From: Terrimicrobiaceae bacterium
GTDB lineage: Bacteria > Verrucomicrobiota > Verrucomicrobiia > Chthoniobacterales > Terrimicrobiaceae
DNA: 64,000 nt
Direction of reading: 5' to 3'
Assembly: GCA_044342325.1 (NCBI GenBank)
Contig: JBIIPZ010000007.1
Span: 1-64,000, forward strand
Shown here: positions 1-64,000 of the stretch, piece by piece
How positions within the stretch are numbered: the stretch's first letter is position 1
Layout of the letters: each line of letters begins with the position of its first letter
Made by a program: the position numbers and the translations under genes
The notes under the pieces: generated by a model
Database searches by the model: none
Seen by the model: only the letters and a program-made list of their open reading frames with translations
Told to the model about the DNA's origin: nothing

Positions 1-32
1 CTTTTTTCTGCCAATCCCAGATTGATGGGATC

Positions 33-63
33 ATCCGTGCCCATCTGAGAAATCCGTGGTTAG
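33..63 (-). repeat. Isolated copy of a ~9-bp-periodic end repeat (CTAACCACGGATTTCTCAGATGGGCACGGAT on minus strand), related to the GxxExxY-flanking repeats
   Basis: Shares TAACCACGGA start and three-unit CACGGA-like layout with 28955-28985 and 29375-29405. Confidence 0.55.
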
Positions 64-308
64 TTCTTCTCCAACCGCGCCCCGCCCGTGGGTTGCTGAT
101 AAGCCGATCATCGCAGGAAATCCGAGACATTACCCGGCAATAGAAATGCAGAAACTCGGCGTCAAAACTCTCTCTCCAAGGCAAGTATTAGACTGCCTTC
201 AAAGTTGATAGTTTGCTGGGGGTAAGGTGCGGCAGCACCCATCGAAAACGTGTGGTGGGGATGCCAGGCCCTTGGCGTCCCAATTTTCAGCTGCGAAGCG
301 GCGTCTCA

Positions 309-410
309 GGGGGGTATGGCCGTCTCGGCCGTCCAGGCGCAAGGCGTGGTTTTTTTATCGATGAGGTTGCGGCGCAAGTGTCTTTCACGGTCGAGACGAC
401 CGCGCACCCT
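309..410. repeat. REP-like inverted doublet (family B)
   Basis: Hairpin ATGGCCG-TCT-CGGCCGT within 309-333 (+) and GCGGTCG-TCT-CGACCGT within 386-410 (-); same loop, compensatory stem change, both preceded by GGGT. Confidence 0.55.
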
Positions 411-442
411 TCTTTTTCGCTCGGCGGCGCCACGGCTCGCCC

Positions 443-2548
443 TCACGCAAACGGCACATAGTGCGGTTGCAGGACTGCGACCGAGCGGGATTGCAGCGGA
501 TACTCGGCCATGTGTGGAAAGACGCCCGCCTGCAGAGAGTTCGCGCTATCAGCTGTATCGAGCACAAGTGTCCACTCAACTTGCCCTTGGCGTGAGCCAA
601 GGCAAAAAGGCACCGCTGCATCCCCGGCATTCATCAGAATCAAAAACGAGTCGCCCCGCACCGGTTGACCGCGCTCATCGCACTCCACGATTTGGTCGCC
701 AAGAAGTCCCATGCCGAGGCAGCGCGCATGCGGGGAGTTCCAGTCGAGTTCGGACATCTCCATGCCGTCGGGGCGAATCCAGTATAAATCCTTGATGTCT
801 GTGCCATGGATCCTGCGTCCCTGGAAAAAATGCCTGCGCCGAAAGACGGGCTGCTTGCGTCTCAGGTCGATCAGGCGCCGCACAAAGTTGAGTTGAGCAC
901 GGTTTTCTTCATCCAGATTCCAGTCGAGCCACGAGATGGGGGAGTCCTGACAGTAGGCATTGTTGTTCCCTCCCTGTGTGCGGCCGAATTCATCCCCGGC
1001 CAGCAACATCGGGACGCCTTGAGAAAGGAAAAGTGAGCACAGAAAATTCTTCTGTTGCCGAAGCCTTAGGGTTTGAATCGCTGGGTCTGCGGATGGCCCC
1101 TCGACGCCGCAGTTCCAGCTGTCGTTTTGATCCGTTCCATCAGTATTCGAGTCCTGGTTTGCCTCATTGTGTTTGGTATTGAACGAAACCAAATCCGCGA
1201 GCGTGAACCCATCGTGGCAGGTTACAAAATTCAGGCTCGCATGCGGTCGGCGGCCATTATGCAGATACAGGTCGCTGCTGCCTGCGAGGCGCGTTGCCAA
1301 CTCGCCAACTGTCGCGCCGTCTCCTTTCCAAAACCTCCTCACGCAATCACGGTATCGACCATTCCACTCGCTCCAAAGGATCGGAAAATTCCCGACCTGG
1401 TATCCATTCGGCCCCAAATCCCACGGCTCGGCAATGAGCTTCACCTGCGACAACACAGGATCTTGGTGAATGATGTCAAAGAACGATCCGAGACGGTCCA
1501 CATCCCACAATTCCCGCGCCAGTGCACTGGCCAGATCAAAGCGAAATCCATCTACATGCATTTCCAAAACCCAGTATCGCAGCGAGTCCATGATGAGTTG
1601 CAGCACATGCGGCTGCGCCACATTGAGCGAGTTTCCGCATCCCGTGAAATCGATGTATCGGCTGCGGTCCTCAGCGAGACGGTAGTAGGAGGCATTGTCG
1701 ATGCCCCGCATGGACAGCACAGGTCCCGTGTGGTCGCCTTCGGCCGTGTGATTGTAAACCACATCCAAAATGACCTCGATGCCGGCTGCGTGCAGGGCGC
1801 GCACCATCTCCTTGAATTCGTTCACGGCATTTTCGGGGCCGCTCGAGCAATAGCGCGGCTCCGGTGCAAAGAAGCCGAGCGTGTTGTAGCCCCAGTAATT
1901 GACGAGTCCCGCATCGACCAGTCGCCCCTCATCGATGTGGTAGTGCACCGGAAGCAATTCGACCGCCGTGATGCCGAGGGATGTTAAGTGCTCGATCGCG
2001 GCAGGCGAGGCGAAGCCGGCATATGTGCCTCTCAGGTTTTCAGGCACGGCGGGATGTTGTTTTGTGAAGCCTTTCACATGCGCCTCATACACGATTGTCT
2101 CATGCCATGGAGTCGCCGGTGGGGCGGTCCCGTTCCAGTGAAATGAAGGGTCGCTAACCCTCCCAAGGGCAGCCGTGGCTGCGTTGTCCTGCAGGGGATC
2201 GGTGGTCGCAACGCTATGTGAGAAGGTCCGTGCGATGCTTTTTGCATAAGGATCCAGCAGGACTTTTTGCGGATTGAAGCAATGGCCCAAAGCTGGGTTC
2301 TCAGGGCCGTGCACCCGGTAGCCATAGATCAGTCCCGGACCGGCACCATGCAGATAGCCGTGCCAGACCTGGTTTGTTTTTTCCGGAAGGATAAGGCGGG
2401 CGCTCTCGATCACATCATTGGTGGAATCAAAGAGGCAAAGTTCCACAAGCGTGGCGTTCTCTGAAAAAATGGCAAAGTTCACACCGTCGCCGTCCCATGT
2501 CGCCCCCAGTGGTGAGGGACTTCCCGGCCAAGGAGAGTTCGATTTCAT
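443..2548 (-). CDS. glgX: Glycogen debranching enzyme GlgX (GH13)
   Basis: PLGATWDGDGVNFA, NYWGYNT, DVVYNHT, VDGFRFDLA, AEPWD, CHDGFTL motifs; start placed at MKSNSPW. Confidence 0.95.
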   Translation of the reverse strand: MKSNSPWPGSPSPLGATWDGDGVNFAIFSENATLVELCLFDSTNDVIESARLILPEKTNQVWHGYLHGAGPGLIYGYRVHGPENPALGHCFNPQKVLLDPYAKSIARTFSHSVATTDPLQDNAATAALGRVSDPSFHWNGTAPPATPWHETIVYEAHVKGFTKQHPAVPENLRGTYAGFASPAAIEHLTSLGITAVELLPVHYHIDEGRLVDAGLVNYWGYNTLGFFAPEPRYCSSGPENAVNEFKEMVRALHAAGIEVILDVVYNHTAEGDHTGPVLSMRGIDNASYYRLAEDRSRYIDFTGCGNSLNVAQPHVLQLIMDSLRYWVLEMHVDGFRFDLASALARELWDVDRLGSFFDIIHQDPVLSQVKLIAEPWDLGPNGYQVGNFPILWSEWNGRYRDCVRRFWKGDGATVGELATRLAGSSDLYLHNGRRPHASLNFVTCHDGFTLADLVSFNTKHNEANQDSNTDGTDQNDSWNCGVEGPSADPAIQTLRLRQQKNFLCSLFLSQGVPMLLAGDEFGRTQGGNNNAYCQDSPISWLDWNLDEENRAQLNFVRRLIDLRRKQPVFRRRHFFQGRRIHGTDIKDLYWIRPDGMEMSELDWNSPHARCLGMGLLGDQIVECDERGQPVRGDSFLILMNAGDAAVPFCLGSRQGQVEWTLVLDTADSANSLQAGVFPHMAEYPLQSRSVAVLQPHYVPFA

Positions 2549-2719
2549 GAGTGGGGGGCAAGTCCTCTTGCTCTGCGCGGTTCGATGTGAGGTGTTTCTT
2601 TGGTCATCTGTTCTGGCCATTCAGCAGATACCCGCCTGCCGTCTTGAGAAATGGGGTCTTGTCCGACCAAATGCTGTTTCCTCTTTGCGGCGCGGTGTGT
2701 GCGGAGTAATAGATTCCGC

Positions 2720-3190
2720 ATGATACCGATCCCCGAGCCCTTGCATCCTGCGGTTGTGCATTTTCCGATAGCTCTTTTGTTGGTTGGAGCTGGTTTGTCG
2801 CTTCTGGCTGTGGTTTTTCCGAGATGGATGCTGCCCACAGCCCTGATTCTCTTTCTCGGAGCCGCTGGAGCCGTCGTCGCCGTGCAAACCGGCGAGCGCG
2901 AGGAGCATCGCTTGCCCAAGACGACCGGCGAATTGCACGAGGCCTTTGAAAATCACGAACACGCCGGCAAGCGCGCCCGCAACTTCTCACTCGCTGCGGC
3001 ATCCCTCGCCGTGCTCACTGTTCTCTCAACCCGCTGGCGGTTTGTGAAACGCATCCTTGCAGGGGCCACTGCCGTGGTCGCACTCATGACCGCCTACCAT
3101 GTCGCTCAAGCCGGTCATTATGGCGGCGCATTGGTCTATGAACATGGCTTCGGCGTCGGGAAAACTCGCCAGACACAAAGCCATGACTGA
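2720..3190 (+). CDS. DUF2231-like membrane protein
   Basis: LHPAVVHFPIALL N-terminus, HEHAG, GHYGGALVYEHG; about four hydrophobic helices. Confidence 0.75.
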   Translation: MIPIPEPLHPAVVHFPIALLLVGAGLSLLAVVFPRWMLPTALILFLGAAGAVVAVQTGEREEHRLPKTTGELHEAFENHEHAGKRARNFSLAAASLAVLTVLSTRWRFVKRILAGATAVVALMTAYHVAQAGHYGGALVYEHGFGVGKTRQTQSHD

Positions 3191-4262
3191 CCTCACTCCC
3201 GGCGCGCAGATCGCTCTGACTGGTGAGTCCGAGCTGCCCTTGTCCACCACCTCTAAAAAAGGCCGCCGCACGCGCAGATTCGGCGTGGAGCAACATTCGC
3301 GCCCTCCGATGGCCCGCATGCTGCGCATTCACGATCTCATCAGCCGCAACGCGCATCCGAACTGCACCTCCATGGCGGTGGAGTTTGAGGTTTCTTGCAA
3401 GACGGTGATGCGAGACATCGATTTCATGCGGGATCAGATGCAGCTCCCGATCGCCTACAATGCTCTCAATCGCGGCTTCTGCTACACAAAGCCGGTCTCC
3501 GCTTTTCCGCAAATGACCATCACCGAGGGCGAGATCGTAGCACTCCTCGTAGCTCAGAAATCCCTCGAGCAATACAAGGGCACCGTCTTTGAGAAACCGC
3601 TGAAATCCGCCTTCCAAAAGATGACCTCCAACCTCGAGGAGGAGGGCTTCTTTTCCTTTCAGGATTTGAATGCCGCCATCTCGTTCCGCCCGGTTGGTTA
3701 CGCGATTCAGGAACTTCGCGTCTTCGATATCCTCTCCCAGGCCGTTCTGGAGCAGCGCACGGTGGAGTTCGATTACTTCAAGCTCACCGGTAAAAAAGCC
3801 GAGCGCCGCCGCGTGGAGCCCTACCACCTCGGCTGTATCGACAATCAGTGGTATCTCATCGGCAAGGACCTCGTCCGCGATGGCATTCGCACCTTCGCGC
3901 TCACCCGCCTGAGCAATCCGAAATTGCTGAAGTTCACTTTCCAGCGTCCGCAAAATTTCTCCATCGGCGACATGATGGCCTCGAGCTTCTCGGCCTTCGA
4001 GACGCCCAAGCCGACCCGCGTGGTCGTGCGCCTCGACGCCTTCGCCGCCCGCCTCGCCTCCGAACGCGTGTGGCACAAATCCCAAAAAATCAAACCCGTC
4101 GCCGGCGGCGGTGCCGAGCTCACCCTCGAAGTCGGCCTCGCTCCCGATCTGGAAAACTGGATTCTGGGGTGGGGGACGCACGCCAAGGTTCTCGAGCCCC
4201 ATGAGCTCTGCGAGCGCATCGCCTCCATCGCCCGCTCGATGGCGCTCCAATACAGTATTTGA
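3183..4262 (+). CDS. HTH + WYL domain transcriptional regulator (PafB/YafY-like)
   Basis: N-terminal wHTH (MAVEFEVSCKTVMRDIDFMR), RRVEPYHL, WYLIG, RTFALTRL, C-terminal WILGWG..VLEP; start uncertain. Confidence 0.9.
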   Translation: MTDLTPGAQIALTGESELPLSTTSKKGRRTRRFGVEQHSRPPMARMLRIHDLISRNAHPNCTSMAVEFEVSCKTVMRDIDFMRDQMQLPIAYNALNRGFCYTKPVSAFPQMTITEGEIVALLVAQKSLEQYKGTVFEKPLKSAFQKMTSNLEEEGFFSFQDLNAAISFRPVGYAIQELRVFDILSQAVLEQRTVEFDYFKLTGKKAERRRVEPYHLGCIDNQWYLIGKDLVRDGIRTFALTRLSNPKLLKFTFQRPQNFSIGDMMASSFSAFETPKPTRVVVRLDAFAARLASERVWHKSQKIKPVAGGGAELTLEVGLAPDLENWILGWGTHAKVLEPHELCERIASIARSMALQYSI

Positions 4263-4336
4263 ATTTTTTCCGTCGGAAACGGAATCGTCACACGCCGCTG
4301 GTTGTCGATCGGCTCCGTTCCGAGTCGCCTTGGCCA

Positions 4337-5854
4337 ATGACCAAAAGACATCTCGTTGCCTTCCTCGCCCTGCTCGTTTCCATACTTCCCGCACGGGTGT
4401 CGGGATTCTCCATCGTGTCCTACAATGTGGAGAACCTCTTTGATCTCGACGGCACCGCCAGCTACGAGGACTACAAACCCGATAAATACACGCCCCGCCA
4501 TCTTCTGGTGAAGGCCCGCAATGCTGCCAAAGTTCTCTCCACGGTGGATGCCGGACGAGGACCCGATGTGGTCATACTGAACGAAATCGAAATCGATCAA
4601 ACCCCTGACACCACAGCGCTGAAGGCTGCGGATTGGTTGGACTCGGTGAAAGGCCGCACGCTCGAAGAGGTTCTTTCCACATCCCCGCTGCCGCCGGAGA
4701 CCACCTCTCTGCCTGCCGAATTCTTCCTCCTCAAAGCTCTCGAAGACGCCGGCCTCGGGCGCTACCGCCTCGCGATTGCCGACGAGCCTCCCGGTTCCCA
4801 TGAAGACGGCCGCTCCCGCTCCGTCAAAAATGTCATCCTCTCGCGCTTCCCCATCACAGCCGTCAAAACCCACCACACGCTCAATGCCCGCGCCATTCTC
4901 GAAGCCCGACTCGATGTGAACGGGCATCCGCTCACCGTCTTTGCGAACCACTGGAAATCTGGTGCAGGTGATCCCGCCAACGAGCGCATCCGCATGGCCA
5001 ATGCCCAAACACTCCGCGATCGGTTGGACCACATTTTCAAGAAGGATCCCTCGTCGGATGTGATTCTGGCTGGGGATTTCAACTCCCACTACAACCAGAC
5101 GCTTCGCTATCCCGACTTCAAAAAATCCGCCATAAATGAAGTGCTCGGCTCGCAGGGCAACGAAGCCACCCTCGAAAGCGGCAAGGCGGATCTCTACAAT
5201 CTCTGGTTTGAACTCCCCGCCGAAAAACGCGGCAGCGATGTTTACCAGAACAAATGGGGAACGCTCATGCACCTCATCGTCTCGCGCGGCCTCTACGACA
5301 ACAAAGGCCTGCAATATGAAGACAACAGCTTTGAGGTCATAGCGGTTCCCGCCCTCAACGCTGATGCCCTCGGCCGCCCCCTCCGGTGGTCGCGCGGCAG
5401 CAATCCCGCCGGCTTCTCCGACCACTTCCCCGTCCTAGCCCGATTCCGCGTCGCCGACTCCAAGTCATCAAGCAAATGGATGCCGCTCACCAAGCCCTCC
5501 ACCGCCGACGCGGAAAATGTCCCGCCCGTTCGCGAAGTTTCCGCTGAGGAAATCTTCGCCAACGCCATCAATCCCGCCAACGAACCGCCCAACACCGATT
5601 TCCGCAAACCCGAATGGCTCGGCAAAGTCTTCCTCATCGACGCTCCCGCCACAGTCGGCAAACGCGGCGTGGTCTCCATCAATCTCAACGGCACCACCTA
5701 CAACCTCTTCAGCCCCGACAAAGACACCCGCGACCGCTTGCGCAACCTCGCAAACAGCGGCTCAAACCTCCGCTTCCACGCCCAGCTGAATATGTTCAAA
5801 GACGAGTGGCAATTCTTCCTGCCCAAAGCCGATTGGGTCATCGAAAACGATTAG
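4337..5854 (+). CDS. Secreted endonuclease/exonuclease/phosphatase (EEP) family protein
   Basis: Signal peptide, YNVENLFD, LNEIE, NHWKS, AGDFN, SDHFPV motifs; extra C-terminal domain. Confidence 0.88.
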   Translation: MTKRHLVAFLALLVSILPARVSGFSIVSYNVENLFDLDGTASYEDYKPDKYTPRHLLVKARNAAKVLSTVDAGRGPDVVILNEIEIDQTPDTTALKAADWLDSVKGRTLEEVLSTSPLPPETTSLPAEFFLLKALEDAGLGRYRLAIADEPPGSHEDGRSRSVKNVILSRFPITAVKTHHTLNARAILEARLDVNGHPLTVFANHWKSGAGDPANERIRMANAQTLRDRLDHIFKKDPSSDVILAGDFNSHYNQTLRYPDFKKSAINEVLGSQGNEATLESGKADLYNLWFELPAEKRGSDVYQNKWGTLMHLIVSRGLYDNKGLQYEDNSFEVIAVPALNADALGRPLRWSRGSNPAGFSDHFPVLARFRVADSKSSSKWMPLTKPSTADAENVPPVREVSAEEIFANAINPANEPPNTDFRKPEWLGKVFLIDAPATVGKRGVVSINLNGTTYNLFSPDKDTRDRLRNLANSGSNLRFHAQLNMFKDEWQFFLPKADWVIEND

Positions 5855-5887
5855 TCCTGCAACCCCGCGCGGCAGCGCGCAAACCTT

Positions 5888-6048
5888 TGGAGGGTCAACC
5901 TCCGGCTTGACCCAAGACTGAACGACTATGCCAGCACGCCGCATTGCGCCCATTACGCCGTGCGCCGCCACGACCGAGACAGCGACGCTTCCATAGGACG
6001 CCGCGTCGCGGCTGAAAAATGGGTCATGCGGGACGATGGACCCTCCCA
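5888..6048. repeat. REP-like inverted doublet (family C) between convergent genes
   Basis: TGGAGGGTCAA-CCTCCGGC-TTGACCC at 5888-5913 (+) and TGGGAGGGTCCATCGTCCCGCATGACCC at 6021-6048 (-). Confidence 0.45.
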
Positions 6049-6155
6049 GATTCACGAATTCGCGCTTCCGCGCGGGGGTGCGAAGAGGAGGCCGTGGATC
6101 TCTCAATCGTGAATTTTACCGGCGCCGAGTTCGAGGGGCACATTACCCACTTGCC

Positions 6156-6614
6156 TCAATGCGTGTGTGAGCAAATGCAGGCGTATTCGGCGTATTTGCA
6201 ATCGGGGCAATTCGAGAGGTTGAGCGTGAATTTTTCGACCATCGCTTTCGCATCTGGGCTGGTCTTGATTTGGACGACGACCGGGAAGTTGTTTCCCTCG
6301 GGGACTGTCTGCTCGGAGAGGAAGGTGGTGTCGGTTTTGGCGAAGGTCATTTTAACGGGGGCGGAGCGTTCGCCGGTGGTGACTGTGACGACTTGCTCGG
6401 CGGGCGCTATGGCTTTCTCGTTATCATCGACAAAGGTGATCTGGACTTTGCGGTCTGCCGTGACGAGGAATTCCGCGTGGGGTTCGATGGAGGTCAGGAT
6501 GCGACCGCCGTTTGGACCGGCTTCTTTCTTTTCGTGGCTATGGTTTGGCCCCGCGTGGAGCGTGAGGGAGCTAAGGATGGCGATGGCGAGTGGCAGGATG
6601 CGTGTGGTTTTCAT
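6156..6614 (-). CDS. Exported His/Cys-rich hypothetical protein at the end of the metal efflux operon
   Basis: Signal peptide, HSHEKKEAGPNGGR, C-terminal CPDC..EYACICSHTH. Confidence 0.8.
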   Translation of the reverse strand: MKTTRILPLAIAILSSLTLHAGPNHSHEKKEAGPNGGRILTSIEPHAEFLVTADRKVQITFVDDNEKAIAPAEQVVTVTTGERSAPVKMTFAKTDTTFLSEQTVPEGNNFPVVVQIKTSPDAKAMVEKFTLNLSNCPDCKYAEYACICSHTH

Positions 6615-6634
6615 GTTTGGGTGAGGTTGAGATT

Positions 6635-9600
6635 TTATTGTGAGGCAGCGGCTTGTCGCGTGATGGCGCGCAGGGCGGCTGATTTGGCGAATTTGTAAAA
6701 AATCAAAGGCGTAATCAGGAAATCCAAGAGTGTCGATGAAATGAGGCCTCCGACGATGACAACTGCGACCGGGTGCAGGATTTCTTTACCTGGCTCATTC
6801 GCGGCCAGAACAAACGGCAGGAGCGCTATGCCGGCGGAGAGGGCTGTCATGAGGACTGGAACCATCCGCTCCAGTGTGCCCCGTTCGACCATTTGGCGAG
6901 TGAATCCTTCGTCCTCGTGGCGCATGAGGTGCAGGTAGTGCGAGAGCATCATAATACCGTTTCGGGCGGCAATGCCTCCCACCGCTATGAATCCGACCAG
7001 TGTGGCGATGCTTATGTTGTCGATGAGCAGCCATGTAAGGACCAATCCTCCAAGGAGCGCGAGCGGGATGTTGAGCAAAACCTGGAGGGCCAGTGAGAGG
7101 CTTTGGAAATATCCGTAGAGCAGGAAGACGACTACTAAGAAAATGCCGAGGCTGAGAATGGCTATGCGCCAAGTGGCATCGCGCTGGGCTTGGAATTCGC
7201 CCTCGTAGGTGACGAAGTAGCCTTCGGGGAGCTTCACTTTCGCGGAAACCTCGCTCTGGAGCTTGTTCACAAGCGCGCCGACATCGCGCACGCTCGGCTT
7301 GATGGCGATGGTAAAGCGGCGCTGGCCATTTTCGCGGAAGATCACATTTGGCCCCTTGGCCTCGCGCACATCTGCCACGGCGCTCAGGGGAAAGTAACGA
7401 CTACTATCGGCTTGGATGGGAAGTTGGGCGATGCGTTCCGGCGAGTCCCGCCAGGCCAGAGGCAGGCGGAGCACAAGGTTGATGGCACGCTGATCCTCCC
7501 GCAGCTCGGCGATTTCCTTGCCCCCGATGAGTGTGCTCATGCGGTTATTGAGGTCTCCAGGTGCGATTCCATAGCTCGCGCAGCGTTCGCGGTCGGGCTC
7601 GATCCGCAGCTGCGGGATCAAGGATTGCTGGTCGAGTTTGGCATCCTCAAAACCGGGAATTTTCTTCGCGAGGGTTTGAATCTGCGTGCCGATATCTCGA
7701 AGGGTGTCGAGATCGGGGCCGAAGACCTTGATGGCCACGGGTGCGGAGACGCCGCTCATCATGTGCCCGATGCGGTCGGCAAGCGGGCCTCCGACAACAG
7801 CAAAAACGCCGGGAATCGACTTCACCCGGGCTCGGATGTCATCGAGAATTTCTTTGCGGGAGCGGTCCTTTTTTCCACTCCCTGCCGTGCGGAAGTCCAC
7901 ATCGAATTCGGCGGTCGAGACGGGAACCACATGGTCGCCGCGTTCCGCCCGCCCAAGGCGGCGCCCGACTTTCTGGACTTCGGGCACAGAGAGTATTTGC
8001 TCTTCGATGACATCCGAGATGCGGTTCATTTCATCAAGGGAAGTTCCAGGTGCTGATGTCGCCGCAATAAGCGCCGTCTCCTCTTTGAAGGAGGGGAGAA
8101 AATCCTTCCCCATTTTGGGGTAGAGGGAGAATGCCGCGAGCACGGCCAGTCCAAGCGCGGCCAAAACCGGCCAGGGATGCTCGAAGCTGATCCTCAGTGC
8201 GGTGGCCTGCAAAACCCGTTTCATGACTCGCACAATCCACGCGTCCTGATGAGCGACTGCTGGCTTGGGATTGAGAAGGAATGAGCAAAGGACCGGAATC
8301 AAAGTGAGGGATACCAGAAAAGAAGCCAGCATGCTGACGATGGTCGCCACGGCAATCGGCGTGAATAATTTTCCCTCAACACCTGTCAGCCCCAGCAAAG
8401 GAACGAAGACCAAAACGATGAGGAGTGTCGCGTAGAAGATGGAACTCCGCACTTCGCGCGAAGCGCGGGCGATAACTTGAAGGCGAGGCGCTGGCTCAGG
8501 TTGGGCGGCGTTCTCCCGCAGACGACGAAAGACATTTTCCACATCCACGATGGCGTCATCCACCACCATCCCAATAGCCACGGCCAACCCTCCGAGTGTC
8601 ATGGAATTCACTGAAATCCCAAACCACTGGAAGGTAAGCATCGTCATTCCGAAACTCATGGGAATGGCTGTGAGGGTGATGAATGTTGTTCGGAAATTCA
8701 GGAGGAACAAAACCAACACCAAAGTGACCATGATGGCTGCCTCGACGATGGCTTTTTTGAGATTTCCAATCGCATTGTCGATGAAATCTTTTTGCTGAAA
8801 AAGAACGATGGTCTCGACGCCTTTCGGTAAGCTTGGTGCGAGTTCTGCGAGGGCCGATTTCACTTTCCCAGTGAGGGCGCGCGTGTCGAATCCCTGCGCC
8901 TTTGTTAGGGACATGATGACGCCGTAGGTGGGAGTTTTTTCCGGGGCTTGGCTTATCGTCGCATCGCCGCGCATAGGCTCGATGCCCCAGACGACCTGCG
9001 CCACATCGGCAATGCGAACGGGTCGGTCGCCGATGCGTTTGATTGCCGTTTGCCCGATTGCGTCGAGATCGGTCGTCATGGCCAGATTGCGAACCATGAT
9101 CTCCGTGGCGCCGGTGCTCAGAAATCCACCAGTGCTGGTGTTCGCCGCATTGGCTGCCGCGAGTTCAAGTTCCGCAAGCGTGACCCCATAGGCCTGCATG
9201 CGATAAGGGTCGGGCTGAATCTCCACCTGACGAATGCCTCCGCCCATGTTGAGCACTTCCGCGACACCGGAGATGTTTTGGATGCGGCGCTTGATGGTCC
9301 AATCCGCGATCGATCGCACTTCGCTTGGAGTCAGATGTCCCGGCTCGCCATTGGGAATGGTAGATCTCACGCCAACGAGAAGGATTTCTCCCATGAGGGA
9401 AGCGGCGGGAGTCATGAACGGCTGAATCCCATTGGGTAGTTGCTCCCTCACGGTCTGCAGGCGCTCTTGCACGAGGAGCCGACTTTTTTGGAGATCGGAA
9501 TTCCAGTCGAACTCGGCGTAGACAAGCGAGAGCGAGACATCGGAATTCGATCGCAGGCGGGTCAATCCCGCAACTCCCATGAGTGCCGTCTCGATCGGTT

Positions 9601-9799
9601 GCGTCACGCGTGTTTCCACTTCCTCGGGAGCTAGTCCCGGAGCCTCGGTAAGAATGACAACGGTCGGCTTGGTGAGGTCGGGAAGCACTTCCACAGGCAG
9701 GCGGATTGCCGTGAAAATCCCAAGCACCAGAACGAGGGTAGAAATTCCCAACACGAGGCCGCGATGTGCCAGCGACCATTCGATAAGTCTATTTAGCAT
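6635..9799 (-). CDS. Heavy-metal efflux RND permease (CzcA/CusA/CnrA family)
   Basis: ~1050 aa, TEAPGLAPEEVE, TM4 GMVVDDAIVDVEN, PVLMTA; start placed at MLNRLIEW. Confidence 0.95.
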   Translation of the reverse strand: MLNRLIEWSLAHRGLVLGISTLVLVLGIFTAIRLPVEVLPDLTKPTVVILTEAPGLAPEEVETRVTQPIETALMGVAGLTRLRSNSDVSLSLVYAEFDWNSDLQKSRLLVQERLQTVREQLPNGIQPFMTPAASLMGEILLVGVRSTIPNGEPGHLTPSEVRSIADWTIKRRIQNISGVAEVLNMGGGIRQVEIQPDPYRMQAYGVTLAELELAAANAANTSTGGFLSTGATEIMVRNLAMTTDLDAIGQTAIKRIGDRPVRIADVAQVVWGIEPMRGDATISQAPEKTPTYGVIMSLTKAQGFDTRALTGKVKSALAELAPSLPKGVETIVLFQQKDFIDNAIGNLKKAIVEAAIMVTLVLVLFLLNFRTTFITLTAIPMSFGMTMLTFQWFGISVNSMTLGGLAVAIGMVVDDAIVDVENVFRRLRENAAQPEPAPRLQVIARASREVRSSIFYATLLIVLVFVPLLGLTGVEGKLFTPIAVATIVSMLASFLVSLTLIPVLCSFLLNPKPAVAHQDAWIVRVMKRVLQATALRISFEHPWPVLAALGLAVLAAFSLYPKMGKDFLPSFKEETALIAATSAPGTSLDEMNRISDVIEEQILSVPEVQKVGRRLGRAERGDHVVPVSTAEFDVDFRTAGSGKKDRSRKEILDDIRARVKSIPGVFAVVGGPLADRIGHMMSGVSAPVAIKVFGPDLDTLRDIGTQIQTLAKKIPGFEDAKLDQQSLIPQLRIEPDRERCASYGIAPGDLNNRMSTLIGGKEIAELREDQRAINLVLRLPLAWRDSPERIAQLPIQADSSRYFPLSAVADVREAKGPNVIFRENGQRRFTIAIKPSVRDVGALVNKLQSEVSAKVKLPEGYFVTYEGEFQAQRDATWRIAILSLGIFLVVVFLLYGYFQSLSLALQVLLNIPLALLGGLVLTWLLIDNISIATLVGFIAVGGIAARNGIMMLSHYLHLMRHEDEGFTRQMVERGTLERMVPVLMTALSAGIALLPFVLAANEPGKEILHPVAVVIVGGLISSTLLDFLITPLIFYKFAKSAALRAITRQAAASQ

Positions 9800-10877
9800 G
9801 GCGGCCTTTCCTGCGGGAGGCGACGATGACAAGCAGCACAAACAAGCCTCCGCTGACAAACATCCAGAATCGGCTTGGTTCGGTTTTTTGAGCGGCTTCA
9901 GAAGGTGCCTTGGTTTGCTGGGTCAACTCCGAGCCGTCCTCTGCATGCTCATGCCCATGCGCCGCGTCGAGGGCCTCTTTTAGCGATAGTGTTCCTCCGC
10001 CGGCAAATGCGAGCGAGTAGGCCCCACGGGTCACGATCTCGTCGGCGGGTAGGAGACCAGACACGATCTCGGCCTTGCTGGCGTTCATACCTCCAACAAC
10101 AACCGGAGTTTTGACAAAGGCATTCGGGATTTCAAAGTCCTTCACATAGACGAAGCGGCTTGAGGCATCCCCTTGCAATGCGACGCGGGGAATTGAAAAA
10201 ACGCCCTCTTTTTTTCCAACGACAATCGAAAACTCGGCACGCATTCCTGGTCGAAGGGCAAAATCGGGATTGTTGACATGGAAGGCCGCTTCAACCGTGT
10301 CGCTCGCGGCATCCGCCACTGCCCCCAGATGCTCTAATTCCGCATCGAAAGTTCTGCTAGGGACCGCTGAGACGGAAATGCGTGCGGCTTGTCCTTGTTT
10401 CAGTTGCCCCGCCAGATGCTGCGGCACACGGGCGATGGCGTAGACTTCCGAAAGATCCAAAACCTCCGCGAGCACCTTCTCGGGATCAACCGGCTCGCCC
10501 GGCGCGATGTGGGTCTCGCTCACGAGTCCCGAGATCGGGGAGGGGAGGGCGATGGTGGGCGGTGGGTTGCCCGGTTGCCGGCTCTCCACCAGAATGGCAG
10601 TCTGTCCTTTTTCGATCGGGTGGTCGTTTTTGATATAAACTTCGAGGGCGCGCCCGGGAACCCGACTGCTGATCACCGCGCGACGGCCGGGATAGACTTC
10701 GATTTCTCCCAGTGCAAAAACGCTCTCCTCAAAGGTCGTTTCCTCGACGACTTGAGTTTCGATGCGTAGGTTTTTTACCCCGTTTTCATCGAGGATGACG
10801 GTTTTGCTCGCGCTCGATCCTGTGGCTGCCAGTAGGGTGGATGAGGCAAGGAGGAATAGTAAAAAAATCGGTTTCAT
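9789..10877 (-). CDS. RND periplasmic adaptor subunit (CzcB/CusB-like) with His-rich linker and C-terminal TM helix
   Basis: SPISGLV lipoyl-like motif, LRPGMRAEF, position between TolC and RND genes. Confidence 0.9.
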   Translation of the reverse strand: MKPIFLLFLLASSTLLAATGSSASKTVILDENGVKNLRIETQVVEETTFEESVFALGEIEVYPGRRAVISSRVPGRALEVYIKNDHPIEKGQTAILVESRQPGNPPPTIALPSPISGLVSETHIAPGEPVDPEKVLAEVLDLSEVYAIARVPQHLAGQLKQGQAARISVSAVPSRTFDAELEHLGAVADAASDTVEAAFHVNNPDFALRPGMRAEFSIVVGKKEGVFSIPRVALQGDASSRFVYVKDFEIPNAFVKTPVVVGGMNASKAEIVSGLLPADEIVTRGAYSLAFAGGGTLSLKEALDAAHGHEHAEDGSELTQQTKAPSEAAQKTEPSRFWMFVSGGLFVLLVIVASRRKGRHAK

Positions 10878-12139
10878 GGATTGGTCTTGGATTCGCCGAG
10901 GGCGCTCAGCCACTCGCTGTAGGCGAGGAAATACGCTTTGCGGGCTTCGAGATCGGAGAGTTCGATTTCAGCGAGGCGGTCACGCGCTCGAAAAACGGCT
11001 TGGAGGTCCACCTCGCCACGGCCATAGGCCGCCTCACAGTCCCGGATATGCTCGTTAGCGGTGGGAAGAACCTTGGCGCCGAATTCCGAAGCGGACCGGA
11101 AACGGAGGGACATGACGCGATAGGTCAGAAGAATTTGGTTCTGCACGGCGAAGCGGAGGGATTCCAATCTCGCGCCCATGCGTTTGCGTGCAGCCTCTTT
11201 TTCAGCAACCTTGCCGGAGCCGCTTTGCCAGAGGGGCAGGGGAATGCTGAGCTTCAGACCTGCGAGTGCCTCGGGCTCGATGCCCGTGGGGTCGTTTCGA
11301 AATCTTTCCCCTTCCACAAAGACTCCCACGCCCACATCGTCCCAGCTCGTGGCTTTCGAGAGCGAGACATGGGTTTCGCCAGATTGCACAGCCATTTCCG
11401 CGAGTTCCAAGTCCGCCCGCATCCCCGCAGGCCTTGACGCTGGAACAGACTTCGGGAGGTTGAGCTTTTGATTGAGGGTAAAACTGGTGTCCGCCGGCAG
11501 TCCGAGCCATTCGCTCAGTCGGGCGGAGGCTTCCATTTCCAAGCCGCGCAGAGATTCCGCCTTTGTTTGGAGATTGGATGCGGACAGCTTTGCTTCCTGC
11601 AAATCGAGTTTTGATCGGAATCCGGCATCAACGCCCTCGGCCACGGTTTTCGTGAAAGCTTCTGCCAACTCTGCCTGCCGACTTGAAATCGCGAGCGCCT
11701 CGCGCGCAGCGGCGAGATCATAGAAGGCCTTTCTAACGGCCAAGGTGAGTTGCCATTCTTTCTCCCGCACTTCCAATCCTGCCATCTGCACATCCAAACT
11801 GGAAAGCTTTCGCTCAAAACGAAGTCGGCCTGTCAGGGGGAATCTCTGCATGATTCCTGCAACGACACGTCCTTCAAAATCCTGCCCGGCGGCGACCTCG
11901 GCTTCCAACTCCGGGTTCGCCAGGATACCAGCTCCGCGGGCCCGGCCCTCCGCCTCTTGGACGAGAAACCTCGCGGCTGCGAGTTCCTTGTTTCCTTTTA
12001 TGGCCAGTGCCACCGCAGAGTCCGCTGTGAGCGGGATTTTAGATGGTTCAGCCCGCAGCGGTGGGAAGGCGCCTCCCAGAATCAGGCAAAAAATGGCGAT
12101 CGCGCACGGCAGTCTGAAAGTGAATGGAAAGGGCCTCAC
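10874..12139 (-). CDS. TolC/CzcC family outer membrane efflux protein
   Basis: Signal peptide, NPELE, LSIPLPLW, helical repeats; operon context. Confidence 0.9.
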   Translation of the reverse strand: MRPFPFTFRLPCAIAIFCLILGGAFPPLRAEPSKIPLTADSAVALAIKGNKELAAARFLVQEAEGRARGAGILANPELEAEVAAGQDFEGRVVAGIMQRFPLTGRLRFERKLSSLDVQMAGLEVREKEWQLTLAVRKAFYDLAAAREALAISSRQAELAEAFTKTVAEGVDAGFRSKLDLQEAKLSASNLQTKAESLRGLEMEASARLSEWLGLPADTSFTLNQKLNLPKSVPASRPAGMRADLELAEMAVQSGETHVSLSKATSWDDVGVGVFVEGERFRNDPTGIEPEALAGLKLSIPLPLWQSGSGKVAEKEAARKRMGARLESLRFAVQNQILLTYRVMSLRFRSASEFGAKVLPTANEHIRDCEAAYGRGEVDLQAVFRARDRLAEIELSDLEARKAYFLAYSEWLSALGESKTNP

Positions 12140-12148
12140 GCGATCTTC

Positions 12149-12175
12149 AACGAGAGCGAATCGATAAATCCCTCA
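12149..12175 (-). promoter_or_regulatory. Putative ECF sigma promoter TGAGGG-N17-CGTT upstream of tolC
   Basis: Same -35/-10 motifs and 17-nt spacing as 13554-13580. Confidence 0.65.
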
Positions 12176-12733
12176 CGCGTTTTGATTTTTCCCGAGAAAA
12201 TTCCGAAGCTTAGCGCGGGCGCGGTAGCATTTCACTTCCACAGCCTTCGCGGAAATCCCCAAACGCCGCCCGGCATCTTCGTGGGACATCCCTTCCAACG
12301 CCGTCAGCACCAGAGGCTCGCGCAGGTGAATGGGAAGATCAGCTATGGCATCCTGTAGGAGTTCCGTGGCCTCAGCCTGCAAGCCGCTGGCTGGGGATTC
12401 CGGCATGTTCCGGGCTTCATTCAGCGGGATGTTTTGGCTCTGCTGCCGCTGCGCGCGGCTTCGGAAATAATCCAAGCAGAGGTTGCGGGCTATTCGATAG
12501 AGCCAGGCTGCAAAGGGGGCTCGCGGCCGATATTGCTGAATCTGGAAAAATGCGCGCACAAAGGTCTCCTGAGCCAGTTCCTCCGCATCGCGGTGGTTTC
12601 CCGTCATTCGCCAAATGAAGCCCGTCACCTCCGCGTGGTGCCGTTTCATAAGCAGATCGAGCGCCGCAGTGTCACCAGCCTGCAAGGCGGCGACATCCGG
12701 CCAATCCGGATCCTGGGTGATGGCTTCCGGCAT
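12173..12733 (-). CDS. ECF RNA polymerase sigma factor (CnrH-like)
   Basis: DAEELAQETFVRAF, WLYRIARNLCLD, region-4 HTH LEGMSHEDAGRRLGIS. Confidence 0.92.
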   Translation of the reverse strand: MPEAITQDPDWPDVAALQAGDTAALDLLMKRHHAEVTGFIWRMTGNHRDAEELAQETFVRAFFQIQQYRPRAPFAAWLYRIARNLCLDYFRSRAQRQQSQNIPLNEARNMPESPASGLQAEATELLQDAIADLPIHLREPLVLTALEGMSHEDAGRRLGISAKAVEVKCYRARAKLRNFLGKNQNA

Positions 12734-12739
12734 GCCGAA

Positions 12740-13192
12740 TCAGTCCCGGCGGGTGTTTTCGGAGAGACCTTGGACAGTCAACTCGATGAGTCGCTCGTAT
12801 TGCTCCGCATCCAAGACCTCCTTCAACTCGAAGATGTGCTCCAAGGTCGCCTTTTGGAGTTGTCCCATGGCGCTGTGGATTTCGGCAACAGACTTCTCCA
12901 CGGAAGGCGAGTAGGACTTGTCCTTTAGAATGCTCTCGGCCAGCTCGCTGTTAGCCAATCGGATGACTTCCTCGAGGTGCCGCTTCGTCTCTTCATAGCG
13001 TCGCTCGGATGTCAGGCTGCGTCGTTCCTGCTCCGCAGTCATGTTCAGCTTTTTATGAATCCACGCGTGGTAGTCCTCCGCTGGATAAGCCTCATCCCTG
13101 CTCACAATTCTGAGGGTAAGGAACGAACTCGCTGCGGAAATGATCGCAATCGCCACCAGAGCGAAAGCCAGAGGCAGGAGTCTTGGTCTCAT
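12740..13192 (-). CDS. Periplasmic heavy-metal sensor (CnrX-like)
   Basis: N-terminal TM anchor, YHAWIHKKL, IHSAMGQLQKATLEH helical His/Met motif. Confidence 0.8.
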   Translation of the reverse strand: MRPRLLPLAFALVAIAIISAASSFLTLRIVSRDEAYPAEDYHAWIHKKLNMTAEQERRSLTSERRYEETKRHLEEVIRLANSELAESILKDKSYSPSVEKSVAEIHSAMGQLQKATLEHIFELKEVLDAEQYERLIELTVQGLSENTRRD

Positions 13193-13542
13193 TTCCTTGA
13201 TGCCAAAAAATGACTCGGCAGTCCCGAAGCGGAATAAGAGAAAACACCGAGATCAAGGTTTCGTAACGCAACGCGGGAATTCTTGATGTCCGGCGCGGAC
13301 CAAATCCCTAGTGCCACTCCCACGCAGGCCGCCACACAGAAGGCAGGCAAAGCAAGGCGACTGACGCCAAGATCAAACAAACCCCACCGCCAAAAAGATG
13401 CGGGAGTCGAAATGCACTCCACCGCCTGACGATGGCGAATTTCCCGCCACACGCCGGAGCGAAAACTTTCAAAGTTCGGTCTATCCCGATTGGTAGAGGC
13501 CAACTTGGATAGGTCGCGTTCAAGAGGATCGATGGGCTTCAT
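13189..13542 (-). CDS. Putative anti-sigma factor (CnrY-like)
   Basis: Small protein with VWREIR motif and one TM helix, first gene of the sensor-sigma unit. Confidence 0.65.
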   Translation of the reverse strand: MKPIDPLERDLSKLASTNRDRPNFESFRSGVWREIRHRQAVECISTPASFWRWGLFDLGVSRLALPAFCVAACVGVALGIWSAPDIKNSRVALRNLDLGVFSYSASGLPSHFLASRK

Positions 13543-13553
13543 ATACCTCTCCT

Positions 13554-13580
13554 AACGTAATACCCCTCCCAATCCCCTCA
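13554..13580 (-). promoter_or_regulatory. Putative autoregulatory ECF promoter TGAGGG-N17-CGTT
   Basis: Matches 12149-12175; ends 11 nt before the anti-sigma ATG. Confidence 0.65.
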
Positions 13581-13681
13581 AAATTTCTTGGCATTGGCAC
13601 GCATCTCAACTCTGCGTGTGCTTTTCAGGTGGTAAACATTACGCTGTTTTTTTCACGCCACTTATAGGTAGCGCTTCGGTA

Positions 13682-14113
13682 TCAGTTTTGTGGAGGCTCT
13701 GCGCGTTGATTTTTCTGTTCAATCATCTCCGCGCGACGCATCGGCATTTCATCGATGAAAGCTAACCATTTCTCGAGATCCAACTTGCCGGAGCAGCGTG
13801 CCGCCTCGCCGCCGTCTTTGCCGATCAAAACAAACGTGGAGAGCGTTTCACCCGCACCGATGCGAAGTTGTTTTCGCACGATCTCGGTCTGCGAGGGATT
13901 CAATCGCACAGCAGTAGAAATTTTTTGTTTCCCCTCTGAGACATCGATGATTTTCAGGTGGCGCTCTTCGATCTTATCGCGATTCCCAGCAAACATCGCG
14001 CTCACTTGTTCGACAACCTCTGCTTGCGGAATCGAAACGACAATCAAGCGGTTCTCGTAGCGATAAACATCGAGCGGTTCGGCCAAAGCCGCATGGCAGA
14101 GGATCGTCATCAT
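13682..14113 (-). CDS. DUF4174-like small protein
   Basis: NRLIVV, FVLIGKDGGE, IDEMPMRRAEM motifs; start uncertain. Confidence 0.75.
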   Translation of the reverse strand: MMTILCHAALAEPLDVYRYENRLIVVSIPQAEVVEQVSAMFAGNRDKIEERHLKIIDVSEGKQKISTAVRLNPSQTEIVRKQLRIGAGETLSTFVLIGKDGGEAARCSGKLDLEKWLAFIDEMPMRRAEMIEQKNQRAEPPQN

Positions 14114-14201
14114 GGCAGTGAGAAAAGTGAGACGCGCGCCCCGCAGAGTCTGGCGCAGGTTATCAGCTTGTCCGGAGAGAGGTTTCAAGTCGGGTGGGCA
14201 A

Positions 14202-14597
14202 TTATTTTTTCGATTTCGTCCGCGCCTTTCGCGGACGGCCCGGTCGTTTATCGCTTTCGAGCACATATCCCATCAAGCTATACAGTGGCGAATCCGCCCC
14301 ATGCTGAGGGTCGGCCCGCACGGCAAAGACCACTCCGTTCGCAAGCGTATGGCATTTCTTATCAAGCAACGCGCGGTTATGAATGAGCGCCAGGGTTTCT
14401 CGCTTGAGCACTTCAAGTCGCTCGCGCACTTCTTTTGCGCTTCGAACAACATCTTCAAATTCCTGCAGCGACATACCGTAAAAGGAATCTTCCGGCGCCT
14501 GGGATTGCCACGCCGATAAGATTTTTTCGACACGCTTTACAACGCGACCGGGATTTTTCCGAAAAGATTGCATGAACATCAGACTTAAATCATCCAA
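14202..14597 (-). CDS. Hypothetical basic helical protein
   Basis: Clean ORF with GMSLQEF, HGADSPLYSLMGYV and K/R-rich tail; start may be 14573 or 14579. Confidence 0.65.
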   Translation of the reverse strand: MDDLSLMFMQSFRKNPGRVVKRVEKILSAWQSQAPEDSFYGMSLQEFEDVVRSAKEVRERLEVLKRETLALIHNRALLDKKCHTLANGVVFAVRADPQHGADSPLYSLMGYVLESDKRPGRPRKARTKSKK

Positions 14598-14840
14598 TGC
14601 TCAAGCAACAGAACATTTCCGCGCATTGGCACGGTCATCCCACGCTCGGTAATGACCTGATCCCTAAGCAACAAATGATTTCCCAGCGATTTTGTGCTCA
14701 AACCTTACCTCGGATGACCCAAACAACGCTTTGGATGACCACTTCAACACACGGTATGAGCGTTGCAGCGCAAAAGATGCCCCCGACGATGCAACGAAAT
14801 ACTTTGATGCATAAGCAACCGAGCATTTCAACGCCTTGGC
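14597..14840. repeat. Degenerate 21-nt-period tandem array
   Basis: AAGCAAC at 14603, 14666, 14813 (offsets 63 and 210); ATG at 14714, 14735, 14756, 14777. Confidence 0.55.
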
Positions 14841-15021
14841 GCGTCCTTCCCGTCCTCTGTCTGGCATCGTCCGTGTCCTGTCCGAAGAGTGGGGTGGGTG
14901 GCTCGCCTGCCAAAAGGTGGTTTACGCTCGCAAGCGAGGACGCCAGCGCTGCATTCAAAAGTCCAAAAGCAACCTAGTTTTGGTATGAGAGTTTTGAATT
15001 TCTGTAGAAAAAATGGTCTAC

Positions 15022-17613
15022 TCACTCCAGTCCCACACGGGCGCGTTGGAGTTCGGAGAGGCGGTTGATCCAGTCTTGTTGGCGCTGGCGGTGTTCGGCG
15101 ACGACTTCGGCGGGGGCGTTTTGGACGAAGGTTTCGCTGGCCAGCTTGCGGGCGACTTTTTCGATTTCGGCTTCGACTTTGGTGATCTCTCCATCGAGGC
15201 GTTTTTTTTCCGTGGCAGGATCGATGATGCCTTCCAGCGGGAGGTAGATCGTGCCGATGTCCGTTGGACAAGCGGCATGGCCTTGCGGAGCGGTTTCACA
15301 GAAGGCGAGGGATTCCGCATGCAGCAGGATCGAGAGGACCTGGGCCTCGTTTTTGACCCAATCGGCCGATGGGGTGAGCTGCCAAGGCAGGCGTTTGTTG
15401 CCGGGAATGCCATAGGTCGCACGGATGTTTCGAGCCTGTGAGACCGAGGCAAAAACGGCTGCGGAGCGAGGGTCGGTGGTGAATCCAGCGGTCTGCGGCC
15501 AGTCGCTATGCATGAGGCTGTCAGTGCCAAGACCGAGTCCGCTCCAGAGTTCCTCGGTGATAAATGGCGCGTAGGGATGGAGGAGTTGGAGGATGCGTTT
15601 AATGGTGTAATCCAGCGTGGCCAGTGTCCCAGCGCGGCGAGGGGAGTCGGTGGCGAAGTCCGCCTTGGCGACTTCGATGAAGCGGTCGCAGAAATCCCCC
15701 CAGACGAAGTCATAGAGCGCTTGGGCGATATCGCTGAAACGGTAGGCTTCGTAGCCTTCGTTGACACGCCGAATGGTGCCATCGAGGCGGCCGAGAAGAT
15801 CGCTGGCGAAGAGGGAGAGTTCGTGTTTCGAGGGATCCGCATTAGGATCCAGCGGACCCTGCATTTGACGGAACCGGCAGGCGTTCCAGAGCTTGTTGCA
15901 GAAATTTCGTCCCTCGACGATTTGCTGTTCGTCGAACTTGATATCCTGACCCTGTGGAGCGATGCGCAGGAGTCCAAAGCGGATGCCATCCGCGCCGTAT
16001 TTCGCGATGAGGTCAAGCGGATCAGGCGAATTGCCGAGACTCTTGGACATTTTGCGGCCCTGCTTGTCGCGGATGATGCCGGTGAAGTAGACATCCTTGA
16101 AGGGAACCTGCCCGGTGTATTCGAGGCTCGCCATGATCATGCGGGCGACCCAGAAAAAGATGATGTCTGGGCCGGTAACCAGCACGCTGGTCGGGAAGAA
16201 TTTCGCCAGCGCGGCGGGTTCCATCGTCTCATGCGCCCACAGCCACGAGGAGAACCAGGTGTCGAGCACATCAGAGTCCTGCACCCAGCCATCGCCGGGC
16301 GACTCGATCTGGCATTTTGCATTTTCCGCATTGATCTCACCCGCCGGATACCAGACGGGGATACGGTGGCCCCACCAGAGCTGGCGGGAGATGCACCAGT
16401 CTTGGATGTTTTCGAGCCAGTGGTCGTAAACTTTTTCCCAGCGGTCGGGAAAGAAGCGGATGAGGTGCTTCCGCACGGCGTCGCGGGCTTCGACAGTCTT
16501 CGGATATTTTAAAAACCACTGCTCGGAGAGGCGAGGCTCGATTGGCACATCGGCGCGTTCGCTGAAGCCGACATTGTTTTCGTGGGGTTCCTCTTTAACG
16601 AGGAGCCCGAGTTCGCGGAGCTTATCCACCGCTTTTGTGCGGGCTTCAAAGCGGTCGAGGCCTGCGAATTCGTCGCCGGCGAGGTCATTCAGCGTGGCGT
16701 CGGGATTGAAAATATCAACGACAGGCAGGCTGTGACGCAGGCCGATCTCGTAGTCGGTTTTGTCGTGCGCTGGAGTCACCTTCAATACACCCGTGCCGAA
16801 TTCAAAATCCACCGCCTCGTCTCCGATGATCGGCAGCAGGGCTTCGACGCCGGCGGGGAGGGGACGGCGCACATGGAGTCCGATGAGTGCGGTGTAGCGG
16901 GGGTCCTTCGGATTCACAGCCACGGCGGCATCCGCCATGATCGTCTCCGGGCGGGTGGTGGCGATTTCCAGATAGGTGCCGGGTTTTTCCACGACCTCGA
17001 CTTTGTAGTGGTAGAAAAATCCTTTTTGGTTTTTCGGAATGACTTCCTCGTCGCTGAGCGCTGTAAGCGAGACGGGGCACCAGTTCACCATTCGCTTGCC
17101 ACGATAGATCATCCCCTTGGCGTGGAGATCAACGAAAACCTCCTGCACCTTGTGCGCATAGGCTTCATCCATCGTGAAGCGCTCGCGAGTCCAGTCGCAG
17201 GAGCAACCGAGCTTCTTAAGTTGGTTGATGATGATGCCGCCGTGCTTCTCCTTCCACTCCCAGACGCGTTTTAGGAACTCATCGCGGCCAAGGTCGTGTC
17301 GTGTCTTTTTCTCCTCCTTGCGCAGTTTGCGCTCCACGACGGTCTGCGTGGCAATGCCAGCGTGATCGGTGCCTGGCAGCCAGAGAACCTCATGCCCTGT
17401 CTGGCGCGCGCGGCGGGCGAGGATGTCCTGAAGCGTGTTGTTGAGAACATGTCCGAGAGTGAGAACGCCGGTAACATTCGGCGGCGGGATGACGATCGAG
17501 TAAGCGGGCTTCGGAGAAGCAGGGTCAGCGGTAAAGAGACCGTTTTGGATCCACCAGGAATACCATTTATCTTCGACGGCTTGCGATTCGTAGGCTTTGT
17601 GCAGTTCGGACAT
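15022..17613 (-). CDS. valS: Valine--tRNA ligase
   Basis: PPPNVTG, PGTDHAGIATQ, DWCISRQLWWGH, KMSKS, C-terminal coiled coil. Confidence 0.98.
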   Translation of the reverse strand: MSELHKAYESQAVEDKWYSWWIQNGLFTADPASPKPAYSIVIPPPNVTGVLTLGHVLNNTLQDILARRARQTGHEVLWLPGTDHAGIATQTVVERKLRKEEKKTRHDLGRDEFLKRVWEWKEKHGGIIINQLKKLGCSCDWTRERFTMDEAYAHKVQEVFVDLHAKGMIYRGKRMVNWCPVSLTALSDEEVIPKNQKGFFYHYKVEVVEKPGTYLEIATTRPETIMADAAVAVNPKDPRYTALIGLHVRRPLPAGVEALLPIIGDEAVDFEFGTGVLKVTPAHDKTDYEIGLRHSLPVVDIFNPDATLNDLAGDEFAGLDRFEARTKAVDKLRELGLLVKEEPHENNVGFSERADVPIEPRLSEQWFLKYPKTVEARDAVRKHLIRFFPDRWEKVYDHWLENIQDWCISRQLWWGHRIPVWYPAGEINAENAKCQIESPGDGWVQDSDVLDTWFSSWLWAHETMEPAALAKFFPTSVLVTGPDIIFFWVARMIMASLEYTGQVPFKDVYFTGIIRDKQGRKMSKSLGNSPDPLDLIAKYGADGIRFGLLRIAPQGQDIKFDEQQIVEGRNFCNKLWNACRFRQMQGPLDPNADPSKHELSLFASDLLGRLDGTIRRVNEGYEAYRFSDIAQALYDFVWGDFCDRFIEVAKADFATDSPRRAGTLATLDYTIKRILQLLHPYAPFITEELWSGLGLGTDSLMHSDWPQTAGFTTDPRSAAVFASVSQARNIRATYGIPGNKRLPWQLTPSADWVKNEAQVLSILLHAESLAFCETAPQGHAACPTDIGTIYLPLEGIIDPATEKKRLDGEITKVEAEIEKVARKLASETFVQNAPAEVVAEHRQRQQDWINRLSELQRARVGLE

Positions 17614-17679
17614 GACGCGCGGCATTGTGCAAGGATTCGCGCATCATTCAATCGGCTTCTCGGGAATCCTCGGTGGCTT

Positions 17680-20073
17680 TTAAAAAAATCGGTTAGCCTG
17701 CATGGTGTCCTTTTGATCGCTACCCACAATCTGGATCGAGTAACCCATCTCGCGGTAGGCTGCGGTTCGCTTGCGATACATTTGCGCTGTGAGTGGGTGG
17801 TCGGGTTCCACATAGTCGTAGATTCGCACGGACTTCTTCCTTTCGGGAAACCTGTGAAGTCGTCCGGCATATTGAATCAATCGGCCTTTGAAGGAGATCG
17901 GCATGGCAAGGAAAAGCGTGTCGAGTTCCGGCATATCAAACCCCTCGCCGAGTAAGGAGGCGGTCGCGAGAAGTGCAAATGGTCGCCCCTCGGACGCTCT
18001 CGAGCGCAGGTTGGCAAGAGTGGTCGTCCTTAGTTTCTGATTGGTTGAACCATCGATTCGGCAAATGCTTTCCTCAGGCAGTTTCTCGCGCAGCAAGGAT
18101 TCAAGGGTATTGAGGTGTTCTTTGCGGTCGCTCAGTAGGGCACAAAATCTTTGCTCTTTTAGAGCGGCGGAGACATCCGATGCGATGGCGCGATTTCTTT
18201 CGCTGGATTGAATAAGATGTTCCCAGATTTGATGGATCGGAAGGCGATCCGTCCCTGCAGGGAGGCGTAGGGAAAATTCCCTCACAAACACAGTTCTCGA
18301 CTGCTCCTCGGAATGATCGAGATCAATTCGGTGACGGATGGGGCCGCATTGGAGAAAGAGGATTTTTTGTAATCCGTCTTTTCGATTTGGTGTGGCAGTT
18401 AATCCCAAAATGTAGCGGGCTGCGCAGCGTTTCATCGCAGCTTCGAAAGACGCCGCTGGCACATGATGGCATTCGTCGATGATGACATGTCCATACTTTG
18501 CAAGCAGAGCCTCGGGGAACTCCGACCGTGCCAGCGTGGGGAACATTCCTAGGGCCACGGGAGCATCGGGGTAGCGCGCTTTGCCTAAAATATGAATCTC
18601 GTTTTTTGAGAGCCCGAGAAATTTCTGAAGCCGATCGCTCCATTGATCGAGAAGCTGTTTGCGATGAACCAAAATCAATGTGGGCGTTTCTCGGCGGGCA
18701 ATGGCTGCGCAGGCCATCACGGTTTTTCCAGCGCCCGGAGGGGCGACAAGAACGCCCTCCTCATGCCCCAACATGGCATCGACGGCGGTATTTTGGATGG
18801 CTGTAAGAGTCCCAGTGAAGGAAAGATCACCCGTTGCAGGATCAGGTCGCTTGTCGATGATTTCAACCTTTCCGCCTGCCTTTGAAACAAGCTTTTCGAT
18901 GTCATGCAGGGTTCCTCTCGGGAGCACCAATTTGTCGTCATGCTCCTCTCCGCAGAAGATGAATCGCGGAATGTTTATTGTCGGAAAACGAAGCCGCTGT
19001 TTTTCATAAAAAAGTGGATTGGCGATTGTCCCGAGGCGTTTGAGCGCTGCTCCAAGACTTGCTGGCAGATCAGAGAGAGGAATGGCGATTTGCGAATTTC
19101 TAATCAATTTCAGCGTCCCTTTGAAATCCCCTCGTCGAACGGCTTGTGGAATCACATTCAATGCGCTCTCGTCAAAATTCAGCGATACGGACTCCGTGGT
19201 TTCGATGTCTTTCTCGGGACTGCAACTGGTTTCAAGAAGTCGCTGCAATTCGGTTAAATCGATTTTTTGGAGACTCGCCAAATAGGCCCACTGATCGGAA
19301 ACAGGCGCAAAATTTTCATCCAGAAAAAGTGTGTGACCCGATTTCCGAGGCTCCTGCTGGAGCGGCAGCGCTATGAGATTTCCGAAACCACCTTTGGGGC
19401 ATGTATCCTGATTTGGGAAAAATCGATCGTAGGTCGAGAGCTTCATGCCCCGGTGAAACGACGAAGCGCGAGCAACAATGAGCGTTCCAAGCCTGCGTGC
19501 CAGAACTGCTGGCACAGGATTTGCAAAGAAAATCCAAGCATGCCCGCCGTTGCCTGATCTCGAACGCTCCACGCCAACAGAAATCCCCATTTGTTCTGCT
19601 GCGCGGCGGTAGGCCTCGATGTCCTGCATCCACCCGTCGCCATCGAAATCCGCTGCCAGAAAAATACAACGATCGTCCTCCCGGATCGCATAGGTTCCGA
19701 TGGTGTGGCGTCCGGTGAGATGCGAATGGATCGCCAAATGATCGAGCGGTGGAAAATTCTGGTTCGGGCAATCCGAGCATTTCACGCGTGGCTTTTCACA
19801 GACTCCATGAACCCATTCATTACTGCAGGCTGGCGAATACCCTTTCGAGCCCTTTTTCCGGTTGATCCAAAGTTTCGGATAAACTGACCGGCGCGCACCA
19901 AAAAGGCTCAGGAACAAATCGATCTTTTCCTCATTGGTGTTGCCGAGAGGCAATTCAGGAGAATCCGCTGCACGGCGAATATCGCGCATTTCTGCAAGCA
20001 ATCCCTGCCTGCGAGCTTCGAGACCATGAAGCTCCGCCTCTATTTCTTTGATGCGATCGCCAGAGGCTTTCAT
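17680..20073 (-). CDS. Archaeo-eukaryotic-primase-like domain fused to SF2 (DExH, type III restriction Res-like) helicase
   Basis: N-terminal Cys cluster, FLAADFD, RSRSGNGGHAW, GNLIALPL; helicase APPGAGKT, IIDECHH, TAT, QYAGRLHR. Confidence 0.85.
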   Translation of the reverse strand: MKASGDRIKEIEAELHGLEARRQGLLAEMRDIRRAADSPELPLGNTNEEKIDLFLSLFGARRSVYPKLWINRKKGSKGYSPACSNEWVHGVCEKPRVKCSDCPNQNFPPLDHLAIHSHLTGRHTIGTYAIREDDRCIFLAADFDGDGWMQDIEAYRRAAEQMGISVGVERSRSGNGGHAWIFFANPVPAVLARRLGTLIVARASSFHRGMKLSTYDRFFPNQDTCPKGGFGNLIALPLQQEPRKSGHTLFLDENFAPVSDQWAYLASLQKIDLTELQRLLETSCSPEKDIETTESVSLNFDESALNVIPQAVRRGDFKGTLKLIRNSQIAIPLSDLPASLGAALKRLGTIANPLFYEKQRLRFPTINIPRFIFCGEEHDDKLVLPRGTLHDIEKLVSKAGGKVEIIDKRPDPATGDLSFTGTLTAIQNTAVDAMLGHEEGVLVAPPGAGKTVMACAAIARRETPTLILVHRKQLLDQWSDRLQKFLGLSKNEIHILGKARYPDAPVALGMFPTLARSEFPEALLAKYGHVIIDECHHVPAASFEAAMKRCAARYILGLTATPNRKDGLQKILFLQCGPIRHRIDLDHSEEQSRTVFVREFSLRLPAGTDRLPIHQIWEHLIQSSERNRAIASDVSAALKEQRFCALLSDRKEHLNTLESLLREKLPEESICRIDGSTNQKLRTTTLANLRSRASEGRPFALLATASLLGEGFDMPELDTLFLAMPISFKGRLIQYAGRLHRFPERKKSVRIYDYVEPDHPLTAQMYRKRTAAYREMGYSIQIVGSDQKDTMQANRFF

Positions 20074-20116
20074 CAGTCACATTTTTATGGCGTTTCGAAT
20101 TACGGCAGCGAATACC
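20047..20116. repeat. 70-bp direct repeat, copy 1
   Basis: 66/70 identical to 22543-22612 by manual alignment. Confidence 0.9.
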
Positions 20117-21146
20117 AAGTGGCCTTGCCTGCACCATGGCGGGCGAGGTGACCTTGCATCAGCAATTTTTTGAAATGCTCCTTCAGCGTGTTGCGGCTTG
20201 CTCCCGTGGAGCGAATCATTTCACCGATTGTGATCCGGCCACGCTGGCGCGTCGTCTCGAGGATTTGCGCAGCGAGCTCTGGCAGGACAGCCATCATGAG
20301 TTTCTCGCGCTCCACTTTTTCCGCCAAGCGACGCTTCTGCTGCTGCATGGCGCGCATGAAGAAGAAAATCCAAGGCTGCCAATTTGGAGCATCGGTGCGG
20401 ATTGTTGACTGCGTTTGGCGCAAGGCCAGGTAGTAGGCTTCCTTGCTGTTTTCAATGACGCTCTCGAGTGACGAATACGGAACATAGGCATACCCAGCCT
20501 GCAGGAGGAGAAGTGTCGTTAGAATGCGGCTCAAGCGGCCGTTGCCGTCCTGAAATGGATGAATTTCTAGAAATGTGACAATGAAAACGGCAATGATCAG
20601 CAAGGAGTGAACTCGACCTGTATCCCGGGTTTGATTGAACCAGTCCACAAGCTCTTGCATCCGGCGAGGTGTATCAAAAGGCGTTGCTGTTTCAAAAACG
20701 ACGCCAATCATTTTTCCGCTCGCATCGAAAGCGCCTACATCATTTCGCAAGGTTTTATACTCCCCGCGATGCCGCTCGTCCTTTGCACTGTATCGCAAGA
20801 GGTCCCGATGGAGTTGTTTGATGTGGTTCTCTGTGATAGTAATGTCTTTCCACGCATGGAAGACGGATTCTATTGCTTCTGCATAACCTCCGACTTCTTG
20901 TTCATCACGCGTCGAGAATTTCTTGATTTCGAGGTTGGCAAGGAGGCGTTCCACCTCGCAATCGTTCAGTTTGCTCCCCTCGATGCGAGTGGAAGAACCA
21001 ATGCTTTCAATCGTGGCGATATGACGCAAAGCAACAAGGCGCTCAGGCGCAAGGGTTCCAAGCGCGCGCCATGCACCTTTGAACTCATCCACTTCGCTGA
21101 TCAGAGCCAAAAGTGATGGCGTTATCTGAATCGTATCAATTTTCAT
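20100..21146 (-). CDS. Fic family protein with C-terminal winged HTH
   Basis: HPFQDGNGRLSR Fic motif, STRIEG inhibitory motif, C-terminal ASRNTLKEHFKKL..HGAGKATWY. Confidence 0.93.
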   Translation of the reverse strand: MKIDTIQITPSLLALISEVDEFKGAWRALGTLAPERLVALRHIATIESIGSSTRIEGSKLNDCEVERLLANLEIKKFSTRDEQEVGGYAEAIESVFHAWKDITITENHIKQLHRDLLRYSAKDERHRGEYKTLRNDVGAFDASGKMIGVVFETATPFDTPRRMQELVDWFNQTRDTGRVHSLLIIAVFIVTFLEIHPFQDGNGRLSRILTTLLLLQAGYAYVPYSSLESVIENSKEAYYLALRQTQSTIRTDAPNWQPWIFFFMRAMQQQKRRLAEKVEREKLMMAVLPELAAQILETTRQRGRITIGEMIRSTGASRNTLKEHFKKLLMQGHLARHGAGKATWYSLP

Positions 21147-21164
21147 TCTGAATTACCCGCATTT

Positions 21165-21219
21165 ACACCCACATTCGTCCAAAAGTCCAACCAAAAGCAC
21201 ACCCATATTCGTCCAAAAG
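21165..21219. promoter_or_regulatory. Pair of 21-bp direct repeats upstream of the Fic-wHTH gene (putative operator)
   Basis: ACACCCACATTCGTCCAAAAG 21165-21185 and ACACCCATATTCGTCCAAAAG 21199-21219. Confidence 0.6.
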
Positions 21220-21346
21220 ACTATGTTTAAACCTTTCGACTCTGTTTTTCAGGCAAAAAAGCCAATCGGCTATCGAACTCAAACGACAACGGCTTGCCGA
21301 TGCTGAGCTTTGAAAAATCGGGATGCGCTGCTCAGATCAGTGAAAA

Positions 21347-22330
21347 TCAGGATGCTTCGGAGCTGCGTTGTCTTGCGAGTTGGCGGGCTTCTTCGACGAG
21401 TGATGTCGATTTTTTCCATTCCTCCAAAAGCAGGGATTCAAACTCGCGAAGGGCAGGATGGGATGGCAGGAGACGATTTCTGCGACCGATGCGGCCGACG
21501 GCGTTTTGATAACGCCAGAGGAGGTCGATATAGTCGCTTCGCCGTGACATTGGCAAGACGATCGGTGGAAGGCCTGCGGACAGAACAGGGAGATTGGCGA
21601 TTAGGCGAACCATGCGGCCGTTGCCATCGAAAAACGGGTGGATGCGAACGAAAATTATATGCATGCGGACAAAGGCGGCAATGGCCTGTGCGGGGCGATT
21701 GATCAGGCGTGTTTTGTTGAAATCGGTCAGCCAGCGATCCATCAAACGCGGCACATCGGCCGGAGCCGCGTATTCCATGTAAACGCTCTTGCCGTCTACC
21801 ACGCCGGTTGTTCCGTTGAAGTCTTTTTTCCAGTCGCCCACGGGATTGAGTGAATCCACCGCAGAAAGCGGCATCACCGCCCTGTGAAGGGCGAAAAGAT
21901 CCTCCCGAGTGAGCGCGCGCCCGACCATTTCGTAGATCAAGTCGATCGCCCTCGCATGCCCGTAAACCTCCTGATGATCCCGCAGTGGCTTGCCTCCGAT
22001 GGTGAGGCCGAGTTCCAGAATTTTGACGGTTTCGCCGAGAGTCAGTGTGTTCCCCTCGATGGCGGTCGATTCGTGCGTCCACTCTGCAGAGAGGCGCTTG
22101 AGGAGTTGATCGCGGATATCTGCCGGAAGACCCTCGTAAAAAGGCCCTCGCTCAGCGTGCGGTGCCGGTCGGCTTTTCAAAAAGGAAAAAACCGCATTGT
22201 GGCTGACATCCAATTCGTGCCGGCGATTGATTTCCTGCGCTGCGCCACGAAAGCCGACACCGGAAGCGAGGATTTCCCTCAGCTCGCTTTCGTAAGGTTT
22301 CAGCTTGGATTGAAAAGGCTTGCCCGGCAT
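21347..22330 (-). CDS. Fic family protein with N-terminal HTH-like extension
   Basis: HPFFDGNGRMVR Fic motif, STAIEGN inhibitory motif. Confidence 0.92.
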   Translation of the reverse strand: MPGKPFQSKLKPYESELREILASGVGFRGAAQEINRRHELDVSHNAVFSFLKSRPAPHAERGPFYEGLPADIRDQLLKRLSAEWTHESTAIEGNTLTLGETVKILELGLTIGGKPLRDHQEVYGHARAIDLIYEMVGRALTREDLFALHRAVMPLSAVDSLNPVGDWKKDFNGTTGVVDGKSVYMEYAAPADVPRLMDRWLTDFNKTRLINRPAQAIAAFVRMHIIFVRIHPFFDGNGRMVRLIANLPVLSAGLPPIVLPMSRRSDYIDLLWRYQNAVGRIGRRNRLLPSHPALREFESLLLEEWKKSTSLVEEARQLARQRSSEAS

Positions 22331-22424
22331 GGCGCTAAACTTGTTACGAGATTAAACCCTAGAAGCGCAGATTGTAACGACAAAAATTTCTTTTTTTAAC
22401 AAAAATAGTCGTTACAGAATTGTC

Positions 22425-22502
22425 TTGGGAGCGCCAACGTCCTCGTTTGCTTCTTATACCGTTTTTCTTTCGATGAGCCGACGGGGACGTCCGCGCGCCT
22501 GA
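22425..22502. repeat. REPIN (inverted REP doublet, family A), degenerate
   Basis: TTGGGAGCGCCAACGTCCTCGTTTGC 22425-22450 (+) and an inverted copy 22477-22502, matching the REPs at the RAYT gene. Confidence 0.8.
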
Positions 22503-22542
22503 GGATTTGGCGGATTATACCATTCTGGATTCAGGATAATTT

Positions 22543-22612
22543 TTTGATGCGATCGGCAGGGACTTTCATCAGTCACATTTTTATGCCGTTTCGAATTACG
22601 GCAGCGAATACC
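22543..22612. repeat. 70-bp direct repeat, copy 2 (remnant of Fic 3' end / helicase 5' start)
   Basis: 66/70 identical to 20047-20116. Confidence 0.9.
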
Positions 22613-22626
22613 CATCGCTCAAGCGC

Positions 22627-23127
22627 TCATGCCGCGAGGTCGCCGGGCTTGTAAACAATGAGGCCTTGGATGTGGTCGAAATTCGGGTCGGTGGTGGCGA
22701 TCTCCTGGATGCCGAGGCGGCGGGCGACGGCGAGATTAAGCGAGTCGATGGTGAGCAAACCGTGCTGTCTTTGGAGTTCGAGCGCGAGGTAGTAGTCTTC
22801 GATTTTCACGGTATCCACCTCCAGTCCGCCGCCGAGAAGGTCGCGGGTTTCACTGGAGTATTGCGAGAGTTGTTGGATGAGCCTCTTGTTCTGGCCGAGG
22901 GCGCGGGCGGGGTTCGAGCCCGCCAGTCCCCGGCACTGGGCCTCCTGCATCATTCGGCGGTGGCAGACTTCCGCGGCGATGGTGGTTGTGATCCAGCCTT
23001 GGACGGCCCCGGAATCGCAGCGGGCGAGCAGGCTGCGGCACTGCGGGGATTTCCTCCCGAGCATGTAGATGATGATATTCGCATCCACCAAAACGCGGCT
23101 GCCGTCCGGAATGTCATCGAGAGTCAT
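22627..23127 (-). CDS. PIN-domain (VapC-like) toxin
   Basis: VLVDANIIIY, AEV, DSLNLA, IATTDPNFD acidic PIN residues. Confidence 0.9.
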   Translation of the reverse strand: MTLDDIPDGSRVLVDANIIIYMLGRKSPQCRSLLARCDSGAVQGWITTTIAAEVCHRRMMQEAQCRGLAGSNPARALGQNKRLIQQLSQYSSETRDLLGGGLEVDTVKIEDYYLALELQRQHGLLTIDSLNLAVARRLGIQEIATTDPNFDHIQGLIVYKPGDLAA

Positions 23128-23366
23128 TGGTCAAAAAAGTCGGCTTCCATCGTTTCCCTGAATTGGGAGTCGGAGAGCGCCAAGCGTGGCGACTCGAGAA
23201 GGCGGGCAAGGCCGGATTTGCGTCCGCGAGAGGGCGACTGCCGCTGCAGATAGGTCGCGACGGCTTCTTGAATGACTTCTCCGATGGCCCGATTTTCGCG
23301 GGCGGCGGCGACTTTGAGGTTCCGGTAAACCTCCTCTTCCATCTGGGTTCCCAATTTGATTTTCAT
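23124..23366 (-). CDS. Putative ribbon-helix-helix antitoxin
   Basis: KIKLGTQM beta strand plus two helices, acidic tail, 4-nt overlap with the PIN gene. Confidence 0.8.
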   Translation of the reverse strand: MKIKLGTQMEEEVYRNLKVAAARENRAIGEVIQEAVATYLQRQSPSRGRKSGLARLLESPRLALSDSQFRETMEADFFDQ

Positions 23367-23741
23367 GGGTTTAATTTCATTCGGTTTCGATCCGTGATTG
23401 AGTTTTGACTCACACTGAAAACTTTGTCTATTTTTCTTTCTGTTTCAAGAAAAATAGAACTGGCTAGATTAATAATTGTGTGAATGTGTGGGACTGACGT
23501 ATTTGCGAAGTCACGAAAGGTCTTGGGTAGCACGCGCCCTCGCAGGCTGGTCCATGGGTAGCGTCGGCACGCCGTTGCCGATCCAAGCCCCTGACGCCCC
23601 TCTGGCTCGTAGACTTCCGAGTCGGTGTGAAGCGCCATCGAAAGGAGTGGGTTCAAGGCCGCTCTGAAAAAAACGATAAAACAAGCTGTTAAAAAGCGAT
23701 AAAATGCGGGACTGAACCTTTTACTCGGCTGCGGCCCAAAC

Positions 23742-24095
23742 CTATACAGGCAAGGTTGGCACGAGACAACGCAGCACGCTAGCTACCAAAATGGGTAGGA
23801 ATGTGACAAATAATGCCATATGGGAAGCCACTCTCTTGCGACTCCAAATGAGCCCCCAATAAATCCAAGGAGAAAGCAACGAAGCGACGAAGACCCAGAA
23901 CTGCTCGACGGCAAAATTGCTCAGCGATACGAGTGATCCCACGCCGATAGTGGCAAGGAAATTCCACGCAACTATTCCGGTAAAAGGATAAAAGTAGTTC
24001 CACCATGTCAGCGGCTTGATACGGCGCGTCAACAAAGTAGGAAATGCACCCACAAGAAAAATAATCAAAAGTGCACAGACAATAATCGCGATCAT
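23742..24095 (-). CDS. Hypothetical membrane protein
   Basis: About four hydrophobic segments; AT-richer than flanking core genes. Confidence 0.6.
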   Translation of the reverse strand: MIAIIVCALLIIFLVGAFPTLLTRRIKPLTWWNYFYPFTGIVAWNFLATIGVGSLVSLSNFAVEQFWVFVASLLSPWIYWGLIWSRKRVASHMALFVTFLPILVASVLRCLVPTLPV

Positions 24096-24124
24096 TGGAT
24101 GATTTTTAAGAATTTAATTGCAGT

Positions 24125-25609
24125 TCAACCATCGTTTTTTGGCGACTCCTCGAGCAGATTGGCACTCAATTCACGCGCCTGACGGGAACCCTCTGGGCCG
24201 AGTTCCTTCTCAAGAGCTTTGGCATGGCGCGGTTCGGTGCCTGCTTCTATGGAAAGATACATCCAAGCCAAGGCTTTAATTTTGTCCTGCGGCACCGCAA
24301 ATCCGCAAGCATAAGCATGCGATAAGTTTGCTCTTGCCTTGGCATTGCCGTTGGCAGCGGATTTTCGGAACCAATGGACTGCTTCCACACGATCTTGAGA
24401 AAGTCCAAATCCCCGCCAATATGCCCATCCGAGATTATTTTGTCCCATATCCTCGTTATTTTCGGCAGCCAAACGATAGAGCCTGAGCGCCTCGGCAGGA
24501 TTCTTCGGCACTCCTTCGCCATGCTCATAAGCCCACCCAAGATTCACCATCGCAGTGGAGTGGCCCTTCCGAACTGCTTTTTGCAACCACCTCGCTGATT
24601 CTTCAGGTTTTTTGGGCACTCCCACGCCATTCTGAAGGGCCCACCCTATCGCCTGTTGCGCTTCCGCATCACCAGTAAGGGCGGCCTTTAAATACCACTC
24701 AAACGCTTTTTCATTGTTTTTCGGAACGGCTTTCCCCTCTCGGTAAGCTTCGGCAAGCTTCAGTTGCGCATTCACATCGCCCAGAACAGCCTTTGTTTTA
24801 ACAATACGAAATCTCTCCTCCTCGTCGGCAGGAACCCCTTCAGCATACTGAAAAATGGCCTCCCATTTATCCAAATCGTAACTGTCCGCGTTTTGCATGC
24901 CGCGCAGTATCCAAGAATTTGATACTTTTTCATCTCTCCCAACCCCGAGACCGGTTCGATAAGCATACGAAAGCATAAACTGAGAGAGCGCGTCCCCTTG
25001 CTTTGCGGCTTTACGATACCATGCCAAAGCCTCGTTCCAATCTTGAGTAACGCCGCGCCCCGAACGATATGCATCTCCCAATTGTCGCGCAGCTCCAGCG
25101 TAGCCTTTTTTTGCTGCCAACCGATACCATTTTACCGCCTCGGCGGGGTCTTGCTCAACTCCCTCTCCAGTTTCATAACTGCGTCCTACATTATAAATGC
25201 CAAAAAGTTCTCCTTGAGCTGCAGACATTCGATACCACTTTAATGACTCAGAAAGATCTCGCTGCACTCCATCACCTGCGGAATACATCGCAGCGAGGTT
25301 GTTTTGAGCAATAGCATAACCATGCTCTGCCGAACGGCGATACCACGCCACAGCCACTTTCGGATTGCGGCCAACCCCCTTTCCTCTGTCATAGGCTACA
25401 CCAAGCCGATACTCGGCGGGGGCATAATTTTGCTCCGCAGAACTTCTATACCATTGCAAAGCAATAGATTGGTTTTTCTTCATGAAAATCCCCCATTCGT
25501 GCCCGTATCCAATCAAAAATTGTGCGGCGGGATTGGGGTAGTAGTTTTCAACCAAAAATACCACAGCAAGCACCCATAGCTTTAAGCCCGAAATCGCAGC
25601 GCTTATCAT
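24125..25609 (-). CDS. Sel1-repeat (tetratricopeptide-like) protein
   Basis: Many AQxNLGxxYxxGxGVxxDxxEAxxWYRKAA-type repeats. Confidence 0.92.
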   Translation of the reverse strand: MISAAISGLKLWVLAVVFLVENYYPNPAAQFLIGYGHEWGIFMKKNQSIALQWYRSSAEQNYAPAEYRLGVAYDRGKGVGRNPKVAVAWYRRSAEHGYAIAQNNLAAMYSAGDGVQRDLSESLKWYRMSAAQGELFGIYNVGRSYETGEGVEQDPAEAVKWYRLAAKKGYAGAARQLGDAYRSGRGVTQDWNEALAWYRKAAKQGDALSQFMLSYAYRTGLGVGRDEKVSNSWILRGMQNADSYDLDKWEAIFQYAEGVPADEEERFRIVKTKAVLGDVNAQLKLAEAYREGKAVPKNNEKAFEWYLKAALTGDAEAQQAIGWALQNGVGVPKKPEESARWLQKAVRKGHSTAMVNLGWAYEHGEGVPKNPAEALRLYRLAAENNEDMGQNNLGWAYWRGFGLSQDRVEAVHWFRKSAANGNAKARANLSHAYACGFAVPQDKIKALAWMYLSIEAGTEPRHAKALEKELGPEGSRQARELSANLLEESPKNDG

Positions 25610-25628
25610 TAAACCTTTTTATTCATGG

Positions 25629-25871
25629 TTATTTTTTGCGTAGTTTGCGGAAATCGCAGGTGGTTTGGATGTTGAACCAGAACTGGGCACTCTGCTTGAA
25701 GAATTTGCTGAGTTTGAGGGACATTTCGGGCGTGATGCTGCGGCGGCCGAGCACGATTTCGTTGATGCTGCGTGGGCTGATGCCGAGGGCTCGCGCGAGC
25801 GCGTTTTGGGAAATGCCCATGGGCACGAGATAGTCTTCAAGGAGAATTTCACCGGTTTTGAGTTCGCTCAT
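25629..25871 (-). CDS. higA: HigA/VapI family antitoxin (XRE HTH), no adjacent toxin
   Basis: [37 protein letters not shown]. Confidence 0.85.
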
Positions 25872-25877
25872 GGCACC

Positions 25878-26684
25878 TCACTTTCCAGCGGAAAACGCCG
25901 CGTCGAGCTTGGCGAGCAGTGCCAAGCCCTTTTTCGTCGAACTACGCGATGCCATCGCTCGGAAGCGGGATTTGGAACTGGGAGCGCCAACGTCATCGTT
26001 GGCAGATTGGTGCGTAGATGCCGACGGGGACGTCGGCGTTCGTGCGCTGGACCACGGCCAATCTTCGGCGCGCTGGCACAGGCCGGCTTTGACGGGGTTT
26101 TGCTGGATGTAGAGCACGACATTCTCGAGATGTGTGTCGTTGCGGATAAAACGGTCCCAGTATTCGCGCATCCAAAGGTGCTTTGGGTCAGGGATGCCAA
26201 GTTGAAACTCCTCATTGTGGGTCAATGCCCATCGCGCGGTGATGGACTTCCAACCTTGGACGATCTTTGCTAGCGGCGTGAGGGTTTCGAGGAGCACATG
26301 AACATGGTTCGGCATGATGCACCATGCGATGAGTCGATAGCGTTGACCGTCGAAATACTGGAGAGAATGCCGCATTTGTTCGGCCAATTTCGGATGGCGC
26401 AGGGCGCAACAGCCCATGCCGGCATCGAGCCATTGCTCGATTTTTTCGCGCCTGTGTATGGAGCGCTGGTTTTCGGGAAGTTCCAGCAATTCCGCTTCCA
26501 GTTGCGTGAGTTTTTCCTGCGGCAGGCTGTCGGCGAGTCGAAAGGTGACGGCTTGGAGGAGTTCTTTGGCGTCCCGGTGTGGGAGATAGCCGCGGGAATA
26601 CCACTCTTTGGGAGCGCCGACGACGCCATTGGCTGTAGGAGCGCCGACGTCCCCGTCGGCTTCTTCGGTTTGATTTGTATTCAT
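25878..26684 (-). CDS. REP-associated tyrosine transposase (RAYT, HUH Y1)
   Basis: SRGYLPH, VTFRLADSLP, CIMPNHVH (HUH), WMREYWDRFIR, YIQQNPVKAGL, WPWSSA; flanked by REPs. Confidence 0.92.
   Translation of the reverse strand: MNTNQTEEADGDVGAPTANGVVGAPKEWYSRGYLPHRDAKELLQAVTFRLADSLPQEKLTQLEAELLELPENQRSIHRREKIEQWLDAGMGCCALRHPKLAEQMRHSLQYFDGQRYRLIAWCIMPNHVHVLLETLTPLAKIVQGWKSITARWALTHNEEFQLGIPDPKHLWMREYWDRFIRNDTHLENVVLYIQQNPVKAGLCQRAEDWPWSSARTPTSPSASTHQSANDDVGAPSSKSRFRAMASRSSTKKGLALLAKLDAAFSAGK
25978..26045. repeat. REPIN (family A) overlapping the RAYT 3' region
   Basis: Hairpin GCCAACG-TCAT-CGTTGGC within 25978-26003 (+) and GCCGACG-TCCC-CGTCGGC within 26020-26045 (-). Confidence 0.85.
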
Positions 26685-26722
26685 GGGGGTTGGTGGGCCG
26701 ACGGGGACGTCGGCGCGCCTAC
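26608..26722. repeat. REPIN (family A) at the RAYT 5' end plus a degenerate third copy
   Basis: GTAGGAGCGCCGACGTCCCCGTCGGC 26635-26660 (+), GTAGGCGCGCCGACGTCCCCGTCGGC 26697-26722 (-), degenerate copy ~26608-26633. Confidence 0.9.
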
Positions 26723-28941
26723 TATTTTTCCAACCTCATCAGTGATGGGATCGTGTTCTCGAATGGGGTGCGGAGTTTTTCCACGGGCCAGGTGAAGGTT
26801 TGGCCGGCGGCTTGGATGGCTAGGTTTTGAGTGGTGGTGACTTCGCCGAGGCGGGTGTGGGGGACGCTTCGGGATTTGAGGAAGTCGAGGATTTCGCTGG
26901 CGTGGCGTGGGGCGAAGGTGATGACGATGCGGGATTGCGACTCGTTGAAGAGGACGACATCGGCGCGGGTGCCGGGGATTTCGGTTTTGGCTCCGATGTT
27001 TCCGCTTAGGCAGGACTCGGCGAGGTTGACGGCGAGGCCGCCTTCGGAGCAGTCGTGGGCGCTTTTGACGAGGCCTTGGCGGATGAGGTCGCGGACGGCA
27101 TTTTGGACAGCGAGTTCTTTGGCGTATTCGAGCTGCGGCGGGGCGCCGGCTTTGCGGCCGTGGACGGCGAGGAGGTAGTGTGACGCGCCGAGTTCGTTGC
27201 CGGGTTCGCCGATGAGGAGGATGATGTCACCCGCGGCTTTGAAGGCTTGGGTGGTGATGTGCTCGGGTTTTTCAACGAGGCCGACCATGCCGACGGTGGG
27301 CGTGGGGTCGATGGCTCCGGCGGGGGATTCGTTGTAGAGGCTCACATTGCCGCCGGTGACGGGTGTGTCGAACGCGCGGCAGGCTTCGGCGAGGCCTTCG
27401 ATGGCTTCGCGGAGTTGGAGGAAATTTTCGGGTTTATGGGGATTTCCGAAATTCAGGTTGTCCGTGACGGCGAGCGGGGTCGCGCCGGTGCAGGCGATAT
27501 TGCGCGCGGCTTCGGCCACGGCAATGCGGCCGCCTTCGCGGGGATCTTGTTTGCAGTAGATCGCGTTGCAATCGGTGGATGCGGCGAGGATTTTATTGGC
27601 CTCGCGGACGATGAAGACGGCGGCGTCAGAGCCGGGCAGGACGGTGGCGCCGAGGCGGACCATGTGGTCGTATTGCTGCCAGACCCATTGTTTGGAAGCG
27701 ATGCTCGGATGGGCGAGGAGGGTTTCGAGAGCGGTGATGGGATCGGCTTCTGGCACGCTCGCGAGGTCGAGGGGCTCGGGAGCTTTTTTCGGAGCGGCTT
27801 CGCGGGAGTAGAGCGGGGCTTCGTCGGCGAGCTGGCGTGCGGGGATTTCGACGGCGATTTCGTTGCCTTCGCGGACGCGCATCATTCCGTCGTCGTTGAC
27901 CACGCCGACATGGGCGTAGGGGAGATCCCATTTTTCAAAGATGGCGCGGACTTTGTCTTCCTCGCCTTTTTTAACGATGACGAGCATGCGTTCTTGGGAT
28001 TCAGACAGCAGGATTTCGTAGGGGGTCATGCCGGTTTCGCGTTTTGGCACGAGGTTGACATCGATTTCAACGCCTGTGCCGCCACGGCTGGCGGTTTCGC
28101 AGGTCGAGCAGGTGAGGCCTGCGGCGCCCATGTCTTGGATGCCGGCGACGCAGCCGCTGGCGAGGAGTTCGAGGCAGGCTTCGAGGAGGAGTTTTTCGCG
28201 GAAGGGGTCGCCAACTTGCACGGCGGGGCGGTCTTCCTTGGATTCTTCGGTGAGCTCGCGCGAAGCGAAGGCGGCGCCAGCGAGGCCGTCACGGCCGGTT
28301 TCCGCGCCGACATAGAAAACGGGATTGCCAACGCCCTTGGCGGCTCCGCGGGCGATTTGCTCGTGCTTGAGGATGCCGAGACAGAAGACATTGACGAGGG
28401 GATTTCCCGAGTAGCTGTCGTCGAAATAGACCTCGCCGCCGATGGTCGGGATGCCGATGCAATTTCCGTAGTGGGCGATGCCATTCACCACGCCTGCGAA
28501 GAGGCGGCGGTTGGTGGCGGATTGTTGGGAGTCACCACGAATGTCGCCGAAGCGGAGGGAATTCATCGAGAACACGGGGCGCGCACCCATGGTGAAGATG
28601 TCGCGAATGATGCCGCCGACGCCGGTGGCTGCGCCTTGGAAGGGCTCGATGGCGCTGGGGTGATTGTGGCTCTCCATCTTGAATGCGATGGCCCATCCAT
28701 CGCCGATGTCGATGACGCCGGCATTTTCCTCGCCTGCCTTCACGAGCACGCGCGGGCCGGTGACGGGGAATTTTTTCAACTCGAGCTTCGAATTTTTGTA
28801 GGAGCAATGCTCACTCCACATGACGGAGAAAACGCCGAGTTCGGTGAGGTTGGGCTCGCGTCCGAGGATGGATTTGATGCGTTCGTATTCGTCGGGCGTG
28901 ATGCCGTGTTTGGAGATGATTTCGGGTGTGATGGCGGACAT
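26722..28941 (-). CDS. purL: Phosphoribosylformylglycinamidine synthase subunit PurL
   Basis: [41 protein letters not shown]. Confidence 0.98.
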
Positions 28942-28954
28942 ATTGGAAGAATTT

Positions 28955-29405
28955 TTAACCACGGAGGACACGGAGAGCACGGAGGTGAAGAAGAGGGTTT
29001 TTACAGGGAAAGGCGTTTGATGCCGTTTTTTAGGAGTTGGACGTTGAAGTTGATCAAGAGGCCCGTTCGGAGGTTGGAGAGTTTCAAGTAGGTGAGGACT
29101 TGGGCGGTGTGTATGGGGAGGAGTTGGTCGGTGGATTTCAGTTCGATGAGGACTTTGTTTTCAACGATGAGGTCGGCGAGGAAACCACAATCGAAGGTGA
29201 GGTTTTTGTAGCGGACGGGGATTTCTTGTTGCGTGGTGGCGGAGAAACCTCGGTCGGCTAACTCGAATGCGAGGCATTTCTCATAGACCGATTCGAGTAG
29301 GCCAGGACCGAGTTCACGGTGCACGGAGATGGCTGCGCCAATGATGGCGTCCGTCAGGGAGTTGTTTTCAAACTCCTCCGTGTTCTCCGAGTGCTCCGTG
29401 GTTAA
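28955..29405. mobile_element. Putative miniature mobile element: GxxExxY gene within 31-bp terminal inverted repeats ending in TTAA
   Basis: Left 28955-28985 TTAACCACGGAGGACACGGAGAGCACGGAGG; right 29375-29405 reverse complement TTAACCACGGAGCACTCGGAGAACACGGAGG (28/31); sits between purQ and purL. Mobility is inferred. Confidence 0.7.
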
Positions 29406-29408
29406 CAT
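29001..29408 (-). CDS. GxxExxY protein (PD-(D/E)XK nuclease-like)
   Basis: [39 protein letters not shown]. Confidence 0.93.
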
Positions 29409-30085
29409 TTCAATAAGCTATCGAAGATCACTAATCCGTCGGTGCTGCCGAGGGCGGCGTCGCAGGCGCGCTCGGGGTGCGGCATGAGGCCGAAGACATT
29501 TCGGGTTTCGTTGCAGATGCCGGCGATGTTTTCGCGGGAGCCGTTGGGGTTTGCGGCGTCGGTGGTCTGGCCTTGGGCATCGCAGTAGCGGACGAGGATT
29601 TGGTCGTTCGCGTTGAGGTCGGCCAGGGTGGTGTCGTCTGCGAAGTAGCATCCCTCGCCGTGGGCGATGGGGATATTGAGGACTTGGCCTTTGGTGGCGG
29701 CGCGGGTGAATCGCGAATTGGTCGATTCTACACGGATGCTTTTGTGTTTGCAGACGAAGTGGAGGCCTTTGTTGCGAACGAGGGCGCCGGGGAGGAGTCC
29801 GCTCTCGCAGAGAATTTGAAAGCCGTTGCAGATGCCGAGGACTGTGCCCCCGGATGCGGCGAAACTTTTTACCGTTTGCATGATCGGCGAGAAGCGGGCG
29901 ATGGCTCCGCAGCGGAGGTAGTCGCCGTAAGAGAAGCCTCCAGGAATGATGACGGCGTCGAAGCCGGCGAGCGAGGTATCCTTGTGCCAGACGAAGTCGG
30001 CAGAGGCGCCGGGAAGGTTATTGAGAGCGAGAACGCAGTCCTGGTCGCAGTTCGAGCCAGGGAAGCGGATGACGGCGAATTTCAT
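29402..30085 (-). CDS. purQ: Phosphoribosylformylglycinamidine synthase subunit PurQ
   Basis: [31 protein letters not shown]. Confidence 0.98.
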
Positions 30086-30312
30086 TATTTGCTGATCGAG
30101 TAGTCCTCGATGACGGGGTTGGAGAGGAGGTCTTTGGAGATGCGGTGGATTTCGGAGTCTGGCGTCGAGTCGGGGAGTTCGAGTTCGATGACTTTGCCAA
30201 TGCGGACGCGTCCCACGCCGGTGAGGCCGAGGTGGCGTATGGCTTCAGCGGCGGCGGCGCCTTGAGGGTCGAGGACGGATGGTTTCGGCAGAACGGTTAC
30301 GAGGACTTTCAT
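30085..30312 (-). CDS. purS: Phosphoribosylformylglycinamidine synthase subunit PurS
   Basis: [24 protein letters not shown]. Confidence 0.96.
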
Positions 30313-31928
30313 GGTGCGGAGGTTTTCGTTTCGGGATGATCTGAACAAGAGGATTTTTTATTTTTTCTGAATTGGATGAGCGAAATGGCGAGTGCAAGCA
30401 GGCTTATGACCAGACAGGAAATCGAAAAGACTTCGCCGTAGCGTGTGAAGAAGGTCGGCTGAGTGGATGTGGGGACATTGATTTTGCTGAAGAGAACGCC
30501 TTGGAGAAAGGTGCTGCCCGAGGGGTCGCGGAGGACCTCGCGGACGACGCCGAGGCGGTCGATGGCACATGTGACACCGGTGTTTGCGGCGCGGATCATG
30601 GGGGTTTTATTTTCTACGCAGCGGAAAATGGCGTTGTTGAGGTGCTGAACCGAGCCAGCGCTTTTGAGAAACCATCCATCATTTGTGACGACCACGAAGG
30701 ATTGGGCTCCGAGCAATGCGAAGCGGCGTGCGAGATCGGCGACGGTATCCTCAAAGCAAACGAGCGGTCCGAGTTTCACTGGCTTTGATTGAAGTTCGAG
30801 GACGGTATATTCCTTTCCGGCGTCGAAGTCCGAGGGCACCAGATCGCCTACGATTTTGGCGAGAAGCGGGAATTCCTCGCGCAGCGGGACATACTCGCCG
30901 AAGGGAACGAGGTGCATTTTGTGGTGGAGTTGGGCTTCCTTCCCCTGCTTGGTCAACAAGGCGATAGAGTTGTAGTCGCCATCGTTGCCCCAGTGGGCTG
31001 TTCCAATGAGGAGGTCTCCCGTGTATTGCTCGGCGAGTCCTCGAACGAGGTCCCAGGTGAATTGATTGCCGAGAAGCGGGTTGGGCGTGGAGGATTCAGG
31101 CCAGAGAATCAGGTCGGGCGCCATGGCGATCGCCGGGAGGGTTTGGTTTTTTAGAGTTTCGAGAACCTCAAGTTCGAAGTTTGGATCGTTGCGGACATTT
31201 TGAGGAATGTTCGGCTGAATGGCGGCGAAGCTGAGTGGTTCGCTAGCTGGTTCCGGGCTGAAAAGTTGCCGGACGCCGTAGCTCCATGTGAGGGCGACCA
31301 AGGCTATGGTGATGGCAAAGTCATAGTGTGCACGCCGCGCGCCGCGTTTGATTTCGAGGAGCAGGCGTTTAACGGTCGCCGCGAGCATGAGGTTGGTCAT
31401 CGCAACCAAAAAGGAAATTCCTCCTACGCCGGTGATGTCGGCGATCTGTATGAGGGCGATATTTTCATGCAGTGCAATGCCGAGACCATTCCATCCGAAG
31501 GCCGGAAAAATAACGCCACGGAGCCATTCCAGTGCGACCCATGCGGCAGCGCCAAGGACGCAGACGCGAAGATTGTGGATCGACCGCAGCCAGGATTCTT
31601 CGCTGGTGCTAGTGTTGACGAGTGCTCTGGCGAACAGCGTCCATGCGCTGAAATAAAACGCGAAATACAAAACAAGCAGCACATAGCCAGGCCAGGTGAG
31701 TGTCGTGAGCCAGTAAGCGCTCATCGCAAAAAAGACCAACCCGCTTGCGTAGCCGAGGCACGCTGTTCTCAGCCAATCCCGCCGCCTCGCCGGCTGGCAA
31801 AACCAGACCGCGCATACAAGCGGGGTTAGCGCCACCCAGCAAAGATCGCCAAGACCAAATGGGGGATAGCACAAACCAAGAAGCAGCCCGCTTAACAATG
31901 CCAAAAACCAAGGAAACACACGCGACAT
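30309..31928 (-). CDS. lnt: Apolipoprotein N-acyltransferase
   Basis: TM N-terminus, QPNIPQ, WPES, KMHLVPFGEY, CFED, TNDGWF, RAANTG. Confidence 0.95.
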   Translation of the reverse strand: MSRVFPWFLALLSGLLLGLCYPPFGLGDLCWVALTPLVCAVWFCQPARRRDWLRTACLGYASGLVFFAMSAYWLTTLTWPGYVLLVLYFAFYFSAWTLFARALVNTSTSEESWLRSIHNLRVCVLGAAAWVALEWLRGVIFPAFGWNGLGIALHENIALIQIADITGVGGISFLVAMTNLMLAATVKRLLLEIKRGARRAHYDFAITIALVALTWSYGVRQLFSPEPASEPLSFAAIQPNIPQNVRNDPNFELEVLETLKNQTLPAIAMAPDLILWPESSTPNPLLGNQFTWDLVRGLAEQYTGDLLIGTAHWGNDGDYNSIALLTKQGKEAQLHHKMHLVPFGEYVPLREEFPLLAKIVGDLVPSDFDAGKEYTVLELQSKPVKLGPLVCFEDTVADLARRFALLGAQSFVVVTNDGWFLKSAGSVQHLNNAIFRCVENKTPMIRAANTGVTCAIDRLGVVREVLRDPSGSTFLQGVLFSKINVPTSTQPTFFTRYGEVFSISCLVISLLALAISLIQFRKNKKSSCSDHPETKTSAP

Positions 31929-32079
31929 GGTGCGAAATACAAAACCCCCGGGAGTGAAAAGACAACGCCCTTCTCGCAACGAGGTCTGTGAGGTTCAGGC
32001 GATGCTGGAATTTGAGCGCTTTTCGGAAAAAGAGACTTTTAATTTGCGGTCGCCAGATTGCTGGATCAAGTTAGGTCAA

Positions 32080-32901
32080 ATGCCCAGTCGACACTGCTTT
32101 CTCGCTCTCATTTTCTTGATTCTGGCACAGGGATTTATCTTTGCCACGGCTGATCTAGAATTTGAAAAGTTTGCCATGAACCTCAGGGAAAAAGCCATTC
32201 TCCGAGTCGAGCCTCCCACTGTTTCCACCCAAGCCCCATCCTCGCTCGGGTTGACCCGATATCCTTGGAAGCGCAACATCGTGACCACTGTTTTCTGGGT
32301 CGGTGAGAAGCCCACGCGGAACAACCCTGTGCCGAATTGCAAGAGTTCATGGGATACGGAGTGGCATCAAAGTTTTGGAGGGTATGACAACCCCGATCCG
32401 AGCACCCGTCGTGGATTTTTCCCGAAGTTCAGTCCGCGTCAGAACCCCTTCTATGTGGCACTTCCTTTTAACGACGTAACTCGCGGAAAGACCAAGCCTG
32501 AGTCGCGCCGTGTGATTCCATGGTTCCGCGAGGCTTTTGAAAAAGAGGGGAAGTCTGTGTGCAAGGGACGCTGGGTGGCAATCCGGCGCGGAAATCGTAT
32601 CGCCTATGCCCAGTGGGAGGATTGCGGTCCCTTCCGAACGGACCACTGGCAGTATGTGTTCGGCAACGAGCGTCCGAGGCCCAACCTCAACCAAGGCGCT
32701 GGGCTCGATGTTTCCCCAGCGGTGCGGGATTATCTTGGTATGAGCGGCAAGGATGTGTGCGATTGGAAATTTGTGGATTTCCGGGAGGTGCCGCCGGGAC
32801 CCTGGACGAAATACGGGGACAACAACACCTTTGTGCTTCAGCAGCGTGGAGCCAATCTGTTCCTCACCGATCGCAATAACGCGCGTGGTGCTCGGCGGTG
32901 A
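32080..32901 (+). CDS. Exported hypothetical protein, possible double-psi beta-barrel fold
   Basis: Signal-like N-terminus; NPFYVALP, WEDCGPF, GLDVSPAV. Confidence 0.65.
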   Translation: MPSRHCFLALIFLILAQGFIFATADLEFEKFAMNLREKAILRVEPPTVSTQAPSSLGLTRYPWKRNIVTTVFWVGEKPTRNNPVPNCKSSWDTEWHQSFGGYDNPDPSTRRGFFPKFSPRQNPFYVALPFNDVTRGKTKPESRRVIPWFREAFEKEGKSVCKGRWVAIRRGNRIAYAQWEDCGPFRTDHWQYVFGNERPRPNLNQGAGLDVSPAVRDYLGMSGKDVCDWKFVDFREVPPGPWTKYGDNNTFVLQQRGANLFLTDRNNARGARR

Positions 32902-32906
32902 TTTTG

Positions 32907-33266
32907 TTATTCCGCCGCGCTCGCCTTGAGTTCCTCGATTGAGGCAAACTCCAGAGTCGAAGCGTGGGTAGCTTCCAAGACGACTCGGGGAGCCATTCCC
33001 GCGTCGTAAGCATCCTTCCATCGACTGGCGCAGAGGCACCACTTGTCGCCGGCCTTTAACCCTGGAAATTCATACTCTGGTCGGGGTGTGGACAGATCGT
33101 TTCCCTGCTCGAGGGAAAACTTCAGGAAGGCATCGGTCATCACCGCGCACACCGTATGCACGCCCGTGTCTCCATTTCCGGTATGGCAATGGCCATCGCG
33201 GTAGTATCCGGTTAGTGGTTCGTAGCAGCAGGGCTCCAGATCGCCTCCTAAAACATTTCTTGCCAT
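32907..33266 (-). CDS. DUF2237 family protein
   Basis: NVLG, TGYYRDGHC, GNDLSTPRPE, WCLCASRW. Confidence 0.9.
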   Translation of the reverse strand: MARNVLGGDLEPCCYEPLTGYYRDGHCHTGNGDTGVHTVCAVMTDAFLKFSLEQGNDLSTPRPEYEFPGLKAGDKWCLCASRWKDAYDAGMAPRVVLEATHASTLEFASIEELKASAAE

Positions 33267-33360
33267 GGGCAACACCTACGCGAACGCCGGAGGCAATTCC
33301 AGATACAAAAAACTTCGTCGCATGGATTGCGGCGTGCGCTTAGTTTCGCGGGCACTGCTC

Positions 33361-34116
33361 ATGATTTTGGAATTACTGGAATGGTGCCTCACGCCTGCCT
33401 CGCTGAGTGCAAGAACCAACGGCCTCCTTGCCGAGCAGATCGCCATACGTCACCGCGCCAATCGTTGCCGCAGTTCATGGCAAAGCCATCTTCAATCCTG
33501 CAAAAGCTTTCTCGCCCGCCAACTTTCCAGCGGGAATCATGTGGCTGTTCTCGGAAGTGGGCATCTGCGCGATATCGACCTCCGGCATTTGAAAAGCAAC
33601 TTCTCCCGCATCACTCTCATTGATGTGGTCCACCCGCTGGAGGTGCAAATCCTGGCATTGTTCTCTGGCGGTCGGATTCAGCTCTGCTCGCGAGATCTCT
33701 CCGGAGCGCTGCATTTGAGGGATCCCTCCCAGCCCATCGCCCTGGACAAAAATCTTCGTAGTCTCTTGGAGGGGGCGGATGCGTTGGTCTCCTGTTGCCT
33801 CCTGACGCAGCTTGCACTGCCGATCGCGCATCGCTGGGGAAAGCGCTTCGACGCCGCCTTGGTCGAAGCCGGCGCGCACAGCATCCAGCAAAATCACATC
33901 GACCTTCTCGAAAGTTCCCCGGCGGCTATTTTGATCACAGACACTGCGCAACGCTATGGCAATGACGAATGGTCTCCGCCGCTCAGCGAGGTCCGCCTGC
34001 CTGCACCCGATCAAAGTTGGCTCTGGGACATCGCTCCCGCCACGGAGCATGGTCTCAAAGGTCTCGGAGCCGAACAACGCCGCGTTGAAGCGTTTGTTTT
34101 AGGTAGGCGTGGTTAG
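33361..34116 (+). CDS. Hypothetical protein (Rossmann/SAM-binding-like motif)
   Basis: VAVLGSG, ITLIDVVH; clean ORF before kdsA. Confidence 0.65.
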   Translation: MILELLEWCLTPASLSARTNGLLAEQIAIRHRANRCRSSWQSHLQSCKSFLARQLSSGNHVAVLGSGHLRDIDLRHLKSNFSRITLIDVVHPLEVQILALFSGGRIQLCSRDLSGALHLRDPSQPIALDKNLRSLLEGADALVSCCLLTQLALPIAHRWGKRFDAALVEAGAHSIQQNHIDLLESSPAAILITDTAQRYGNDEWSPPLSEVRLPAPDQSWLWDIAPATEHGLKGLGAEQRRVEAFVLGRRG

Positions 34117-34165
34117 GACACGAAAATCTTTGCCCATTCGCGACGAGAGAATAGGATATCTGCAC

Positions 34166-34987
34166 ATGGCAAAACGTCGTATTCTCAAGGTCGGCTCTCA
34201 ATCCATTGGAGGGCGTGAGTTGCTTTTCATCCTCGGTCCCTGCGTGATCGAGAGTCCGGCCTTCACCCGTCGCATGGGTGCTAAAATCAAGGCCATTTGT
34301 GATGGCGAAGGCGTTGGATTTGTTTTCAAAGCCTCTTACGACAAGGCAAACCGCACTTCGAACAAATCCTTCCGAGGCACATCCGCTCACGATGGATGCG
34401 CCTTGCTTGCGGAAATCGGCGCCGATCTGGGCGTTCCGGTGACGACGGATATCCACTCTCCGGAAGAGGCGGAAATAGCCGGGCAATTCGTGGACATACT
34501 TCAGATCCCGGCCTTTCTTTGCCGCCAGACCGATCTGATAGTTTCCGCAGCCAAGACAGGCCGCATTGTGAATGTCAAAAAGGGTCAGTTCCTGGCACCT
34601 TGGGACATGAAAAATGTCGCTTTGAAGCTCGAGGCCGCGGGTTGCAAGGATTACATCTTCACTGAGCGGGGCACGACTTTTGGCTACAATAATCTGGTCG
34701 CTGACATGCGTTCCATTCCTTGGATGCAGGAGCTGGGTTGTCCTGTCGTCTTTGACGCCACCCACTCTGTGCAGCGCCCCGGCGGGGCAGGGGAGACCAC
34801 CGGGGGCGATGGCAAGCTGGCACCCGTTCTCGCGCGAGCCGCTGTGGCAGCGGGCTGCGATGGTGTCTTTCTGGAAACCCACGAAAATCCAGCCAAGGCC
34901 TTGTCCGATGGGCCAAATCAAGTGCCGCTCCGCGATCTGCCGCGATTGATCAAACAACTGAAAGCCCTGCGCGATGTCGTGGTCTGA
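34166..34987 (+). CDS. kdsA: 3-deoxy-8-phosphooctulonate (KDO8P) synthase
   Basis: GPCVIES, KASYDKANRTS, QIPAFLCRQTD, KKGQF, DATHSVQ. Confidence 0.97.
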   Translation: MAKRRILKVGSQSIGGRELLFILGPCVIESPAFTRRMGAKIKAICDGEGVGFVFKASYDKANRTSNKSFRGTSAHDGCALLAEIGADLGVPVTTDIHSPEEAEIAGQFVDILQIPAFLCRQTDLIVSAAKTGRIVNVKKGQFLAPWDMKNVALKLEAAGCKDYIFTERGTTFGYNNLVADMRSIPWMQELGCPVVFDATHSVQRPGGAGETTGGDGKLAPVLARAAVAAGCDGVFLETHENPAKALSDGPNQVPLRDLPRLIKQLKALRDVVV

Positions 34988-35429
34988 TTTTTCCCGCATT
35001 CTCGTTCTTGCCTCGATGGTTGCTTCTCTCCATGCCGAGAAAGCCTCCAGTGAACCAGCAGACTTTGATTTGCCTGTTCCAGTCGGCATGCCGGTGAATG
35101 GCATCAAGGTTCCTCAATATGCTGAAGACGGCAGGCGTCTCATGCTTTTCGAGGCGGCCGTTGCGAAAAAAGTCGATGATCAGCGAGTCGAGATGGAGAG
35201 CCTCAAGCTCGAAGCGCTCGATGGCGAAGGGCGGAAAATTTTCGTTGAACTGCCGCAGGCGCTCTTTAACCTCGAAACTCGCATCCTGACCGGAGAAAAT
35301 TCCGCAAAAATCTCTCGCGAGGATTTTGAAATCACCGGTGACAGTATCGAGTTCAACACCAAAACCCGCTTTGGAACCCTGCGGGGAAATGTAAAGATGG
35401 TTATCTCCACAGAAGGAAATCCCAAATGA
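34974..35429 (+). CDS. LptC-like LPS export protein
   Basis: Beta-jellyroll-like pattern; position between kdsA and lptA/lptB. Confidence 0.65.
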   Translation: MSWSDFSRILVLASMVASLHAEKASSEPADFDLPVPVGMPVNGIKVPQYAEDGRRLMLFEAAVAKKVDDQRVEMESLKLEALDGEGRKIFVELPQALFNLETRILTGENSAKISREDFEITGDSIEFNTKTRFGTLRGNVKMVISTEGNPK

Positions 35430-36010
35430 TCAACTGTAAATCCGGCTTTCTGGCTCTCCTGGCCTTAATTTTCACTCTGATTCCGGCTGACGCCCAAGAA
35501 GCCAAAGCCTCCATGTCGGCCGCCCCCAAGACAGGCAAATCTCCCGGCCTTTTTAATATCGCTGGGGGTGAACGCCCGACTGGAGCGAAGACCGAGATCA
35601 CAGCGACCAAGGAATCCAGTTTCGACAGCGAAAAAAATGTCGCCGAATTTACTGGGCGCGTCGTCGTGAGGGATGTTCAGTTCACGCTCACCTGCGACCG
35701 GCTCAAAGTCTCACTCAGCCCCGATCGGAAAGGCATTGCCGTGGCCGAGGCTCAAGGGAATGTTCTCATCGTCCAAGAAAAGTCCGATCCCAAAAGCAAC
35801 GCGCAGCAAGCTATCGGACGCGCGGGAGAGGTGACCTACAAGCCCGACTCCGGCGAGGTCGTGCTCCGCGATTGGCCTTCAATCCAGCAGGGGATCAACA
35901 ACCAGGTTGCCACCGAGCAATCTACCATCATGATCCTGCGTAGCAGCGGTCAATCCCGCACCATTGGTGGAAGCAAAACTCTGATCGCCGACACCGCGAA
36001 GCCGCAATGA
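35426..36010 (+). CDS. LptA/OstA family protein
   Basis: Signal peptide, FTGRVVV, LTCDRL, AQGNVLI; precedes lptB. Confidence 0.8.
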   Translation: MINCKSGFLALLALIFTLIPADAQEAKASMSAAPKTGKSPGLFNIAGGERPTGAKTEITATKESSFDSEKNVAEFTGRVVVRDVQFTLTCDRLKVSLSPDRKGIAVAEAQGNVLIVQEKSDPKSNAQQAIGRAGEVTYKPDSGEVVLRDWPSIQQGINNQVATEQSTIMILRSSGQSRTIGGSKTLIADTAKPQ

Positions 36011-36747
36011 GCGCGATACCGGAAAAACCGCTCCTCCACACCGAAGGTCTCGTGAAGGTTTACAACCGGCGCGCTGTGGTCAATGGCGTCGATATCAATG
36101 TCAAAAAAGGCGAGATCGTTGGACTCCTCGGCCCGAACGGAGCGGGAAAGACAACGACATTTTATATGATCGTCGGCCTCGTGCGCCCGAATGGCGGTAA
36201 GGTGTTTTTTCGTGGCGAAGATGTCACCTCCATGCCGATGTATCGCCGAGCGCGGCATGGCATGGGTTATCTTCCACAGGAGGAATCGATCTTCCGCAAA
36301 CTCACGGTGGAGGAAAACATCCTCGCCATACTGGAGACAACAGGACTTCCCAAGAAGGCTCGCAAAGAACGCTGCGACGAGCTTCTTACCCGCTTCGGCA
36401 TCGAGCACATTGCCAAGAACGAGGCTCTGACCCTTTCGGGAGGAGAAAAGCGCAGGCTCACCATCGCGCGCTCACTGGTCACGAATCCTTCGCTCCTCAT
36501 GCTTGACGAGCCATTCAGCGGCGTCGACCCCATAGCCGTTCATGATGTGCAGCAGATCATTCAAGATTTGCGGGAGCAGGGTCTCGCCATTCTCATTACG
36601 GATCACAATGTTCGTGAAACCCTCAATATCGTAGACCGCGCCTACTTGATCTTCGAAGGCCGTGTGGAGAGTCAGGGGAATAAAGAATTTCTTTTGAACG
36701 ATCCGATCAGCCGCAAGCTCTACTTGGGCGAATCCTTCTCGATGTGA
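36007..36747 (+). CDS. lptB: LPS export ABC transporter ATP-binding protein
   Basis: GPNGAGKTTTFYM, YLPQE.SIFRKL, LSGGE, DEPFSGVDP, TDHNVRETL. Confidence 0.97.
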   Translation: MSAIPEKPLLHTEGLVKVYNRRAVVNGVDINVKKGEIVGLLGPNGAGKTTTFYMIVGLVRPNGGKVFFRGEDVTSMPMYRRARHGMGYLPQEESIFRKLTVEENILAILETTGLPKKARKERCDELLTRFGIEHIAKNEALTLSGGEKRRLTIARSLVTNPSLLMLDEPFSGVDPIAVHDVQQIIQDLREQGLAILITDHNVRETLNIVDRAYLIFEGRVESQGNKEFLLNDPISRKLYLGESFSM

Positions 36748-36829
36748 TCGAGGTTCGCAGTGCTGGTTTGCATAAACGCTCAGCGCGGTTTACTTGTGTC
36801 CCCATTCCGCAGCACTTTTCAAGACTTTC

Positions 36830-37801
36830 ATGCCCGCCAACAGTAAACCGTTTAAAAAAGTAAGCCACATAACGGTTGGCCATTTTTATGCGAATCACGC
36901 AGAGAAGCTCGGGCTCAGGCTGGAAGGCAGTTCGCGCGGCCTGAACCGCCTCATTCGCGAGCCGACCATTAATCGTCCCGGCTTGGCGCTATCCGGTTTC
37001 TTCAGCTACTTCGCCGTGAAACGCATTCAGGTTCTCGGGGCTGCGGAACTCAGCTATCTCAAGAGTCTCCCGGTCGCGACACTCAAGGAACGCGCCCGCG
37101 GGTTGCTCTCCCGCAATATGCCCTGCCTTGTTGTGGCAAGAAACGCTCCGGTTCCCACGGCAATTCTGGACGCCGCCGCCGAGTTCGAGACCCCCGTGCT
37201 TCGCACAAGCATGATTACGATGAAATTTATCAATGCGGCCACGATCCTTCTCGAGACGGATTTCGCGCCCTCAACGACGGAGCACGGGAGCATGGTAAGT
37301 ATTCTGGGCGTCGGAACGCTTATTCGCGGCGCAAGCGGCATCGGAAAGAGTGAGTGTGTTCTTGGCCTCATCGAACGCGGCTACAGCCTTGTCAGTGACG
37401 ATATCACGCGCTTCCGCTCGGTCGAAGGGAGCGAACTCGTCGGCATGTCGGACAGTATTTCGCGCTACCATATGGAAGTTCGCGGTATCGGAATCATCAA
37501 CATCGCCTCAATCTTCGGCGCAGGTTCCGTTGTTCCTCAGAAAAAACTTAACTTCGTCGTCACACTCAAAGATTGGCATGAGGTCGAGAATGTGGATAGG
37601 ATAGGCCTCGACCGTGAAACATATGAAATTCTGGGCATCAAAGTCCCGCATGTCACACTGCCCGTCCGCACTGGGCGCGACATTGCGAGACTGGTCGAGG
37701 TGGCCGCGCTGGACCAAAAGTTGAAAGACATGGGCGAAAACAGCGCACAGGAATTTAATCAAAGACTGCTTCACATGATCAGCGAACGCCGGAACAGATA
37801 A
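36830..37801 (+). CDS. hprK: HPr(Ser) kinase/phosphorylase
   Basis: NRPGLAL, GASGIGKSE, LVSDD, MEVRGIGII. Confidence 0.96.
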   Translation: MPANSKPFKKVSHITVGHFYANHAEKLGLRLEGSSRGLNRLIREPTINRPGLALSGFFSYFAVKRIQVLGAAELSYLKSLPVATLKERARGLLSRNMPCLVVARNAPVPTAILDAAAEFETPVLRTSMITMKFINAATILLETDFAPSTTEHGSMVSILGVGTLIRGASGIGKSECVLGLIERGYSLVSDDITRFRSVEGSELVGMSDSISRYHMEVRGIGIINIASIFGAGSVVPQKKLNFVVTLKDWHEVENVDRIGLDRETYEILGIKVPHVTLPVRTGRDIARLVEVAALDQKLKDMGENSAQEFNQRLLHMISERRNR

Positions 37802-38109
37802 TGGGAATTCTTACGAAAAAAAAGACAGCGGAAGACCTGCAGAAAACAACCTGCGAGGTGACCATCGACAACCGCAACGGCCTCCATGCGCGGCCGGCCG
37901 CCATGTTCGTGAAAATTTCCAGCCGTTACCGCGCTGAGGTCTGGGTTGAAAAAGATGGCGAGCGGGTGAATGGCAAAAGCATTATGGGCCTCATGATGCT
38001 CGCCGCCGGCAAGGGGTCTAAACTCACCATCCTCGCGGAGGGTGTTGATGCCGAAAAAGCTATAGCCGAGATCAAAAATCTCGTTGAAACCCGATTCGGC
38101 GAAGATTGA
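37801..38109 (+). CDS. ptsH: HPr phosphocarrier protein
   Basis: GLHARPAA and KSIMGLMML motifs. Confidence 0.95.
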   Translation: MGILTKKKTAEDLQKTTCEVTIDNRNGLHARPAAMFVKISSRYRAEVWVEKDGERVNGKSIMGLMMLAAGKGSKLTILAEGVDAEKAIAEIKNLVETRFGED

Positions 38110-38166
38110 GGTCCGCGGGCTTCTTCTCATTGCCTCTGATCTTTTTTTCGTTCAAACTGCCTGCAA

Positions 38167-39936
38167 ATGCGGGGAGTTGAAAAAGTAAAATCTGAGAAGC
38201 GTTTCCACGGCATACCTGTCGCGCAAGGCATCGCTCACTTTCCTGCACTCGTTCATTTTGCCGAGGAGGAGGAAATTCTCCCGGAATCAATTTCCAGTGA
38301 TGAAGTGTCGGCGGAGATCGCCCGCTTCGAGGCTGCTCTCATTGCTACGCGCATTGAACTTCTCGAAATTCAGCAGAAAATATCGAGTGCCATCGGCGCG
38401 CATGATGCCAGTATTTTCGATGCCCACCTACTCGTTGTGGAGGACCGCACACTCATCGACGAGGTGTTGCGAGGCTTGGAGCGAGACCATCTCTGCATCG
38501 AATACATCTTCCAAGAGGTAGCCCGCAAATATTGCAAGACCCTCGAAGCCATCGACGACCCTTATCTCAGGGAACGCGTCGTGGATATCGAGGATGTCGC
38601 CCGCCGCGTCATTCGGCATCTCCTTGGCAAGGCGCCACAAAATCCTGCGGCGCATGACCAGTCGCACATCATCGTTGCCCACAACCTCACCCCATCCGAC
38701 ACGGCCCTGTTGGACCGGGACTTGGTGCGCGGCTTTGTCACAGAGATCGGTAGCAAGACTTCTCATACGGCCATCATGGCCCGCTCGCTGGAGATTCCCG
38801 CGATCGTCGGCATGCAGGGCATCTGTCAGCAAATCCAAATCGGTGATGATATCCTCATCGATGGTTACAATGGATTGCTCATTCTCAATCCGTCGCCGGT
38901 CACCTTGCTTGAATATGAGCGCCTCTCACGCGAAAAGGAACAAGTCGTCGAGAGGTTGCGCCTCATCCGTGAGACCGCTTCCACAACCCGCGATGGCCGA
39001 CACATCGTGCTTTCGGCGAATATCGATTTGCCCGATGAAATGTCCGATGTGGCGTCAAATGGCGCAGAGGGAGTGGGCCTCTTTCGAACGGAATTTCTCT
39101 ATTTGAACCGCACCACCCCACCAACCGAGGAGGAGCAGTTCGAGCACTACCGCAGCGCTGCCGAGCAGGCTTTGCCCCACAGCGTCATCATTCGCACACT
39201 CGACATCGGCGGAGACAAGGTGGCGTCCAGCCTCGAAACCTGGGAGGAGGAAAATCCTTTTCTTGGCTGCCGAGCGATCCGCTTCTGTCTCGAAAATCCA
39301 GCTATCTTCAAAACTCAGCTCAGGGCGATCTTGCGCGCCGCCGTGTCAAACAACATCCGCGTCATGTATCCCATGATCTCCGGTATCGAGGAGCTTAGGC
39401 GCGCCAATGCCATCCTCGAGGAGTGCAAACAGGAGCTCGCGGGCGAGGGGATTCCCTTCAATCCGTGGATCGAAGTCGGAGTCATGATTGAAACGCCCAG
39501 TGCCGTTCTTGTTGCCGACCACCTCTCACGGGAAGTCCGTTTTTTCAGCATCGGCACAAACGATCTCATTCAATACTCCATCGCGGTGGACCGCCTGAAC
39601 GATCGCATCGCCCACCTCTACAATCCCACGCATCCCTCGATCTTGCGGATGATTAAAATGGTGGTCGAATCCGGTCGCGCCCGTGGCATCTGGACGGGAA
39701 TCTGCGGCGAGATGGCATCCGACATCCAGCTCACCCCGTTGCTCATCGGTCTCGGGGTAGAAGAATTGAGCGCCACCAGCGTCATGGTGCCCCGGGTCAA
39801 AAAGGCGGTTCAGTCTCTGGATGCTGTGGCCTGTGGCAAACTGGCTGTGCAGGCGTTGGAGTCCGACGACTCCGCTGCCATCTTGGAACTCAGTCGTTCC
39901 ATGGCGATGGCGAACTACGCCGATTTGATGGATTAA
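38167..39936 (+). CDS. ptsI: PTS enzyme I
   Basis: TSHTAIMAR, GLFRTEF, IRTLDIGGDK, SIGTNDL, GICGEMA. Confidence 0.96.
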   Translation: MRGVEKVKSEKRFHGIPVAQGIAHFPALVHFAEEEEILPESISSDEVSAEIARFEAALIATRIELLEIQQKISSAIGAHDASIFDAHLLVVEDRTLIDEVLRGLERDHLCIEYIFQEVARKYCKTLEAIDDPYLRERVVDIEDVARRVIRHLLGKAPQNPAAHDQSHIIVAHNLTPSDTALLDRDLVRGFVTEIGSKTSHTAIMARSLEIPAIVGMQGICQQIQIGDDILIDGYNGLLILNPSPVTLLEYERLSREKEQVVERLRLIRETASTTRDGRHIVLSANIDLPDEMSDVASNGAEGVGLFRTEFLYLNRTTPPTEEEQFEHYRSAAEQALPHSVIIRTLDIGGDKVASSLETWEEENPFLGCRAIRFCLENPAIFKTQLRAILRAAVSNNIRVMYPMISGIEELRRANAILEECKQELAGEGIPFNPWIEVGVMIETPSAVLVADHLSREVRFFSIGTNDLIQYSIAVDRLNDRIAHLYNPTHPSILRMIKMVVESGRARGIWTGICGEMASDIQLTPLLIGLGVEELSATSVMVPRVKKAVQSLDAVACGKLAVQALESDDSAAILELSRSMAMANYADLMD

Positions 39937-39961
39937 GGACGGGCTCCCAGTCCAACCCTGC

Positions 39962-42163
39962 TCAACTCCGGCGCTTAAACGCCACTACCGATAGCGGCGG
40001 AATATCTATTTCAATTGAGTGGGGTTGGTCCTGCCAACTCCAATGTTCATGGGCCTGAACACCACCATAGTTTCCGACATTGCTTCCGCCATAGATGTCG
40101 GCATCCGTATTTAATATTTCCTCATAGAAACCAGAGCGAGGAACTCCAACGCGGTAGCCTCCACGAACGACAGGCGTTGCATTCACCACAAAAAGAATGC
40201 TCTCGCCGGTGCGTGATTTTCTCATGAACGACCACACCGAGTTGTCGGCATCCCGGAAATCGATCCACTCGAAGCCGTCGTAGCTGTCATCCAACTCGTA
40301 GAAGGATGGCTCGTGAGTGTAGAGCCAGTTCAGATGCTGCATGAGCTTGCTGAGGCCTTTGTGCGAGTGCTGCTCGGTGAGATGCCAGTCAAGGCTGAAG
40401 GCGTGTTTCCACTCCGAAAATTGGCCGAACTCGATTCCTTGGAAGATGAGTTTTTTTCCAGGGTGCGCCCACATCCAGGCGAGGAACATCCGGCAGTTGG
40501 CAAACTTCTGCCAGTCGTCGCCGGGCATTTTATTGATGAGCGATCCCTTGCCGTGAACGACTTCGTCGTGGCTGAGAACCAGGATGAAATGCTCTTGGAA
40601 AGCATACAGCATGGAAAAAGTGATCTCTCCCTGGTGATACCGGCGGTGGATGGGATCCTTGCTGATGTAGCGCAGGCTGTCGTTCATCCAGCCCATGTTC
40701 CATTTGAAGCCAAATCCCAAGCCGCCCGCGTAGGTGGGGCGTGACACGCTGGGCCATGCGGTGGATTCCTCCGCGATGAGGGCCACACCGGGATGGCGCT
40801 CGTAGCAGACCTCATTGCATCGCTTTAAAAAGTCGATGGCTTCGAGATTTTCTCTGCCGCCGAAGCAGTTCGGAATCCACTCCCCTTGTTTGCGGGAGTA
40901 GTCCAAGTAAAGCATAGAAGCCACGGCATCCACGCGCAGGCCGTCCACATGGTATTCCTCCAACCAAAAAAGCGCGTTGCCGATGAGGAAGTTTTTCACC
41001 TCGTTGCGGCCGTAGTTGAAGATGAGCGTGCCCCAGTCTTGATGCTCTCCCAAGCGGGGATCCTCGTGCTCGTAGAGGAAGCTTCCATCGTAGCGGGCGA
41101 GGCCGTGGGCATCTTTGGGGAAGTGTCCCGGCACCCAGTCCAGAATCACTCCGATTCCTGCTTGGTGGCAGCGGTCCACAAAATTCCTGAACTCGTCGGG
41201 ATTTCCAAAACGGCTCGTCGGCGCGTAGTAGTTCACCACTTGGTATCCCCAGGATCCATCGAAGGGATGCTCCATCACGGGCATGAGTTCGATGTGCGTG
41301 AACCCCATTTCCTTCACATAGGGGATGAGACGGTCTCCGAGTTCGCGATAGCTCAGCGGGCGGTTGCCCTCCTCGGGGATCCGTTGCCATGAGCCGATGT
41401 GGACCTCGTAAATGCTCATCGGCGCGTTGTAGGAATCGACCTGCGGGCGTTTCCGCATCCACTCTTCATCACCCCACTGGTAGCGGCCAAGATCGAAAAC
41501 CATGCAACCGGTTTCTACGCCGTGCTGGGCGAAAAATGCATATGGATCGGTCTTTAAAAAGACATCGCCGTGCTGGCTGCGGATTTCAAATTTGTAATGC
41601 GCGCCCTCATGCACGCCGGGGAGAAAAATTTCCCAGACGCCGGATGGCAGAAGCTTCCTCATTTGGTGGACACGCCCATCCCAGTTGTTGAAATCGCCCA
41701 CAACACTGACGCGCTGCGCGGAAGGGGCCCACACGGCGAAATGAACGCCCGGCACATCACCTATGACTTTCACATGTGCGCCCAGTTTTTTGTGAATGTC
41801 GTAATGCGTGCCCTCGTTGAAGAGATAAATGTCCACTTCGCCCAGCACTGCAGGAAATGCGTAGGCATCCCTCTGTCGCCATTTCACTCCTTCGTGACTG
41901 GTTAACTCGATGGTGTAGGGCATTCCTTCGCTGAAGCCAGTGATCTCTCCTTCGAAAAGACCATGCTCATCCAAGCGGGTGAGCGTTTGCGGTTTCGCCC
42001 CCTTGCCATCGAGAATCACTGTCGCTTCCGCCGCATCCGGTCTCAAAATCCGGGCTACAAATTTTCCATCGCAAGACCTTATGCCAAGGATGCGAAATGG
42101 ATCGCAGTGGCGGGCTTCAATCAGCGGATAGTAATCTTCAGCATTGAGGCGGGAAGGAATCAT
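39962..42163 (-). CDS. glgB: 1,4-alpha-glucan branching enzyme
   Basis: SWGYQ, DWVPGHF, DGLRVDAVASM, AEEST, SHDEVVHGK. Confidence 0.97.
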   Translation of the reverse strand: MIPSRLNAEDYYPLIEARHCDPFRILGIRSCDGKFVARILRPDAAEATVILDGKGAKPQTLTRLDEHGLFEGEITGFSEGMPYTIELTSHEGVKWRQRDAYAFPAVLGEVDIYLFNEGTHYDIHKKLGAHVKVIGDVPGVHFAVWAPSAQRVSVVGDFNNWDGRVHQMRKLLPSGVWEIFLPGVHEGAHYKFEIRSQHGDVFLKTDPYAFFAQHGVETGCMVFDLGRYQWGDEEWMRKRPQVDSYNAPMSIYEVHIGSWQRIPEEGNRPLSYRELGDRLIPYVKEMGFTHIELMPVMEHPFDGSWGYQVVNYYAPTSRFGNPDEFRNFVDRCHQAGIGVILDWVPGHFPKDAHGLARYDGSFLYEHEDPRLGEHQDWGTLIFNYGRNEVKNFLIGNALFWLEEYHVDGLRVDAVASMLYLDYSRKQGEWIPNCFGGRENLEAIDFLKRCNEVCYERHPGVALIAEESTAWPSVSRPTYAGGLGFGFKWNMGWMNDSLRYISKDPIHRRYHQGEITFSMLYAFQEHFILVLSHDEVVHGKGSLINKMPGDDWQKFANCRMFLAWMWAHPGKKLIFQGIEFGQFSEWKHAFSLDWHLTEQHSHKGLSKLMQHLNWLYTHEPSFYELDDSYDGFEWIDFRDADNSVWSFMRKSRTGESILFVVNATPVVRGGYRVGVPRSGFYEEILNTDADIYGGSNVGNYGGVQAHEHWSWQDQPHSIEIDIPPLSVVAFKRRS

Positions 42164-42277
42164 CCGCGCAGGATAGGAAGGTTATGGCGTAGTGAACAGA
42201 ATTTCCTGCGCCACAGATCCGGGGTATTCACCTTAGGGCTTGAACCGGTCACTCCGGTCATGATTTAAGAGAGGTGT

Positions 42278-42448
42278 ATGAAAGCACTCGCCCTTCTTAT
42301 CCTTGTTTCCTGCTTTTTTGTTCTCGGATGCTCTGGCCCCGGCGGCCCTGCCCAACGCGCCGGTGCGGCCGTGGATAACGCCGTTTACAAGGTCGGCGAG
42401 GGAATCAGCACTGTTGGTCAAAAAATCGAGGGATCTTCGAAGCCGTGA
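42278..42448 (+). CDS. Small lipoprotein (56 aa), absent from the ORF track
   Basis: MKALALLILVSCFFVLGCSGPGGPAQRAGAAVDNAVYKVGEGISTVGQKIEGSSKP; lipobox VLGC, GAGAGG RBS, GTGA overlap with next gene. Confidence 0.8.
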   Translation: MKALALLILVSCFFVLGCSGPGGPAQRAGAAVDNAVYKVGEGISTVGQKIEGSSKP

Positions 42449-43248
42449 GTTTTTCCACGGCGGCGAGGTGGTTCGTTCTTGCCTCGCTGATGGCGCTCTC
42501 AGCCTGCATCTTTTCGGCCTGCGGGAGTCGTGATGCCAACACGCTCGTGGTGGGAATGGATTTGTCGTATCCGCCCTTTGAAACAATCGGGCCGTCTGGC
42601 AAACCCGAGGGCATCAGCGTGGATATCGCCGAGGCGCTCGGGAAGTTCCTTGGGAAGTCGGTGCGTATTGAAAACATCCCGTTCACTGGACTCATTCCCT
42701 CGCTCAAAACCGATAAGATCGACTGCATCATTTCATCGATGACCGATACGGCGGAGCGCCGAGCATCCATCGCTTTCTCGGAGCCCTACCTCTCGACGGG
42801 GCTCGCCCTTTTGGTCTCGCGTGAGAGTCCGATCCAATCCCAGCAGGATCTCGATCAGGCTGGAAAAACTCTGGCCGTTCGCCAAGGCACGACAGGCGAG
42901 GTCTGGGCGAGGGCGAATATCAAAAATGCCAATATCCTCGCCCTTGAAAAAGAGTCCGCAGCCGTTCTCGAGGTGATCCAAGGCCGCGCGGACGCTTTTC
43001 TTTACGACCAGATGAGCATTTGGAAAAATGCCCAGGAGCATCCGAACAAAACCCACGCTCTTCTGAATCCGCTCCAAAAGGAAAACTGGGCGGTTGCCCT
43101 GCGCCACGACGACACGCAACTCCGCGACCAAATCAATGCCTTCCTCAAGTCATTCCGCGCACAAGGCGGCTTCGAAGCTCTTGGTGACAAATATCTCGGC
43201 GATCAGAAATCAGCCTTCAAGGAGCAGGGGATTCCTTTCTACTTCTGA
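42445..43248 (+). CDS. Amino-acid ABC transporter substrate-binding protein
   Basis: Lipobox-like SAC, YPPFE, GISVDIA, FSEPY, GTTGE. Confidence 0.9.
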   Translation: MSFSTAARWFVLASLMALSACIFSACGSRDANTLVVGMDLSYPPFETIGPSGKPEGISVDIAEALGKFLGKSVRIENIPFTGLIPSLKTDKIDCIISSMTDTAERRASIAFSEPYLSTGLALLVSRESPIQSQQDLDQAGKTLAVRQGTTGEVWARANIKNANILALEKESAAVLEVIQGRADAFLYDQMSIWKNAQEHPNKTHALLNPLQKENWAVALRHDDTQLRDQINAFLKSFRAQGGFEALGDKYLGDQKSAFKEQGIPFYF

Positions 43249-43274
43249 ACCCGCTGCTTTTTTTTGCGTCCTGA

Positions 43275-44657
43275 CTAAAGACGCTCGAGCAGCTTTTGGT
43301 GTATCCCGTCGAATCCGCCATTGCTGAAGACCACGACGATGTCGCCGGATTTCACAAGCGGCTTCAGGCGCTCAATAATCGCGTCGGCGGTCGGTTCGTA
43401 GTAGGCGGGCCTGCCAGAGGCGGCAATATCCGAGACCACGCGCTCGGGGTTCAAACGCTCGTTTTCGGGCAGTTGGTCGAGGCGGGCGATTTGGGAAATG
43501 AAGGCACCATCCGCATCGGCGAAGGCTTTGGGCAGATCCTCCTGAAATACCGCCCGGCGTGTGGTGTTCGAGCGTGGTTCGAAAAGCGCCCAGAGTCGCG
43601 CATTGCCGAATTTCTTGCGCAGGCCGGCCAGTGTTTCGCGGATGGCCGTCGGGTGATGTCCAAAATCATCGATGATCGTGATCCCGTTCACTGTGCCCCG
43701 CACTTCTTGGCGGCGGCGTATGCCTTGGAACGAGGCTAAGGCGGCGCGAATCTTGTCGGCGGAGATGCCGTAGTAGTGGGCAGCCGAGGCCGCCATCGCG
43801 GCGTTGCGGATGTTGAAATCACCGGAGAGCGGGATGAAAAAAGTCTCGCCGAAAAGCTCGAAGCTGGAGCCTTCTGGCTTGTGGACGACATGCCGAATCT
43901 GGTTGCCGCAATTCGGCGAGAAGCCGACCTCCACAACCGGCGCCGGACATTTTTGAGCGGCATCGATGCAATTGGGATCATCACCGTTGAGCAGAACCAT
44001 GCCTTCGGATGGCACGATATTCAGCAAGCGGCGGAAGCTGGTCTTGATCTCATCCAGGTCGCGGTAGATGTCCGCATGGTCGAACTCGATGTTGTTCACG
44101 ATGACGAGTTCGGGCAGGTAGTGGACGAATTTGGACCGCTTGTCGAAGAAGGCTGTGTCGTATTCGTCGCCTTCGATGATGAAATACTTCGAGTCCCGCA
44201 GACAGGCCCCCTGACCGAGATTCGAGGGAATGCCACCGATGAGGTAGCCGGGTTCGAGTCCAGCGGATTCAAAAATCCATGCCAGAATCGAGGTGGTCGT
44301 GGTTTTGCCATGTGTGCCAGTCACAACCAGATTGTGGCGACCGCGTAGAACGAAATGACGCAGCGTCTCGGGCATCGAGAGATACAGCAACTTGCTGTTC
44401 AAAACGGCCTCCACGGCAGGGTTGCCGCGCGACATGGCATTTCCGATCACGATCAAATCCGCCGCCGGGATGTCATCTGGCTGGAAACCTTTTGTGATGG
44501 CAACTCCCTTGGACTCCAGAAAAGTGGACATCGGCGGATAGACATTGTCATCCTGGCCGGTGACCTTGAAGCCCTTGTCTTTCATCGCGGCCGCGACGGA
44601 TCCCATCGCTGTGCCGCAAATGCCCAGAAAGTGCACATGCTGCGGGGTGTCGTTCAT
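43275..44657 (-). CDS. mpl: Murein peptide ligase Mpl
   Basis: LGICGTAMG, YPPMST, GTHGKTTT, EGDEYDTAFFDKRSKF, FEPRSNT. Confidence 0.93.
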   Translation of the reverse strand: MNDTPQHVHFLGICGTAMGSVAAAMKDKGFKVTGQDDNVYPPMSTFLESKGVAITKGFQPDDIPAADLIVIGNAMSRGNPAVEAVLNSKLLYLSMPETLRHFVLRGRHNLVVTGTHGKTTTTSILAWIFESAGLEPGYLIGGIPSNLGQGACLRDSKYFIIEGDEYDTAFFDKRSKFVHYLPELVIVNNIEFDHADIYRDLDEIKTSFRRLLNIVPSEGMVLLNGDDPNCIDAAQKCPAPVVEVGFSPNCGNQIRHVVHKPEGSSFELFGETFFIPLSGDFNIRNAAMAASAAHYYGISADKIRAALASFQGIRRRQEVRGTVNGITIIDDFGHHPTAIRETLAGLRKKFGNARLWALFEPRSNTTRRAVFQEDLPKAFADADGAFISQIARLDQLPENERLNPERVVSDIAASGRPAYYEPTADAIIERLKPLVKSGDIVVVFSNGGFDGIHQKLLERL

Positions 44658-44783
44658 TTTTGAGATGGAGAGTCTGATTTCGAAGAGGGCGTGCGAAAAC
44701 GCATGAGAAGGACGATTTTTAGAACCATCACTGCGACGCCGCCGAGGATGATCGGCAGCGTCCACCGCTTGGCGCGGGATGGA

Positions 44784-45932
44784 TTAATAAACATCCTTTC
44801 TGTAGCGCTTCTCTTTTTTGAGAGCGTCCACATATTCCTTCGCTTGCTCGGTCGTCATGTTGCCATGGCGCTCGGCGATGGTGTGGAGAGCGGCATCGAC
44901 ATCTTTGGCCATGTTCTTCGCATCGCCGCAGACATAGAAATAACCGCCCTTTTGAAGCCAGTCATAGAGCTCCGCGCCGTGCTCTAGCATGCGGTGCTGC
45001 ACATAGATTTTTTCGGCCTGGTCGCGTGAGAAGGCTGTGGTGAGCTTCGTCAAAACGCCCGAAGCGTGGGCGGCTTCGAATTCGTCCTGATAGAGGTAAT
45101 CTGTGGAAGCCTTTTGATCGCCGAAGAAGACCCAGTTTGGTCCCTTGGCTCCTGTGGCCTTGCGCTCCTGAAGAAAGGCGCGGAAGGGAGCGATGCCTGT
45201 GCCTGGGCCGACCATGATCACGGGAGCGTCTGAGTTTTCAGGCACGCGGAAATGTTTCGCCGTATGCACGAAGACAGGGACAGAGCCCGAGTCCACGCGC
45301 TCCGCGAGGTAGCTGGAGCAAACGCCCTCGCGGTCGCGCTGGCTGTGCTCCACTTTGTAGCGGACGACAGCGACTGTGAGGTGAACGGATTCGCCAACGG
45401 CACGCTGAGAGGAGGCGATGGAGTAAAGGCGGGGCTGGAGCTTGCGAAGGACTTTCACAAATTCCTCGGGAGTGAAGCTGGCGGCGGTGAACTCTTGAAG
45501 CACATCCAGAACATCACGGCCCCATAGGAAATTTTCCAACGCAGCTTTTTCCTCGGGTAGGAAGAGGTTGGCGAGAAAAGCTCCCGAGCTGTCCTTTTCG
45601 GCGACGGCCAAAAGAAGCTGCTTGGAAGGCTCCGTAAGGATGTAGCTCTTAGTGAGGGCCTCGCGCAGTGAGGCGGGAGCGCCGTCTGCCGTGGTGACCT
45701 GCTCTTCGCCCGAAAAACCTAGTTCCTTGAGGACGAGTTCCACGAGAGCGGGGTTGTTCGATGCAAAGACTCCCAGCGAGTCGCCGACTTCATAGGCGAG
45801 TCCCGAGCCTTCGAGCGAGATTTCAAAATGGCGTGTATCCTTGTTCGACCCTTCGCCCGTCAGTTTGCGATTTACAGACAGCTTGGCCGGAAAGGGGTTC
45901 TTGCGTGAGTAACCGGATTCCGTTGATGACAT
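44784..45932 (-). CDS. Sulfite reductase flavoprotein-like FAD/NADPH module (CysJ C-terminal part, no flavodoxin domain)
   Basis: YSRKNPF, PRLYSIASS, GVCSSYL, GPGTGIAPFR, YVCGDA, RYRKDVY. Confidence 0.85.
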   Translation of the reverse strand: MSSTESGYSRKNPFPAKLSVNRKLTGEGSNKDTRHFEISLEGSGLAYEVGDSLGVFASNNPALVELVLKELGFSGEEQVTTADGAPASLREALTKSYILTEPSKQLLLAVAEKDSSGAFLANLFLPEEKAALENFLWGRDVLDVLQEFTAASFTPEEFVKVLRKLQPRLYSIASSQRAVGESVHLTVAVVRYKVEHSQRDREGVCSSYLAERVDSGSVPVFVHTAKHFRVPENSDAPVIMVGPGTGIAPFRAFLQERKATGAKGPNWVFFGDQKASTDYLYQDEFEAAHASGVLTKLTTAFSRDQAEKIYVQHRMLEHGAELYDWLQKGGYFYVCGDAKNMAKDVDAALHTIAERHGNMTTEQAKEYVDALKKEKRYRKDVY

Positions 45933-45988
45933 AGATTGTTGATTAAAGGGATGTGGTGCTATTGGTGCAAGTGTGATTCGGTCTTGGT

Positions 45989-47215
<1,227 letters not shown>

Positions 47216-47293
47216 ACGGGCGCGGAGTCTGCTCGAAAGAACAAGCTTTCGCAATCCTAGCGAACAGGAATCTTAACCTGAATAAAAAGGGGG

Positions 47294-47383
47294 TGGCGGA
47301 AGGGGCGGGATTCGAACCCGCGGTAGGTTTCCCTACGTTCGATTTCGAGTCGAGTGCCTTAAACCGGACTCAGCCACCCTTCC
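47294..47383 (-). tRNA. tRNA-Ser (anticodon CGA)
   Basis: Acceptor GGAAGGG/CCCTTCC-G-CCA, anticodon loop CTCGAAA, long variable arm GTAGG-GAAA-CCTAC, T arm GCGGG-TTCGAAT-CCCGC. Confidence 0.95.
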
Positions 47384-47556
47384 GTGAAGGAGTCGAAACA
47401 AGCGCTTCAACTACTACAAAGTCGTAAATACGCCCAGGGTGTTCGCGCCGCAAGGAAAAACCCGAGGTCAAAATTTAACCTGGCCTTGCGAATCTTCCGA
47501 TGTGCGCCGTGTTTTTGCTTGGACGCATCCCGTCGAAAATCTAAACCTTCCCGCTC

Positions 47557-48540
47557 ATGAAAACTCCCATTCGCGTTGCCGTGACCGGTGCTGCCGGTCA
47601 GATCTCCTATTCTCTTCTTCCCCGCATTGCTTCCGGTGCCATGTTTGGCGCTGATCAACCAGTGATCCTGCAACTGTTGGAGGTTCCCGTGGAAAAAGCC
47701 ATGATAGCCCTCGAAGGCGTGGCCATGGAGTTGGATGATTGCGCGTTTCCTCTTCTGGCGGGAATGGTCCTCACCGACGACGCCAAGGTGGCTTTCAAGG
47801 ATGCCAACTGGAGTCTCCTCGTGGGTGCCAAGCCTCGCGGGCCCGGTATGGAGCGCGCCGATCTGCTCAAGGACAACGGCAAAATCTTCACCACCCAAGG
47901 CCAGATCATCGATGAGGTCTCAGCCGAGAATGCCCGTGTCGCAGTTGTTGGAAATCCTGCCAACACAAACGCCATGATCGCCGCCAGCAAGGCCCGCCGC
48001 CTCACGCCAGATCGCTTCACAGCGATGGTGCGCCTCGATCAGAACCGCGCCCAGACCATGCTTGCCAAAAAAGCAGGCGTCGCCACCACCGATGTGAGCG
48101 AGATTTTCATTTTTGGAAACCACAGCCCGACGATGTTTCCTGCTTTTGGCCATGCCAAGATCGCCGGTAAACCCGCCGAGTCAGTCATCACAGACCGTGC
48201 CTGGCTCGAAGGAGAATTCTGCGAAAAAGTCGGCAAGCGCGGAGCTGCGATCATCGCCGCCCGTGGGGCTTCATCTGCCGCCTCGGCAGCAAATGCCCTC
48301 GTGGACCACGTCCGCTCGCTCGTTACTCCGGGGCAAATCCACTCCATCGCCATCAAATCCGAGGGCCACTACGGCTTCGACGCCAATGTCTGGGCTGGAA
48401 TGCCTGTGAAAACGACGACGCCCGGCGCCTATGAGGTTGTGACCGGCATCCCGTTGGATGAATTCGCAAAATCCAAGATCGCCGCAACCAACAAGGAACT
48501 CGCCGAAGAGCGCGCCATGGTTGCCGAGATGCTCGGATAG
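47557..48540 (+). CDS. mdh: Malate dehydrogenase
   Basis: [39 protein letters not shown]. Confidence 0.96.
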
Positions 48541-48620
48541 GGCGGGTAAACTCCCCCTCGCACTTTGGGGAAACGGATGCATCTTCTTAAAGAAATGCAT
48601 CCGAAACCTCCGATTCCCTT

Positions 48621-50183
48621 ATGAGTGACCCAATTCTTCCCACTGCAGAGCAAATGCAGCGCCGACTGCAGGAGCTTTTGCGCGCTTCATTTTCGGCCCC
48701 TGCTCCGTCTTCAAGCGAGCCAGTGGCGCCAGTTCAAAATCCAGAAACGGTTCCTCAATCGATCCTGGATTTTCACCTCACGCCGAAAGATATCAAAAAG
48801 CACCTCGACCGCTTTGTCATTCGTCAGGACGAAGCTAAGAAGGTCCTCGGTATCGCTGTCTGCGACCATTACAACAATGCCCGCGTGATGGCTTCCCGAG
48901 AAGCCGACGCACCGCCTCTCGAGTATTCCAAACAAAATGTCCTCCTTGCCGGCCCGACAGGCGTTGGAAAAACCTACCTCGTCAAGCATGTCGCCGAGCT
49001 CGTCGGCGTTCCGTTTGTCAAAGCTGATGCCACAAAATTCAGCGAAACCGGCTATGTCGGCGGTGATGTGGATGATCTTGTTCGCGAACTTGTCCAGAAG
49101 GCCGATGGCAACATCTCGCTCGCGCAGTATGGCATCATCTACATCGACGAAATCGATAAAATTGCCACGCCCTCGGATGTCAGCGGTCGAGATGTCAGTG
49201 GACGCGGCGTGCAGACCACTTTGCTCAAGCTCATGGAGGAGACGGATGTTTCTCTGCGCGGTGGGAATGATCTCCAATCCCAGATTCAGGCTGCCATGGA
49301 GTTCCAAAAGCGCGGCAAGGTCAGTAAGGAAACCCTCAACACGCGGCATATCCTCTTTATTGTCTCCGGCGCCTTCGACAAGTTGGGTAACATCGTCACG
49401 CGGCGATTAAAAAAATCCGCCATGGGCTTCGGCGCACCGCCCTCTCCATCGGCGAGCGAATCCGATGAATTGCTCCGCCTCGCGGGAACGAGGGATTTCG
49501 TGGATTACGGACTCGAGCCTGAATTCATCGGACGCCTGCCCGTTCGGGTCGTGTGCGACAGCCTCGGCGAGCAGGACCTTTTCAACATTCTGCAGAAATC
49601 AGAAGGCAGCCTCATCCGCCAGTATGAGCGAGCCTTTGCGGCCTATGGAATAGAGGCCGTTTACTCCACGGATGCCCTTCGGTATATTGCTTCTTTGGCC
49701 GCTCAGGAGAGCACGGGTGCGCGTGGCCTCATGACTGTTTGCGAGCGCCTCATGCGCGACTTCAAATATGAACTCCCCGGCGCTCGTGTGCGCTCGCTTG
49801 AGATCACTCCTGCTGTCTTTGAAAACCCTGCCTCCAGTATCCAAGCCCTCCTCAAACTCGGCGAGGAGGAGGCCCGCCACACACAGCGCCTCGTCATCGA
49901 GCAGTTCGCCGAGCGCTTTGGCGGGCAGCATGGCTTCGTCCTTCGCTTCGATCCAGCGGCCATTGATGCCATCCTGCGCATGGCTTTCGAAAAAAACATT
50001 CCCGCTCGCGACTTGTGCGAAAGCCTCTTTAAGGATTATCAATTTGGCCTTGGGCTGATCTCTCGGAACAGCGGCCAGTCGGAGTTTGTCATTCCCGTCG
50101 ATGCGGTGGCGGCTCCAGACCGCGTGCTGAGCCAGTGGGTCGTCGCCTCATACCGCACCAAAGAAGAAAATGAGAAACCTTAA
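48621..50183 (+). CDS. ClpX-like AAA+ ATPase lacking the zinc-binding domain
   Basis: [44 protein letters not shown]-terminal extension. Confidence 0.88.
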   Translation: MSDPILPTAEQMQRRLQELLRASFSAPAPSSSEPVAPVQNPETVPQSILDFHLTPKDIKKHLDRFVIRQDEAKKVLGIAVCDHYNNARVMASREADAPPLEYSKQNVLLAGPTGVGKTYLVKHVAELVGVPFVKADATKFSETGYVGGDVDDLVRELVQKADGNISLAQYGIIYIDEIDKIATPSDVSGRDVSGRGVQTTLLKLMEETDVSLRGGNDLQSQIQAAMEFQKRGKVSKETLNTRHILFIVSGAFDKLGNIVTRRLKKSAMGFGAPPSPSASESDELLRLAGTRDFVDYGLEPEFIGRLPVRVVCDSLGEQDLFNILQKSEGSLIRQYERAFAAYGIEAVYSTDALRYIASLAAQESTGARGLMTVCERLMRDFKYELPGARVRSLEITPAVFENPASSIQALLKLGEEEARHTQRLVIEQFAERFGGQHGFVLRFDPAAIDAILRMAFEKNIPARDLCESLFKDYQFGLGLISRNSGQSEFVIPVDAVAAPDRVLSQWVVASYRTKEENEKP

Positions 50184-51435
50184 AGTCAGCGTTGTCATCG
50201 GCGCGATCACCGTGGCTCTGTCGCTGGTCTTGTTTGCCACCGGCCTTCCATCGCTCATCGATGGAGTGTTGTTGAAATCCCTCGAGATTCCCCAAGACGG
50301 ACGCCCCATCGCGGGCACCCCTTGGATCACATTCCTGATTTTTGCTTTTGGAATCGCCTGGGTCTGGATGGATCTCACGAACAGGAGTCTTAAAACGATC
50401 CTCTCAGCGGCATCCCTCGTGCTCCTTTGCACATGGGCTCCCGTGCTTTCTCTTCATGGAAAATTCTTCTCTCCCGTGCTTCCCGTTTTTGCAGTCCTTT
50501 GCAGCACCGCCCTCGCATTCGCTTGGGAGCAAACTCGCCACGGACAGCGCAATCAACTTCTCGAGCGCCTTTTCGGACTGCGCCTCCCCAAGGTGGCCTT
50601 TCAATCCATCCTCGCCTCGGATGCTACACCGGATTTCCCGGGCCGTGTCGTCAATGCCTCGGTCCTCGTCATCGCCGTTCAAAACCACGCCGAACTCATG
50701 GAGCTCCTTCCTCCCGAGAGCTACACCGCGATCACGAATCTGTATCTCAAAACCGCCTCCGATTATCTCGTCGAATCCGGTGCCTACCTCGACGAGTGCA
50801 ACGGCGAGTGCATACGCGTCGTTTTCGGTGCTCCGATTGGCGACCCTCGTCACGCCGTCCGTGCCTGCCGCGCCGCAGTGGATTTGGCCGCTCGCCTCGA
50901 TGAGCTGAACAAGGAATGCGACGCGAGATGGCAACGCCGACTCGATGTGCGCATGGGCCTCGATACGGGAGACATCATCGCCGGCGTTTTCGGCGGCGGT
51001 CGTCTGGGAAGCTACAGCGTGGCCGGTCCCGCCGTGGATTTTGCACGCCGCCTTTGCGCCGCCAGTTCCATGTATGGGGCCCGAATCCTCATTGGACCCG
51101 ATGCCTACACGCCCGCTTCAGAATCCGTCGAAGTGCGTCCGATTGAAATCTTGAAGGTGGCCGAAAAGCGCCGCCGTGTGGAAATTTACGAAATCCTCGC
51201 TCCCAAGCACTCACTCACGCCCGAGCGCGAGCGCAGCCGCGACCATTTCTGGACCGGCGTCCTCTACTACCGCGAAAAACAATGGGACAAGGCTGTCGAA
51301 GAATTCACCAAGGCCCGCATCACCGGTATTCCCGATGCTGCGTTGGATTTTTACCTCCGCCGCATCGAGCAGGCCCGCCGTCAAAATACCGACACCCACA
51401 AGGAATCCGTTCCGGCACTTTTCCATGCAGCCTGA
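50170..51435 (+). CDS. Membrane protein with degenerate class III adenylate/guanylate cyclase domain
   Basis: About four TM helices, VFGAP..HAVRAC, RMGLDTG, YSVAGPAV..ARRL, C-terminal TPR-like helices. Confidence 0.8.
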   Translation: MRNLKVSVVIGAITVALSLVLFATGLPSLIDGVLLKSLEIPQDGRPIAGTPWITFLIFAFGIAWVWMDLTNRSLKTILSAASLVLLCTWAPVLSLHGKFFSPVLPVFAVLCSTALAFAWEQTRHGQRNQLLERLFGLRLPKVAFQSILASDATPDFPGRVVNASVLVIAVQNHAELMELLPPESYTAITNLYLKTASDYLVESGAYLDECNGECIRVVFGAPIGDPRHAVRACRAAVDLAARLDELNKECDARWQRRLDVRMGLDTGDIIAGVFGGGRLGSYSVAGPAVDFARRLCAASSMYGARILIGPDAYTPASESVEVRPIEILKVAEKRRRVEIYEILAPKHSLTPERERSRDHFWTGVLYYREKQWDKAVEEFTKARITGIPDAALDFYLRRIEQARRQNTDTHKESVPALFHAA

Positions 51436-51901
51436 ATTTCCCCGTATCCTCACACCCGAGCAGGCCCACGAGGAACGCGACCGACTCCACGCTGAGGGAA
51501 AAAAGCTCGTCTTCACCAATGGATGTTTCGACATCCTGCACCGGGGTCATACCCAATATCTCGCCTTCGCGCGGGCACAAGGCGACGCCCTCGTCGTAGG
51601 GCTCAACAGCGACGCCTCCGTCCGCCGTGCTAAAGGCCCCACGCGACCCGTTAATGCCGAGCAGGATCGCGCCTTCGTCCTCGGTTCCCTCCGCGCCGTG
51701 GATTTCGTCGTCATTTTCGACGAAGACGAACCCCGCGACCTCATCTCCCAAATCCTCCCCGATGTCCTCGTGAAAGGTAAAGACTGGGCCCATTATGTGA
51801 GCGGTCGCGACATCGTCGAAGCCCACGGCGGCAAAGTCGTCCTCGCCGACATGGTCGAAGGAAAATCCACCACCGCTACCATCGAGCGCCTTCGCTCTTG
51901 A
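51425..51901 (+). CDS. D-glycero-beta-D-manno-heptose 1-phosphate adenylyltransferase (RfaE domain II)
   Basis: FTNGCFDILHRGH, GLNSDASV, LVKGKDW, STT. Confidence 0.92.
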   Translation: MQPEFPRILTPEQAHEERDRLHAEGKKLVFTNGCFDILHRGHTQYLAFARAQGDALVVGLNSDASVRRAKGPTRPVNAEQDRAFVLGSLRAVDFVVIFDEDEPRDLISQILPDVLVKGKDWAHYVSGRDIVEAHGGKVVLADMVEGKSTTATIERLRS

Positions 51902-52675
51902 TCAGAGTTTCCAAAACATCACGGCGGTGATGATGAGGCCAATGATGGCGATAAGTCGCCGGACAGCCTTCTGAGGGAGTCTCTGGGAGTAGGTCGAGGC
52001 GATGTAGTAGCCCGCAAACGCTCCCATGGTCATGAGACCCATTCGCGGCCAGTCGATCAATCCGCTCGCAGTGAACCAAGCGGCGGCGACGAGATTGATG
52101 AGGGACCCCAGCACGCTTTTGAGCGTGTTCATTTGGTGAATATTTTTGAACCCCATGAAACCAAGTGTCGCCAGCATGAGAATGCCGATGCCGGCACCGA
52201 AATAGCCCCCGTAAATGGAAACTAGAAACTGGAAGAAAAGCGCCGCGAGCAAGTGGGCGCGGCGACTTGTGGGGGAATCGGATGCATGGAGTTGGCTGCC
52301 CACCCGTCCGCTCACGACGCCCTGCAACATGAAAAGAACAGTCGCAAATAAAACCAAGTAGGGAACCAGTTCTGTGAACACCCGCTCGCTGCTGCGCGTC
52401 AGCAAGAGGCTGCCGATCCATCCCCCGGCGATGCTCACGGGAATGAATGTCGTGAACCAGGGTTTCACATCGGCAATGTGGTTTCGGTATCCGTAAAGAC
52501 TACCACCCATTCCGACCACGAGCGCAAGAGTGCTCGTGGCATTCGCGATCATTGGGGGAACTCCGAAAAGAATCAGCGTCGGAAAAGTAATGAGAGTCCC
52601 TCCGCCCGCGACGGCGTTGACTGCCCCCGCTGCACAAGCGGCAGTAAGGAGGGATACAATTTCGATCCAAGACAT
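51902..52675 (-). CDS. TauE/SafE family permease
   Basis: NAVAGGGTLITFP, YGGYFGAGIG; multi-TM. Confidence 0.9.
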   Translation of the reverse strand: MSWIEIVSLLTAACAAGAVNAVAGGGTLITFPTLILFGVPPMIANATSTLALVVGMGGSLYGYRNHIADVKPWFTTFIPVSIAGGWIGSLLLTRSSERVFTELVPYLVLFATVLFMLQGVVSGRVGSQLHASDSPTSRRAHLLAALFFQFLVSIYGGYFGAGIGILMLATLGFMGFKNIHQMNTLKSVLGSLINLVAAAWFTASGLIDWPRMGLMTMGAFAGYYIASTYSQRLPQKAVRRLIAIIGLIITAVMFWKL

Positions 52676-52769
52676 CGGAAACTTTTACTCCTTTATTTCA
52701 GCTCATGCGATTCGAATGTCCTGCTTGTTCAAATGTTGGAGCCCATCAAGTATCGTTCATACATTTCCC

Positions 52770-53225
52770 ATGAAAAAGTCGAAGATCATCGAAGTTGTTT
52801 TGGAGCACCTGAGGGGGGATTTCGAGCGTCGGCAGGCTGCGGCCAAGCGGACTCGCGAGCAGGGGAATGACGCTGAGAGTAAATCTGAGGGGAAATACGA
52901 CACGCGCTCCACAGAGGAGAATTACCTGGCGGATGGATTGGCTCGGCAGGCGCTCGAGGCGGCTGCCGCAGCCGAGGCGATTGAGAAAATGCCGATTCGG
53001 GATTTCGCGGCGGGTGAGGGGATCGATATTGGCGCTCTCGTCGAATTGGAATTTGCAAAGGAGACGGAATTTTTTCTCATCGCCACATCTGGAGGGGGAA
53101 CGGAGGTTGTCTGGAACAAGAAGACGATCGTCGTTTTGACGCCGGAGTCGCCATTGGGTTCCCAACTCATCGCTCGCCGTGTTGGCGAGCGGGTGGGGGA
53201 TGCGAAAATTAAGCGGGTCTTTTAG
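52770..53225 (+). CDS. GreA/GreB family protein
   Basis: EGKYDTR..E..YLA, GALVEL, TPESPLG. Confidence 0.8.
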   Translation: MKKSKIIEVVLEHLRGDFERRQAAAKRTREQGNDAESKSEGKYDTRSTEENYLADGLARQALEAAAAAEAIEKMPIRDFAAGEGIDIGALVELEFAKETEFFLIATSGGGTEVVWNKKTIVVLTPESPLGSQLIARRVGERVGDAKIKRVF

Positions 53226-54073
53226 GCGAGCAGAGAGTCGCAGAGGAGCATCAGTCGCCTACGCAACGGTCGGACCCGCTCGGCGAATTCCCTTTGGCAT
53301 TTCTCATACTGCGCCCGCCCTTCCGAGGTCTCGATGGGAACTGGGCTGTAGCCGTGAGAAGTCAGATCGTAGGGGCTGGCCCGCATATCGAGCTCCCGGA
53401 TGTCGCGGGCGAGTTCAAAGGTGTCCGCGATAAGTTCTGAGGGGCACCACGGCGCCAGTTTGAAAGCCCACTTGTATAAATCCATATTCGCATGGAGACA
53501 GCCCGGTTGCTCAAGGGTGGGGGATGATTCACGCGTCGGTTGCAGGCGGTTCAGCGGGCGCGCCTCTGGGGTGAAAAAACGAAAAGCGTCGTAATGCGAG
53601 CACCTCACAGGCAGGGAATCCACAACTTCCGCGACTTCGCTTGGCGACAGGCGAAGTGGCTGCGTCGCATAGCGAAGCTCGCCGGATTTGTAAACCATGG
53701 CCCATTCGTGGAGCCCATGGCATCCGAAGAAAGGAGCCCGGTTCGCCGTGCTCGCGAGAAATTGACCGAGCCACTGAACGAAGTGGCGCCGTTTCTCCGA
53801 AAGGGGCTCGACTGTTACCCCATGCCGCGTTGCGATGTAGCCGGGGACGCCAAGATAGAACTCCGCCTCGTCTCCCCGCAGCGCACATCCAAAGCCCGCA
53901 TGCCATCGCCGCAGTAGCGACGGGCGATTCGGATAATATTCGAAAAGAAAATCATCTACCGGATGTTTGAGCCCTTGCGAAGCACGTTGAAGCCGGGGAG
54001 TTACCCAAGGCTCCACCCGGCGCTCATGAGCAGTGCGCAGAGCTATCCACTCCGATGGCGAGAGGGTTTTCAC
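53222..54073 (-). CDS. Conserved protein often labelled 3-methyladenine DNA glycosylase (function uncertain)
   Basis: HPVDDFLFEYY, GCHGLHEWAMVY, CSHYDAFRFF, EQPGCLHANMDLYKW. Confidence 0.75.
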   Translation of the reverse strand: MKTLSPSEWIALRTAHERRVEPWVTPRLQRASQGLKHPVDDFLFEYYPNRPSLLRRWHAGFGCALRGDEAEFYLGVPGYIATRHGVTVEPLSEKRRHFVQWLGQFLASTANRAPFFGCHGLHEWAMVYKSGELRYATQPLRLSPSEVAEVVDSLPVRCSHYDAFRFFTPEARPLNRLQPTRESSPTLEQPGCLHANMDLYKWAFKLAPWCPSELIADTFELARDIRELDMRASPYDLTSHGYSPVPIETSEGRAQYEKCQREFAERVRPLRRRLMLLCDSLLA

Positions 54074-54104
54074 GCATCAATCCTCCGCGTGGAGGTTATA
54101 TGTC

Positions 54105-55376
54105 TCAGGCGATAGCTAGTCGTTTAGCCAAGAGTTTCTCAAGGTGCGCCCGCAGGTTTTCGTTCTCAATCCGTTCCAAAAGGGTGTTGAAAAAGCCGTT
54201 CACGATGAGGCGGCGTCCGGCGTCGCGCTTGATGCCGCGGGCCTGCATGTAGAAGAGTTCGTCTTGGCTTACGGGGCCGTTGGTGGCTCCGTGGCTGCAG
54301 CGGACTTCGTCGTTCAAGATTTCGAGGCCGGGCATGGAGTTGGGGTCGGCGTCATCGCTGAGGATGAGGTTTTTGACCTTTTGGTAGGCGTCTGTGCCCT
54401 TGGCGCCGGGTTCCACTTTGATAAGTCCGGCGAAGATGGTGCGGGACTTGTCGTCGAGGGCGTTGAGGTAGAGGAGGTCGCTGGTGGCGTGGGGCGCGAC
54501 ATGGTCTTGCAAGGTGCGTTGATCGATCTCGCGGGTTCCTTCGACGGGGTTGATGGAGAACATTTCACTGCGGGAGCCTTCGCCGATGAGGCGGCTGAGG
54601 CTTTCGCCGCGCACGAATCCACTACCAAAGTTTGCGATGAGGGCGGTGCAGGTCGCGTTGCGGTCCACCGAAGTGGAATTCAGGTGGAATGCGGTCGTCT
54701 CAAGGGACCAGTCTTGGACGGAGACGTAGGTAAGCTTGGCTCCGGCGGCGAGGTGGAGGTCGTTGACTCCGCAGGCGAAGGCAGGAAGCTTGTCGGCCGA
54801 CTTGAAGTAGTCGACGACGGTGACGCTGCTGTTCTCGCCGCAGACGATGAGCGTGTGTGGGAAGACGGAGGCGTTGGCACCTTCGACCCATTGGAAGATT
54901 TCGATGGGTAGTTGGACGCTTGTGTTGGCTGGCACGAAGAGGAATGCACCGCCCGCAACACGGCCTTTGTGGAGCGCGGCGTATTTGCGGGAGCCGAGTT
55001 CCACGGGCTGCGCCATGAAGTATTTTTTGAAGAGGTCAGCGTGCTTGGTAGCGGCTGTTTCGAGTGTTTCAAAAATGACTCCGGCGGGCAGTGAGGATTC
55101 GCGGTGGAGAAGGGTGTTGTTGCCGAGGACGAGCTTGGCGGCCGTTTCGGCGAGGCCGGTGGAAGCGTTGATCAGGCGGCCTTCGCTGGCGACGGGCTTG
55201 GCCTCGATGAACGAGGAAAGGTCGAGGGCCTTGAGGTTGGCGAACCGCCATGCTTCATCCTTGAGAGAAGGGGTGGGGGAGTTCTCGTATTCCGCGACGG
55301 CATGGGATTGTTCGGCGGCGAACCAGGCGGGCCATGCGCTTGTCGCGTTGGCGGGATTTTCAAGTGTGTTGCTCAT
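54105..55376 (-). CDS. sufD: Fe-S cluster assembly protein SufD
   Basis: EAWRF, PGLEILNDEVRCSHGAT, LFYMQARG; follows sufB. Confidence 0.93.
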   Translation of the reverse strand: MSNTLENPANATSAWPAWFAAEQSHAVAEYENSPTPSLKDEAWRFANLKALDLSSFIEAKPVASEGRLINASTGLAETAAKLVLGNNTLLHRESSLPAGVIFETLETAATKHADLFKKYFMAQPVELGSRKYAALHKGRVAGGAFLFVPANTSVQLPIEIFQWVEGANASVFPHTLIVCGENSSVTVVDYFKSADKLPAFACGVNDLHLAAGAKLTYVSVQDWSLETTAFHLNSTSVDRNATCTALIANFGSGFVRGESLSRLIGEGSRSEMFSINPVEGTREIDQRTLQDHVAPHATSDLLYLNALDDKSRTIFAGLIKVEPGAKGTDAYQKVKNLILSDDADPNSMPGLEILNDEVRCSHGATNGPVSQDELFYMQARGIKRDAGRRLIVNGFFNTLLERIENENLRAHLEKLLAKRLAIA

Positions 55377-55393
55377 TGTTTGCGTTTCCCGGG

Positions 55394-56800
55394 TCAACCG
55401 ACGGACCCTTCCATTTCCAAGTCGATGAGGCGCTTCAGCTCGACCGAGTATTCCATGGGGAATTGTTGAACCAGGTCGTTGACGAATCCATTCACCGCGA
55501 GACTCATTGCCGCGGCTTCGGAGATGCCGCGCTGCTGCATGTAGAAGATCTGCTCCGCGCTGATCTTGCTGACCGAGGCTTCATGCTGGCAGGCGTTTTC
55601 CTTCCCGCGCACTGTGATGGCGGGGTAGGTGTCCGTGCGGCTCTCGGTGTTGATGAGAAGGGCGTCGCACTCGGTGTTGTTTTTGCAGCCTTTCAGATGG
55701 CGACCGATCTGCACAAGGCCGCGGTAGGTCGAGCGTCCTGAGCCGAGGCTGATGCTCTTGGACACGATGTTGCTCGTAGTTTCATCTGCGGCATGCACCA
55801 TCTTCGCACCGGTGTCTTGATGCTGTCCATCACCAGCGAGAGCGATCGAGATCACTTCTCCGCGTGCCTTGCGGCCTTTCATAATCACACCTGGATATTT
55901 CATCGTCAGGCGGGAGCCGATATTGCAATCGATCCACTTGATTTCAGCTTCCTCGTGGGCGAGGCCGCGTTTGGTGACGAGATTGAAAACATTCGCCGAC
56001 CAGTTTTGGACCGTGATGTATTGGATTTTTGCGCCCTTGAGGGCGACGAGTTCCACGACGGCGCTGTGGAGTGTGGAGGTCTCGAATTTCGGGGCCGTGC
56101 AGCCCTCCATATACATGACCTCGCTGCCTTCATCAGCAATGATGAGTGTGCGTTCGAACTGACCGAAGTTTTCGGCATTGATGCGGAAGTAGGCCTGCAG
56201 CGGGTGTTTCACCTTCACTCCTGGTGGGATGTAGATGAACGATCCGCCTGAAAAGACGGCGCTGTTGAGCGCAGAGAATTTGTTGTCACCCGTGGGGATG
56301 ACTTTTCCAAACCACTTCTTGAAAATCTCGGGGTGTTTATGGAGTCCCTCGGTGGAACCCACAAAAATGACGCCCTGCTCGCCGACGGCAGCCTTGATGT
56401 TTGAGTAGGCGGCCTCGCTGTCGAATTGGGCCTCGACGCCGGCCAGAAATTTCCGCTCCTGCTCGGGGATGCCGAGCCGCTCGAAGGTGCGCTTCACATC
56501 CTCAGGGACATCGTCCCAGGAACGCTTGGGTTGGGTTCCCTGCGAGAGGTAGTAGCGGATGTTTTCAAAAACGATGTTGTCCAGGTCATGGCTTGCCCAG
56601 TTGGTGGGCATGGGCATGGAGTTGAATTTGCGAAGGGCTTCCTTGCGGAATTCACGGATCCAGTCGGGGTCTTTTTTGACATCGCAAATGTAGTCGATGG
56701 TTTTTTCCGAAAGGCCGATGCCGGCGTCGAATTCGTAATCGACATCGTAGTGGAAGTCACCGACCGAGCGGTCGATGTTGAGATCAGGTTTGGTTTCCAT
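55394..56800 (-). CDS. sufB: Fe-S cluster assembly protein SufB
   Basis: [37 protein letters not shown]. Confidence 0.97.
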
Positions 56801-56821
56801 GGTTTTGTCCTCCGGAGAAAA

Positions 56822-57580
56822 TTAGGCTTTTTGGAGCAGTTCTTTTTCGACCCAGTCGTAGCCCTCGGCTTCGAGTTTGTGGGCAAGTGTCTTGTCGCCG
56901 CTCATTACGATGCGGCCATCCACCATCACATGCACAACATCCGGCACGATGTAGTCGAGCAGGCGCTGGTAGTGGGTAATGACAAGAAGTCCGCGCTCGG
57001 GGCTGCGCATGGCGTTCACTCCCTCGGAGACAATGCGCAGGGCGTCGATGTCGAGTCCGCTGTCCGTTTCATCCAGCACGGCATAGACGGGGTTGAGCAT
57101 CGCCATTTGAAGAACCTCGCAGCGTTTCTTTTCGCCGCCGGAGAAACCTTCGTTGACCGCGCGGGATGTGAATTTGCGGTCGATCTTGAGCATGTCCATT
57201 TTCTCGTAGAGGTGGTGGTAATACTCCACGGCATCGAGTTCCTCGCCTTCTGGCAGACGGGCCTGAAGTGCGGCGCGGATGAAATTTGCAATCGTCACGC
57301 CGGGGATTTCCATCGGGTATTGGAAGGCGACAAAGAGCCCCGCCCGTGCGCGCTGGTCGGGTTCCTCCATTTCAAAGAGATTGAGCCCGTCGAGCAGAAC
57401 CTGGCCGCCTGTGACCTCGTAATCGGGATGGCCGGCCATCACTTTGGCGAGCGTGGATTTGCCAGAGCCGTTTTTACCCATGATGGCGTGGACTTCGCCC
57501 TTCGGGATTTCGAGGTTGAGTCCTTTGAGGATTTCGCGGTCTCCGATTTTTGCGTGAAGGTTTTCGATTTTGAGGCTCAT
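56822..57580 (-). CDS. sufC: Fe-S cluster assembly ATPase SufC
   Basis: [40 protein letters not shown]. Confidence 0.97.
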
Positions 57581-58020
57581 GATTTGGTGTGTGTGGTTTT
57601 TTTGCAGGCCGGGCAGGTGCCTCGGAGAGTGATTTCGGAATGGTTAATGATAAAGCCCGAGGGGACTTTGAGAAACTGGGTGAGTGACCCGCCTTTGGTA
57701 ACCGGGATATCGGAAACGATGCCGCAGGAATTACAAACGAAGTGGCCGTGTTCGGAGAGGTTTGGGCAGTAGCGGGTGGCCTCGCGTTCGACATTCACCT
57801 GTTTGGCGAGACCGCACTCCACCAGGGTTTCAAGGCAGTTGTAGACCGTCGCCAGCGAAATGGTGGGAACGCGTTTCTTGGCTCTCAGGAAAACCTCGGT
57901 GGCCGTGGGGTGGTCACGGTCCGCGAGAAGCACATTGTAAACCTCGCGCCGCTGCGGGGTGAGGCGATGGCCGTTGTGGCTGATCGTTTCTTCGTAGGCG
58001 GGTTGGGTGGTCTTGTTCAC
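57577..58020 (-). CDS. Fur family regulator (PerR-like)
   Basis: [33 protein letters not shown]. Confidence 0.92.
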
Positions 58021-58057
58021 AGAAAGCAGGAATACATAGCCGCGCCAAATGGCTAAT

Positions 58058-58072
58058 CAAGAATTATTCTAA
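58058..58072 (-). promoter_or_regulatory. Putative Per/Fur box TTAGAATAATTCTTG
   Basis: Palindromic core AGAATnATTCT about 40 nt upstream of the Fur-family gene; resembles TTATAATnATTATAA. Confidence 0.6.
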
Positions 58073-58081
58073 TTAAGGGTG

Positions 58082-58111
58082 ATCGGACGGATTAGACTGA
58101 TCGGACTGATC
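58082..58111. repeat. 9-bp-period triple repeat ATCGGACGG-ATTAGACTG-ATCGGACTG-ATC
   Basis: Read directly in the clpX-fur intergenic region. Confidence 0.55.
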
Positions 58112-58130
58112 AAGCAGCAGGCGGGGAAGC

Positions 58131-59399
58131 TTAGGCGGCGTCTTTCTCCTGCTTGCGCCGGAGGACTGGGGCTTTTTTGCCTTCGACAACGGCTCGGTTG
58201 ATTGTGACCTCCGAGATGTCTTCACGGCTTGGGCAATCAAACATGACATCGAGCATGATACGTTCGATCATCGAGCGCAGGGCGCGGGCTCCAGTGCCTT
58301 TGCGGATGGCTTCGGCGGCGAGGGCGCGCAGGCCATCCTTCGTCATGTTGAGCGTGACGCCATCCATGCCGAGAAGCTTCGCGTATTGTTTGGTCATCGC
58401 GTTTTTCGGCTCGGTAAGAACGGATACCAACTGCTCTTCGTTGAGCTCCTCGAGGGTTGCCACGACGGGGAGGCGTCCGATGAACTCTGGGATAAGGCCA
58501 AAGCTGATGAGGTCTTCCGGTTCCACCATCTTGAGGGTTTCGGAGCGGTTGGACTCGTTCGTAGCTGATCCAATCGGGGCATTGAATCCCATGGTGCGTC
58601 CGCCGAGTCGGCGTTGGATGATTTTTTCGAGACCCACGAAGGCACCGCCGCAGATGAAAAGAATCTTCTCGGTGTTGACCTGAATGTATTCCTGCTGCGG
58701 ATGCTTACGACCGCCTTGGGGTGGGACATTGCAAACGGCGGCTTCGAGAATTTTGAGAAGGGCTTGCTGAACGCCTTCGCCTGAGACATCGCGAGTGATG
58801 CTCACATTGTCGGTTTTGCGTCCGATCTTATCGATTTCGTCGATGTAGATGATGCCCATCTCACAGCGCTTCACATCGAAGTCCGCGCTTTGGAGGAGGC
58901 GGAGAATGATGTTTTCGACATCCTCTCCCACATAGCCAGCCTCGGTGATGGATGTGGCATCCGCAATGGCGAACGGCACATCAAGCACCTGCGCCAATGT
59001 TCGGGCGAGGAGGGTCTTACCAGAACCGGTGGGACCGAGGAGAAGGATATTGCTCTTCTCGATCTGCACATCGTTGAGGTGATCCATCTCCAGCAAGCCT
59101 GTCGAAGTCTGTGTGAGGCGCTTGTAGTGGTTGTGAACAGCAACGGAAAGCACCCTCTTAGCGGTGTCTTGTCCGATAACATGCTGGTCTAGGAGTTTCT
59201 TAATCTCGACGGGCTTGGGAACTCGGAGGGAAGGCTTGCTTTTGCGCGAGTCGTCTTTGAGCTCTTTTTCCAAGATTCCCCTGCAAATGGTGATGCAGCT
59301 GTCGCAAATGTAAACGCCGGGGCCGGCGATGAGTTTGCGAACTTCGGCTTGGCTCTTTCCGCAGAAAGAGCACATGGTGAGATTGTTCGGGCGCGCCAT
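58131..59399 (-). CDS. clpX: ATP-dependent Clp protease ATP-binding subunit ClpX
   Basis: CSFCGK zinc domain, [23 protein letters not shown]. Confidence 0.98.
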
Positions 59400-59410
59400 T
59401 GAGAGTGGGA

Positions 59411-60031
59411 CTACTCGGCGGCTTTTACGGTTTCAACAATGTCTTTGATGTCCTTGCGGGACTTCACGACTTCATCCACGAGACCATAGGCTTTAGCCTC
59501 ATCGGCGGTCATGTAGTTGTCGCGGTCGGCATCGCGCTCGATCTGCTCGACGGTTTGGCCTGTGTGGTGTGAGAGAAGGCGATTCAGGCGCTTTTTCAGC
59601 TTGAACATGAACTCGACTTGGCGCTCCACATCACTGGCTTGGCCTTTGGCGCCGCCGGAGACTTGGTGGATCATGATGTCGGAGTTCGGGAGCGCGTAGC
59701 GTTTGCCCTTGGTTCCCGCGCAGAGCAAAACCGCACCCATGCTGGCTGCGAGGCCCATGCAGTAGGTGTTCACATCGCAGGTCACGAATTGCATTGTATC
59801 GTAAATCGCGAGGCCGGCAGTTACGGAACCACCAGGCGAGTTGATGTAGATGTTAATGTCTTTTTTCGCGTCTTCCATTTGAAGGAAAAGAAGTTGTGCG
59901 ATGACAAGGTTCGCTACTGTGTCGTCAATCGGAGTTCCGATGAAGATGATGCGATCCTTGAGGAGGCGGGAGTAGATATCGTAGCTGCGTTCACCGCGGC
60001 CAGTTTGTTCGACGACGATTGGGACTAACAT
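59411..60031 (-). CDS. clpP: Clp protease proteolytic subunit
   Basis: [25 protein letters not shown]. Confidence 0.98.
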
Positions 60032-60045
60032 AGTGTGAGATCGGT

Positions 60046-61371
60046 TTAGGCCGCTTGCGGGGCGGCAGGTTCTGTGACGGTAGCACCGGAGGCAATCAAA
60101 TCAAGTGCCTTGGTGATGCGAATCTGATCGCGCAGACGGTTGACGCCTCCGCTGCGGGCGAGTTCGCCGGCGAGTTTTTTGACAGGCATCTGCTGGCGTT
60201 CCGCCATTTGAAGGATGGCTTGATAAACTTCGGCATCGGTCTCTTCGATTTTTTCCTCATCCGCTATACGGGTGAGGAGGAAATTTGAGCGCACGCGGTT
60301 GCTTGCGGTCTGTGAGGCGTTTTGAACAATTTCCTCGGTGTGGGCTTTGATCTCCTCGTCGGAAATGCCCCGGGCCTGTGATTCTCCGACGATATCTTTG
60401 AGAATATATGATGTCTCGCTGGCAACAAGGCGTTCGGGAAGTTCGCAGGTGAAGAGGCTGAGCAGCTTTTCAACGACGGCGTTCTTTTTCGCCATCTCAA
60501 ATTGATACTCGGCGGATTCCTCTTGGCGCTCGCGGATTTTTTTGCGGAGTCCTTCGAGTGTCTGGCCTGGTTCGATCTTGGCAGCCAGTTCGTCGTCCAA
60601 TGGAGCGGGAGTGCGGGTGTTGATCGCGTGGAGTGTGACGGCATAGGTCACTTTGCGGTTGCGGAGTTCTTCGAGCGGGAAGTTTTCTGGCACGTCGAGT
60701 GTGAGAGTGCGTTCTTGGGCGATTTCCATTCCCTCGATGCCTTTTGCAAAGCCGGGGATCAAGGTTCCCTCGTCCATCAGAACCCACGCGTTGCGGCGTC
60801 CTTGGATTTGTGCGGGGGCCTTGGGAGCGATCTTGGCGATCGGTTCGCCATCCACCGTGCCCTCATAGGTCACAACCGCATAGTCGCCCATTGCGAGGGG
60901 ACGGTCTGTGACGGGTTCAAATTTCGAGTGGGGATCGCGGAGGTATTCCAGAAGCCCTTCGACGTCCTCATCGGTCACGGTTTTCTTGGCGACTTCAACA
61001 GCGATGTTTTTGTAGTCTGGGAGTTCGAAATCCGGGGTCTGAATAACCGTGGCCAGGATTTTCATGGACTTGTCAGCGGCGATTTCCGCCTTCTCCACAC
61101 TATCGACGGCGTGGATTTTGATATTTTTTGTTTTAACGGCTTCGCGAATCGCTTCGCCGACGAGCTTGGTTTTCACCTCTTCTTCGATGTCCTTGGCATA
61201 ACGCGAGGCAATCAACGAAGCGGGTGCTTTGCCAGGACGATAGCCGGGCAGGCGGGCTTGTTTTTGAAATTCCTTGGAAATGGTGTTCCATTCCGCGCTG
61301 ACCCGGTCCGACGGAAGGTCGATTTCCAAGGCCACAACACAATTCTTTTGATAATCCAGAGCGACATTCAT
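60046..61371 (-). CDS. tig: Trigger factor
   Basis: PGYRPGKAP ribosome-binding motif, FKBP domain LIPGF; tig-clpP-clpX order. Confidence 0.95.
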
Positions 61372-61489
61372 GATGAGCCCGCCAGCAAAGCAGAATCATG
61401 CGAGGTGGGCAATCGATGTCTGAAAGAAAATGCGGTCTTTGAAACGCCCGCCTCGTCAATGAGCCGCAGGCGGGTATCTTGCATCTCTC

Positions 61490-62950
61490 ATGATTCCGAA
61501 AACCGCGATGGATTTCCCAGAGGCCGGCTGGCGCTTCGACAATACCTATGCTCGACTGCATCAGCAGTTTTACACTCGGACAACCCCCACGGCGGTCCGA
61601 TTGCCTGCGATGGCGCTTTTCAATCGTTCGTTGGCCGAGGCCATGGGACTGAGGTCGGATATTTTGGAATCGGAGGAATGCATTGCAGTTTTTGCTGGAA
61701 ACGCCATTCCGCAAGGCGCAGAGCCGATCGCTCAAGCTTATGCGGGCCATCAGTTCGGGCACTTCAACATGCTGGGCGATGGACGTGCAATTCTACTGGG
61801 AGAGCATCTGGGGCCTGATGGATCGCGATGGGACATTCAACTCAAAGGCCCTGGGCGCACGGCCTACTCGCGCCGGGGCGATGGTCGCGCGGCGCTGGGG
61901 CCCATGTTGAGGGAATATATTATCAGCGAGGCCATGCATGCGTTGGGAATTCCCACCACGAGGAGTCTGGCGGTCGTAACCATCGGTGAGCCTGTTTTTC
62001 GCGAGGAGGAGTTGCCGGGCGCAGTCCTGACGCGCACCGCAGCCAGCCACATTCGCGTTGGCACTTTTCAGTATGCCGCCATGCAGCAAAATCCAGAGGC
62101 CCTGAGAGCGCTTGCGGACTACACAATCCAACGCCACTACCCTGAAATGGCAGAGGCTCCGAATCCCTGCATTTCTCTTTTGGAAGCCGTGATCGAGCGA
62201 CAATCCTTGCTTATCGCGAAGTGGTTGCTGGTCGGTTTCATCCATGGGGTCATGAATACTGACAATATGGCGCTCTCAGGCGAAACGATCGATTACGGTC
62301 CCTGTGCTTTCATGGACATCTATGATCCGGCGACGGTCTTCAGCTCGATCGATCGCAGCGGGCGCTATGCCTATTCAAACCAACCGAGCATTGCGCATTG
62401 GAACTTGGCGCGATTGGCTGAGACATTGCTGCCGCTTTTTGATTCGGATGAAAACAAAGCGGTCGAATTGGCCAAGGTGTCGCTCGAGAAATTTCCAGAC
62501 CGCTTTCAGCATCACTGGATTTCCGGGATGCGGGCAAAGCTTGGTTTGTTCAACGAGGAGGCGGGCGATGTCGCGCTTGTCGAGTCGCTGCTGCAAGGGA
62601 TGCTCCGCAGCCGAAGCGACTACACAAACACGCTAAGGGCGCTGGATCCTGAAAAGGTATGCGGCGTTGAGGCTGCCTGGCACGCGGAGTGGAACGCCCG
62701 CCTGACCCGCCAGTCTCATACTTTGGAGGAGGCGAGGTCACTCATGCGTCGCAATAGTCCGGTCGTGATTCCTCGAAACCATCAAGTCGAAGAGGCTCTC
62801 GAGGCGGCTACTTCAATTAGGGACTATCAGCCTCTGCACCGCTTGCTGGAAGCGCTGGCGAATCCTTACGAGGAGGGCTTGGAGAAGGATGGCTACCGAG
62901 AGCCCTCACCGGATGGCTCGCTTGGCTATCAGACTTTTTGCGGGACCTGA
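61490..62950 (+). CDS. selO: Protein adenylyltransferase SelO/YdiU
   Basis: YAGHQFG, LGDGRA, QLKG, HGVMNTDN, IDYGP, C-terminal TFCGT. Confidence 0.95.
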   Translation: MIPKTAMDFPEAGWRFDNTYARLHQQFYTRTTPTAVRLPAMALFNRSLAEAMGLRSDILESEECIAVFAGNAIPQGAEPIAQAYAGHQFGHFNMLGDGRAILLGEHLGPDGSRWDIQLKGPGRTAYSRRGDGRAALGPMLREYIISEAMHALGIPTTRSLAVVTIGEPVFREEELPGAVLTRTAASHIRVGTFQYAAMQQNPEALRALADYTIQRHYPEMAEAPNPCISLLEAVIERQSLLIAKWLLVGFIHGVMNTDNMALSGETIDYGPCAFMDIYDPATVFSSIDRSGRYAYSNQPSIAHWNLARLAETLLPLFDSDENKAVELAKVSLEKFPDRFQHHWISGMRAKLGLFNEEAGDVALVESLLQGMLRSRSDYTNTLRALDPEKVCGVEAAWHAEWNARLTRQSHTLEEARSLMRRNSPVVIPRNHQVEEALEAATSIRDYQPLHRLLEALANPYEEGLEKDGYREPSPDGSLGYQTFCGT

Positions 62951-62956
62951 CCGAGC

Positions 62957-64000
62957 CTATTCATCGCCAGCCGAGAGAGTCCGACGGACGAGGAGATCAA
63001 TGATGTGTCGGTCGAAATCGGCGGCAATGTTTTGACCGGTGCTGGCAAAGAGCGGGACAAGGCCATCATCAAGGACGAACTCCCAGAGTTTTCCGCAGCG
63101 GGGAATTTCATCGACATGAGTGAAGACCACATGCGTCGCTCCAAGCGATCCTGCACGCGTGTAGGCCTCTTGGATCAATTGGCGTTCGTATGCGGCATTG
63201 ACGACCAACACGCGGGATTCGATACCCAGCTCGTCGAAGGTCTTTTGCAGGTGGCGGACATTTTTTCCGGTGAGAACCATTCCGGGAATGTCGAAGTAGA
63301 GATTCGTATCCTCATCGAGTTTTTTGAGTTCTCCACGGGTGCGGAGGAGTTGCACCCCCAAGGCCTCGCAGAACATGGCCAGACCTTCGCTGGAATTCGG
63401 TTCATCGGCTTCGAGCTTCATCACGCAAGCTTGACGACCGCGCAGGAAGATATCCGAGGCTAGTTGCTTGCAGAGAGCGGTGGTCGATCCAGATCCCGGG
63501 GAGCCAAAAAATGCGACGCGGTTTGACAGGGCGAGGCTGCGGCTTGGTGCGCGGTCCCGCATGAGCATCGCAAAGTGGGAAATGGCGGTCTGCAGGGGTT
63601 GCTCGTTCAGTTGCCGTGATTCGGGACGCTCGCCGAATTGTGCGAGAAACTCGCCCGGTATTCCGGCTTTCGAGAGAATCGTCCAAAGGCGACCGGTGGG
63701 GAGGTTTTTAAACATCGCCCGAACGAGGGACTCCGGAACGAAGTCGGCATCGTCGCGTTTAGGTTCCTGAGGGCTCCGGGCCTTGCGGGCTCGCGTCGGC
63801 TTGCGTCGTTGCGATGGCTCCTGTGCCAGGTAGTCCTCATCCGCCTCGGCTTGTGTTTGCAGTTGCTCTGTGGGGTCAGGAGCGGGCGAGGGGAGGGATT
63901 GGGATTCCTCGTTAGGGATCTGAGCGATGATCTCCAGCTTGGGAGATTTTAAGAACCTGGCCAAGCCTTCACCCTCGACCTGACGCACGGAGATGACCTG
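62957..64000 (-). CDS. flhF: FlhF-like SRP-family GTPase, 5'-partial
   Basis: Frame open to the window edge (QVISVRQV); GSPGSGSTT, DIPG, FTHVDE, STGQNI resemble FlhF motifs. Confidence 0.7.
   Translation of the reverse strand, partial: QVISVRQVEGEGLARFLKSPKLEIIAQIPNEESQSLPSPAPDPTEQLQTQAEADEDYLAQEPSQRRKPTRARKARSPQEPKRDDADFVPESLVRAMFKNLPTGRLWTILSKAGIPGEFLAQFGERPESRQLNEQPLQTAISHFAMLMRDRAPSRSLALSNRVAFFGSPGSGSTTALCKQLASDIFLRGRQACVMKLEADEPNSSEGLAMFCEALGVQLLRTRGELKKLDEDTNLYFDIPGMVLTGKNVRHLQKTFDELGIESRVLVVNAAYERQLIQEAYTRAGSLGATHVVFTHVDEIPRCGKLWEFVLDDGLVPLFASTGQNIAADFDRHIIDLLVRRTLSAGDE

Follow-up and report, generated by a model that had tools for sequence, protein, structure and literature searches.

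A predicted PD-(D/E)XK nuclease gene between inverted heptamer arrays in a Terrimicrobiaceae purine operon, a possible member of a widespread class of cassettes

A GxxExxY gene between inverted arrays in the pur operon

The 64-kb stretch of Terrimicrobiaceae DNA analysed here (the window) carries on its minus strand the gene order purS, purQ, a 135-aa open reading frame (ORF) and purL. The genes purQ and purL are usually adjacent; here the ORF (29001..29408, minus strand), a predicted nuclease gene of the GxxExxY (PDDEXK_3) family, stands between purQ (GATase_5; 29402..30085, minus strand) and purL (AIRS/AIRS_C; 26722..28941, minus strand), the downstream neighbour of the cassette. The junction between purQ and purS (30085..30348, minus strand) is an empty TAATG overlap. 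Inverted-repeat and pattern searches delimited two arms around the ORF. The gene-proximal 5′ arm (29375..29411, minus strand) opens with GAAATG and TTAAC, followed by the units CACGGAG (29394-29400), CTCGGAG (29385-29391) and CACGGAG (29376-29382), with CA and AA as spacers and a closing G. The distal 3′ arm (28949..28985, plus strand) opens with GAATTT and TTAAC, followed by three CACGGAG units (28960-28966, 28969-28975 and 28978-28984) with GA and AG as spacers and a closing G; the end of this arm lies 7 nt from the purL ATG. Leaving aside the outermost nucleotides, each arm consists of TTAAC and three CACGGAG units at a 9-nt phase, one unit reading CTCGGAG. The core arms (28955-28985 on the plus strand and 29375-29405 on the minus strand) are identical at 28 of 31 positions and, on reading, their mismatches fall at arm positions 13 and 23, both in spacers, and at position 16, in the CTCGGAG of unit 2. 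The arm pattern TTAACCACGGAGNNCACGGAGNNCACGGAGG has these two arms as its sole matches in the window and is matched in none of 100 shuffles, and the two-unit pattern CACGGAGNNCACGGAG, with at most one mismatch allowed, gives four matches in the window, all within the arms, against 0.02 expected. Neither the gene nor the arrays occur a second time in the 64 kb.

The stop codon of purQ (29402-29404) is the TAA of the right-hand TTAA and lies in the 5′ arm together with the ORF start (29406-29408), the two overlapping as ATGTTAA, and the arm encodes the 12 N-terminal residues of the ORF product. Conceptual removal of the element and one TTAA leaves TAA, then AAATTCTTCCAAT (13 nt), then the purL ATG. 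A preliminary description of this DNA had reported one GxxExxY gene between 31-bp inverted repeats, three 9-bp units per arm with two of the three mismatches in spacers, the position of the purQ stop with its ATGTTAA overlap, the arm-encoded N terminus and the 13-nt remainder, all of which we recover. It had also let the element end in TTAA; the tetranucleotide is indeed present at both ends, but the inverted repeat extends to 37 nt (28949-28985 and 29375-29411, 86% complementary), and TGAAATGTTAACC is common to the window and two relatives (L004 and L006) although the upstream gene of these relatives differs, which places the ends of the element some 6-7 nt beyond TTAACC. The stop of purQ and the two sense codons before it lie inside the 5′ arm and are therefore element sequence. 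Read by frame, the same terminus provides the TGA stop of an amidase gene, the TAA stop of purQ and the ATG of the ORF.

PF13366 is the only family matched by ORFs inside the element, and no known transposase class is among them. A sigma-70-like promoter was not detected in 28700-30500, using a scan that may not suit this phylum, and an Rfam search of 25000-31000 (E ≤ 1) returned only a chance U4 match. A genuine RAYT gene sits on the other side of purL, 40 bp downstream of it (25878-26684; NF047646, 86.4 bits against a cut-off of 80), and has its own, unrelated GC-rich REP motif, with seven matches in the window, five of them around the RAYT gene. RAYT-like genes lie directly downstream of purL in two relatives as well (L006 and L008).

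The ORF product matches PF13366 (PDDEXK_3) with an E-value of 4e-43 and 146.9 bits against a cut-off of 22, and TIGR04256 (GxxExxY) with an E-value of 1.5e-44 and 151.1 bits against a cut-off of 35. Twelve residues are invariant across 73 aligned relatives (H30, G34, G36, E39, Y42, Y67, D79, E89, K91, Y107, N120 and F121); the E...D...ExK set (E39, D79, E89 and K91) is intact and is accompanied by QxxxY at 103-107. An AlphaFold (AF2) model (pLDDT 92.7) has the element order H-H-E-E-E-H-E, and the solved folds nearest to it are Cas4 (4ic1; TM-score 0.54, E-value 2e-3, probability 1.0), a second Cas4, Hjc resolvases (probability 0.97) and lambda-exonuclease-like enzymes, with 4ic1, 4r5q and 2wiw as the best Foldseek matches; the Foldseek E-values are weak, ranging from 2e-3 to 2e-2 with none below 1e-3. 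By conserved residues and model, the ORF product is a member of the PD-(D/E)XK nuclease superfamily, which is defined by catalytic E...D...(D/E)xK on an alpha-beta-beta-beta-alpha-beta core, and its catalytic activity is predicted. A sequence search of the PDB gave a single chance match (E-value 0.35) and no sequence-level relative. According to the model, the protein shares with Cas4/RecB-like enzymes and Hjc the PD-(D/E)XK core with E...D...ExK...QxxxY, but it is half the size of Cas4 and lacks the Fe-S cysteine cluster. Identity with Cas4, which calls for four cluster cysteines, was rejected: the protein has two cysteines (45 and 74), and the invariant and near-invariant columns of the 73-sequence alignment contain none. 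PADLOC and PHROGs yielded marginal hits only (AbiEii, E-value 0.005; a Cas4-like phrog, E-value 0.002) and no meaningful match to a defence or phage family.

Purifying selection acts on the gene: dN/dS, computable for 20 of 21 pairs, is 0.02-0.45. The family is very large; of 1.84 billion searched, 40,579 cluster representatives match at E ≤ 1e-3 and 19,623 still do so at E ≤ 1e-10. Some of these representatives are two-domain fusions, and in the three that were inspected the second domain has lost ExK, a hint that the working unit may be dimeric. Among the best 120 database matches (78-95% identity), 93 begin with (M)LT[TA] and 17 with MTT[EK], a repeat-encoded peptide of the TE-x-TE type occurs in 107, the number of units varies from 2 to 5, and 19 have in-frame insertions of 20 or 26 aa within the repeat. 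A table in PMC3424549 gives the function of PDDEXK_3 as 'Unknown', and a passage of 10.1101/2021.01.26.428298 mentions a GxxExxY domain beside a reverse transcriptase. Literature searches for GxxExxY, PDDEXK_3, PF13366 and TIGR04256, whose coverage excluded subscription journals, returned nothing on function, and a text search for six arm motifs retrieved unrelated primer sequences only.

Cassette turnover at the purL site

A protein scan of GTDB species genomes produced 599 candidate stretches and 525 confirmed relatives, from which 80 loci (L001-L080) were kept; all 80 were chosen for carrying the gene, and the purL-adjacent sites among them are thus all filled. The 17 closest loci (L001-L017), from Terrimicrobiaceae/Spartobacteria metagenome-assembled genomes, encode proteins with 58-94% identity. 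The gene lies directly upstream of purL in 15 of these 17, the contigs of the other two (L003 and L017) ending first, and it is preceded by purS-purQ in 14. Elsewhere the upstream gene has been swapped, for a GatA-like amidase gene in L004 and L006 and for a 6PGD-family gene in L010.

The arms change in concert. CACGGAG units go with TTAACC, CACAGAG units go with TTGACC, CACCAAG units occupy both arms in L015 and L016, and CGCAAAG and other types occur as well; this joint variation of both arms between lineages counts in favour of the preliminary interpretation. In L005 and L007 the 5′ end carries TTGACC and CACAGAG units, and the 3′ end mirrors it exactly, finishing in GGTCAA; TTGA/TCAA is repeated in inverted and not in direct orientation, so the terminal tetranucleotide is part of the arm. 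Inserts of 60 nt and 78 nt interrupt the 5′ arm in L002, L008 and L009, and no other copies of them occur in the DNA examined, apart from a 24-nt match at L015:279-302.

Synonymous divergence separates the gene from its surroundings. Across the window and 11 close genomes, dS is 0.17-0.45 for purL and 0.14-1.70 for the GxxExxY core, the GxxExxY genes of these 12 genomes fall into about seven allele classes, and the synonymous divergence of the gene is 2-6 times that of the flanks; between the window and L003, for instance, dS is 0.20 for purQ and 0.81 for the GxxExxY gene. In alignments with L003, L005, L007, L008, L009 and L011, arms and flanks are 93-100% identical and the gene interior 40-85%, the drop in identity falling exactly between the arms. 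Decayed copies accompany some of the intact ones: in L012 and L014 the stretch from the gene to purL holds a further, decayed element, and L013 has a complete decayed element upstream of the intact one. L010 is a hybrid, with CACAGAG and TTGACC in its 5′ arm, CACGGAG and TTAACC in its 3′ arm and a foreign 6PGD-family gene upstream, the pattern left when two elements residing at different loci recombine. The excess gene dS and the decayed tandem copies indicate a cassette that is exchanged at a fixed site and not simply inherited. These sequence comparisons show that, in Terrimicrobiaceae, the site beside purL is constant and the gene between the arms has been repeatedly replaced or recombined. 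Part of the excess dS could stem from a codon constraint weaker than that on purL, from which discrete allele classes would not follow. Retention of the gene at this locus in relatives had been named in the preliminary description as an observation that would speak against a mobile element; retention is what the 17 closest loci, selected for the gene, display in form, but their dS excess and decayed copies point to exchange.

Arm architecture, genomic setting and gene-less partners

The arm architecture extends well beyond this clade. Each gene was scored by the best local inverted repeat that links its 5′ flank to its 3′ flank, and a score of at least 15 was reached at 42 of the 76 loci that could be tested. 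Among 436 controls, which were same-length pseudo-genes shifted by 3-7.5 kb within the same DNA, 2 reached it; one control carried a very long inverted repeat of another kind. The more distant loci alone (L018-L080) give 34 of 61; 34 of the 76 are without clear arms. The expectation in the preliminary description that GxxExxY genes are generally flanked by inverted iterated arrays is supported by these counts, and the arm-positive loci span at least eight phyla. The arms consist of 2-4 heptamers of the form C[AG]CN[AG]AG at an 8-10-nt phase behind a short conserved terminus, TTNACC, which precedes the first unit in loci of Chloroflexota, Bacteroidota, Thermodesulfobacteriota and Verrucomicrobiota; the unit variants include CACAGAG, CACGGAG, CGCAAAG, CACGAAG, CACAAAG, CGCAGAG and CACCAAG. 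The 1.25 Mb of DNA contain 151 arrays of at least three units, whereas a shuffle of it contains none, and 98 of the 151 lie within 200 nt of a GxxExxY gene, an enrichment that is partly built in, since the loci were selected for the gene.

Between the two arms of one element, 40 of 721 unit positions are mismatched and 52 of 121 spacer positions; the unit regular expression fixes four of seven positions, so the fairer comparison is about 13% for units and 43% for spacers. Among transition mismatches, 28 would be G-U compatible in the sense RNA and 27 incompatible, that is, without bias. Conserved units, divergent spacers and the lack of G-U preference favour recognition of the heptamer as a motif over selection for a stem. 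The architecture is general, and the two arms of an element share one type of unit. The association of unit type with protein clade is weak on a poorly resolved tree (12 of 70 branches starred), on which two cross-phylum pairs share CACGAAG (SH-aLRT 88 and 81), and protein-unit covariation on this tree is suggestive only. Direct repeats of at least 3 bp at the arm boundaries occur in none of the 42 loci with clear arms, and a 2-bp direct repeat in 7 of the 42, against 2.6 expected; no insertion scar or target duplication that would define a transposition chemistry was found among them.

The cassettes sit in operons. Both neighbours are co-directional with the gene at 45 of the 69 loci with an ORF called on both sides, and both are opposite at six; the neighbour calls are crude (longest ORF within 400 nt), and the co-directional bias is understated because at least four of them are wrong (L004, L006, L010 and L015 downstream). 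The neighbours are typically operon partners, and junctions that hold the gene include thiG/thiC (L020 and L024), two MacB/FtsX permeases (L021, L026 and L045), trpE/trpD (L023), trpD/trpC (L027), trpF/trpB (L028), map/methyltransferase (L032, L033 and L060), pdxB-like/gnd (L048 and L052), aroE/uvrB (L056 and L077), nadA/nadB (L061), gatA/gatB (L068; the order GatA/GxxExxY/GatB occurs in Opitutaceae), dmpF/dmpG (L046) and, in a Desulfobacterales metagenome-assembled genome, a purL-like/purQ-like pair (L022). Arms usually start 0-25 nt past the stop of the preceding gene; L023 and L027 again show stop/start overlaps. Sense orientation in operons, often at or overlapping the upstream stop, fits the use of host transcription that had been proposed from the window. 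Carriage on classical mobile replicons was considered and rejected, the gene being present in none of 50,697 phage records and in 8 of 72,556 plasmid records, mostly megaplasmids.

Inverted arrays also occur without the gene. Convergent array pairs number 87: in 45 a GxxExxY gene lies inside, the median inner distance being 393 nt, and 42 are gene-less, mostly with inner distances of 12-132 nt (for example, L019:248-417, L037:10650-10728 and L044:17790-17880). Gene-less copies had been anticipated in the preliminary description for the genome itself; they are found across 19 related loci, but none lies in the 64-kb window. Arrays far from a gene carry the commonest unit of the local gene's arms in a fraction of 0.50, against 0.13 after permutation of loci, with none of 2,000 permutations reaching the observed value. 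A divergent paralogue with 38% identity (L007:12713-13108, and L010) is flanked to either side by a full hairpin, and its unit is C[AG]CAGAT. In L015, a 70-nt gene-less heptamer hairpin occupies the purS/purQ junction, which is a TAATG overlap in the window and 10 close relatives and an unrelated spacer of 23-30 nt in four others. Solo arms exist as well (L005:654-678 and L015:4040-4064) and, like gene-less pairs, occur with the unit of a cassette present in that genome. In the 292 kb formed by the window and the 17 closest loci, the arrays are confined to this cassette and one solo arm (L005:654-678), which gives little sign of current activity in this genome.

Candidate mechanism and competing explanations

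We tentatively favour the explanation that the segment belongs to a widespread class of cassettes in which a gene for a predicted PD-(D/E)XK nuclease of about 120-135 aa lies between inverted heptamer arms, a repeat-plus-nuclease system resembling REPIN-RAYT in which the protein is linked to the arrays by position only. As far as the literature search showed, subscription journals being outside its coverage, the class is undescribed. The preliminary description had given the protein a putative role as end-binding mobiliser. Under the favoured explanation, the nuclease, probably acting as a dimer, would recognise the sequence of the heptamer arrays as motifs and would cut at or near them; recombinational repair, with the arms serving as homology, would then copy the gene into array-bearing sites or swap alleles. 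Gene-less hairpins would be the non-autonomous partners of the nuclease cassette, and the cassette would be expressed from the host operon, in this clade through the purQ stop/start overlap ATGTTAA.

The arms and the gene might also have little to do with each other. Hairpin repeats could be spread by another enzyme (Y1/RAYT-like or another transposase) or by general recombination, with the gene, perhaps a toxin, a defence nuclease or a repair factor, as unrelated cargo. Gene-less pairs are about as many as gene-containing ones even in a sample selected for the gene (42 and 45), 34 of 76 genes are without clear arms, and in the window, L006 and L008 a RAYT-like gene follows purL directly. The RAYT of the window, however, has its own unrelated REP motif, 98 of 151 arrays lie close to a GxxExxY gene, far arrays agree in unit type with the local gene's arms, the divergent paralogue carries a divergent unit, and the protein has no meaningful defence or phage match; we regard passive cargo as unlikely. 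A device acting at the RNA level strikes us as decidedly unlikely. In such a device, the arms would pair in the operon transcript to form a stem for processing, stability or translation control, cut by RNase III or by the GxxExxY protein acting as an RNase, and gene-less hairpins would be cis-regulatory sites beneficial to the host. The minimum free energy fold of the sense RNA, in which pairing of the arms encloses the entire element and hides the start codon, is more stable than expected (z = -6.3, with none of 100 shuffles as stable), the elements lie within operons in sense orientation, and the PD-(D/E)XK fold includes RNA endonucleases, as stated in PMC3424549. Yet the spacers are not kept complementary, the mismatches lack a G-U bias, solo arms exist, the Rfam search gave no family match, and both repeat dispersal and allele exchange would be left unexplained.

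Two further possibilities treat the arms differently. A free-standing homing endonuclease gene would cut the empty purQ/purL junction and be copied in by repair, the arms being incidental. The fixed site in the 17 closest loci, alleles older than their flanks and decayed copies agree with the invasion-decay-reinvasion cycle of homing genes, and PD-(D/E)XK homing endonucleases exist, I-Ssp6803I being named alongside them. Homing endonuclease genes resemble the cassette in placing a small nuclease ORF between conserved genes, at a persistent site where intact, divergent and decayed copies turn over; they are, however, not known to have terminal inverted arrays, gene-less hairpins with the same units are not expected of them, and relatives of the cassette share one arm design at dozens of unrelated junctions, which makes this explanation improbable. 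The model of the preliminary description, a cut-and-paste transposon that duplicates a TTAA target, appears very improbable. It was suggested by the TTAA at both ends in the window and by the tidy junction left by conceptual excision, but the ends of L005 and L007 (TTGACC...GGTCAA) are inverted and not direct, the conserved arm includes TTNACC in several phyla, direct repeats of at least 3 bp are absent from all 42 loci, and inverted repeat and shared boundary reach 6-7 nt beyond TTAACC, so that TTAA as a target-site duplication has to be abandoned. Elements of the piggyBac type are TTAA-specific; the TTAA of the cassette, unlike theirs, belongs to the arm and is not a duplicated target.

Comparison with known systems places the favoured cassette class closest to REPIN-RAYT, which published accounts portray as a single gene between inverted short repeats, with dispersed gene-less hairpin doublets and long vertical inheritance of the gene position. 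The cassette likewise has a gene flanked by an inverted repeat and gene-less inverted hairpin pairs in related genomes. Its position is kept in the closest 17 loci, but its alleles are discordant with the flanks. It differs in its enzyme, PD-(D/E)XK (PF13366) in place of the HUH/Y1 tyrosine transposase of RAYTs; in its repeat, 2-4 iterated heptamers in place of a GC-rich palindrome; and in being embedded in operons in sense orientation, with alleles exchanged at the site and a very low copy number in the clade. Transposons with terminal inverted repeats and their miniature derivatives (MITEs) resemble the cassette in their terminal inverted repeats, within which sites are iterated, and in their short derivatives that lack a gene, but target-site duplication is absent from the cassette, as is any recombinase of the DDE, HUH, serine or tyrosine type. 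TnsA of Tn7 is a PD-(D/E)XK nuclease acting at transposon ends with iterated protein-binding sites; it works with the DDE transposase TnsB, and Tn7 insertion produces 5-bp duplications. The cassette is similar in its nuclease family and in ends with iterated sites, and unlike Tn7 in that the nuclease is its sole gene. Integron attC sites were considered and dropped, because the end GTTAACC does not fit the core GTTRRRY and the arrays occur at both ends of the gene.

A more far-reaching version of the favoured explanation is possible but doubtful: a new class of prokaryotic elements may have GxxExxY proteins as its dedicated, sequence-specific nucleases. Each paralogue would recognise its own heptamer, cut the arrays, be copied into them by arm-guided repair ('homing into hairpins') and propagate gene-less hairpins, which would make the class a PD-(D/E)XK-only counterpart of REPIN-RAYT with tens of thousands of protein clusters across bacteria. 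Some consequences concern annotation and genome architecture. Predicted N termini gain spurious tripeptide repeats, acidic or basic, from the arms, cassettes provide the stop codons of upstream housekeeping genes, and recombination between copies marks breakpoints of operon rearrangement (L004, L006 and L010). Tying PF13366/TIGR04256, a very large family, to a DNA motif architecture provides a concrete substrate on which its function can be tested. If the nuclease does act on the arrays, the cassettes would represent a second, mechanistically different, long-lived repeat-plus-enzyme system in bacterial chromosomes, and the family would be a source of small, programmable nucleases specific for heptamer arrays.

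Element termini and operon breakpoints

The 5′ terminus of the GxxExxY element, TGAAATGTTAA, located at 29402-29411 in the window and within L004:1810-1830 and L006:9990-10010 in two of the closest related loci, contains TGA, TAA and ATG, each in a different frame. This sequence ends whichever gene adjoins upstream, be it an amidase or purQ, and starts the element's own open reading frame. In L004 and L006, the upstream gene is a GatA-like amidase. A third close relative, L010, carries a hybrid element (L010:9992-10429) with a 5′ arm of the TTGACC/CACAGAG type and a 3′ arm of the TTAACC/CACGGAG type, and here the upstream gene is not purQ but one of the 6PGD family. Given the foreign upstream genes at these three loci, breakpoints of operon rearrangement coincide with the element.

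The 5′ arm itself can be interrupted by a 60-nt or a 78-nt insertion, as seen among L002:6575-6689, L008:9858-10010 and L009:2720-2880. Both keep the frame set by the arm's ATG and terminate in GAGTCAAAG. These insertions are present in 19 of the 120 closest database proteins; no other copies of them were found in the window and the related loci, except for a 24-nt match (L015:279-302).

Downstream of purL and other occupied junctions

Directly downstream of purL, the window encodes a REP-associated tyrosine transposase (25878-26684, minus strand; NF047646, 86.4 bits). GC-rich REP-like motifs border this gene (GACGTCGGCGCTCC, matched 7 times where 0.96 were expected), and its repeats lie at 25981-26042, 26611-26719 and 22428-22499. 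Both termini of the protein are encoded by these motifs (GDVGAPT). The same type of gene occupies the matching place downstream of purL in L006 and L008; in L007 and L010 a second GxxExxY gene is found there instead.

A different pur junction is occupied in a Desulfobacterales MAG, where a GxxExxY cassette with CACAGAG arms and 55% identity separates a purS-purL fusion from purQ (L022:6917-11301); this second occupied junction is unrelated to that of the window. In a Ferruginibacter MAG (L049:4633-9285), a GxxExxY cassette splits the gene for MetH, with the homocysteine S-methyltransferase portion on one side and the remainder on the other. Within the downstream portion, a DUF559 (Vsr-like endonuclease) domain lies in frame between the B12-binding domains.

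Gene-less arrays and two-domain proteins

Tandem and nested heptamer arrays crowd L080:900-9330 (18 arrays in 9 kb) and L057:1-1045, where 5′-type arms are repeated. In these two regions, most arrays enclose no recognizable gene. Two Betaproteobacteria-like MAGs share a gene-less element at an orthologous site (L019:13708-13881 versus L035:11743-11909), with nearly identical arms, flanks 88-90% identical and an interior of ~115 nt that is not alignable by eye.

At the protein level, P0121-P0135 are two-domain GxxExxY fusions of 240-295 aa. In all three fusions inspected (P0121-P0123), the ExK motif is missing from the second domain, suggesting a pseudo-dimer.
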